A stretch of 64,000 nucleotides of DNA, from the NCBI GenBank assembly GCA_964057225.1, contig OZ059895.1:7874001-7938000 (forward strand). The letters run 5' to 3'. Under the pieces are notes generated by a model. The model searched no databases. It saw only the letters and a list, made by a program, of their open reading frames with translations, and was not told the DNA's origin. Source of the DNA: Auanema rhodensis (lineage: Eukaryota; Animalia; Nematoda). Shown here piece after piece: positions 1-64,000 of this stretch. Within the stretch, counting starts at the first letter, position 1; each line of letters opens with the position of its first letter. Made by a program: the position numbers and the translations under genes.

Positions 1-1210
1 TTGAGTTTGCTGGTTTTCTTGCACTTGTTCTAGCACATATTCCGGTATTGGTTCTGATTGGTGCTGTTGGAGGTGTTCCTGCTGCTCTTGTTGTTGCTCT
101 TGTTGTTGCTCTTGTTGTTGCTGCTGCTGCTGTTGTTGTTGTTGTTGTTGTTGTTGTTGAATTGACATATGTTGCTGAGTTTGGGTGATAAGGCTTTCTG
201 GTCTAAGTGGGCTAACAGTCTGATTATAAACAGCAGGTGTTGCAGATAGAGCTTCAGCGTAGCAAGGCGGCTTGTCTGGTAATGGCTGTTCATCTGAATC
301 AGAATCATATAAATAGAATTCTAAAATATGTGTTTTATACTTGTTGATGTTTGGCCACAATCAGCATTTGTAGTTGGTGTTGGATTTGGATTAGGATTTG
401 AAATGGTATATCTAGGAGGTGCTGGTGGCATTTGACCAAATTGATTCTGATATGTAACAATAGCTGAATTACGATCTTGAGGTCTAAAACAGAATATTAC
501 AAGAAATAATATAAATTCTACTATTATGCCTTTCACGTCGTATAACTTTAAATAGAAGAAGACATAAACGTATTTGATATATTGAACATAGAGTACTGAT
601 TGAAGTGAAAATAATTGCAAAAATCATTAGAACCATAACTAAAATTATGTCATTATGAGGAAAAAAATACTAAAAATTACATTTTCCTCCAATTTTGTTT
701 CCACATAGTCCTGAATAAAATATTGAGCATTACTAATAGTATATGAAATGTTGATAAAACCTTTGATTCCTGTTGGAGCGCTGGTTGTCAATTCGTCTAT
801 AATAGATTTATCCGTAGGGCATGGAAGATTTGATTCATAATTAATTGCCCATATGAGGTAAATAAGGCCAAATACAGCCCAAAAAATATACATTGACTAA
901 AAATATTATAATTTATTCATATAATAATATGTATAATTTACCAAAAAGCATGTGTATGATAGAATATTTCCAGGTTTTCGTTTATGAACACCATTTGATA
1001 GAACAAATAGCATACAGATACATATAAATAATTCAAATATGTATAAGAAAATATTTGAAGTTAAATATAAAGTTGCAATTTGAGTTAATAATACTACAGA
1101 ACTTACAATACCAACCAAACCCTGAAAAAATTTAACGAAATCCAATAAAATTTTATAAATTATACCGAAAGTGGTTGATTACAAAACATTCTCGGATCAT
1201 TTTCGTACAT
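1..1210 (-). CDS. Multi-exon 4-TM membrane protein with PPxY motifs and poly-Q tail (LAPTM-like architecture), 3' end outside window
   Basis: Exons 1210-1166, 1121-942, 896-761, 710-681, 638-530, 483-341, 293-<1 join in frame (one intron needs a GC donor or an alternative acceptor). Protein: MYENDPRMFCNQPLS, hydrophobic segments, then PPAPPRY, DKPPCYAEAL and a Q/E-rich repeat. Acceptor CTTACAG lies 8 nt before the ATG. Confidence 0.75.
77..158 (-). repeat. (CAA/CAG)n coding trinucleotide repeat with three CAACAACAAGAG units (poly-Q/QQQE)
   Basis: ttg/ctg runs visible on the + strand inside the last exon of the first gene. Confidence 0.9.
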
Positions 1211-3108
1211 GCTTCAATCTGTAAGAAAAGAAAATTAGTAATGAAAATGAAAAAAATAGAATTGTTTTTTTGAAAAAACAATTATACTGAAATCAGCGAA
1301 ATAATTAGAATAGTGTTGCCAGTAGAAAGTAATGTCAAAAACTGATTATATTCTATAGATAGGAATAGAATTAGAAAGAGATGGAAACAGAAAATCAATA
1401 AATTGATAAGTTTCACAAGAAGAATATTGAATGAAAGATAATTATAGAAGAGTTAAGTATATTTTATAAAAATGAAAAAGAAAATTCTTTGAATTATCAT
1501 CATAAAGAGAAGAAAATCAATATAAAGATGAGAAAAAACATATGAAAGATAATAAAAATGAATCATTATTCATATTTTAATTTGAAAAATTATAATTTTA
1601 TAATAATAATAAATGTAAAAGTAGAAGTAAAAAGTTGTAAGATAATTCTACTATTATAGATATAAATTTATGATAGTTTTAGTGATGAAGATAAAAGTAC
1701 AAATAAAAAAAAGAAGAAGCATAGCCATATTAGGAAGTAAAAATTTGTTTAATAAGAGCATTGAGTAAAGACCATATGTTTCAGATTAATACTCAGTTGA
1801 TACGTACTTATATGACTAAGCTTTTGCTATATATCAAACATTTCAAAATATATAAAACTTTTTTTTTGTCTGTTAAGAATAGTCTAGAAAACTGAAATGT
1901 AAAAAAAAAAATAATTACATATAGTAGATAACTATATCATGTGCATGTGTATATGTTGAGAGTAATAGTGAATAGAAGGTGATGATGTAAGTGAAGGGTA
2001 AAGCTTATGTTACATGAAAGAATATGTATGGTTATTCATCCTTAAGTTATAAAACCACTCATTGAATATGAAGAAATAGCAGTTAGAAAAGAGATAGATA
2101 TGATGAATATGCATAATATATAACTATATAGTTATCTCTATTATATGTATATGTATATTGATTTAATAGGTAAAGCCTCATGAAATAGACATATACGTCA
2201 TTCGAAAAATCATCCAGATTACAATGAAAATAAAATGGATAAAAGGGTGAAAAGAAGAAAATAAAATTATTTTTGATCTTAAAATTACATAAATGTTTAA
2301 ATATCACATGAATTATAATTCTTATAAGCTATAACACTCAACTACGAGTATGGAAAGCTGTAGCTTTGGCTGATCAAATAAAGGAAATGGCCTAAGACGA
2401 AAGGGGCAAAATCAAATAGATATCGATTGCCCTTATCAGAGTTTCAAAGATGGAAAGCTGAAGAATATAGTTATAGAGATAGGGAATTCAATAAAATTGG
2501 GAGAAAATTGAGAAAGAGGGAGGTGCTAAACAGTTGAAGTAAGAAGAATGAAAGATAGAGAGAGATAGAGATAGAAAGAAAGAGAGATAAAGTAAAAAAA
2601 AAGAAAAAAAAAGAAAGTTAAAAAGAAAATGTAAAGCGATGACTCAAATAAGGACCAACTTCTCTTGTCAAAAGCTCTACGAGAATCTTCAATACATTTA
2701 TGATCTGTATAAGAGATTCTAATATCAATGTATATATATACTATATATTATATATATAAATTATAATATATAATTGATTATAGTTATTCGAAAGAAAGCT
2801 ATCTATACAACCACACAGCAGAACTTAAATAAATAAATAAACGTAAATCTCAGTATTTACGTGAATATTTAATTGAACTATGTTCATAACTATTACATTT
2901 AGTTTTATTTGAATATATTTTGTTTGTTTAATCTTTCAAACGAATGGAAAAAGATAAGAAAACATATAAAAAAATAGAAGATAATTATGAATTATCATTT
3001 ATTAAATTAAAATCAATTAATGATTAAAGAGTATATCACATAAAATATAAAATGTGTATGTAGATATAACTATATAATATTATTATTTATGTTATATAGC
3101 ATGTAATA

Positions 3109-3154
<46 letters not shown>

Positions 3155-3428
3155 CTATTATATGAATAAGAGATATTATATAAAATATATTTATACAATT
3201 GTATATTTCTATAGCATATTCTGTATGGTTGGGCGATAATCAGTCATGCTCGCGATGCTTATTCTAACCTTTAAATCAAATTAAAAAAAACACTTTTAAG
3301 TATTTTACTATGTTATTTATATGCTATTATTAATTATAAATAAACTATTTATATCAATTTTGAAACATTTATTAAAGCATGGCATGGCACAAAGAAAACA
3401 AACAAAAAAAAATATTTGTTAAATGGTA

Positions 3429-5059
3429 TTATAACATTTGAAGTGTTGGCCGATACTGATCTTTGTCGAGACACAGATTTGTACGTGTTTCTGGATTATC
3501 AACTTGTAGCCAATGATATCTATAAGTATTTTATAATTATTTGTTCAAATTATTATAGTTAAGTATATCATATTATGAAAATTAAATAATATACCTTGGA
3601 CTTCGAATGCTGGCTTTGCAGGCACTTTTTTTATGAAGACAATACACACGAATAGCTAATCCGTGAGCTAAACTTTCCATAGGTTTCGGATGACAACGTA
3701 CACGAACAACATGAGATGGTGAGAAAACAACGTTAGGTCCTTCTTCTAGTAAGTGCTATAAAGAAAAACAAATACTACATACAAAGTATATATTAGTTTA
3801 AAAATACTAATTATAATGAATAGTTAGCTTTTATGATAATAATAAAAATAATATTAAATTTGATTAACCATTAAACTAACCCTATAACATTTGGAAATAA
3901 CCATAGCAAAGAAGTATTCAAAACCAAATTCAACTGTTGGAAAAGGCTGATCATGATCCCGTAATGTTTCTTCATCTTGAACTGATTTATGAACTAATAC
4001 TTCAGTTCGAGATCTGAAATCAAATATTGAATTTGATGGTTTCTCATCTAAATGTTTCAGCTAAATCTGACATGACTCACTCGTCTAAGCTATGTCGAAC
4101 AATCATGAATTCAATGAATAATCCAGGCACATTGAGATTTTGTGGCATAATACGTGGAATTGTATCAGTACGAACCATTTTGTTGTATGAAATAGCTTCT
4201 TCTACTAGTTTTAAGAAATCTTTGCCTCTGAAATGTACAAAATATAATTTTCATTAAAATTTAAAAGATTACCTTAAGGGCATTTTGCGATTCATTACAT
4301 CTTCAACTGGAAACCATTGTGCTGCTAACGATTCAATATCCGCTGTAGTTTTTAAATCTCCACCTATATTATATATTATAAATTATATATATTATATATT
4401 AAACTAACCAGTTATTTTACAGAAAAATGAGAATCTATACCATCCACTACCTTGTACTTGTAATGACAATAGTTCTAATACATCGCAACTATATCCAGTT
4501 TCTTCCAAAACTTCTCTTTTAACTGATTCCTAAATATAATGAAAATGTTGTGGTTTGTAGTTTCATGATGTTTATCTACCTCAAGAGTTTCTCCAGCTTC
4601 AACTCGTCCAGCCGGCATATACCACTTGCCGTAGCAACTCTTTTTCGCTTCTTGTATTAAAAGAATTTCCAGATTAGACCCGTTTTCCCTTAAAATTAGA
4701 GCAGCAGCTACATAATTAACATTATCATGCAAGCGAACATATCGTACTTCTGAAATTCAAGAAACAAAATGAAGAAAATACAGATTTGTAACTCTTCTCT
4801 CGAAAAGTTACTGAACTTACTTCCTAATTGCATATCAGGTACCCTTTCTTCTTTTTTGATGTTCTCTCCTTTAAGGAGAGGCTCTTCAGGTATATCATGC
4901 TTCTTCAAAATGCCATGTGTAGGTGTTGTGGCTACAATTCAAGAAACATATATATATAGTTAACTATAGATATGATATATTACCTTCAATTACTTCATGT
5001 GTTGGCTCTGGCGTTGGATCTCGACTTTCAGCAATATATTCTTCATCAGATAAAACCAT
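3429..5059 (-). CDS. ndx-1: Nudix hydrolase, NDX-1/NUDT18 (8-oxo-dGDP phosphatase) type, multi-exon
   Basis: LHDNVNYVAAALIL..EILLIQEAKKSCYGKWYMPAGRVEAGETLE|ESVKREVLEETG contains the canonical Nudix box split by an intron. Start MVLSDEEY follows a TTTAG acceptor; last exon ends RPTLQML* at 3429. Confidence 0.88.
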
Positions 5060-5599
5060 ATTCTAAAGAAAATAAGAAATTATAATTATAATATATGTAA
5101 TATAACATAGAAATATTGAAGAAGAGAGAATACATCGAATATATAGAATGATTAAAATTGCGAATTAAACCCGAACTTCGATTGAGTGAACCGCTAATTA
5201 TCATGAAGAAAACTGGAAATAAACATGGGGTCAGAAACTATTTGATTTGCAGAGAGGATATAGAAGTTCAAAGTTATAAAAGAATTAAAGAGGGAGAGAT
5301 ATAGACATAGAGAGAGAAATATAGAGAGAGAACTGAAACTATGGAGTGAGTTAGAGCGTGAGACTATCAAGTGAAATATGCATAAGAAAAGAGAGATAGA
5401 GAGAAAGGGAAATGAGGAAAGTAGGGGAAGATATAATATCGAAACCAATGTTTGTTTAAAGACCTGAAGGAAACTGACTGAGAATATAAAGCCTGAAACC
5501 GAAGAGCTTGAAACCATCACACTCGATGCATAAACCTATCAGTAAAACATTTCTAGTAAGTGTGGAGGGAAACAGAGATTGAGAAAGAAAACATTGAAG

Positions 5600-5663
5600 G
5601 AAAGAAAAAGAGAGAGAGGGGGCGAGAGAGAAGGGGAGAGAGAGTGGTAGAGAGAGAGAGAGT

Positions 5664-5712
<49 letters not shown>
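5600..5712 (+). repeat. (AG)n microsatellite, representative of many AG/CT tracts (e.g. 6880-7003, 9080-9132, 18060-18150, 18675-18738, 24556-24660, 25598-25700, 60880-60963, 63660-63722)
   Basis: Dinucleotide runs read directly from the sequence; they generate the SLSLSL/RERERE pseudo-ORFs in the track. Confidence 0.95.
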
Positions 5713-5714
<2 letters not shown>

Positions 5715-6971
5715 GTGAGAAAAGAGATGGAAGGGAGGTTTCAAGAATTCATTTAGCTCTTCTTCTCCTTAATAAAACTCCATTTATGTTGAAAAATTAG
5801 ACAAATAAAGTTTTAAATGATGAATTCAATTGGTTTTTCTTTTTTAAAGAAAAATAAAACCTGCATTAGATTTGCTAAAGAACTAAAAGCAAGAGTAAAG
5901 AACGAGAAACTTTGCTGTTTCATTGATTTTCGTTCTGCGACCAAAAAACAGGAGACGTTCAACTCAAAAATGTCTTAAAACAAGGAAAGAGTGAAAGTGA
6001 GAACTGATAGATCTTCAAAGGAAGATGATCCCTTCCGATGTTAATACTACTTGTTAAGCATGTACAAATAGCACAAATGTTTCTGAGTGAGAGAGAGAGA
6101 ATATAGTTTTCTTAAAAACCTATGAATAACTAGATTGATAGGATGATTCAGATGTAATCTTCAAAATACTAAAAGAAAATGAAGGAAATGTATTTTCAGA
6201 TCTAATAGAATGAAATGAATTGAAAGGCATAGAAGGTTGGAAGGGGGGATGGAAGAGAGTGATGGCTGGAAGAAGTGAAGACAAGACTAAAACTAGAGAA
6301 GAACGTTTTGCCTGCTCCCTAATGAAATACGAGAACACTTTTGGTGAGTACGAATGGAAAAGTAAGACCAAATAGAAAATATTTGAAAGTTTAGAATAGA
6401 AATTACTTAAATATATTAAAAAATTATAACAAATATATATTATAATAATTTTTAAAAATGTCAAAAAAAAGTATAAAGCAACTACATATTATTTGAAACT
6501 AAAAGTAAACATATTAATTAAATTTTCTGAAAATTAAGTTAAGATGTAAATTATAAATATTTTATTCAAATCTTTTAAATTTATAATTATAAACTCATCA
6601 TTTTATCAATATTAGTTAGCAATACGGATATCCGGCTACAATTGTATTAAGTTAATCTAATATACATAGATTGATATGATATACTCATACTTTTTATATT
6701 TAAATTATTTAAAAAAAATAAAAATATGAATAGAAAATAAAATAAATAAAAGTTTGTTCAAAAAATAATTATATTAAGCTGAAGATTTTAAATAGATTAA
6801 AGTAAATAATCTGAATTTAGATATCTGATATAAGGTGTTGAAGATAGATAAAGAAAGAAAGAGGTATAATGTAATACAAAGAGACAGAGAGAGAGATAGA
6901 GAGAGAGAGATAGAGAGAGAGAGAGATAGAGAGAGATAGATATAGTGAGAGAGAGAGAAAGAGATAGAGAT

Positions 6972-7007
<36 letters not shown>

Positions 7008-9100
7008 TATAAAGTGTATATTAGATGTTAAGATATACATAAGATCAGAGAAAAAAGATAATAAAAGTGAGAGGAAGATCATCACTACTTCTTGGTTAAA
7101 CTATTACAAATGGTCAACTGTCTGAATAGCTTTCAATGATCTCATTTTCGCAGATTAGCAAGTTTGACATGTAAATCTAAGCATATCGTATTTTAAATAT
7201 TTAATATTATATAAATCAAAAGATCAAATATAATATGATATAGTTAATAAATCAATAATCATCTATATATGTACATGTTATGAATATGAATTATATAAGA
7301 AATTTAAAATGTAACGAAATTGAGTTCATATATCAATGTAAAAATGAATGAATATATAAGATAAATACTAATATGAAATTCTTTTAAAAAATAAAAATCA
7401 ATAAGATATTTGAAATTTTAAAAATTATATAATAGTTATATAGTTAAATAAATATATAATATAGTAATAGTATAAAGAAATCAATGAATACAGTTTGATA
7501 TATAACATCTACATACATATCTATAGATACATATATGCATATGTGAGATATTATATAAAGTCTGATGGGAATAAAAGAATTAAAAGGAAAAAATAATTTT
7601 TTTTTGTATTAAAATCAATTCATAAATAAATATTTTAAAAGAATAATTATGAATAAAGGATAGGAAATGAACGAGAATGAATATAGAAGAAGAAAATAAT
7701 TCTGAGAGACCGGTAGTAGCAGAGAGAGAAAGAGAAAGAGAGAGAGAGAGAGATATGATGGGTAAAGAATAGGAGAACAGGATGAATGATCTGAGAAGTT
7801 CAACAAAAATTTTCTATTGACTATGCTAACATACAATAATTGAAAAGAAAACTTCTGAAACAAATATAAGAAAGAATATCTCTATTGAATAGAAAATACA
7901 ACTAATGAATTTCTTTTTTTTTCAAATTATTCAAATATAATTTCGAAGAAGATGAACAAAAATATTTGAAAATAAGATTTAAAAGTATATATATTTTATA
8001 AAAAAACAGCGAAAATTCAGATAGAAACTAAAGAGATTAAACACATTTTCATATGTTGTGTATATGCATTATAACTCAAAAGTTTTAAATTATAATTTTA
8101 AAAATATTTGTTAACTATATATGTATATAATATAGTTTATATATATATTATATCAAACAATATAAGATTAATTGAACAAATAATATACTTAATGTTTATA
8201 TATATATAATATATACACGGATGTAATGTTATGTACATTCATCATACACATGTAATATGTGCAAGTGGTGGCTACTACTACCTCAAGCAAATTGACATTC
8301 ATTCAGGCACAGCACGTCATATTCTACCATTATTTTTATTATTATTCAATATTATAATAACATTATAACATATAGTAAAATGTATTTGTTAGATTCAGGT
8401 TAAACATTCATATGTTTAACGAGTTGAGCAAAGGGAATTGAAGAGCCACATGAAGAACGACAAAAACTTTTTTTTTCATGTCCGATCAAAAAAGAATTGA
8501 AAAATCTTGATGTAAAATTGAATTCAGCAACTAAATTCTTTGCAAATATTTGATTTTTATTAAGAAAAAAAAGTTAAATTAATAAATAAAATTGAATTTA
8601 TGATGTTATAACTTACATATAACAATATGATAATCAGTTATTTTTTTCATAAAATATAATGCTATCAGAAGCTTGTTGGTCAGAGAAAACTTTATAGAAG
8701 CATATTTATGTGAAGGAAAAAATATGCTTAAAAGCAGTTGTCAATTCCAAAAGTATAGGCTTTTACGAAATGTTTATCATAACCTATCAATTGCATAATT
8801 TTATGATTTTACTTGATATTGTATTACTGCTAATTGCTTAGAAACTCTAACAAAATCATATTTAAAATATTAAATTGGAAAGAAAAAATATAATTTAAGT
8901 AAATTTATATGATATAGTAAAGGGGGATTTCATACATTCATATTGTATGTATGTACATATAATAATATTAAGAGAATGAACCTTAAAAGATCTGACGAAG
9001 AATTAAATAAGAAAAAAAAGGATTGCGAGAGAATGAGAGGGAAATATTGAGAAAGAAAAGGAGGGAGCTAAAGAGAAAAATAGAGAGAGAGAGAGGGACA

Positions 9101-9132
<32 letters not shown>

Positions 9133-12100
9133 AAGCGAATATAGGGTTGCCATCGATTGGCGGATTTAGTCGTTTTCTGAACGACAAGGGCCGTTGTCCA
9201 CCACCAACACATATAACGACCAAAAGCTTCATGCCCATATTTGAGAGATGAAAACAAAAAAGGCAGAGAAAGAGTGTGTTATATAAGAAGAATGTTGCCC
9301 ATTTTAACTGTCATATTCCAAAATTGAACAGAGAAAATCAAAAATGCATCAAGAGCAAGATGATGATGATGGAGAAGAGTAGAGCATTGATTAGGAAGTA
9401 GAAGAAGGCAAAGTTTAAGTTTGTCTTTAGTTAATCCTTGAAGCTTTTAAAAGACAAGATACGAATAAGAAGACAAGCTATTTATTCCAGAGAAATAAGA
9501 CAAATTCCTTGAAATATCCCAAAGAAATACGTCAATTGGATAAGTTTTATTTCAAAAAAACTGAAAAGAAATACTTTTTTCACCTAAAATATTAAAGACT
9601 GAATCATAGAAGCTTATGTGAATGATCATTGAGAATTAAATCCTAGATAATATTTCTATAAGGAAAAAATTATTATACAGGTTATATCATATAGTACTAA
9701 AGAAAAAGGAATACTAAGTGAGAAAGACAGAGAGAGAGATAGAGAGGGAGATAGAGAGATGAGAGAGAGAGAGAGAAGAAGAGGAGGAAGAAAAACAAAA
9801 TAAGAAGAATAGGGAAATCGGAATCCATCGAAGGACCGACTAGTCTAGATGAATGGCTTGAGTCTAGCTGGCCCTTCAAGGACATGTTTGACTAGACTCT
9901 TTTCGGAAATGGTTTTCCATTAACCAAGAAACTCAATAGAAATATAAAAGATTATTTAAATATAATATTGATTATAATATATAAAATCATATAAATATTC
10001 AATAAAATCTCATAATAAATATTATTTTATCAATCTGATATATTTAAAAATCATAAGTGCATCGTATATGAATTGGAAAAATGGAAAAAGAGAAATGAAT
10101 ATTACATGGAACAGCAATATTCGACCAACTCTACATGAACATCAATTAGAACACTAATTCTTTATCTTTTCGTGACCATCATGTTGAACCCACTCTCCTT
10201 CATGCCAATGACTAGCATGGTTATTGATTTCGAATTATCTCCGCCCCAGCTTCAACTAACAGGCATACTCCATAGCCTCAGGGCAATTCACTCTGACTCT
10301 TTCTGCCTTCATTTCGATCTCTCTCAGCTGTTTCTGTCTTATTCTCTCTTTCTTATACTTCTCTATCTTACAGCTGCTGCTGTGATGGTAGCCTTCTTGC
10401 ATTCGTTGGCCAGTCAGGGCATTGGCAGAGCTGTTCGGAATTCTTTTTTTTCTCAGAAGCAGTGGAACGAGGATGGTGTGAAAATCGAAGTTAAAGATCT
10501 GAGGGTGGACAAATGATTGAAAAATGAGAAAAAAAAAGAAAACTGAAGATAAGAGATATACAGCAGAAGAAATGATCAAAGTATAGAAAATAATTAAAAG
10601 AGATGCAAGTTGGAACCACATAAAATTTTTGATGAAATATGTGTTTGAGCAATAACTATATACAATATTTCTAATTATAAATAGTTTTTCGAAATATTAT
10701 CTAAATCAAATATTGTACTATTGGGTTGAATATTTTTAACGAACGAAAAACATAGAGACTATAAAAGAAACATTTGAAAAGGGAAGGAGCGAGAGAGAGA
10801 AAGAGAGGGTGTGAGAGAGAGAGAGAGAGATCTGAAGAAGAGAATAAGGGAATATAAGAGAAGACCAAGAGATAAACGTTGGCAACATCTTATTTCAGAA
10901 ATGCCGATAGCCATTTATGTCAGCCATTCATCGTCTAAGATTCTGTTGTCGATAAGAAGAAATGAAGCTTCATTTGCATAAGCTGAACCTTTTGTGCCAG
11001 CATTTCCTCCATATTTTCCTTTATTTCATGAGCATTTTCCGTTTTGGAACACAATATAGAAGCTTTAACTATGACAATAGATCGAAATATTTTAAAATCC
11101 TGAGAAAGGAGAAATGAAGTTCAATTTTTAAAATATGATTTAATCAATAAATATGTTAAATATCTATATATATATCTATATATATATAGTTAATGTTCAA
11201 CTAATTATACATATAGTAAAGTTGAAAAAATTTAAATAATTTTCTTGTTTATATTAACTAAGATTAAAATTGACTGAAAGACATATATATAACTTGAGAG
11301 AAACAAAATGTATAGCCAACACATTGAGAATGTTTCTTCTTCATCCTATGCCATCCTCGCAGCTTCGTCATATTACAACAACTTTAGATTTTTTCACACA
11401 TTTGTGAGAAAGCCATAAACACACAACAATATAATTAATTTTTTGATATATTCAAGATGTTAATTATGCATAACTATATGAATAGCTAAGAAAGGCTATA
11501 CTCTTGGAACAAGATGAAGATTGAAAAGAACAGATTGAAATTTGACTTAAAAACTTAATAAAGTTTAAAAAATATAAATATGAATAGTAAAGTAAGAGAA
11601 AAGGAAGATGTTCTTCTCAATATTTCAATCAAATATTTTATATGATTCAATGATAAACGGAAGAATAGATAATGCAACACACATTAGAACCAGCTTTCAA
11701 AATTTGTCTTGTAATGATTCAATCTGAAAACATCAATGAATGTGAAAGGCAAAATCAGATTTTCGTTCCACAATAGCCGGATAAAGCTGAGTATTCTCAG
11801 TTTCGTCTCATGTCTCCTCTCTTTCTCTCTCTCCCTCTACTCATTCTCGTGTTCTTTTTCTTTCTCTTTTTCTATTTCTCTCTTGCTCTTTCTTATACTC
11901 TCTCATAATCATATACTATTTCCCATTTCGATCGTCAATTATGGTTGTCCTCTGAATTAACGAAGCCTTAGATATATACAATGAAATGAACCAGAAAGAC
12001 TTGGAAGTTCAGATGGAAAATAGGTCAGAAACAATACTATAAGTAATTCCATGAGTATTAAAATTGCAATTTTTATATTTAGAAAGAAAAAAACTAATAA

Positions 12101-13910
12101 TGAATAAGAAACTTATTCATATAATTTATAATAATATAATAAACTATGCTTAATATTCGTCATTGTATACATAAAACATATGAGGGAACTTTACTTTCCT
12201 GTTTCTTAACCGGAAACACCAGAATGCAAATTGAATTTAATGTCTTTTTTTCTTCAAAAGTTTGTCATAAAATAGCATATGTTTCACTGAACTATGTAAA
12301 TGCTAAAATATCAAACTAACTATATATTATATAGTTAAATATATCTATTCAACTAGCATCAAAATAGTTATTAATATGAGCTGATTTCGTTTTCTGAATA
12401 CTAATTTTCATTAAAATTTTTATTATTAAACATATAATCTACATCATTTTTTCAAATTTCAGTTCCTAGTTTAGATTTATGAATACTTTGACTATACAAT
12501 ATCAGTTAGTCAGTATTCATATTATCATTCATATATTTCATTTTTAAACTTGAGCGTAAGCTTATAATGCTTAAACTTTGGATTTTTGTTAAAGATAAGC
12601 CTGTAGATTAATACAAAAATATCTTTAAAAATTGAATATATTAGTATAATTATATTTGAAATTTATGTTTTTTTAAAATTAGAATGTTTAGATTTCTCAG
12701 TGTTTATTTTATAAATATATATAAATTTATTTATTATTACTTTAATATTTTTCAAATACTATACTATATGTAAATAATATAATCAGACGTTAATATACCA
12801 TATCAAGTACAATATCACAAAAATAAATGTAATTTAAGTTAATTTAATTATATAATATATTAGTTTTACATAAAATTCAGGTTCACATCATATATTGCAT
12901 CATGTACTTTCACAAGAAAATTGTATAAAAGTAATAATCTTCCATTTTATGATTGTTTTTCTATATTATTATATGCATAAATACTGAAAAAATAGATATT
13001 TTAAAAACTTATTTATATTTTTTCTTACAAAACATTATCAATCTAGTTGTTTAAAAATATTTATGTTATGTATATTCATATATAATATATTTATTTATAA
13101 CTATATATCTATCTATCTATATCTATATAGTTATATTTGCATCTATTTATCAGTTAAATCAATAGATAATACATAATTTTTAATTTTAAATATATAATTA
13201 AACTATACTATATATATATATATATGAATTAAATAATATTCCTTTAACGAGTTCATGTTTTTTTCTCATAAATTAGATTACATAGTATCTAAGTACGTAC
13301 GTATGTATGTACATGTATGTATGTGTATGAGAACTTATTACTATCATATTCTAGTCTAAACTAGTAATATTTTATATATTAGAAATATAGTTAATACAAC
13401 TAACTTACTTTCTTTTTATAATTTATTTAATATATTATATTATTAATTAAATTGTTTATTTATATTATAATTTATTTTAATTTAAAAATACCAAATTATA
13501 TATTTAATATATAGTTATATAAAAATCAAAAAAAAATCAAATAATAATGAAACAAATAGTTTAAAAGCTTATTACTGAATGTTGTATTATATAATATAAG
13601 TATTAACTGTCTTAATCAATTACGATTAGATAATGAATCCATATAATATATATATATATATATTTAATATTATATTATTTACCTATATATATATATACAT
13701 ATAAGAGTAATGATCTCTGATTTATAATCTGTTTTTTCATCTTATCCTTATATGATTTGCTTACTTGTCTTGTCTCTTTTCCTCTCATATCTCAACTTCA
13801 TTTATTTATTTTCATTTTTTATCTTCATGATATACAGTCGTTTTTGTATTTTTTTTTTGCAAAAAAAAAAGAAGAAGAAATAAACAAAATTTTCTTTAAA
13901 TTTCAGATAG

Positions 13911-16423
13911 ATGTATCAAATAAAAAACGAATTCATAGATTATATTGCTCTTATTTTCCAAACAGTTCTTGTTCTGCTTGGATTTTTTGGTCATTTTCAT
14001 GTTATACATGCTATCTCAAAACGTAAAGAATTTCGGAATAAACATGGTATATCTCTTAATTATTTAGTTTATTTCTTTTTTTTTCTGAAAATCTTTAATT
14101 TCAAACTTATTAGGAACATTAATTGTACAATTATCATGTTGGCATTTAATTTGTATAGTTGGAGAATATTATACTATGAATTCATTAGGTATGTATCTTT
14201 GTTTTATTATTATTTATATAAATATATATTTTATAATAATATTTAAATTATTCTGTTTTATATGTAAAATTTGTAAAATTAATTTGAACTGAATGATGAA
14301 TCAGTGTTGAGTTACCTACACAGGTGATTTACATCTGCAAAGTTCTACTACGAATCATATTCATATGTACATACAGTCCTGTGCGAAATAGTTGGGACAC
14401 TCACTAGAAACCCTTATACCTTCTCAGACAAACTACAAAAATTCAGAAAAAATATATTTTGGGTGTTAAAAAACGATAATGAATTCAGAAAAAATCTTCA
14501 AAATTTTAAAAATCATGTTGAAAAGTATTTTCTGAAGTCTTGAATCTATGCCATAGGAAAAACTTGGTTATTGATCAAATTTTGTTATATTAAGAAGGAT
14601 TATTCAAAATAGTCAAAAAACACTATTTTTCCTTATAAATTTAGAAATCTCATTGAAATCAGTTTTCATTATATTAACATATATTTTGACTGAATATAAA
14701 CTAAGCGCAAAATGTTTGAAATTAAAAAAAAAATTTTTTTTGTAGTTTGAAGGGGAATTCTAGGGCCTCTAACATAGGGGTGTCCCAACTATTTCGCACA
14801 GGACTGTATGTACATGTATTATATTTAAAAGAAAACTTATACTTTTATATTAATTATATAAATTAATTATAAAATCAAAAACAATTTAAAATTTTCATTT
14901 TTATATAATTATTAATAAATTATTTAATTATACAGTTTTTACAATATACTTGGAACGTCATTACTGTTTTATAATTCTTTCTCTTAATTTTGTTATTCAA
15001 TTTGGTCAAGCACTTATAATGTTTTTAATATCACTTGACCTTTTATTAACAGTTTCACATCCATTAATGTAAGTTTTAAATATAATATTAAAAATATTTT
15101 TTAAAACAAAATCACATAAAACACATTTAAAATATAATTAAATTTCTAAAAAATGCATTTAAACATTTTGTTAAATAAGATAAAGATATCTTGATAAAAA
15201 CAAAAATTAATAATACTATTTATATACATAAATTCTAAGAAAATAAAATTATTAGACTTGTAATAAATACAAAAGAAAAATTAAATTAAAACGAAATAAT
15301 TTATATAGATATCGTAATATGTCAGTTCAACAAGTATTCCTATTTTCTATGATATTTTCATTATTTGGTGGAGTTTCTTATGGATTTTTCATATATTTAT
15401 ATAACTATGAATCATTATATAAAATTAATATATTAGAATATGTTGATTGTCAAGAAGCAAATATGTATTCAAAATCATTTTTTCATATTAAAACTTCAAC
15501 ATTTTTATTAATTGCAACAATTCAAATATTTTTATATATTATTAGTTATGGTTTAGTATTTATACGAAGTAAGTTTAAAACTTTTCTTTTTTTTGGTTTA
15601 AAAACATATTTGTACTTTATAATTTTTGATTATTGTTATTCAAAATATATCTAATAGTAAAAGCAATTACTGTATTCAATACCAATTCTCTTTTAAAATA
15701 TTATAAACATTGTATGCAGAAAACAAGGAAAATTATATTTTAAAACTTAACTATATGATATTGAACATTGAAATAGTTACAAAATACATTATAAAATTAT
15801 TATATTTTTCCTTTAAATATTTAATATTATCAAATAAATATACATATATGTTTATAGTATATGCAAATGCAGAAACATTGAATTCAATTTGTTTTTAAAT
15901 TTAAATTAAGAAACATAAAATAAAAAATATCTTATAATCTATATATATATATATAGTTAAAAATATTTCATTTTTAGGTCGTATATTTGAAAGAGCTAAT
16001 CCAACTCAATGTTATCGTAATGTACATCGAAAGACTATGAGAACCATTTTTGTTATGAATATTGTATTCATTTTTACTTGGATTTTTGCTATGTTATTAG
16101 AACAATTGATATCATATAGTGATTCTGAATGGAATCATTATATTGATGTAGTAGAGGTATGTAATATTATCATATAATTATTTAAATTTAAGAAAAAAAC
16201 AAACAAAAAATTATAAATATTTAAGAGTATATTATCAATGATTAATTTTATTCAATCATTCTATGTAGCTATCTGGAGAAGTACAGAATATCGCAAATTC
16301 TATCGATCATTATATAAAGATTTTAAAATAATTAAAGTATTTCGTAATAATAGAACACATTGTTATCCAGCTGAAAGAACAAAATTATCTATTGCTGTTA
16401 TATCAACAGAAAGACGATTATAA
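13911..16423 (+). CDS. Nematode 7TM chemoreceptor, Srsx family, about six exons
   Basis: TTTCAG acceptor just before the ATG. TM1 LGFFGHFHVIHAISKRKEFRNKHG, then LIVQLSCWHLICIVGE, ISLDLL...HPL, and TM7 FYVAIWRSTEYR matching the Srsx 'WRSxEYR' end. Exons approx 13911-14046, 14114-14188, 14936-15068, 15309-15569, 15978-16156, 16226-16423. Confidence 0.8.
14374..14806. mobile_element. Non-autonomous Tc1/mariner-type MITE, 433 bp, in intron 2 of the Srsx gene
   Basis: Perfect 27-bp TIRs CAGTCCTGTGCGAAATAGTTGGGACAC (14374-14400 and 14780-14806), TA target duplication on both sides, no internal ORF. Confidence 0.95.
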
Positions 16424-18172
16424 TCATTATTCATATTTAATATATAAAGATTTTAATATTATAATTAATAAATAATTATAATTTTAGTTAATATATTATA
16501 TTTTTTTTTTATAAAATAATGAATATTTCTGTTTTACGTATACGTATATAATACTATTTCATAGCTTTGCAATGCTGTTCTATGAACTGTAAAAATAATT
16601 ATTCCCAATTGGGTTTTCTCAATCATTAGCAGCATTTTAAGGCTTTTTTTTTCTTTCAAAACGGCATATTTTCTTCTTTTTTTTTTGTCTTCTGATATTA
16701 CAAATTCAATATGTTTATAGTATAGTACATTAAATATCTATAGCACTTATCAAAATCAAACTTAAAGTTCATCATTAATAAGCTTAAAATTCAAAATTCA
16801 ACAATTGGTTATTAGGTTTTTGATATTTTTCAGTTGCAGTTCCTGTTCTTCAAGTAGTTAATAGTTCCTGACTAAGATATGAAGAATACAAACTTGCTTT
16901 TATCATGAAATTATCATTTGAATATCAGGCTGGTTAAACATGTACTTCCCACAATGAACACACATTCTTATCAAAAATTCAATTGATGAATATATGAAAA
17001 TAGATCAATAAGATATTATAAAAAAAAAAAAATAAAATATGATTGTGAATATAATCTTCTTATTCTTCATTCTATCTTCATTTTAAACTTTTAATTTGAT
17101 TCTTTAATATATGAATAATCAGATGAAATAGCTGAATGAGGGTAATTATCGGTTTACTCTTTGATCTGATATACGTACATTGATAGCTTCAATCATTCCT
17201 ATCAATTCTCAAATAATCAGTAAAATCGTTGAAAAACTTTTTTTTTCAGACAAGAGCATTCTTATCAGATTAATATGTTTCCGTTTCTCACTTGATGAAA
17301 TGGATAGAAAAAAAAAAGAAAAAAAGACAAAATTAATGATAATATCTAATAATTTCTAAATATATATATATGTATATAAATATAAATATAAATTAATCAA
17401 TTAAGAAATATTATGTATATATAGATATATATCCGGATTTTCTATATAATATACTAAAAGCTTAGTTAATAGATAAATTATATATTTAACAACGGGTTTG
17501 TTTAGAAGCAATTAAGCTCTATTACTATATGGTAGCATGATTTATTTATTATACGTGTAAAATACAATATAATCAATAGTGCATTGTGCCAAGAAAAATC
17601 TTTTGTAGCTATTGGCTTCTTCTCATAGATCGCCTCAGCTCGTGCTTCTTTGGCTTTCAAACTCAGGAACACCAATTCCATCTCTGTTTGATGGTTTTCC
17701 TTGACCTCTCTCTCTCTCTCTCTATTTCATTTCCTTATTATATTTGTCTTGTTTTTCCATGTCTATCTACTTGTGTCAGGTTTGAATCAATTCATCTTTT
17801 ATTTTAAATTGCCATTTTGACCCTCAATAATGAGCTTCTAATGACCCCTTACCAGCTTAATGCCGACTATGGAAAGGCTTTGCTGCTTTGACTATGCTCC
17901 AGCTGTTCATGGAATGCATATTGATTCAATAACAACATTTAGAACAATCGCCATCAGTGTTGTTTCATTCTGAACAGATGAAGCTCTAGCTGTTAGACTT
18001 ACAAAAGATTGCATAAACGTTCACATCGGGCATATTGGAGCTGTCCTTTCATTTATATATCGCTCTCTCTCTCTCTTTATCTCTCTCTTTCTCTCTCTCT
18101 CTCTTTATCTCACTCTCTCTATCTATCCATCTATCTCTATATCTCTCTATCTCTTCCTTTTTTTTCAATCTT

Positions 18173-18212
<40 letters not shown>

Positions 18213-18682
18213 ACATTTCACTCTAAATATATAATATTTTATGTATAGTATATTCCGTCTAAAACGCACTTTTTATATCCGTTCAAGTTTTCTGTACTGA
18301 GGTTCTTAACCTAAGGATTCTGATGGCTTCACCTACTTTTCTTTGCAGCCCTTCTTCCTTGTGCTCAAAAATCTTCGATCTCTCTTCTTCAATCTCCCTC
18401 TTTCTATCTCTATATCGTTTCCTTGTCTTCCTTCCCACTCTCCCATGCTCCTGTCTTTCCTGCTCCTTCTCTTCATTCCAGCCCCATTATGACCGGAGCA
18501 GTGGGAGAGCAATTACACGAAGTGCCCCTCTCTTCTCTTACGCCTCTCAGCCATCTTTGGGTTTGCAACCTAAACGAAGCAAAAGAAGAATGACTTCATC
18601 TTTTTTATATGAACCACCAATAATAAAGAGAGAAAAATGAGAAAAAAAGAGCAAGAAATGGATTCCTTGAACAGAGAGAGAA

Positions 18683-18739
<57 letters not shown>

Positions 18740-21505
18740 ACGTGGTTGGTATGCCAATATTTGAACATTTTAATTGGTCAGCATCATCAATGCTTCATGT
18801 ATTTCCACAGTTTGCTTGTCTATCATAATGATTTTCATAAAATTAAGGAAAACTTTATTCATTTACTTACTTTCTTCTTATCATTTATAATCTTCTAATA
18901 CAGTTATTAGACAAATGAATTGAACTAGACTTTAGTGTTTGCTCGAATATCTTTTCCAATTGGTTCCAACATATTGTCTTTTCTTCTTTGCTAATTTCAA
19001 AAAATAAAAAGAACAACTTTGTTTTGATTTATTTATTTTATTTCAAATATTAATTCTAATGTCATTCTTTTTATATTTATTATCTTATTTTTCATTTTTC
19101 TTGTCAGTTTCTCCCTCTTTTCCTTACATCTTGATATTTCTTTCATTCATTTTTTAAATTTTCAAGATTTCATTGATAAATAAAACAAATGTATTGATGA
19201 TGTATGATTCTTCCTACGTATTATCTATAAACTCAAGAATCAAAAATCTTTTCATTTCAACTCATCTAAATTTTAAAACAAAAATTTATCTAGTTCATAT
19301 CTTTGTTAAATATCTCTTTGTTATTGTTGCAGCTCTTTTGCTTATAATAAAAAACCTTTTTATCATCTGTATTTCCTCCTTCTCATCTAGTCTTCTTCTT
19401 CTTCTTCTATTTATTCTTAATGTTTCTTTTCATTTCGTACTCTAACTTCCTCATTCTTTTGTCTAAAGATTTATGTGAAAAATAATTAATAATCATGAAA
19501 AATATAAATTTATATGTTATTTATTATTATATGTATATCGTTAACATTAGCTTTTAATTTTCTTTTTTTCTTAATTGTTTAAAATTGAATTTTTTAGATT
19601 TAGATCCATGATACTCTTTATTGAATTTGTTTTAATTTTGAAATAATTGGAAAAAATATACAAAAACATGAAAACAAATAAATAATACATTTTTTGTTTT
19701 CTTCCAGATTTTAAACTAATTCAATTAAAAAGCTTTTTTTTTCTTTTCTTTTTTTCTTTCTGAAAACATTAATTTTATCAACAAGTGATTCTGATAAAGC
19801 TGAACTTTCATTGATTGTATATAGGCTTCATCTATAGTTTCGTTCTGATATTAATGTTTTTAATGCTTTAAAACAAAGTTCAAAATAGAATATTCATATT
19901 TGTGATTATAAAGATGATGACAACGCAAAAATGAATAATGATTATGAAGATAAACATAAATAGTACAACCGTTCTTTCATTCATTGATACTATATTTTAT
20001 ATTTTATTTAGTTCTTTTCAACATTTTGATAAGTTATTCAGATTTTCAAAATATATTCAAATATACTTTTCATTTCAACAAGAACTTGATGCAGAGTTGT
20101 CAGTCTTTAAACATATGGAATGATTTCTCAAACAAATTACGAACAAAATGAAAGAATGAAGAAGGAAAAGTGATATAGAATAGAAGAAAAAGAGTAAAGA
20201 AAGAATTAGAGAGGTCGTTCTACTGTGATGATGAGAGATAAAAAGAAAATTAACAAGAGAAATAGAAGAAAATGAAAAGAGAGTCATGTAGAGAGAGAGG
20301 GAGAGAAAGAAAAAGATAGAAAGAGCAGCAAAGAAGAGGAGAGAGGGAAGACTTTTTCAATTTTTCTTTCAATGTCCTTATCAAGAAAGTCATTCTGTTG
20401 AGCCAGAGAAACTTTTCATATTGCATGCATGTATCTTTTGATTTTCGCGTACGCTTTGACTTCAGCTTTTGAGCATTTTATCTGATATCTCTTATCTTTT
20501 CTTTATTTGAACACCAATACAACATTAGAATTAATATATAGTATTCAACTTAATTCTATTGACCCATTTTGTTTTCCATAAAGCATATGCTTTTAATATC
20601 TATGAAGCCTGTTCTTCTCTCTCTCTCTCTCTCTTTCTCTCTCTTTTCCAAGCACCTACTTTTTAGTTGAACCTCTTTTACTCTCTATGTTATTCCTAAA
20701 TTATCTTCATTTTAGAAGTTATAACATTAAAGGGCATATGATGATTTAAATAATGAATTTCTTTAATATTCAATATAATTTTAATAATATATAATTAGGA
20801 ATATATTTTATTGGAATTTTTGTTATATTATACTATTTATATAAAATAATTTATATTTTTCATAAGTATAATCAGTCTAATATACTATTTAACTAGGATA
20901 ACTATTTGATTCACTTAAAATACAATTGAACTAATCATAGTTTCGATGATACAATGAAGCCAATTAAAGTACAGAAAATGAAAAAAGTTCATACAAAAAC
21001 GAAATTCCCCAAGTTTTTTTTTGAATTTGATCAGATTCTAATGAAATGTTATTAAATACATTTTAAATGAAAATTAAAAATAATAATAGCCTAGTGATTG
21101 TATTTAAATTTTCTTCTATATGTACTTTTATATAAAAGTAGTTTTAAAATTATAAAGACATTATACATTATTATTATTATTATTATTATTATCTATTCGA
21201 GCGTATATAACTATATAATTATCAAAGAAAAATATTTAAAATTCACATATTATTATGCGTTTTCTCTTCTAATAAGCTGTTATGTTTTAAGAGCAAGTTC
21301 TTAGAACATCATATGACATTCATAAAAATCGAGATATGTGAGAGATTTAAACCAATAGATGTAGCTAAAATTAAAATTAATGATATGAAAATCTCAAAAG
21401 AAAACATATTTAATCAATTTGATCGGAATGACCGATCATGATCCAAGAAAGAAGAAGATGTGTCTTGGTTAGCTTAGGGAGGAGCCTGGTTTGATTGTAA
21501 GGACA

Positions 21506-21542
<37 letters not shown>

Positions 21543-24031
21543 TTCTTTATACATCTTTTTCTATCTTGCCAGTCTAATTGTGATTTATTTGAAAATGTAT
21601 TCACTTGTTTCTGTTTCCTTAAATTCAAAGCTATTTAGGAACACATTTTGTTTTTTTTTTAATTTTTTGGAAATAATTTACTCCATTTCCATGAAATTGA
21701 AGCTTTCCTGTTTTTTTTTACTTAAAATACCCAAACATTATCAACTACTTTGTTAAATAAAAAGAAAGAAAATGAACTTAATCGAAATTTCACATTTTCA
21801 ATTCTATTCTGCTCTTTTTTGCTCATTTCAATTCAATCTGATACGTTTTGATAGGATATATGATGACCTGGTTCATATTCTCTCTCTCTCTCTCTTATTC
21901 ATTCTCTTTCTTCTCTTCCCCTCTCATACCCCTTTTTTCAATTTTTCTATTCTTTGAACTTTTTGGTGTTTTATATCATCTTTTTTTTGTCAAATATTAG
22001 TCTTTTTCTGCATTAACTATATGCATATGATTGGGCACTAATAGTACGTTGATTATTCCTAAAATATCCCAATTTAGATGACAGATAAGGCTCTTCTGAA
22101 TCAGATATTCACGTGAAAATCAAGTCGTTTCCTCTTTCACTCCTCCTACTCTCTCTATTTCTCTTTCTCTCTTAAACGTTTTGTTCATACAATGGTTTTC
22201 AGTAGCTCATTAGTTAAGCGATCTACTCTTTTCATCTTTAGTGCCAGAAAAAAAAGGAATATTTCAAATACAAAACATCATTGATTTATCATTCATTCAC
22301 ATATCTATACGATGAATTTATTTATTTTTAATTTTATTTTTGTTATAATACAATACTGAAACTACGGATGTCGTATCATTAATTCTAATTATATTTTTGT
22401 TAAATTACTAACTTCCTGTATATATCATATATAATTACATCATCGCTTTGTTATATTAATGAAAAATAAATAAAAATTCAGCTTCTAATCTAAGATGATC
22501 AGGTTTTCTTTTCAATTTTTTACTTTTTTTTTTCTTTCAAAATCAGAATAGCACTTTTCTTTTCGTTTTTCAAGACTGCACAAGAGCTATTAAGAAGACA
22601 ATTTGCTGGGAGGAATGTCGAAACATTCGTCCAAACAACTATATTTCCTTTCTTGTAAATATAACTTTTTGGTGTTTTTTTTTCATTTTAAAATCAAAAT
22701 GATTCTTTTTTTTTTGTCTGCAAAAGTTTTCCAATTGAACTGAATTTTCATTTTCTTTTGATTTCTTTTTTTTATGTTTGCAAAAAGCTTTCGTTGATTT
22801 TAATGGGTTTACCTGTTTCAATAAATCAAAGGTCGCATGTCCATCATTCCTGGAATGACGAATCAGAAAAAAAATTATTTTTTTCTTTTCCAGATATATC
22901 TTTTATCTCTCTACTTTCATATTATTTTCTCCATTTCACCCTTTTTCGTGTGCTTTCTCTCTCCTTTACTTCTTGTCCCGCCTCGCTTTTTCCCCACCCC
23001 CCTCTCTCCGTGCAAGAAGGAAAAATTTTTGTGAAATATACATTTTCGTTTTTTTTTTGCTATTATTTAAGACGATTATCAATATATCTTTATAAATTTA
23101 ATCAATTTAATCAATTTTGAAACATTTCATAATCGAGAATCGTCATGTATACATACTGTAATTTAAAAAAAAATATTTTTTATTTAGTAATTAAATATAT
23201 TTCGGAAATTCATGATGATTTTCATATCAATACCATAAAAGATTTCTTTGTCTGATCAGCTGTTAAAGATATGTTGTAATGATCATAAATGGCTTACATT
23301 GTGATTTTAACACGGGCCTCGAAAAGTCATCAGCGGCACAATGCCCTGAGGCGATAGGACATAAACTGGTGGGCTGATTGCTCGAGCTAGCACATGAACT
23401 ACACGTCTTTGACAACCTGTGCAACTGCTTCATCATGTAATTTTTGTCCAATTGGGCGAAAAATGTCTTCTTGTCAATAGATCAAACGAACAATATGCTT
23501 TGCATTCAACATCTGATTTTGATTTTTTCTAACCCGATTGCTTGAACAATATTCTGAATAGTTTCAAATTCCTTAGAGCTTTTCACGTAAATTGTACGTG
23601 ACGTTAACAACTTCATTTGAATCAATGCAGATGTTAACAACGGTTGTGCAATTCTTTCTAGTTCTCTTTCTATATCTCTCTGTCTCCTTCTCTCTTTCTC
23701 TTTCTCTCACACGCTCTCACTTTCTCTCTCTCATTCAATCAAACAGTCTCAATATGTCTCTATTTCACTAATTCTCTCTTCGTTTTAAATGTGTTTCCTG
23801 AATCCAGCTATTACGTTCGCTTTCCTATTCTATTCGTTCCTTTTTTTTCTGATAATCTTCTTCGATATTTAATATATTTATTCGAAATCGTTTTTACGGC
23901 AACAAGTTTCAAAGTCATTGAATACATTTTATTCAGTATACACAGCTGTTTGCCCTCTGACTATCTCTAATTTGTCTTTAAAATATTCTGAAATATACAA
24001 CATACAAAGCAAAGAAATTAGGGAGAGAGAG

Positions 24032-24072
<41 letters not shown>

Positions 24073-24553
24073 GAATGAATAACTTGTAAATTCAATCTTA
24101 ATTTTATTTTTCCTTTCAAATAGTCAACCGTTTTTCTTTTTGATACAAAAACATCTTTAATTCATCGTATAACAAAGTCACTAGAGATTATTTTGGAGAT
24201 TTTTTTCATTAAAATTTGAATTTTTTTGTTTTTTTTTATTTATTTCTCTCTCCTTTCTCCTCTGATTCTGCTTCTCTATTTTTCTTTCTCAATTTTCCCA
24301 TTTTCTCTCTATGTTATTAAATTTATTTTTATCATTCTCAATAGTTATTTTTACGTCTAGTATATGGACATATGTACATTTCAATAATTTGTATATATTT
24401 ATACTAATTATGTATATTATTTGTGTCTTCTTCAATTTCCTTTTTTTTTTGTTTGTAAGCCAATTTTTTTGCCATTGTTTTACTAGCTTTTCCTTGTTTG
24501 ATACTTTGTGCCTCCCTTGATTTAAAACTTATTCTTGTAGCTCTCTTTCCTAT

Positions 24554-24629
<76 letters not shown>

Positions 24630-25629
24630 GCTCATTTTCTCTTTCTCTCTCTCTTTCTCTCGATCTTTTTGGCATTCATATACAAAGATTTTTATGACAG
24701 CTTTCCTTTTTCTTTTATTTTCTCTTTATATATTACTTTATATGTATCTATATAAGCTGAGGTTATGTACACAACATCCAATCTCAAATCCTTTTTCTCC
24801 TCATTGACATCATTATCGTCTAGACTTCTACTACTTGTTTTACTATTGTCTATCTTCCGTGCCTTTTCTTTCTATTCCTCTTTTCCTTCTTCTTTATCTC
24901 AACTATATGTATATTTTCTTATTCAATTCTTTAAAAGCTATTCAATTATTATTTGTTTACTATAATTATATAGTAAAATAAAACTTTGCCCTATAGTTAT
25001 TTATATTTTATACCGATTATAAAATTATTTTGTCTTGAAACATCTATTTCACATTTATCCTCTTCAGTATTTTTCACGTAAGTTTGACGTCAACTAACAT
25101 TTTGTTATAATTGCTCCTCCCCCCCCCCCAAAAAAAAAAAAGAAAACAAAAGGATTTATGAACCTTCCTAACAAAGTTCGGCAAAAACATTTTATATTAG
25201 CTCTACATTGAATATATGTATATTTATACAAATATATGTATACTTATATAGTTTGTAGTTTTTAATTTCTGTAATAATCTATAAAATATGAATTTTTTTC
25301 AAATTTTTTATATCATCATGATCATGAAAATATAAAGTTTGTACACTAAAGCATATCAGCCGGCATACAAACTTTTATATAATATTACAAACAATTTTCA
25401 TGATAATAATATATATTATTAATAATTAATTTTAATATAACAACTAATATGCTTCATCTTATATCATATTTCTTCTAATCATGATCTTTGCTATGAACAA
25501 CTTAACACTTTATTCATTCTTAAACTAATCTTTTAATGAAAAACAATTTTTTTCTCCTCATATTTGACTAGTACTTCTTCGAAATATTTTATTCTTCTTT
25601 CTCTCTCTCTCTCCTTTTCTCTCTCCCTC

Positions 25630-25680
<51 letters not shown>

Positions 25681-28600
25681 TTCTCCCTCTTTCTCTCTCT
25701 CTTTTTCATATTCCTTTGCTGTTTCATACTTTCGTACTTGGTCTGTTCATCTATAGCTTTCTGCTTCCTTTATTCTCTGTATGTGCCTGTAATTAATCCT
25801 TGCTCTGCTATGCATGTTATGAAAACCTGATGAAGTTCGAAGCCTAATCCTAGTCTCTCGAGCAGTTTGTATTGTGAATTTCTCACAATACAAAACTGTT
25901 TGTGTCTTATATGAGCACAATACTTGCAACTGAAGCAAGAGTATATAGTCAGTCCGTCGAAACTATTGCCTTAGCCCAACACATAATTCGTTTTTTTTTC
26001 TCTTGGTGTTCGCCGTTGTCGTTGTGAACAACTTTGACTCAACTACGATTTTGGTGGCCTTCACAAGCTTTGTGCTTGAAAGTTTAGATTATCATCAACC
26101 ATGATGATTTGCCTTCATAGATATAAGCTGAAAGCTATGGAGCAAAGAGCTTCATGAATGAGCAACATGAACAAAGCTATTTACTATTATTTCCTATGAT
26201 CAACAAAGGAAAAAAAGTTTTTTTTCGAACTATGAAGATGCTATATTTGTATAATATAATAGTTAATATTTTATCGAATAATTATAAAAATATAAATATA
26301 TATATATTTGTATATCTATATACATATAATTTATATATTTTTAATCTTTTTTTTTTCACCTTTTTCTTCTACATTTTATATATTTTTTTATTATTCAGGT
26401 TATAAATTCTTTATGTTCTCGCAATCCTATCTTTCCAATCGTTTCTATATGGAAGTAATTTTGTAACTCAGCAAACTTTACATTTTTATCTTACTCTCAT
26501 GCGAAACTAAAAAAAAAAAGAAAGAAGAAAAAGAGAAGAAAACCAAATGTACCTTCTGCTATTAGAATTTATTGGCTTTTTGTTATTTTTTTTCAAATTC
26601 TCTTTCATCATCATCATCATCATCATCTACATCTGCTTGTTATTATGTTTTCTTCTAAAGCATTAAGCTTAGAATAATGTTATTAAGGTAAATAATAATA
26701 TTCAAATATTATTCTATATAATTATATATAAATATACATATATATTAAGCTATAATGATTAATTATATAATTTTATTTTATAAATTGTATTGTTGTATAT
26801 ACATGTATATCAATATATACAATATAAAAATATATATTTATATGATGTATACTAACTATATACATAACTATATAGTATATATAAATATTGATAATACATA
26901 ATATACATGCATCATTCACATTTTTGAGATCATAACACTCTTCTTCTCAAGTCTGCCAATGACGTCGTTATCCTTAACCTATCCGATTCACATTCATTTG
27001 AGCTATGCTATATGCTTACTTCAATTGCTTTTAGATGTTACATACATACATGTATATCGGATTCTGATTCTGCTTCTGCAGATTCTGCTGTTACTTCTTC
27101 ATTTCCGCTAATAGCGATTACCGTTTCAGCTTCACATTTATATATTTTTTTTCTTTTTATTTCTTATAACCACTTAGAAGAGAATTTGACAGCCAACCAG
27201 CCAATTTTCTGTTGTCTCGTTGCAACTCCTAAGTTTCTTTTCTCAATTCGCTGTCTGTCTTCCATTTTTCTGCGAGCTACGTCTTTTATTTTTATTCATT
27301 TTATTTATTATTTCAATGAATAAGTCAAGAAAAACATTATTTTTCTTTGAAACTGTTTTCAAAGGTTTGTCAGCTATGTCTCTGATGTTGCCAAGCTTGT
27401 ATGCTTGTCCATAATTATCCTATTAATACTAATTATCTATAACTTAATTAACCAATCTTTAACTTTTGTCTCTATCGTCCTTTCTCTTTCACCATATACT
27501 CATCATTTGTTTCGTTACGTTTAGTTTACATTTTGATATTATTATTTATCATATAACATCACAAATTTATACATATTTTATAAATATATAGCATATATTA
27601 TACTTTACTTATCTATTCCTTCAATATTTTTATCTTATTCTCTCATCACAAGCAGAAAAAAAAAGTAAAAAAACGAATTCAGAATGCAAAACTGACGCGA
27701 ACCGCCTGGATGGCAGGCGACATCACGTCAAGACATATTTCATTTTATGTTATGCACATGTTAGATCTTCACGTAAGCTCATTAGCACATGCATTCAAAT
27801 TACACGTGTGTTTCACGTTCAGACGTTTTTTTTCCCCAAAAAAATCACTTATTTTATAATAAAAATAATACTAATATATACAATTCTTTTGTTATAAAAG
27901 TTATTTCTTATAAAAATAATTATTTTTATTTACAAATATATTTAATTTCTTTTTTTCATTTCTATAATTGACTTCAATTTAATATGTTATATGATATAAT
28001 CAGTTATAATAAAAGCTTTTCTGACATAATTTGCTTATTTTTATTTAAAATTTTGACCAACTTTTTCATTTGTTTTCCTCCAATAAAAGCATATTCTTGT
28101 CATATGAACTTTAATTAATTTCATTTTCTACTCATTTCTTCTCTCAGATCCTCAGTTAGTTCTCTATTGAGCTGATCGGTGTTTTCTCTGCTTTTTCAAA
28201 CATCCCGTACCGGTAACAATCTGATTTTAATTTTCTACTTTTTCGATTTTCCTAACTGAATTTTCTTTCATTCACTCGTTTTAACACACACACACACACA
28301 TCTATTCTCCCTTTTATTATAATATATTCAACTGTGATTATAACATTTCTTAAAGCCATTTGTCTCATAAAGCTCCCTCAGCTCTATTCCAACCTGATAT
28401 TTATTCTCCTGAAATGAACAGTAGGCAAAATGCTATATTCACAACATGATCAAGTCTGTTTTTGTTTTAGGCTTCAAGCTTTTAGAATCTTAGTTTTCTT
28501 TCTCGCTTATATTACCATTCATTCGTTTCAATTTTTTTCTTGCTACTAGTCTCTTTCTGAATGTTTAGTTGAACTATCCTTCTGTCCCTATTTCGATCTC

Positions 28601-28752
28601 TTTATATACTTTTAGATTCTTTTTATCATTTTATATGTACATGCATATCATATACTTATGCCTATATATGTATAGAAACCTCTCTCTCTCTCCCTCTCTT
28701 CCTCTCTCTTTCTCACTCTCTTACTTTCCCGTTTCTTTTTATTTTTCTCTCT

Positions 28753-28813
<61 letters not shown>

Positions 28814-29654
28814 TATATATATATATGTGTGTGTGTATGTATGTGTATGTTCGTTATCTCGTCCTGACAAGCATCTGTTTCTGATTTTCTCTATCTTTTC
28901 GGTGTCGTCTCACCAAGACCTTTCGACTCTCATCTATCACTGCACTCTATTTAGTCGCTTTTGCATGTTGAAAGTGTAAAGTATTTTCTTTTTTGCCAAT
29001 CACTTCTTCCATTCTCTCAACGGCTACTTCTCGATTTTGCCGTCAAGCTGCTCCTTTAACTATCTTCTTCCCCTTTTTCTCTTCAATTTGCTATCTATCC
29101 TATCACTTCCTCTCATTCTGCTATTCATTTCCTTCCTCATCTCTCGTGTTTCTTCTACCTATCTCTCTTCATGCTTACCTGTCATCATACACTCGTCCAA
29201 TCATTATTGACGATATGACCTATTGTTGTTTCTTTCTGGCCTAAAATGAACATTTTATCATTTTATCCGTCTTCAGTCTCGCTATTTTCCGCGTGGTTTT
29301 TCACGCATAATTACTTTAAGAGCTCTTCTCTACGTGATCAATGCATTTAGAGCGTCATTTCTTCTGCTTTTTATTATCTTATTGCTTTATTTCATTTTTC
29401 GAGATATGTTTGAAAACTTTTTGAATAAATTAGACTAATCATAAAGAAGTTATAATAACTCGTAGGCGTTAATTTCTCTCATAATATCACATATTGCTTA
29501 AATTATTTCATTTTAGACACATAACACTTCTAAAATCTTGTTAAAATTGAAGAAAAACGAGAAAAAAAAGAATTCGAACATTATACATGCATATATTCTT
29601 AAATACATCATATAGCACGTTTTCATCTTTTTAGAAAAACAGAGGAAGAGAGAG

Positions 29655-29701
<47 letters not shown>

Positions 29702-31532
29702 ATCATTTCTATAGTTTCCACCTAGTTTCAACATTTTCATAGCTAATTTTAGAATCACCTAACAAAAAAAGTGGTCGTCGTTTCATTATGAACTCTTGTC
29801 CTCTTCTCATCTTCACCAACCATTACGAGGCAACCGATTTATGGGCATTTGCTATTCCTCTTGTTTGCAATTCTTTTCTTTATTCCTTCATTTCAAAGTC
29901 ATCATTACGGTATATATACTACTATCAATATTATATTATACTATATAGTATATAATATTTATTTTTTTTAATATTTTTTCATTTTCGTTCAAATATATTG
30001 AAGAAAAATAATTCTTATTATCAATTTCTATCCTTTTGACTTCATTATATCATGAATCAACTATTGAAGATCTGATTGGAGCTTTGTTATATTTAATATA
30101 AAAAATTATATTATACGTAGATATATTATATTATTATATCATCCTTATTTGGATGATATGTAAATCAGATTCTACTGATTTGTGAAAGTAATATGCTTTC
30201 AATTTCAAAATTTTTGAACTTTTTATTCAAAAGATTAGAAATATATTAATAGAATTAAGTTTGTATCACATATTATAATATTATAAATTATTATATTATC
30301 CAGAATTGCAAAAACAAATATAGATATTATATATATATTTCTTTACATAATTTATTTTAATTTTATCTTAACTTAATTATTAAAATTTGAAAAAAATTGC
30401 GCTAGAAAATGTTATTAACCTTTATATGATTTTCTTTTAAGTATAGAATATTATACTATATAGTTAGTGTATTAATCACTTGTTTTGAATTATCTGTGCT
30501 CTTTTCCAATATTTCAAAACTGTTTTTATATATGTTTACAGTACAACATTATTTAGAGTTTTCTTCTATTTGTTTACAAACAAAATTAAATTTTATTTTC
30601 TTGGTCGAACAATTTCTCTTAATTAGATTTCAAAATTGTCTGAAACTTGAGCATAGATCTAGAATTCCTGAATACATAATGTAGTTCATGTGTGCATGTA
30701 TGTGTATCTATGTATGTCGATTTTCCTTTTGAACTTCCTTATTCATTTTGAAAAAATTTGCAAAGTTCTTTGCAAATCAAATCAGATAAACTTTTTTTTT
30801 CCACTTTACTTATACTTATATGATATAAGTATATTTCCATTTATAGTTAATGATTACTTTGTTGTAATCACCTATAATTTTTACGATAAAGCATCTTCTA
30901 TTGACGAATGCGAACACTAACTATCCGTTTTGCCAGCTTGTCCTTCCAGATTTCTCTTTCCCCGTCATATACTCTACAACACCAACTTATGCTGATCAGT
31001 TGTCAGCCACGTTATCAGAAGTTCCCAGGCCTCCGTCTTTCTAGCCGCCAGCTATGTTTTATTCTATTTCTCATCTTTCAACGTTTTCTCCGCTTTCCAG
31101 AGCTTTCATGAAATCCAGTTTTTTTAGCTTATATCTATCACATACTTACGACTTTAATAAATCACTTCATGCTCTTAACAATTTTTTTATAGCTTTAACC
31201 ACAACTAAATTGAAATTATCATAAAATTTCATTTTATATATGTTTTACTGCATATCAATTTATATAATTTGTTATATTCTCTATTGTAATTTCGAAAATT
31301 TGATTTTCGATTCATCTCACTGTACATATACATTGATCAAAATTTTCTGACATTATTGTACAGAACATTGATCATTTACCTCAATTTATTCAAATAATTT
31401 ATGATGATATCGCATTGTTTTTATGGTTTTGTTAACTCATCTTATCTACATATTCCCCTATATTTCTTCTTTTTTTTTCACATTATTATCCAACTTTGTT
31501 GATTTCTATTTCACTGTTTCCGTTTTTAGAAA

Positions 31533-33204
31533 ATGGAAGCTGGTAGTGAGGTATCAGCTGAAGATAAAAAAATGCTGGACCAAGAGGAAAAGCGGTTTCT
31601 CTCTAGTTCACCTGAAAGCCGGATTTTAAATCCAAATGAAGCTGAAGCCCTTCCCTCAATGCCAGAAGATGATCCTAATGGCAACGTGAATAACGTGATG
31701 GGTACCGCAGCTCCACGATGGGGACCTCAACATGCCGGAGCTAAAGCCTTAGCATCAATGTACAGTAAAGGTAACACATTGCGTTATATGCTTAAAGACA
31801 AGCTGAATAATTTAGAAAAACGTTTCCAAGAAACCATATCAGTTGTAGTAGCTCCAATTCTCTTTATGCTAGTTCTTATCAACTTGTTATTCACCTGGGA
31901 TTGGTCAATTTGCGGTAAGTTCTATATCGTTTTATTGAATTTGAATACTATAGTATAGTTAAAATTAATTTTTAATAAATAATTTTAGGGTCTGTCATTC
32001 TTTCATCCATTTTGGGAATATTAACTGCCGACTTCTCTTCTGGCTTAGTTCATTGGGGAGCTGATACTTTCGGTAGTGTGGACACTTGGTTCGGAAGAGT
32101 ATGTTAAAATAGAAATACATTTCAGATATTTTATTTATTTTTTTTTTTAATTTTAGTCATTTATTCGGCCGTTCCGTGAGCATCATGTTGATCCAACAGC
32201 TATAACTAGACATGATTTTATTGAGGTAAGACATATTATTCATTAACTATATGTATATATATATATATATATATAACTTATTTAATTTTTTAATATTATA
32301 GGTTAATGGTGATAACTTTATGTTATGTATTCCTCATTTGGCTTATATTCTATATCAACAAATGACATATTCACATCAAGATATTAACAGATGGGCAAGT
32401 ATTCATTGGTATTTCCTTCTGTTAGCTGTTTATGTAGCAATGACTAATCAGGTATTTTTTAATTTCTTTTGTTTATGATCAATAATCAATAATTTATTGA
32501 TTAATTTTAATAAAATTTTTTTTTTAAAGATTCATAAGTGGTCGCATACATACTTTTCCTTGTCACCTTGGGTTGTAACTTTGCAAAAGCTTCACATTAT
32601 TCTTCCACGACATCATCATAAGGTAATATATATATTTATATATTGAAAAATAATTAGCATTATATAATGAAACGTTATGTTTTCTGAATTTAAGCTTGTA
32701 AGCTTGTGAAAGAAACTTGAAAACCTGCACATAACGGCTGTTTTCTTTTGAGCAATAACATATGTATCATCTTTACATGAAAAATAAAATAAAAATTGAT
32801 CGCTATTTCTATGCTGTTTCAATTTTGAAATATTCATATTATTGATTTTTAAATATTTAATTATATCAATTAAACATATAGTTAATGAGTTTCTTTGCAA
32901 AAGTTCAATGAAATTTGATATTATTTGTAAGTTTAACAAAGGTTATTTCAGGTTCATCATATATCACCTCATGCATGCTATTATTGCATTACCACCGGCT
33001 GGCTTAATTTCCCATTAGAAAGTATAGGTAAATTAACTATTTTTAAATTTTTTTTAAAAAATATTTATATTTTTCTTTTATAAATTATTCTAACTAGTTG
33101 ATCTGTTTGCAGGTTTTTGGAGACGTGCTGAATCAGTTGTTACATTCTTAACTGGAATGAAGCCACGCGAAGATGACTTGAAATGGGCTACAAAGCTTCG
33201 TTAA
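31533..33204 (+). CDS. tmem-189: Plasmanylethanolamine desaturase TMEM189/PEDS1 (Kua/CarF family)
   Basis: Exons 31533-31770, 31816-31914, 31989-32098, 32157-32225, 32302-32451, 32530-32622, 32952-33027, 33113-33204. [83 protein letters not shown]: all histidine motifs present. Confidence 0.95.
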
Positions 33205-34640
33205 CTTTAATTATAAACTAAGTTTATAAGAAGTTATCAAATCGGAATTATTCCATTTTTTTTTTAAATTTTATTATTGTGTAATATTTGAAAGATAATG
33301 GTTATTAACTATATTAATTATCAGATGCATTCAAATACTTTTCATCATGCTTCTTCTTCAGTTTACTATATCATTTTCTTATTTTTCTTCTAATTCATTG
33401 AGAAATAATATTTTATAAAATATGTTTTTAGAGAAAAAAAAGATTTTAAAAGAAAAAGAGATTATCAGTATTTTATCTGATCACTTTGAAGAATTCCTTC
33501 GTTTCTATATAAGAAATGAACAAAACATTATCCATTATTTTGCCTTTTTTTTGTAAAAGGAAAGAAATCTTTTCTAAGATTTTATGAAACTTTAAAAAAC
33601 TGTATTTTATTATTTACATTATATTTTTGTTTTATTTTTTAATAATAATTTGTCAAATTAGGTGTATATCTTTTTTTCTACATTATTCATATCAGGGTCC
33701 GAATATGTTTTTCTTATTTTGTAGATTATAAACAATATTTTTTTTGTTTAATAGTTTCTCTCGCTAATACTCGTTTTTTCTTTCTTTCCATCCCCTCACC
33801 CTCCTCCCATTTTTTTTCTCTCTCTCTCTTCCCTTCCCGTCTCTCTCTCTCTCTTTCTCGCTCTCTCTTTATCTCTCTTTCTCTTCATATACATATATGT
33901 ATATCTCTTAACTACTTTCTCTTATTTGACCCTTTGTCATTTTATGAAAAATGTTACTTTTCTTTGATTTTTTTAAATAAAAAAATCAAATATTTTCAAT
34001 GTTAATGGCCTTAGATTGCTGCATTGTATGTGATGTATGAAGCTAAAAATCTTTTTTTTTTTCTTAATTTTGTGATTCATGAATTATTTTTATTTAAATT
34101 ATAAGGTTTTAATTATACTTTATACATAATGTATATGTATAAATCAAATAGATTTTTTTTCTTTTCAAATTAAAATTTTTACAAATATTTGTTTGTATTC
34201 ATACAGACTTTCTAGTTTATTTTGATAATTTTTATACATGAATTTAATGTAAATTATAAAAGAAAAAATGAACATTTTTTAAAAATAAATTGATTTTAAT
34301 ATAATTTAAATAATGAAAATTAATATAATATAGTATATAATAATATATTATTATTATATTCTTAACAACAAAATCATATTTTCTATCATGTATGATAGAA
34401 TTCAAATCAGCTTTACTTTGGTTATGTAAAATTAACTGTTGTATATATAACTGTTTTATAATCAAAATTCAAAATATTAAGATGGTTTAACATAATATTA
34501 TCATATTTTTAAAAAGATGTTGATTGAGTAAAACCTGAAAACACGTTGAAAACACATTTTGATCATTAATATGCTTTTGGGCTATTTTTAACGGTTTTCT
34601 CTATATTTGTCGAAAATGGATAATTTTCATTCTTCTTAGC

Positions 34641-34875
34641 ATGACAAAAAAAAAAGATACAAAAAATCTGTCCGAAGAAGTGCAATATGCCATAATTAGA
34701 GGGAGAAGCCAGGGCATGAAACACCAGGAACTGGCAACTCAGTTTGGTATCAGTAGGAAAACTGTAACCAACTTATTGAAGAGTTGGAGAGTCCAAGGAG
34801 GCTATATCCATAAGAAAAGTCCAGGAAGACTACGGATTACGGACAAAATAACAGATAGGAACATTATCAGCATCT
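34641..34875 (+). mobile_element. Truncated Tc1-family transposase, N-terminal paired-like HTH only
   Basis: KNLSEEVQYAII..G....LA.Q...S..T....K......SPGRLRITDKITDRNII resembles the Tc1 N-terminus (KNLSLDVKKAIV...SPGRPRVTTHRMDRNIL). Similarity stops at ~34875; no DDE domain or TIR found. Confidence 0.8.
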
Positions 34876-35330
34876 TTTTCAATTTTGTTAGAATTAAATT
34901 TTATAAAAAACACACATATTTCGAAAAAGCTTTTTGTTCGCTACTGTATTTGCCATCGTATGGCTAAGCTCTCAAAAATCTCAGGGACTCCACATGGAAA
35001 TTGGAACCTTTTTCCCACATCTATTATACCTATTGTCTTCATTATAAATGTTTACAAATCTCTTTCACTTTAGCTTAAAGGCATTTAAAATTTTAAAAAA
35101 TTTATTTTTCAAAACAAAGCTAAGAATATAACTAAATCTAAAATTCAATAAAAAATATTATACAGACATAATAGGACTAGATGTTGAACATATGTATATT
35201 TCCTGATAAGTCTAATCTTGTTTCCATTTCATCTACACTAACAAATCTAAATATATAAATAAATATATTTTATTAATATTATATTGATTAATTTAATATA
35301 ATTAATTTTATTAATAAATATACCTATTTT

Positions 35331-38300
35331 TTAATAAAGGAGATTGTCTGATTTCTCATTATCACCAAGTCTTTGATGTTGAACTAAAGTTGCATAAGTT
35401 CCTGGCTGACTTACTAACTGCTGGTGTGTTCCAATCTGTTCAACTATTCCCTTAAAAATCATTTTTAAAACGTATTTAGATTATTATTTAATTATAAACC
35501 TTATTAATCACAATAATCTTATCGGCTTTCTTTACAGTTGACAATCGGTGAGCAATCATGATAACGCTTTTGCCCTCAAGGTTTTTATAGATTGCATTCT
35601 GAAGAGATTGAATTCTGAAGTTGCCTGCATTGCTTTAACTAACTTGAACAAGAGCTTCAGATTCAGTATCCAATGCTGATGTAGCTTCATCAAGTAGAAG
35701 AACAGCAGGATTACGTATAATTGCTCGAGCAATAGCTATACGTTGCTTCTGTCCTCCAGATATCTGACAACCTTTCTCACCTACATTCGTATCATATGTG
35801 TCAGTACAGTCCATTATGAAGTTATGAGCATTAGCCATTACAGCAGCATTAACACAATCCTGATATATGTCATATAGTTAATGAGATAAATATACAAATA
35901 ATTACAGTTTCAGTCTTATCTTCACATCCATAGCGTATATTTTCCATAACTGATTGAGCAAACAGTGCAGGTTCTTGACCAACCAAAGCTATCTATCAAA
36001 ATTTTATTTTAATATACTATATGTATATATATTATATAATTTTATACCTTTCTATGTATGTAATGATAATCATAATCATGTAATGGAATTCCATCAATCA
36101 ATATTTGTCCACTTATTGGTTGATAAAAGTTTTCTAATAAAGAAATACACGAAGATTTTCCTGATCCTGATGGTCCAACTAATGCTACAGTCTCTCCTGG
36201 TTGAACTGTGAAAGAAACTCCCTTTAATAATAAATAATAATTAATATTATAACTAAATAAGAAAGAAATAAACCTTTAGAATAGGATTGTTTTTACGAGT
36301 TGGATAGCTGAAGTGAACATCTCTGAATTCAATATGTCCTTGCAAGTGATCAGGTTGAGAAGTGCCAAGCTGTTTAATAGTTGGTTCAATATTAATATAT
36401 TCAAAAGCCTGTAAATATAATAATTATTTGAAAATAAAGAAATCTTCTAATTTTTGTTGAATTTGAAAAGATATTGAAGTTGTATATGATGAATGTACCT
36501 TTCTACTAGAACCGATTGTTTGCATTAATCCAGCCCAAACTTCTAATACTTGTCTTAATGATTCTGCAACTTGTATTTGGTAGATCAAGAAAGAAAGTAA
36601 TAGTTCTCCCTGAATAGCATTATATAATTATAAAATTTATATTATATAAATTATATATTATACCTTTAAATGTTTTTGAAGAACTAAATGTCCACCATAC
36701 CATAGTAGTGCAACTATATTTAAAGTTTGAAAAAACTATAAAAAATAATAATTTTAATAATATTATTATAATTTATAAAATATTACTTCTATAACTATTT
36801 CAAATACTATATAAACATAAGTTTTCTTTTCAATTATTTTCAAAAGTTCAGTAAGCACGTGATAGAAACGATCTCCTTCAAGATCTTCACCAGCAAATGA
36901 ACGAATAGTACGCATAGTTGATATAACTTCTTCTGATACATCGTTTGAATAAGCAACAAACTCTTGTGATTTTTCAGCAAGAATCTAAACAATTGTTGTT
37001 TATTTTTCATATAAATCAATATAATTATAATAAATTTAAATTAAAACTACTTACATCATGATAATAACCAGAAATCTCTGTTACTATAAAGCTTATAGGT
37101 ACTAGAATGAATGTAACAAGAGCAAGTCTCCATGATAATGTAAACATAAATATTACTGTACCAGATATCATTACAACATTTCTATAATATTATTATTTTA
37201 TATTTTATATTTAATTTTTAAAAATAAAAATGTATTTTTTTAGTCTAACTATTTTGCTTTTATTTACTTTTTGTTGCAACAATTGGTTATATATTTATAT
37301 TTTGCTTTTTTTTCAATTTGAAAGTTTATATACAGAAATAATATTATTTTTTATATAATTATAAATTTACCTTATGATGTAATTCATATTATTGGCCATA
37401 GTATCTAATATGACTTGACAATCAGCACCTAAACGAGATCCAATCTCACCTAAACATCAAAGTTAATTATTCCATTTTCTTTATTTTTTTAAAAAATATA
37501 TATTTACCAGTTTTATGAGCATCAAAGAAAGCTACATCTTGATGAAGAAGAGATGAAAAGAGATCATAACGAATTGATGTATAGACTCGAGAAAATGCGT
37601 ACACGTATGAGCCTTCACGAACACCAGATGAAAAAGCACTGAAAAATCAGAACAAATTAATTAAAAAAAGAATAATTTTATAAAAATATTTGTTGATTTT
37701 GAAGAAAATTAGCTTTTATTTCAAATATTTAAATATATAACTATATATACCTTATAAATGAGATCAAAGCCATTACATAAACAGCTGTCGTAAGAGAAGA
37801 ATAAGACTTTGTTTCTATAATTGTAGCCATAACTTGTCCAATATAATATGGTACTAATATTTTAGCTAAAAATAATCTTATATACTATATAATAATTAAT
37901 ATAAATAAAAGTTTAGATAGTTTATTCTCTTAATATCTTGTTAACTCACTGAGAATATTGACAATCATCCAAACAAATCCAGAAACCTGCCATATCCATT
38001 CTCTATTACAATATTGCATTAGTTGATATAATACTTGATAAGTTGTTTTAGTATTTGATTCAATATCATTCTTAAATATAAATTATATATTTTTTTAAAT
38101 AATTAAATATAAATTAATATAATTATATTAATATTACTTACTTCATTATCTTCATCTAATACAATATATGATGATGGAGCTTTCGAAAAGTAGTATTTCC
38201 ATGTTATATGAAGTATAATACTAGCAATAGCATTCCAAATAACTATAATCCAATCTCCTTTAAACATTATTTCTTCTGAAATAATGTTTTTTTTTTCAAA

Positions 38301-38769
38301 TTAATATATATTTATTATTAATTATTATTACCATCAAATTTTGATTCTGCTAAAAATAAAACTTTTGTTGGACTATATGAATACATAATTAAAGCTAAAC
38401 ATGATGTTATCTAAAATATTTTTATATAGTTTTTAATTTAAAAAGAAAACAATTTTATACGTTTTTAATTATCTGAATATGTTTCATCTGAGTACCATAT
38501 CTATAAAGTATTGCAGGTAATAACCATAATATACTTCGTATGAAAGCCAAAACCAGTATATCTAATGTACTAAATAGAATTTTAAAAAATATTTAAAAAT
38601 AAAAAAATGAAATATACCTTGTAAAGAATGAGAATGTAGTAAATTGACTCGTAAAATTAGAAAAAGATATATTATTTCCATGTAATAATATACATAAAAA
38701 CGATATAGTAATATCAATAGATAGAAGGCATAATCCACATACTAGTTGAGATGTTGGATTTGATAACAT
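35331..38769 (-). CDS. ABCB half transporter, HAF-4/HAF-9 (ABCB9/TAPL) group, many exons
   Basis: N-terminal TMD0 extension, ABC TMD, Walker [12 protein letters not shown]-loop VGQEP, signature [14 protein letters not shown], Walker [13 protein letters not shown]-loop [26 protein letters not shown] recalls HAF-4. In-frame TAA at 35331-35333. Confidence 0.9.
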
Positions 38770-39152
38770 CTTGAATTCCAATTTACAATATTATATATAT
38801 ATATATATATAATAAGGAAGTTAAATAACTTTTAGAATAAATATATAGAGAGAGAGAGCGAAAGCGAAGATTTGTAGCTATCTATCAGTTCATTTGAACA
38901 AGTGAAAAGACAGAGATATGATGAACGAGAATTTATAAGCGCAATACTTGATGATGTTGTGCAATACTACGCAATTAGACGTACTAGGATTTCTTTGACT
39001 TTTCATGAAATTCTTATATAATTATAATATTTTAATTTTAATAATATTACTTTTATTAACAAAAAATTAACTTATAATTATTTGTAAATTATTTAATTTC
39101 GTTTATTTATTTTATTTATTTTATAATTTATTTTTTATTATTTTACGGCATA

Positions 39153-39573
39153 TTAGGTGGTTCAATTGAAACGTGGCCCCCATCTATTTTTTTTTTTTTT
39201 CAAAAATTTTAAAATTTAACAAACAAAAATAATATAAAAGAATATATTTAAATGAATACAAAATAATATTTTTATTTAATCTCAGCTCATTCGTTTGAAA
39301 AGCTTGTTTGATTTTCCTCTTTCTCTGTCTTGTTAGTAATGAATGGATGGATGTAGCTCATATGTTTCACGTCCTTCTTCTTCATTTTAAGAATTGTGTT
39401 TGCCATTGAAGCCAAAGAACAGCTCAGAAATAGGAGCGTTGAAGAAAAGTAGAAGAAAGTGATAAAGAATCAAGAAAATTATTTGAAAAAATAAAAATTT
39501 TTGAAATTTTCTGTTTTTTTAAAAGTTTTTGGGGCTACATCATTGGGAGCTACGTTTCAATTGGACGATCTAA
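39153..39573. mobile_element. Degenerate mariner-type MITE, about 421 bp
   Basis: 30-bp TIRs TTAGGTGGTTCAATTGAAACGTGGCCCCCA versus the reverse complement of 39544-39573, TTAGATCGTCCAATTGAAACGTAGCTCCCA (25/30). Left flank TA, right flank CA. Confidence 0.8.
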
Positions 39574-40154
39574 CATTAATCTTAAATAAACAAATAAAAA
39601 TAAAAAACATACATACATCGTATGTGTTTCATCTTTTTAAGGTCAAAAATCATTTCATTTCCAATTAACAAGTGTGAAAACACCCGATGAACTTTATTGA
39701 CATTCCTGTACAACATGACATCATCTTTATTTGTTTTTCTAAGTATTTATGTCAATTTTTTATAATCTTTATAAATTATAATTTTTTATAAAAGAAATAT
39801 GAAATATAAATTGTATAATATTTATAGAACATCTGAAAAAAGGACAATTAATTAATGAAATATAGTTAAACACAAAAAGAGACAGTTTGGAATGAGCTTT
39901 AAAGAAGAGAACAGTTTTGAAATATAAAAATGAATGAAAATATAAACAAAAAAAAAAGAAAAAATACTTTAATTATTGTTGGAAATGAAATGGCAAGGTA
40001 TTATAATAAATTTAAAGTAAAACAATAGGTGATATGGAGGTAAATGATAAATAAAACACGTGAGGAGGCTGAAGCAAATACTTGAATTTTAAAAAAACGG
40101 AGATTACTCTCAGGAAAATTTAATTGAAATGAATTCCAGCTTTATATTGAAATA

Positions 40155-43100
40155 CTAAAAATTGGGATAATTGTAGTCAGTATCTATGGCTGGAGCTCGC
40201 TTATCTTGGAATAAGGTTTTGAGTTGTCTGACACTCCAGTTAATTTCTAATGGATCCATACCAATGTATTCATTGCGATCTCTCCGAGTTTTTACCGAAT
40301 ATGCCCTAAAATGCATAATCAATAATTTTTTTAAAATATAATTATAATATTACCTCTGAAGTTCCCGTTGAAGAGATGCTGGACTCTTCTGTTCGCGTTG
40401 AGATGATGATCGTTGCAACTCAACTCGTTTAGGTGATTCAGAATTATCTTCGTTGACATCTCGACGTGATGTTTTCAAACTGCCATAGTCAGTAGCAGGC
40501 TCAATACAGTATGGTGAAAATTTTTCGGTGATAAGAATTGGTAGATTCTTATCGCAATCTTCTTGTAATTTTGGTGAAGCAATAGATGTGCATGTGGTAT
40601 TTGTAACCGGCGGTAATACAACTGGAGTTGGTGGCACATAGCTCTGAAAAATATAAATATAAGTTAGTGCATGATATAAGATTCATTTGAATTACCTTAC
40701 GTACAAAACGAGGAGATTCTACTTCAACTTCATCAACTTGTCTCTCTCGTAGCTGTGCTAGGCGTTCTGAGATAGATGGTGAAGCAGGTACAACAGTGGG
40801 GACAGTTTGAATAACGGAATCACGTGATGTATTCTGCCATAACATACTATCCTTGTTCATAAATGGATGAACTTGAACAGTTGGCTTAACGTCACGAACA
40901 TGATCACGTCGTTCTATACGAGGCGAAGAAGGAATTTCCGGTTTCTGAAATAAAAAATATATTAAGATAGATGTCTTGAAGAGGATTACATACAATATCA
41001 TTCAGCGATGTAGTGGTACTTCGGAAAGCTGGAAATCGGTTAATTGAACTAGATGTGCTTGTTGCTGTTGCTGTGGGTATTGCAACATTCGCCAAATTTT
41101 GTCGTTGTTGCTGCTCTAGATCTATCGTTTGAGTTGCTTCTTCTTTTGATTCCTTTCGTAGAATTGCGGGAACTCCCGTCTCGCTTTGCTCAATAGCAGC
41201 AACTGCACTACTTACGCGACGTCCATTAGCCATCGATACCTCTGATTCTCGTGGACTGGTTTCAGAATACATTGGTCGAGCAGATGGATTGGACGAAGTA
41301 GCCAGACTTCCAAGTCCATATCCATTAGATTGCTTGGAGGCATTACGTAATTGGGCCTCCTGAGTACGTTGGAAGTGAATTCGTTTTAAGCAAGGTGATC
41401 TCGGTGTATCACCGGAACGTCGTTCTTCCATCTTTGCCATTGACTCTTTGGCTGCTTCTTTAACGTTTACGTCTGTTGTCTGTTTTTTCAATAATAACAT
41501 CTTCAGAGCATCATTGAGATTTTCTTCTTTTTCTTCATCAAAATCATCATCTGAGTCAGAAATCATTGCTGAAGAAGATGTATGTCTGTATTCAGATGAC
41601 ATACTACTCATGGCTGCTTGGTGTGCTATGCATGTTGAAGAACTAAAGGGAGAAATAGCAGACGTTGTAGGTTTGCTTGCATATGAATACTGACTAGAAG
41701 ATGCCACAGAGGATAACGAATACGATGCTGACGAGCTGAGGCTACCGGGAGTCAACGACGAAGTAGAAGCTACAGCAGCTGTTGGAAGTTCACTAGATCC
41801 CGACGATGATAAGCTAGGAATCCGATTAGAAGACGGTGCATGGGCTACAGAATTAACAGAAATTGAATCCGATAAGCTAGATTGAGAAAGAGCATCAGCT
41901 TCTTCACCATCAATTTCTTCAATAATTGGTGTTTTTTGTGATACAGCATCATCATCAGAACATATTGATGGATTAGTAACAACATTAGAATTATGATCAA
42001 CCTATAATTTTTGAAATTATATTATTAAAACAAATATAAAATTATACAGTTTGAAGGATGGAAAAAACACAATCAGAGTTGAAGCCTGGAACAACTTCCC
42101 CTGCATAATTAATTAGAAATTCGACTAGCAAAGGTATTTTCTTTCCTCCTTCGATTTGATCTGAAATATATAGTTGTTTAGTTTAATAAAATGTCTAAAC
42201 AGTTACAGTATTTGAAATTACGTGAACTTTACGTGATTCAAATATTTTTTTTTTTTTAAATTAAAAAGATTGGTTGTATCTTAATATATAATTAATATTT
42301 AAAATATCTATCTAACTATATGTATGTCTATATATATAATATATAATATATATATGTTTATATCCCTTTTTTGACATGATAATTTGATAAGTTGAGAAGA
42401 TAATAATTAAGATATAAGAGAAAAGATATACTATATATGACCTGATTATATGATTCAATATCTTTTACAAGAAACATTAGTATATGTTTCTCTTTTATTA
42501 ATTATTATTAATAATAATATTAATTATTAATTATTATATCATATAAATTATATATTTTTTTATTTTTAATATTATATTTAATAATAATATATATAGATAT
42601 GTATATATATAGTTAGCATGTACCTGATGATTCTAAGAATGAAGGCCCCAAACAAACAGAGAGAGCTGATGCTGTCATCTTAGATGTTGCAGATGCAGAA
42701 ATCTTAGCCAATAGCTTAAGAACATTTGATAATAACATTAAATGAGGTGAAGGTAGGAGAGAAAGAAGATTTCTTGTTGATGTTATCTGAAAGAAATTTT
42801 TGTTTTTGAAATTAAAATATTTTTTTCAAAACCTTTTTGTTAAGATCTTCTTCATTAACAACTTCTTTCATCCACATATCATAATTGCTACTTTGAAGTA
42901 TTTTACCAGGTATACTTCGTAAATATTCCTAAAACGATTTCAATATTATCTTAAAGTTTTAATGATTATACCTTTAACATAGAAGCTAAAACATGAGTGC
43001 TGTACTTATTAAGATCTGGTACAAGACCCTTCTCCAATTCAGTTCGAAGTTCTTTAAATGTACTCTGTTTTGGTGATTTTCTTAAGAAAATAGTTTATAG

Positions 43101-44311
43101 TTAGCAAAATTAAAAATTTTGATTGAAAACCTAAATATGCCTTCAGTGTCGCATCCAAAAATTTTCAAATGATCCACAATCGTCATGATTGTCTGAGGTG
43201 GTGTAGCTGCATCAAGTTCCTTACCTAAAAGGCTTCGAGAATCCATCCGATGAAGAACTTTCTTTCTGTGAAAAAAAAAGATTTATTCAACAAGAACGAA
43301 CATTGAGAATTTCAAAAAGACGTAGCAGAAAGTAACCAACTTGATGCTATTGACAAACTGCATTGGTGTTGACGTTTTTGTTGATTTCATTGTGGACAGT
43401 ATAAGACGACAGTTCAACATTGGAAATGTATCCAAAGCCTGTTTTTGACTTTCAGAAATTCTAGAACATTACTTTCAATCAACGATGAACAGATGTATTT
43501 CCTTACCGAACTCCTGTTTTACGAATTTCATGCATGATAACAGCATACACATTTTCCGGTCCCTGTAGACTTTTGCCGGACGAATCTCCGACAACCAACT
43601 TCAGCTCATACGATGTATTGGGAAGAGCAAGATCATTAGCCGTTTCCACCACAAGCTCTCCACTTTTTTTACCATTATCAATACGGCGACGAATGATCTA
43701 ATTTCAAAGAAAAAAATAAGAAAAACGTTACTTCCATCATGAACTTACTTGTTTTCTTCCCCGTACATTAATATCCATTGATATCATTGTAAACAGAGGT
43801 TTTAAATTTTGTTGAATGTAAAAGCCTAATAGCTCGAACCATTCTTCTTTTTCTTCATTTGTTCTTAATGTTATATACGTATAATATATATAATTTATTC
43901 AACAAATTTGTTTACCGAAAATGAAGCAAATAGTTTGTCATTGGCCACCCAATTAAGAAAGAATCAACTGTATTCGAAGATGCAACCCATACATCAGATA
44001 GTCGAAGTTTCTCTTTTAGTTTAAATGAGCCAGGTCCTCTAAAAAAAATTGAAAAAAATGAATTTTCAGATTAAACTGAAGAGATAATTTACTTTTGTTT
44101 TGATACAAACAGTGTATCCTGATAGAGAAAGTAATAACGATGAAAACTTAAAAGAGTTGAGAGTGATGTCATCTGGACAGGACCCTCTTTTAGAGGTTTC
44201 TTACCATTATTAGATACACCTTCCTAAAAAGGTAATACATTTATAATTATAATAATAAATTAAAAACAATACATTGTCTATATTAAGACTTGTAGATGAT
44301 GATAAACTCAT
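40155..44311 (-). CDS. rga-2: RhoGAP with N-terminal PH-like and Ras-association domains and long S/T-rich tail (ARHGAP20/RGA-2-like)
   Basis: PH-like EGPVQM..HRYYFLYQDTLFVSKQK..FKLKEKLRLSDVWV..SFLIGWPMTNYLLHF, then an RA-like segment. GAP: GCDTEGIFRKSP (arginine finger), LASMLKEYLRSIPG, SKMTASALSVCLGPSFL. Ends INWSVRQLKTLFQ...YPNF*. Symbol assigned from recalled architecture; further 5' exons are possible. Confidence 0.85.
42203..42633. repeat. Inverted duplication copy A (fills most of RhoGAP intron 42161-42623 plus 10 nt of exon)
   Basis: Reverse complement matches 49844-50262 along its whole length, differing mainly in TA and homopolymer tract lengths. Confidence 0.97.
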
Positions 44312-47300
44312 TATGAGAGTTAAGAAATATGGAGCAGATGAAGCTCAAACTGAGCTGATGTTCTAGATACTTAGGTTCAGAGTATAAATCTATAATATGT
44401 ATACATAAATATATAAATTATAATAAAAATTAATAATTATATAGACAAAATAAAGAAAACAAATTTCAAAAAAACAAAAAATTATCTGAGAAATAATATA
44501 ATATTTCACATATAATTACTAATATTGAAATATTAACTAGTTGTATTTCAAGAAATACATATGTGAAATATAGTTGAATAGAATAATGTAGAAATATGAA
44601 TCTGTTCTTGTACTTATAGGAATATCTATATATGAAGTTAGAAATTGAATAGATGAATAACATTATAAGTTGAAGAAGAACAGATGATGACGACAACGTT
44701 GACGACGACGACAACGATTATGATGATGATGATGATGATGATGGCGACATCACTTTCACCATAAAATACTTTCACATCTGGCTGAAGTAGTGGTCAGAAC
44801 CTTGTTTACCCGTAGGTACGACGATGACAACGACATCGACAACGACGAAGACGGTATTGGCCAATTGAGACAGAAGACGGGAGAGAGGAACGGATTCGGA
44901 AACGTCAAATATATGTTGAAAATAGTGCATTGCTACCGGAGGGAGAGATAGAACAAGAGAACAGTAACGCCCAGTTACTATTCAGAATCCGACACATCGT
45001 TTCTTTCATTAGAAAGAGATATTTTAGAAATTGAAGAGAGAATGAATGAGATAGTATAAGAGATCGAGATAGGACGAGAGTTGAAGAGAGAAAGAGGTAA
45101 AGATGACAAGAGATGGAAAAGACCAGAATTATGTAATCGAGGAAAAGAGAGTGAGCGAACTTTGGAAGGCTAGATTTACGGGCGAGGGTAGTAGGGACAA
45201 CTGACCAGAGCGTTGAACGAAATGTCGACAAAGACAGCAACAGTGAGAAGCAGATGAGGACAAATATGGGATTGACCGAATCGAATGATGAGGAACTAGA
45301 AGAATACTATGGCTCCATGGATGACGATAAAACAACGACAACGAATACGATGATGACAATGACGTCTACAACGAAAGTGATGCGATACCTAAGACGACGA
45401 AGACGACGACGGAAGACTAGGAAGATGAATAAGGTGATGAGGATGAAAATGAAGACAATGGTACGACTGACTGACTAACAGAATAGCAAATAAATCGTTG
45501 TAGCCATTTGAAGAGCAGTCTCAAGAAGCTGATGGTGGTGTCGCTGTTTCTGCTGTTTGTTTCGCACCATCTTGATTCCTCTATCTTAATCTGTTTGACT
45601 CTTCATCCTTTTTTTGCCCTTTCACATGCTTTTAGTTGAAAAGCAAAGTAGATATAGAGAATATGACAGAGAGGAGATAACTGATATTTTCAATTTCCAA
45701 ATGGATCATATGATGTAATTACGTAAACTGTTATATATCATGTTTAAAGTTTACGTGAGTCGCAGGTTTATTTGAAACAAGTTAAATTTTTTTGCGTCAA
45801 ATGAGAGAGAGAGAGAAGGAGAGAGAGAGAGAGGGAGAGAGAAAGTGAAGGAGAAAGAGTGAAAAGGAGAGGAGGGTAAGCAGGTGATAGAGGTGAGGGA
45901 ACCCATACACGAATATGAATAGAAATGAGCTAATGTATACACGAGAAAAGTAAAACTATTTGTTGAATATTAACGAAATCTGATACAGTGAATAGGTAGT
46001 AGCTAATCTAGTTTGTATGAATAACCGTAAAAGGCTGAGTAGCTTAAGAAGTTAGATTGGAAAGGAGTTTGAGAAGGAGAGGAAGAGAGTTTATTAGTTT
46101 AGGTAAGTGAATCGAATACGGCTTAACGATCTAAGTTAACAGCTGAGACTTGTTGCCTGTCTGTCAGTAATATATATGCAAATAAGGTGTTTATTCGTCA
46201 GTCGAAGCTCGGCAGAAATATAAAGATAGAGAGATAGATGAAGGAAGAGGTGTGAGGAAATGAGAGAAATAGAGATAATGGTATAAGTGAGAAAGAGGAA
46301 TAAAACGAGTAAAAGACAGCTAGATAGGTAATGAAGCAACGATATAGTATATATAAACTATAAATCAACACGAAATTTGTCAAAAATATATACATTTGCC
46401 CTGTTTAATAATATATAATATGTATATATAACTCGAAAAGATTCTAACATGAACGATAGAACAACAAGAATGAAGAGAATAAGGTAATATGCTATAGTTG
46501 GAGAGCACGACGGATAGAGAGAATATAGCGAACCTTCAAGGACACTCCTGAACAGAGGTCGGTTGGTTCCGTACGGATTGTGCGTTGTATGGCGACAATG
46601 CCTAAGGGAAGATAAGCGAACACCAAAACGAGAAGATATGTACGTAAGGAAATTTGCAGGACGATGAGTGTGCGATAGAGGAAGAAAACAAGAGAGAAAG
46701 AGTGAAAGAGGGAGAATTAGAAAAAGGTTGAAGAGATTGAGAGAGAAAGGATGGATCAAAGAAGGTAAGAGGAATAGAGGTTTCGTCTTTTCATTCTAAT
46801 ACTTATACATATGGTTTAGAATGATGAAGAGATTTTTCGGATTCGGAACAGAAAATGAGGAAAATTGGATTAAGGTTGAGATGGAGGATTTGAGAAATAT
46901 GATGATTTCGTGAAGATGATTAAAATTAAATTTACATTTCGAATAACATATTATATACATATATGTATATATGTAAATATTATAAACTATATACATATAT
47001 AAATAATAATAATAATAAATATTATTAAAAATATAAAATTAATAAAACATATAGTATAGCATATAATAATATTATATTTTATAATAAAAAAATATTATTT
47101 TGTTCTGATTAATAAGCAAACTATACTATATATACTAGGTTCTGTGAAATTGCCATGAAATTTGTGATGAAAAAAATTTGAAAGTAAAACGATGACAAAA
47201 CAATTGAGAAGAAGATGATCAAAGGAGGAGTTAAGGAGGAGAAAATGAATTGAATGGACAATGACTGGCTGTGAATGAGGCCGGAAATCTAAATCTGTCC

Positions 47301-49843
47301 CAATTGCTCTTGAAGCGAAAAACGAAAAAAGGTGCTTTAAGCCGATTTTAGCTTGCACTCGAAAGATTATCTGACCATGCGGTGGACGAGACGGTCTGTT
47401 GATTAGGAAACAAAAAGTTTTCTTCTTCATAAAAGAAGAAGGAAAGAAAAAGAAAACTAATAAAATATAGAAGATTATGAAAAAGAAAAAGAAGAATTAT
47501 TAAAAGAAAAACAACAAAATATTTGAATATATATATATATATTTGATTGAATATTACATATTTAATATTTTATTATATTAAATAGTATATATAATCTATA
47601 AAAAAGTTTTGAAATTATAGAGATATTAGAGATAAAAATTAAATAAAACTTAAAAGAAAGTAACAGAGAGATATATGTATAGAGAGAGAGAGTTAAATGA
47701 TGTATTTGAAACAGTTATAATGGTTTTGAAAAATAGGTCAAAGATGAAAAGAAACTCACATACACATACATGTACATCGTGTAAAGTTCAAGTAATAAGT
47801 TTTAATCGAAATTTACTAATTAACTATAAGATATAATAATAAAAATAATTTAAGAATATTTATATTAATTTTATAAATTTAAAAAGAATTAAATATTATG
47901 AGAAAAAGTATAAATTATGATGTGAACTAGGTCAATATTTGAATCATTTCATATTAATTCCGCACAAAAAAATAATTTTAATGAATTCTCGTGTAGAGAG
48001 AGAGAAAAAGAGAGAGAGAGAGAGAAAGAGAGAAGAGAGAGAGGAGAATAAAGTATTGAAAGTATTGAAATGTAGGAAAATGAAAAAAGACAGAATGATT
48101 AAAAGAGAATATATAAATTTTAAAAAAAGAAATTTAGTATTATCACATAAAAATATTTTTTAAATAAAATAATAATAAAAGAAAACTGATGCTTTTAAAT
48201 TACAAATTTATATTTTACATGAGTAAAAGAGAACAGGATGAGTAGTGAAGGTGATCTAGAGCAATGAGGAATGACCGATAGCATGAGATAGAGAGGTGGT
48301 AAGAGGTAGAGACTATTGGTGATCTCGTCGTGCGCAAAGGTATAAACATATCCATGTAGGGTCATTCATAACTTTTCGTTTTCGGATTCGAGCGAATCCG
48401 CCTGACCTTATCTAGGATATCTCATCTGTCTTATATGTGTTATATGTTATGAAATCATGTTACATGAAATATTTTTTTTCTTAATCTTCTTCAATTTGAT
48501 TTTTTTTTTAAATTTTCAAAGAATTAATTGAAATAATATGTAATTAATAAAGAAAGAGAAGTATATATATATGGAGAGAGAGAAATAGAGATAGAGAGAG
48601 AGAGAGAAAAGGAAAAACATAAAGAGCTAAATAGAGAGAACCTTATATCTTAGTATTCATGGAAGATGAGCAAATAAACTGAAAAAGGAAAAAACAAGAA
48701 ACCTAAAAGTTTTTTTCGCTCCTGGTTTTAACTGTCATTAGAAGAGAGAGAAAGGGCGAAAAACAAAAGATGAATAATTCAATATAAACAAATGAATAAA
48801 CACAAAAACATGAATTGAAAAAATGAAAAAGTAAACCAATAGTTTGTTTGAACTTTTCATTGAAAACTGTGAAATACTCTTGAAAATTATTGAAAAACGA
48901 AGTTTGAAAAGGCTGAGAGTTGTAGACGTGTACAATTCTTCTTAACTTCCTTTTTTTTCTCAAATATCAAAGATTTTTTTTGAGAGGGGAGAATGAGGTA
49001 GGTTGAAAGAAAGTCAAATGCAATGCTGCTGTATAGTAAGAATCTCATCTTGAGGAACGGAATCGAAGCAGATTGTGTGGCGGCAATCAAATAACTTTTT
49101 GAAGAAAAAAAAAAGAAATTGAAGCATATGATTTATCTGGTTATGAATCCCTGTCCTCTCTCTGTTTTCCCCTCTCCCTCTTTTTCTTTTTCGTAACTTT
49201 CTTCTTTGTATTTCTCTTCTGAAGTACATCCTGTTTAGTATACGTACGTACATACATATGGAGACAATCCGCTTCAAAGCGATTAGTTGAGACGACACGA
49301 TGACGAATAGAAAAAGTGAGGAGAATTGAAGCATCTAAACAAGATAGCCTATTGAAGCTAGGTCAAGAAGGTTGTTGCTACTAAAGCTAGATTTATCGAA
49401 GATTTCATATGTTCATTATAATATTTTTTTTGTGATTGACGATACAAATTGAATATGAGATGATGATGATTGTCATAGAGTTATATGATTTTATTTCCTA
49501 TTGTCATTATTAGATTTTATAATAATGAAAGAGAAAGATAGATAAGAATTGAAAAAAAAAGAAAAAGAACTAACTTCACATAGTTAACATTGCTATTATT
49601 TTTGTATTTATATGTAAAATTATGTTATAAGTTATATATGAAGTGATAGATAATATAAAGATATATGCATATACATACTCACATATGTGATATTGATGAT
49701 GATATGTGTGCAGCAAATTCTAAGTGCCACCTACTAACTATTTCAAAAATACAGTATTATACTATTACTTTAATATATATTATATATACATAGTATATAT
49801 GTATATGTAATATAAATATAATTACTCTTTACTAGAGTATTAG

Positions 49844-50262
49844 GAATCATCAGGTACATGCTAACTATACATATATATTATTAAATATAATATTAAAAAT
49901 AAAAAAAATATATAATTTATATGATATAATAATTAATAATTAATATTATTATTAATAATAATTAATAAAAGAGAAACATATACTAATGTTTCTTGTAAAA
50001 GATATTGAATCATATAATCAGGTCATATATAGTATATCTTTTCTCTTATATCTTAATTATTATCTTCTCAACTTATCAAATTATCATGTCAAAAAAGGGA
50101 TATAAACATATATATATTATATATTATATATATAGACATACATATAGTTAGATAGATATTTTAAATATTAATTATATATTAAGATACAACCAATCTTTTT
50201 AATTTTTTTTTTAAAAAAAATATTTGAATCACGTAAAGTTCACGTAATTTCAAATACTGTAA
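49844..50262. repeat. Inverted duplication copy B (intergenic, ~300 bp downstream of the carboxylesterase stop)
   Basis: Starts GAATCATCAGGTACATGCTAACTATA and ends CACGTAATTTCAAATACTGTAA; reverse complement of 42203-42633. Confidence 0.97.
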
Positions 50263-50558
50263 ATATGGAAAAAGTTCTTATAATGTCTGAAATAAATAAA
50301 AAACAAAGTTCAAACATTTTGTTTTTAAATTTAATTTCTTGTATAATGAGGTTATTTACTTATGATAAGAACAAATAAATAATAAAGAAAACTGTGTATT
50401 ACCGTATCAGTTTTTCAGAAATTGTTTAATTACAAAATAATAATAATATTATATTATTTGAAATTAAATGAATTAAAAAAATTTATTTCCTTAAAATAAA
50501 AAATAAACAGGCTGTGAATTTTTCATTTGGATACTGTATAAATGAAATAATTTAGATT

Positions 50559-53284
50559 TTAACAAAAAGGAGGAGTATATCCATCGATAGTTGGCGCTGT
50601 ACAGGCCCAAAACATTGAGTCAGTATGATAATCGAGTGATGATGTTGGATTTGGTTTCAATGATACATAGCTATATATAATTAATATATTCTGTGAATAT
50701 TATGTGAATAGCTAACCTATTACTATTACCTATACGTGGAAATGAGAATGGTAAACTGCTTCCAGATGGAGATGGATTACTGTAATTTATATAAATTATT
50801 AATTTAATATTTATAAAAATTATATTTAATAACCCAGTTTTAATGAAATTTGCCCATATATCTGAAGTTATAGTTCTTAGCTTTTCATCATCTGCATCAC
50901 ATGTCCAATAACATTCTGGAATAAAAAAGTGGAAAGATTTCAAAAAATATTACTTCAAATTTTTGTATATTATAATAAAATAAATAAATATTAATTACCT
51001 GTACTCATCAAATAAAGAAGATCCCAAGAGTGTGGTACTCCACGTAGTTGTGGTTGGGTTATTTGGGATAAAGCTGAACGAAATATAATTAAATGCTGAA
51101 ATTCTTCCAAAAAAAAAAAAAACCTCTTGGTGATAAATAATCAAATGAATACAAATACACTTTAGATCTTGTATAATCAAAGTATTTAGCATCTCTAAGT
51201 ACTGGACCAATGAAAATCATTTCGGAAAACAGCTACAACTTGTTTCAACAATGCTTAAATCTCAGATTTTAAGATGTACCTTGATGTGTTGAGCCATCCA
51301 GCCGACATTATCATCAGCAGCTATTACAGGATAATTAATATATTTATTAGCAGCAGCAGCATATACCGATTCTATTAGTGATTTTCAATTTATTAAATTT
51401 GAAAATTGAAAAAAAAATTTTAATTACTTGGATTATCCCAGTATGTCATCTCATAACTATTTTTCAGAATATTTCGTAAACCTTCTTGAGTATTAGCAGA
51501 ACTATTCAAATTTTTCATGATGTTATTAAGTTCTAAATACAATTTAATTTAAAATTTCAATGTTTAAATTTAAAAAAAATTATAATTTATCCAAAAAAAC
51601 TTGTGATTAGTGTTACTTTCATTTTATGATTACTCGCAATGCAATTGCCAAGTTTCAAGTTGAACTTACCCCAAGCTAGCCATTCATCATGTACATTACC
51701 AATAAGAACAGGTGTAGATGATCTTCGTAAAGCTAAGCTTTCTAATCTTCTAACAAAATATTTCTTATCCTATATATTTCAATTCAAAATAATTTTTTAA
51801 ATGTTATAAAACTTACCGCAACAACTGACCATTTCATACGATGATTTCGTAATTTAGAATCTTCAGATATAACTTGTGCTTGTGTTAATCCACGCAAGCA
51901 TCTAACTATTATCTATAATTAAGAATATAACATATACGTTGAATTTTGACTTGTTCACTCCATAGTCCATTTCGGAGTCCCATGATTCTTCTGTAGCACA
52001 TCCCGATGAAATAGCTAACTCAGCGCTGGTATTTCTAGTATAATCTGAATATGACATAACGGCTGACGTAAATGCTGATCCAGATTGCATAATTAGCTGT
52101 TTATATAAATCTCAAATATGTATATATTATATATTATAAATTATAATTAAATATAAACTTTTTGATTTTTCTGTCATTGATAGTAATGATACTGCTTCAG
52201 CTCCCGAACTTTGACCTCCAATTGTTACTTGTCTGGGATCACCTCCAAAGTAAGAAATCCATCTAAATTTCCAAGCCAATATTTTATCAGAAAAACAGAA
52301 AAAACTAAAATATTCTCACCTTTGAACCCAATTCAAAGCTTCAATCCAATCAGAAACTGCCCAATTTCCAGCAGCCATAGCTTCACGTGTTGAGAAGAAT
52401 CCTTAAAAATTAATTTTTTATATTATAAATTTATAAAAATTAATAAACCAAATGGTCCTAAACGATAATTAATTGAAACTAAAATGAGTCCTTTGTTAAC
52501 AAGTGTTTGGTATATTCCAGATCCAAGATCACCACTTCCTTCGGTGAATCCCCCTCCATGTATGTATACATATACAGGTAATTTTCCATTCAATGACGAA
52601 TTCTAAGATTCATAAAATGCTTCTCTATCCGAAAAATTTAGTTTAACAAACAGTTGGAGCAAAGATATTGAGATATAAACAATCTTCTTTGCCTTTTCCT
52701 GGTTGAGCACATGATGGTCCATAAGATAATGCTGACATGTTACCGTGTGGATCTTGAGATTGGGCATACTTTAATGAAAATAAATATAATTAACTTTTAA
52801 TTTATAATAACTATAAAAATATAAATAATATATATGAATGATCGATGATGATAACGATGATGATTGAATTTCTCTAGCTATTGTATATGAACTTTGAACG
52901 TTCAGAGAATTTCTCTTGAGAATTATTTAAAATAGACCTGATTTTCGACTTGTTTTCTAATCTTATCTTCTATGCTCTCTTTTAAATTTCTCTTTCAATC
53001 CTTTTCCTTCATCATTTGAAATTAAAAATAAAAACAAACGGTAAATCGAAGCGATCCAATTGGTGGAACTGCGTAAGGAATTCCACGCCAAGATTTACCG
53101 TATGAATGAGCATAACCTTAATAGTTAATATTCATTAGATTACTTATATCATATAATAATAGAAAATACCTTGTATAGTAGCTGATGTTGAACCATCATT
53201 GATGATAACATCAATCTTAGGATCATCACCCAAAACAAGGCATAATATTGAAAGAATTAGTATAATATATTTAATACTTTTCAT
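50559..53284 (-). CDS. Secreted type-B carboxylesterase (cholinesterase-like, cest family)
   Basis: Signal peptide MKSIKYIILILSILCLVLG; GIPYAVPPIGSLRF, EDCLYLNIFAP, YIHGGGF, INYRLGPFGF; nucleophile FGGDPRQVTIGGQSSGA; acid GNVHDEW; His GVPHSWDL; ends GYTPPFC*. Confidence 0.93.
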
Positions 53285-53638
53285 CTGTTAATATAATTAT
53301 ATTAATTTGTAAAAAATATATAAAAGCAAAGAGAATAAAAATATAAAATCAATCAGTATAATTCTTATCTCTATATGGAATCATTTTTATAAGAAGCATT
53401 TTGATATTATGATTCATAACTTTATAATCAAATATAATCATGTTTCGTCATGATTTAAGAAAAAATGTAGGAAAATCATTTTTAAAAATATTTATTTTTA
53501 TTTTTTATATATATATATATATTATTATTATTATTATTATTATATATAACAATGCATATTATAACATTTTGACCGGTTTTTGGTTGCACCATATTTACAA
53601 AGACAATAACAAGAAAAAAAATAAAATTTCAATTTAAT

Positions 53639-54437
53639 CTAATCGTCATAATTATTTTCATTATCCTCATCATCATCATCATCCTTATTTTTATTATTAT
53701 TATTATTATTATTCTGACTAATTTGTTCCCTATTACTCATTTTTTCGAGATTTGCATCTAAATTTGGAACCATCAATCTGGCTAGCGATGTTGTTGGATC
53801 ATCTGAGATAGCTGATATCGGTAATAAAGATTTGCCATATCTAACACGATGATATGTATCCAGAGCCTATAATCATGGAAGTTTTGTTTGTTTCGTTGAA
53901 GACTTATTTACCTCATCACATGAATCAATGTGAGCATCTGATAAGCAGACTTGTTTTGCTAAGTGAAAAGCTCGACGAGCTTCTGGATTCAAATTCAGTT
54001 TTTCCGATTGAGACTGGTTCGATGGATCAGCTAATGAGGTTTGTTTTCGGAAGTCAGTTGATACCTGGAAATATATTTTGTTGAAGTTTGTTAATTCAAA
54101 TTAGGTTAAAACCTGAAGATTCATTGGTCGACCAGCAAAGGGTAGAGGAAGTTCAAATCCAGTCATAGCTTTTCGTCTATTTTGTATTTGAAGAGCAGCT
54201 CCCATTAAATCAGATACCATACGTAATGGATCTAGCTAAAATATTATTTATACATGAATCTTTCATTTACATAGTATTACAAACCTCTTCAAAATTTGGA
54301 ACTTTGAATCTTGAACCAAGCTTTTGTGATGTATCACTATAGTGATAGATTCCACGTGGTACCTCTTCCATACCTCCATCAGCAGTTTCAGCTTGTTGAT
54401 GAGCTTCTATAAATTAAATAGAATTATATATTATTCT

Positions 54438-54478
<41 letters not shown>

Positions 54479-54703
54479 AAAAATAATAAATTAAAAAACA
54501 AACTTCTAATGTCGTCTTCATCCACTCCAGGTAAATGATATTGAAATTGACTGAGAACAAGTATCACTATAAAGTAAATAATTTTATAAATATTTAAATT
54601 GAATAGTTAAAGAAAAAAAAACAAAAAAACAATTATTTCTTAGAAGTTTACCTTGATATGATAGCACAAGTGGTATCAAAATTGAAAACTGTCCACATTT
54701 CAT
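53639..54703 (-). CDS. Uncharacterised, probably secreted nematode protein with N/D-rich C-terminus, six coding exons
   Basis: In-frame splice path: MKCGQFSILIPLVLSYQ|VILVLSQFQYHLPGVDEDDIR|KAHQQAETADGGMEEVPRG..|LDPLRMVSDLMGAALQ..GFELPLPFAGRPMNLQ|..ARRAFHLAKQVC..CDE|ALDTYHRVRYG..NNNNKNKDDDDDED..*; all GT-AG introns. Confidence 0.8.
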
Positions 54704-57700
54704 TTACTAATGGTTTTCAGAATATATGACCATCTGAAAAAAACAGCTTAAAACATTTTTTTTTAATTAAAAAAAATTGAAACTTAGAAACAATTTAATA
54801 AAATTTTGAATAAATCTGTATAATATATAATATATATTTAATATATAATATAAATTTTAAAAATATAAATGAAAGTATAGAACCATGAGAGAAAAACTGT
54901 AATGTGCGATATATCGAAGTTTAAACTATGCTATTCGATTTGACTATATTCGTTGAACTATTAACTATTATTGTAATAATTAATTGAAAGAATAGAGAAA
55001 AAACTTGAACCAGCAAAGTATAAAAAGATTTGTTGAAAAATAAATTAAAAAAAGCTAAGAAATAAGGAAAGGGGTATTGTAAAACACGGGCATCTTGTAT
55101 AATGAAAAGATGAAAGTGAATCGACTGATAAAAGGTCAAAAGGAAAAATTTTGTTTTACAGAAATATTTGAAGACTACGACATCAACGACGACGACGACG
55201 ACGACGACGACGAAGAAGAAGAAGACGACATTGTTGATTAGAATGATGATAATCACAAGAACTTCCATTTGATAGACACTCGATGAAAATGAATGAAAAT
55301 GTGGACTGCTTACCTGGATAACATGACCTATTTATGAAACAACGTCGTCATCATACACTTAACATCTTCATCTCCTCACATCTCAGCAATCCATCCGTTC
55401 TCATCCCTCGTCACAATATATTTTGTCTTTCACCTCTCTTCTCATCCGCAACTTTATCATCAATTCTCATCACATCCTCCATCCGACTACTATAGACGTA
55501 TAGGCACAGAAAGTCTTACAATAACCGGATAACATTGAACGAACACGACAAAAGCGCAAAATAATAGTTCGGATCATAGAAATACGAAAGTTTAAAGGAA
55601 ATTTTATTTAGAATCGTTGTAATTGGTCAATGAGCTGATGACGTCAAAGATATACGTAAATGGATAAAAACGATGATTTTTGAAAAAAAAAAGGAAAGAA
55701 ATTGTTGTATAAAGAATAAGGAAGAGAATTTGTAATTTTGGCAAAACATTGATAGATATGACAAATGGTAATAGAGAATTAAGAGGAAGTGAGAGAGAAA
55801 GAGAAAGAGAGAGAGAGAGAAAGAGAAAGAGAAAGAGAGAAACTAAAAGAGAGAGGGAGAGACATTAAGCGAGAGGAAAAGTGATAGAGATAGACAATAT
55901 CAGAATTGAAATACTGTATGGTTGAAGATTATTTGAAAAATATATCAAAACTTGAAGGAAAACATTAATTATTATAATCGAAAATGAAACATTTTGCACC
56001 TGAACTGATAATATTTTCATCTTGATCATTTTCATTGAGACTAAAGAAGACAATGTGATCAAGATATGATTTCCTTTTGAGTGCATGTTGAACCGAAAAT
56101 AGCCGAAAGTCAACCCATATAGTGAAACATCTGATGGGATGTTTGTCTTTGTTTCTTCAAATCAAATTTTCTTATAAGATTAAAATTAACGTTCATTAGT
56201 TCAAGTTCCGTTTGAATTGGGTGCAAAAGGCGTTTGGAATACTGTAGTGAGAAATGTATTGATGTTGATTACTGTAATGCGACATAATTGATTGGTGTAG
56301 TAGTTAGTGTACTGTAGTACACTAAGTAAAAGAAAAAAACTTGAAAAAGAAATTAAAGTATCTGAATACTTTGATCTTTCAAGAAAAAGTTGAAATTATG
56401 AATGAAAACGTAAAAAAAAATAATTTTTTTAAGATAAACGCTTGATTAAGATAAACGAATTTTCAGATTTTATTGGCATATCTTTCAACTTTGATATACA
56501 TATATGTATCTTGATATCAGAATTACAGTAATACGGTGTCAGTGATCAATGACATTTGAAAGAATTCTTTAAATAGTCTATCGTAATACCAAAAGTAGAT
56601 TACAATCAAAATTATAGAATATTAGTTATTTTTATATTTAAAAAATTAAAAATTAAAAAGAACATACCTACTATACAAGATATTTAGGCTATAGAATAAT
56701 GTAGAAGCTAATATTCAGATTTCTGAATAATAAAAACGGTCAGGGCTGTTCTATCTTGTCAGGCTTTATTCTTCTTCCCGCCTGCAACGTCGTCGCCGAG
56801 GTCGTCGTCGCCACAGTTGTCGTCGTTCTAGGCTTCTGAAGTCTAAGAAATATTGGGATCTGATAACGAAGACTGATTAGGATAAGCAGCCTGTATCATA
56901 ATAGAACCCCCCCCCCCCCACTCTCTCAGACTGATAGATAGATCATTGACTGTGAGAAAAGTTGAAAGACGAGAGATGAAGTCGATATCAGTTTAGAAGG
57001 CTGACTATCTACACTCTACAAATTTATAAATAAATTCCCAGAATAATCTCATGATATATAAAATAATATTTGAAAAAAGAAATAAATAATTTCATTATAA
57101 TAACATTTTAAATGAATCTTTTCGAGAAAATTTCATTAAACTTATATTAAAACATTAAAATAAACAAAAATTATGAACGTATAAAGTTTCTTTTCAAAAA
57201 AAAAAGAAAAAAACTAATAAATAAAATATATTTTTAAGAAAAACATATCAAACACATGCAATCGACCAAGCTGCATACAACCATTTGTGGTCAAACAAAA
57301 ATATAAACTGACGCAAGTTTGGTTCAATGAACGACATACTTCACGTGATTCACGTGAATCAATTATCAATGTTGTCATTTTAAATAAAAAAAAACATATA
57401 TTGGTAAATGATAAAAGATTAAAATTGATATAATATAAGAATATTATTTCTTTTTGAACTTTACAACTTATCGTATAAGCTGAAACAGAAAAAAGAACAT
57501 AAAAGACTATCATGGAAATCAATTAACTTTGTTCACTGATCAACTGTTCAATTAAACATAAACCTTGAACTTTCACATTATTTTTTAATTTTTTTAATTT
57601 AACATATTGATTTTAAAAAAGAGAATTCAAATTTTTTTATAGATACTTGAAGAACAATAATGTATTTTCCATTTAATTTCTTCAAACACAAAAAAAAACT

Positions 57701-59938
57701 GTCTGTCCATCATGCAATTTACGTAAAACCTCTCTCTCTCCCTTTTCCCTAACAAACCTTTTTCTCTCTTTCTCTCCTTCTCTCTCTCCCTCTCCTTCTC
57801 TCTCTCTCTATCTTTCGAGAATGATTTTAGATTAATCTTTTAAGTATATTCTTATTAACTTCATCTAAATAAAATGACCTCAATATAAATGTAAATTCAA
57901 AAAAAACAAACAAAATAAATCCTTTCGATTCTACTGTCATGTCGGTATGTATCTCATTTTTATTTTTATTTTAATAAACATAATAATTTTCTTTTTAAAA
58001 GATTTTTTATATAATATTCCATGATAAATCTATTTAGAGTATGGTTAGTTGTTGAAATTCTTAATTTGAATTTATAATTGTTTTTTTTAGAATATTTTCA
58101 CACCATCAGCTGAGTATATAATATTTTTAGTTAAAATAATCTATATTTATATGTATTTATATTTATTTATTTTAGAATATTCTGAAAATGTTTATTTTAA
58201 ACTGAAATTATAATGAGTATTCTTTTTTTTTTAAATTTGGAACTTTGAATTATAAACCAGAACGGTTGGGATTTGATCGTAATGTGATCAATGTAAGAGC
58301 ATAGTTTGAACTTTTTGAAATAAAACATGAATTCAAGTTGATAAGTTGATTAAGTAAATAGAAAATCCACTCATTCGTGTGTTTCTAAAGAAAATAATGC
58401 GTGGGAATCTGATGATGAGGTGGATCTGGATGTGTATGACTAATCCCATGAAATATCTGAACTTAATCCTAATCAACAGTTCAAAATTGACAATCAAAAG
58501 CTAGTGTGTGTTTTAATCTTTGTTAAATTTAATTTTGAAGTTGTTAATAACAAGATGTTAGAATCTTTTGTGTTTAGTACTTCAGATTATTCATGAAAAT
58601 TCTGTACACATGTATAACATGATGGTCGTTGTTATTCAGAATTTGTTCAACGCACACACACAGACTTCATATAGGAGAAGATCCACTACATAGAAGCATA
58701 ATCATGACAATGCTGATGATGATTTCTAATATGAGATCTAGCCTGTTTGTTTATCATTTGCACATTGTTCGAAATGAGATAACAAACAGATCACTAGAAT
58801 AAAGGAGGATGGTTCATCACTCATCTCATCTGCGATTTACCTCCTTCTCCCTCCCTTATCTCTTCGTACCTAATATCTCTCTTTAGAATCTCTCCCTTTC
58901 TATTTTCTCTCTCTCTCTTTCGTTTTCTCTCTCTCCCTAATCTCTTTCTTTATATTTTTCTCTCTCCTTTTCTCTATGTCTTTTTAATTTTCTCTCTCTT
59001 TATCTCTTTTTTAAAATACACTCATACATACGCTTCTTGTTATCTTTCTCTCTCAGTTTCCTCTATTTTCTTGTACATGCTTTGTCTCTTTCAACTCTCT
59101 TCATTCCATTTGCTCATCATACAAAAAATTTGGAAAATCTAGCTGAGCGGATACTCCAAACGAGGTGGAGCATGTCCACCAGCTAAGAACAACATGAGCC
59201 TCGATCAGCTTCATACAATTATTTTTGTATTTTGAACAAGTTTTTGACCGTTCTCTCATTTGCATGTTTATAATGATTAATAAGAAATATTTTAAATTTT
59301 TATCATAAAATTTCATATGAAACAATGATATTTGAGAAAAAAAACATTAATTATGTGATATCTTAGATATCTATACATGCTTATTCATTGAGAATTATAA
59401 TCGATTTTCTGCTAAAATTCAAGTTTAATGTCAAAATTCCTCTAATCATTTCATGTACATGAATACATATGTCTTTCTATATCTATTCAATAGATTTTCG
59501 AGAAGTTTTCTAAATTTCATATCAGGTTTGATATTCGCTTAATCGTCCGCAATCTAAGCAATTAGTTCTATATATTGCTAATTGTTTCTTAAAATCTTTC
59601 AAAAATGTGATTGCACATTCTATAGTGAATCAGAAATCTTTATATTTCTTTTATAATCATTATAACTTTTTATTTTAAATAATATTACAATACATATGAT
59701 TGTTTTTACTTTAATTTTACCTATTGTACATATCAATCAACTGCATGTTTTCCATTATTTTCCATCATCTATAACCCTTTCTTTTCTTTTCTTTTATTAT
59801 TTCTTTAGAGAATGTCAGTTAATTTTTACTTAAGTTTCCAGTAGTTATACGAACTTTGAAGCTTTTATATGCATCATGTCTTTACCATTCAAATCCTATT
59901 CTATAAGTTTAATCCAGTTTTGTTTTTCCCTTTCTCTT

Positions 59939-59970
<32 letters not shown>

Positions 59971-60892
59971 AAGTCTGAGTCCTCGCTCGTCACTTTTCGT
60001 TGAAAATTAGTGATTTTTTTCTATATTTAGTCATTATCATCTTTCTAGATGTCATTTAGCTATACTATGCAATCCTCAAAATTTATTACCGTTTTTCCTT
60101 TTCAAGACCATTAACAGTCTCTGGTCTTTATGCCATGCCTTACGATTTGTTGCTTTTAATAGTTTCAAAATATATTTATATAAAACTATTTATAAATTAT
60201 TTTAATATAAACTAATTATGAAAAAATATATAATTAGCATAATTTAAAAATTAACTATTAGATGGGGAGGCAATGATGTGGATGACCATGTCTATTCACA
60301 TCATCTTCTCATCCGGCTCGTTGAAACTAAGATCATCCGGTTTACAAGCGGCTCTCGCACTTGATCTTTCAGAAAATATTTTTCTATTTTTCTCTAAATT
60401 CTTCATTTAGCATTGTCTTTCATACAACATTGAATGGTCTTTTATGGTTGAAAGTAGTTGCAGTGAGTGTATAAGTGTTAGGAAGAAAGCGCTTCTCCAC
60501 AATTTTTTTTAAAACAAAAACTTCAAACAAGCATTCCGTTCGTGTTAAAAGTTGTCTTCACAATTTTCTCTTTTAGTCGGTTCTCCTTCTTATGACACTC
60601 GTTCTTTCACTGTAGCTTGGCTCTAAGATTAAAAACTTTTTTTATTTGAAAGAAAATGCTTTTTTTTCTTCTACAAAAAGTCATTTTACACTCATTAAAA
60701 GTAGAGTAGCACTTTAAGATTTATTTGAAATGAGTTGTCAAACGTATCTGACGACAAAACCAACTATGACGAGAAGATGAACAAGGCAGACAATCTTCGT
60801 AATCCGAGTGAGCGAAGAAAGTAAAAGAGGAGAAGCATATACACACAAAGAGAGAAAATTAGAGAAGAATGAAGAAAAAGAGAGAAAGAGAA

Positions 60893-60966
<74 letters not shown>

Positions 60967-63657
60967 CAGAATTGAGATGAGGAAAATGTTTCTGAAGAAG
61001 CGTCGTCGGTTATTTTGTCATCAAAAGAGATCATCTCTATCTATTATTGTCTGACCAGACGTTTCAAATCTTGAAAAGTCGTCATGTATCACATTTCATC
61101 TTCACTGTTTCATTCAAAATATTTTTTTATTATTCTTTTCTTTTCATTTTCAATTGTATATCTATATAATTTATTTAAATTATTCATTAACTATTACAAC
61201 TTCTAGATTATCTTCTGTACTTATAAATCAAAAAAAGAAAATATTTTCTTCTAAAAAATAAAAAAAAAAGTTTTTTTATTCAATATGTAAAGAAATAAAC
61301 TTTATTCTTTTCTATTCAAATAGTATAATATACATAGATAGTATAGTTTATAAATAGATTTGTATGTCCTCTTATATCTAGAGAGAGAGAGATATCCATT
61401 GAATTTAAAAGAGAAAAAACTTTTTTTATGATCATTCTCAATCAAATGTATGAAGATAGAACTTAATGGTTATTCTATTTCAAATGAAATAGCTTTTCTA
61501 AATGACAATATAACCGTATGATAATCATATCTGGTTTTACGAAGAAACATCCTAACATCATAGTCATGCTGATGATTTTATTGAAGCTTGAAGATATTGC
61601 TGAACCTTATGCTTGATATCAACATTAACTTAAAACTTTTCCAGTAATAACATCTTGTTTTGATTTCCGACTTCTCACAATTTTTTCAATTTATTTCTAC
61701 GTCAAATTGCGTTTTTTTTTGGAAATTAGCTATCTGTTCATCTCATGATAAACTATTTTATCATTTTTCTTAGTCTATATATCTCTTTTGAAATAAAAAA
61801 ATGTCCTAGATGACACCTATTAAACATTGAAATTTTCATTTTTGTTTCGGAATAAGTTGTAAAAATGATAAAAGAATGCAACAGCTTTGTCTTGTATATA
61901 ACTCAAAAAATACAAAATAAAACCTATTTCTTTGGAAAATTGAACTTAATTCTCCAATTTGTTTTTGTTTTCACAAACTTTTCATTCACTTTCTAATTTA
62001 CTTAGTGACAACGAGTTAATAAAGAGGAGATTTGTGTATAAAACGAATAATTCAGTATAGATGACCACAACGACATTGTCGACTTTGATAGATGTACTGA
62101 CCCAGAAAACATACACGTTTTTCATCTTATCTGTAACTATCGTCGATTTTCATCTGTCGTTCCTCTTCATCAACGTCGTCTTCCTCGGCTTTGTCGTCTT
62201 CATAGTTTTCACGGCAGTTGTTGTCATCTTCAGTCTTCTGATATGAGGCTTCTTCCTTCATTAAGCTACTTTTCAAACTTAAACATTCAATTTGACTAAC
62301 ATTTTCAACAGTTTCTTGCCATTCACCACTTATATATTTCTTGTTTTTCCTTTTAAGTTTGAATTATTACGAATAGAATAAGCTGAAGTTGTATTAGGTA
62401 CGAGTAGAAAATAAGAAAAATTTTACATGTAAATAGGCTAATCTAATTTGTATAATTTCATCAGTAGATCACATATTTAATATAATTAAATTAAAATTAT
62501 AGAATCAAATGATTATTTATATTTTTATGTCTTTTTGACCTTTTGAACTTACTCATGATCTCAGCTCATATCAATTTCTGTCAAACAATATCAAATTTCA
62601 TAATTATTCTCAAATACATCCAGATCACTTCAGAATTTATTTTCTGCTGAATTTTCTCTATCAAAATAAAATTCAAAAAAGGTTGAACATAACTGATGTT
62701 CCCTTCAGAATTTTTGGTTCATCTATAATGAAAGCAGTTATTCGAATGATTTTTTTTTGTCCATCTAACCTTCAAATGATGTCCGGCCAACCTACTTTTC
62801 AATAGTTCGGCATACAGATGGACACTTGTCAATAAAAAGAAAAAAAGCACAAGAACCTAAGCATAGATATCGATACAAAGTGAGAAAAAGGACGATGCGT
62901 TTAGAGAGAGAGAGAGAGAGAGAAAGATAGAGAGAGGGGAAGGGAGGGAGAGAGAGAAATAGGGAACACTTGAAAGGCATACGTATCAGATTCAGATTTT
63001 TTGATAAAAAGGTTACTAAAAGATGTGCCGAATTCTTATACGTATGTCAGTTCTCACATACATAGAGATGTGGGTGGGCTGAAAAGTATTCAATGGCTAT
63101 GATAATAGCTAACCGTTTTTGCCGATGATTATGATGCTGCAAATACATTTCAAATCATTAAAATCAGGTTTTCTCAATTATATGAAGTATAATTATGCAA
63201 ATGATTCTCATGTTATAATCTTTTAGACATCTTCTTTCTTATTGAAAATTAAGCAAATGGGCGTAGGGTCATTCATTGTCATCATCACTATTTCATTTTA
63301 GATTATAATCCAATGAAAGAGCATATAATATTAATTTTCTGATATACAAACATACATATAAGAAAATATTTAATTATAATTATATAATATTTTAAATATA
63401 GTTATAGTTTAATATTCGTTTTCTCCTATTTTTTCTCCTTGAATACATAAATTAAACTCTTATATTCGATGTTCATCTCGTAAACACTTGACACAACAGG
63501 TGATGAGACCCCTTCAAGATGTACGCAAGGCCCATCGAGCCCTATCTCACCTTATAACTACATCTGCCTTACGTTCTCTCTCTTTCTCTCTTTTTCTATT
63601 TCAATATCATTCTTTCTTTATTACTTATTCTCTTCCTCTCCCTCTTTATCTCCTTCT

Positions 63658-63727
<70 letters not shown>

Positions 63728-64000
63728 AATATTTCTATATGGCTGGTGTTCTTTCTTTCTGATACATCTAAGCCAGAGCATACGTACTATTTTACGTTTT
63801 CAGTTCATTCACTTGCCCTATGAGGCTACCAGACATTCTTTCCGCTTTAACTCTGAACGTCGTGCTCGCTCTATTCTCCATGATAATGGCCATTTTTGCA
63901 TTAGGATTGCTAGCCTTTGTACTTGCCAAGGTAAATCACATTTGGAATAACTTTCATATGCTTAGCTAGCTTTAAAAAGTTCAGCAAGTTTTTACACTTT

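Follow-up and report, generated by a model that had tools for sequence, protein, structure and literature searches.

Where new intron sequence comes from can seldom be traced. In the 64,000-nt stretch of Auanema rhodensis DNA analyzed here (the window), a RhoGAP gene carries one long intron, most of which recurs in intergenic DNA nearby, and this raises the question of how the two copies arose and which of them served as the template for the other.

The host gene is an ARHGAP20-like PH-RhoGAP. Its exons were searched singly against domain profiles; the exon that ends at the long intron matched the RhoGAP profile above the gathering score (PF00620; E = 9e-9), and two further exons matched a PH domain of the ARHGAP20 type (PF22286; E = 4e-7). 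The parts of the gene that matter here are as follows:

43918..44223, minus strand: two exons, ARHGAP20-type PH domain
42624..42786, minus strand: exon, C-terminal end of the RhoGAP domain (profile positions 95 to 146 of 148)
42161..42623, minus strand: long intron, 463 nt, GT-AG, donor GTACAT, acceptor TTTCAG, phase 1
42048..42160, minus strand: next exon, phase 1 in, phase 0 out
42047..42002, minus strand: intron after that exon, 46 nt
42001..40994, minus strand: Ser-rich exon, 336 codons

Taken together, the identities of the exons and their phases fit a functional PH-RhoGAP gene. The 463-nt intron is the sole long intron seen in the gene, compared to at least 13 short ones (43 to 72 nt). 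Since it is still GT-AG and in frame, the gene should remain spliceable; the exon phases are intact, in agreement with the claim of the first-pass annotation that the reading frame had been left untouched.

That annotation also described the long intron as mostly a near-identical inverted copy of positions 49844-50262, with the shared block starting inside the exon. Both statements were borne out by alignment, which defined the following features:

42203..42633, minus strand: copy A of the block, 431 nt, made up of the final 10 nt of the RhoGAP exon and the first 421 nt of the intron
49844..50262, plus strand: copy B of the block, intergenic, 419 nt, in the orientation opposite to copy A
52130..52593, minus strand: exons of a neighboring carboxylesterase-family gene (PF00135), the 3' end of which faces copy B
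42161..42206, minus strand: intron remainder without a match in copy B, 46 nt, GTAACT...TTTCAG, putative ancestral intron
42621..42633, minus strand: 13-mer GAATCATCAGGTA at the exon-intron junction, identical to 49844-49856 (plus strand), proposed entry microhomology
42203..42206, minus strand: GTAA at the right end of the block, equal to 50259-50262 in copy B, proposed return microhomology

The two copies are ~0.42 kb long, lie in inverted orientation 7.2 kb apart, and are near-identical (99% along ~310 nt). Copy B sits past the 3' end of the carboxylesterase gene and upstream of the 5' exons of the RhoGAP gene. The left end of the block, which spans the exon-intron junction, reads GAATCATCAG/GTACATGC, and the right end reads ...AATACTGTAA. 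Only one substitution and four indels separate the copies, every one of them in a low-complexity tract: the indels in A-runs measure 1 nt and 5 nt, that in a TA-repeat 15 nt, and that in a T-run 7 nt, and one T-run/A-run reads T3A13 in one copy versus T10A8 in the other. The edges of the block are sharp, as alignment of the flanks past either end scored below the shuffle mean. A hairpin at the 3' end of the block, considered as a dissociation signal, folded no better than shuffled sequence (z = -1.2). The strand composition of the block, compared with that of neighboring introns, provided no discrimination.

Two full-length copies of the block were found in the 180.9-Mb genome, as the first-pass annotation had predicted; this count is a lower bound, yet the unique sequence of the block gave no partial matches, and the remaining genomic matches (45 to 130 nt) are TA-rich and of low complexity. 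Neither the RhoGAP gene nor the sequence flanking copy B has a second copy in the genome, and within the window the block is the sole young repeat (at least 60 nt long at 85% identity or more). The reported lack of TIRs, LTRs, and a poly-A tail was also upheld: no terminal repeats were detected in the block (terminal inverted repeat local score of 6 to 7, shuffle mean of 6.7 to 6.9), neither end carries a poly-A tail, and the only overlap at the borders is a 3-nt GTA. The block contains no ORF, and comparison with Rfam families and a tRNA search returned no match.

We conclude, at a probability of roughly 85%, that the two copies reflect one recent, one-off inverted duplication of ~0.42 kb between sites 7.2 kb apart, made without transposition machinery. 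The duplication appears to be young, and ectopic templated DNA synthesis is the most likely process behind it. A templated insertion should have a recognizable source elsewhere in the genome, and the ~420-nt near-identical copies provide one. A replication or repair strand may have changed template in an MMBIR/FoSTeS-like manner, a break may have been repaired by synthesis off a nearby ectopic template, or a fragment of local origin may have been captured at a break. The event has one end precisely at the 5' splice site of the ARHGAP20-like RhoGAP intron.

Within this one-off duplication, the two directions of copying are about equally likely. With copy B as the template, an intron of 46 nt beginning GTAACT would have grown ten-fold in one step by inverted insertion, with its donor replaced by template sequence. 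A 3' end, either nascent or broken, that terminated in ...GAATCATCAGGTA would have annealed to the same 13-mer on the opposite strand, 7.2 kb off; ~405 nt would then have been copied, and synthesis would have returned through GTAA, gaining the template-derived donor GTACAT. This sequence of steps is proposed tentatively, at somewhat under an even chance. The intron remainder at 42206-42161, which the first-pass annotation had read as a modal-size intron, is indeed a complete 46-nt GT-AG unit similar in size to neighboring introns (43 to 51 nt), and every other intron seen in the gene is likewise short. A GTA overlap at both junctions is expected from a return 3 to 4 nt behind the point of departure. 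With the intron as recipient, the would-be microhomologies measure 13 nt and 4 nt on a hypothetical ancestral allele; in copy A, the GTAA of the return junction falls within a short tandem ACTGTA/ACTGTT. The block is, in addition, inverted and in cis proximity, an arrangement typical of replication-based template switches under the MMBIR model.

The entry junction is the main difficulty for copying into the intron. Because the 10 exon bases shared by the block are conserved RhoGAP coding sequence, this direction requires at least 12 to 13 nt of preexisting identity to that sequence in intergenic DNA of 17% GC. The left end of copy B, which is exon-like and GC-richer, appears out of keeping with the DNA around it. 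Two instances of the 13-mer GAATCATCAGGTA are present in the window, versus 0.07 expected even when one mismatch is allowed, and six in 362 Mb of strand genome-wide; the four further genomic sites lack the block. The probability of a chance match within 10 kb on either side is ~4e-4, and lower at the local composition, if the match was not itself the cause of the event. A microhomology of 13 nt is also unusually long for a template-switch junction, since lengths of this order form the rare tail of those reported.

Copying in the opposite direction requires no such coincidence. Here the intron would already have been ~460 nt long, and a piece of it comprising 421 intron bases together with 10 exon bases would have landed, inverted, in intergenic DNA 7.2 kb away; the exon bases would simply be part of the copied piece, the recipient site would be neutral, and the apparent 46-nt intron would be coincidental. 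This is possible at odds that likewise fall a little short of even. The size of the coincidence can be estimated from the intron itself: 5 of its 11 internal GTs lie in the final 75 nt, 40 to 72 nt from the acceptor, and three of these are GTA (72, 61, and 46 nt from the acceptor), so a leftover resembling a plausible short intron would arise in about 1 in 100 cases (~1%). Donor hexamers in the RhoGAP gene are relaxed (GTTTTG, GTATAA, and GTAATT), so GTACAT would be acceptable as a long-standing donor, and donor quality is for the same reason uninformative as a clue to polarity. However, an outward copy makes this intron the one long member among the short introns of its gene, and it leaves to chance that the block stops at a GTA(A) precisely one modal intron length from the acceptor. 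It also leaves the copy B junctions without demonstrable microhomology, although any would be concealed inside the shared block. The genome holds no internal comparator for the block site (homoeolog, haplotig, or paralogous empty site). For orthologous DNA, a word search with the 336-codon exon returned weak strongylid fragments only, and a metagenome scan returned no match.

Beyond these two directions, the copies could in principle be independent insertions of a very low-copy mobile, site-specific, or introner-like element at two GAATCATCAGGTA targets. The copies have the same left 13 nt and a GTA on both sides, resembling a 3-nt target duplication. Nevertheless, we consider an element improbable, given that only two copies exist and that four 13-mer sites are empty of the block. 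Terminal inverted repeats, an ORF, and a known RNA are all missing, and the block brings a donor but no acceptor, unlike introners. The dispersed copies, TIRs or LTRs, poly-A tail, and target-site duplication by which transposons and introners are recognized were not found, and a transposon or introner was rejected on copy number, the lack of terminal repeats, and the empty 13-mer sites.

An assembly or library artefact, in which one copy is not real, is more doubtful still. The copies differ only in homopolymers and microsatellites, which are also the places where errors accumulate in HiFi consensus sequence; however, an artefact would take two precise junctions and a return within 3 nt of the point of departure, and both the T3A13 versus T10A8 difference and the 15-nt indel exceed consensus noise. 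The DNA was unamplified and bulk, coverage is ~236x in gene-rich regions, and reads of 15 kb could span both copies, making it unlikely that the block stems from a chimera formed in amplification or from a consensus with little read support. Equally remote is an old inverted duplication held identical by recent gene conversion, since no decayed or diverged homology continues past either boundary of the identical tract (flank scores below the shuffle mean) and one of the two falls within a conserved exon. Intron gain by tandem duplication of an AGGT-containing exon segment was also considered and rejected, the copies being inverted and 7.2 kb apart.

Among known systems, MMBIR/FoSTeS templated insertions offer a close likeness: they involve several hundred bases copied off a nearby ectopic template, often inverted, with no transposon hallmarks and with junctions that overlap by short stretches (which, for copying into the intron, would here be 13 nt and 4 nt). 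They differ in that the reported microhomologies are mostly a few bases, whereas 13 nt would be unusually long and is here deduced rather than observed, and in that the present event is located at a splice donor without disrupting the gene. The first-pass annotation had proposed a template switch of either the MMBIR or the polymerase theta type. A 46-nt intron entered by a microhomology-primed switch is compatible with the junctions seen; the polymerase theta type, in contrast, fits poorly, because such inserts in Caenorhabditis elegans are short, are templated adjacent to the break with ~1 nt of homology, and usually accompany deletions of 50 to 200 bp (PMC4032859). Polymerase theta end joining in C. 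elegans is also a nematode germline repair process that yields templated insertions visible in natural variation (PMC4032859), but the block, at ~405 to 430 nt from 7.2 kb away and with no deletion, does not have the features of C. elegans-type TMEJ templated inserts.

If copy B was the template, the locus also resembles intron gain or growth by double-strand-break repair with filler DNA, in its added sequence and GTA border repeats (reviewed in PMC3020277; put to the test in nematodes in PMC9169325), except that an existing intron grows, none is created, and the source is still visible. Introners and intron-generating transposons are similar insofar as a repeat occupies the intron and supplies one splice site; they differ in being multicopy, with terminal repeats and target duplications, whereas the block has two copies, includes exon bases, and lacks an acceptor. 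A neighboring young inverted repeat of 157 nt, in another RhoGAP gene, ends in (GA)n microsatellites. Kinship of the block with this repeat was rejected on the difference in junction type, so the two do not establish a recurrent process.

For 168 recently gained Caenorhabditis introns, a source was found for none, and a source sequence was termed a smoking gun (PMC9169325). If copying did run from intergenic DNA into the intron, the present locus would be a rare "smoking gun" for the addition of intron sequence in a nematode, with the source visible 7.2 kb off. It would provide a concrete, transposon-free route by which an intron of modal short length becomes a long one with the gene unharmed, and would demonstrate that, along the way, intergenic DNA can provide a working donor in place of the original one. 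In either direction, a 0.42-kb inverted repeat now flanks the two thirds of the RhoGAP gene nearest its promoter. This repeat is a ready substrate for inversion and, if both arms are transcribed, double-stranded RNA could form.

The intron at 42623..42161 on the minus strand of the RhoGAP gene (463 nt, GT-AG), whose preceding exon ends in ...GAATCATCAG, carries most of a block of about 0.42 kb that also lies in intergenic DNA. The intronic segment (42203-42633, minus strand; copy A) matched the intergenic one (49844-50262, plus strand; copy B) over its full length, inverted and 7.2 kb apart. By global alignment, the copies differed by one substitution and four indels, every one in a low-complexity tract (1 nt in an A-run; 15 nt in a TA-repeat; a T3A13 versus T10A8 tract), with zero substitutions in the ~380 nt of unique sequence. 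The block edges were sharp, as the 150-nt flanks on each side aligned no better than shuffled sequence. Outside the block, the intron consisted of 46 nt (GTAACT...TTTCAG). Thus, the near-identical inverted copies and the 46-nt GT-AG remainder described in the first-pass annotation were both borne out. Within the 64-kb window, this block was the sole young repeat (at least 60 nt, at least 85% identity).

Features of the locus (window coordinates)
42203-42633, minus strand: copy A, end of a RhoGAP exon and most of the 463-nt intron
44500-49500: stretch strongly rich in purines on the plus strand, separating copy B from the RhoGAP 5' exons
49844-50262, plus strand: copy B, intergenic
50560-52700, minus strand: carboxylesterase-family gene (PF00135) with short introns, last coding exon ~0.3 kb from copy B

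Copy B is flanked by the carboxylesterase-family gene, on the 3' side of that gene, and by the 5-kb purine-rich tract that precedes the RhoGAP gene. This tract had a GC skew of up to +0.46, an AT skew of about +0.2 and many (GA)n-like runs, and no convincing coding exons were seen in it. When RhoGAP gene exons were searched singly, the exon directly before the intron (42786..42624, minus strand) matched the RhoGAP domain at its C-terminal end, over profile positions 95-146 of 148 (E = 9e-9), and upstream exons matched an ARHGAP20-type PH domain. Exon phases agreed across the long intron, with one base carried over (G+AT), consistent with the earlier claim that the reading frame was untouched. 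All other definable introns of the gene were 43-72 nt. A word search with a 336-codon exon returned weak strongylid fragments only, and a metagenome scan found no relative.

The 13-mer at the left end of the block, GAATCATCAGGTA, spans the exon-intron junction and occurs six times in the genome, copies A and B included; it stands without the block at the four other sites (C4:18315672, C6:13456095, C7:6194013 and C7:8541178). Near the 3' end of the block, two TCACGTAA copies lie 11 nt apart (50221-50256; twin at ~42209-42244) within an 8-bp-stem palindrome, TATTTGAA...TTCAAATA, and could be a paired transcription-factor site. The fold of this hairpin was not significant against shuffles (z = -1.2) and does not discriminate the direction of copying.

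Which copy was the template is, on joint estimate, a matter of about even odds, since simple generative estimates shift up or down by an order of magnitude with the assumed steepness of the preference for long microhomology. That an intron has been caught expanding, with copy B templating an insertion into a 46-nt intron, is therefore possible (probability of roughly 0.42). The recipient would already have had the last 10 bases of the exon and GT(A), conserved coding and splice sequence, and so the template must have held the 13-mer by chance. Such a match within ±10 kb has a probability of ~4e-4, lower at the region's 17% GC, and is acceptable only if the long microhomology itself caused the switch. 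Microhomologies as long as 13 nt form the rare tail of reported template-switch junctions. In C. elegans, polymerase-theta events involve ~1 nt, and the template lies next to the break (PMC4032859). Under insertion, two return registers (GTAA or ACTGT) would be possible, because the block boundary falls within a short tandem, ACTGTA ACTGTT, at the right junction of copy A (42197-42212, minus strand). Copying in reverse, from a long intron out to the intergenic site, carries practically the same weight. The shared exon bases then require no coincidence. The sole one is the position of the block end, which falls on GTA(A) with 46 nt left to the acceptor; we put this at ~1%, since at distances of 40-72 nt from the acceptor the intron has 5 of its 11 internal GTs, and three of these are GTA. 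However, the gene would then have had one long intron against at least 13 short ones. Neither donor strength (GTACAT versus GTAACT; other donors in the gene include GTTTTG and GTATAA) nor the strand composition of the block was a guide to direction.

Whichever the direction, ectopic templated synthesis between nearby opposite-strand sites fits the anatomy, because a single event copied hundreds of bases, inverted and in cis, without transposon marks and with a 3-4-nt GTA(A) overlap. The route may have been MMBIR/FoSTeS-type template switching; alternatively, a break may have been mended by synthesis-dependent repair or by capturing a fragment. Of the template-switch (MMBIR) or polymerase-theta-like route first suggested, the anatomy fits the former; a C. 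elegans-type TMEJ insert failed its test, the template being 7.2 kb off rather than next to the break with ~1 nt homology (PMC4032859). The lack of substitutions in unique sequence indicates that the duplication is young, and the indels in low-complexity tracts may stem from later slippage or from mistakes made by the copying polymerase.

An artefact creating one copy through an amplification chimera or weak consensus is unlikely judging from published assembly data, because the 180.9-Mb assembly derives from unamplified bulk DNA with ~15-kb HiFi reads at ~236-fold coverage in gene-rich regions. A genome search found two full-length copies, as predicted, all remaining matches being short and TA-rich. 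The RhoGAP gene and the copy B flanks were single-copy, and there is therefore no homoeolog, haplotig or paralogous empty site. A transposon or introner is rejected by the count of two and by the lack of terminal inverted repeats at the block ends, which agrees with the first reading; searches of the block found no tRNA and no Rfam family (one match, E = 0.88). Conversion between old repeats fails on flank homology no better than shuffled, and tandem-duplication intron gain on copies that are inverted and 7.2 kb apart.

A second young inverted repeat lies outside the window, ~30 kb past its end, in another gene region (L041:3497-3653 and L041:9086-9242 in a nearby stretch; ~7963496-7969241 of assembly sequence C3). 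It is 157 nt long at 95% identity, with arms 5.4 kb apart and a unique core of ~105 nt that is flanked at each end, in either copy, by (GA)n microsatellites. It did not evidently arise by the same process as the RhoGAP block.

The duplication is real, clean, very recent, two-copy and inverted, and it touches a splice site. It behaves like a templated insertion or local inverted micro-duplication and belongs to that known class of structural mutation. Its likeliest effect on the RhoGAP gene would be none, because the intron retains GT-AG and frame; the inverted repeat could serve as a substrate for inversion or as a source of double-stranded RNA. Insertion from copy B would mean that an existing intron grew, in contrast to the gain of a new one. 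If that direction is true, its visible source would be notable, since a nematode survey found a source sequence for 0 of 168 gained introns (PMC9169325).
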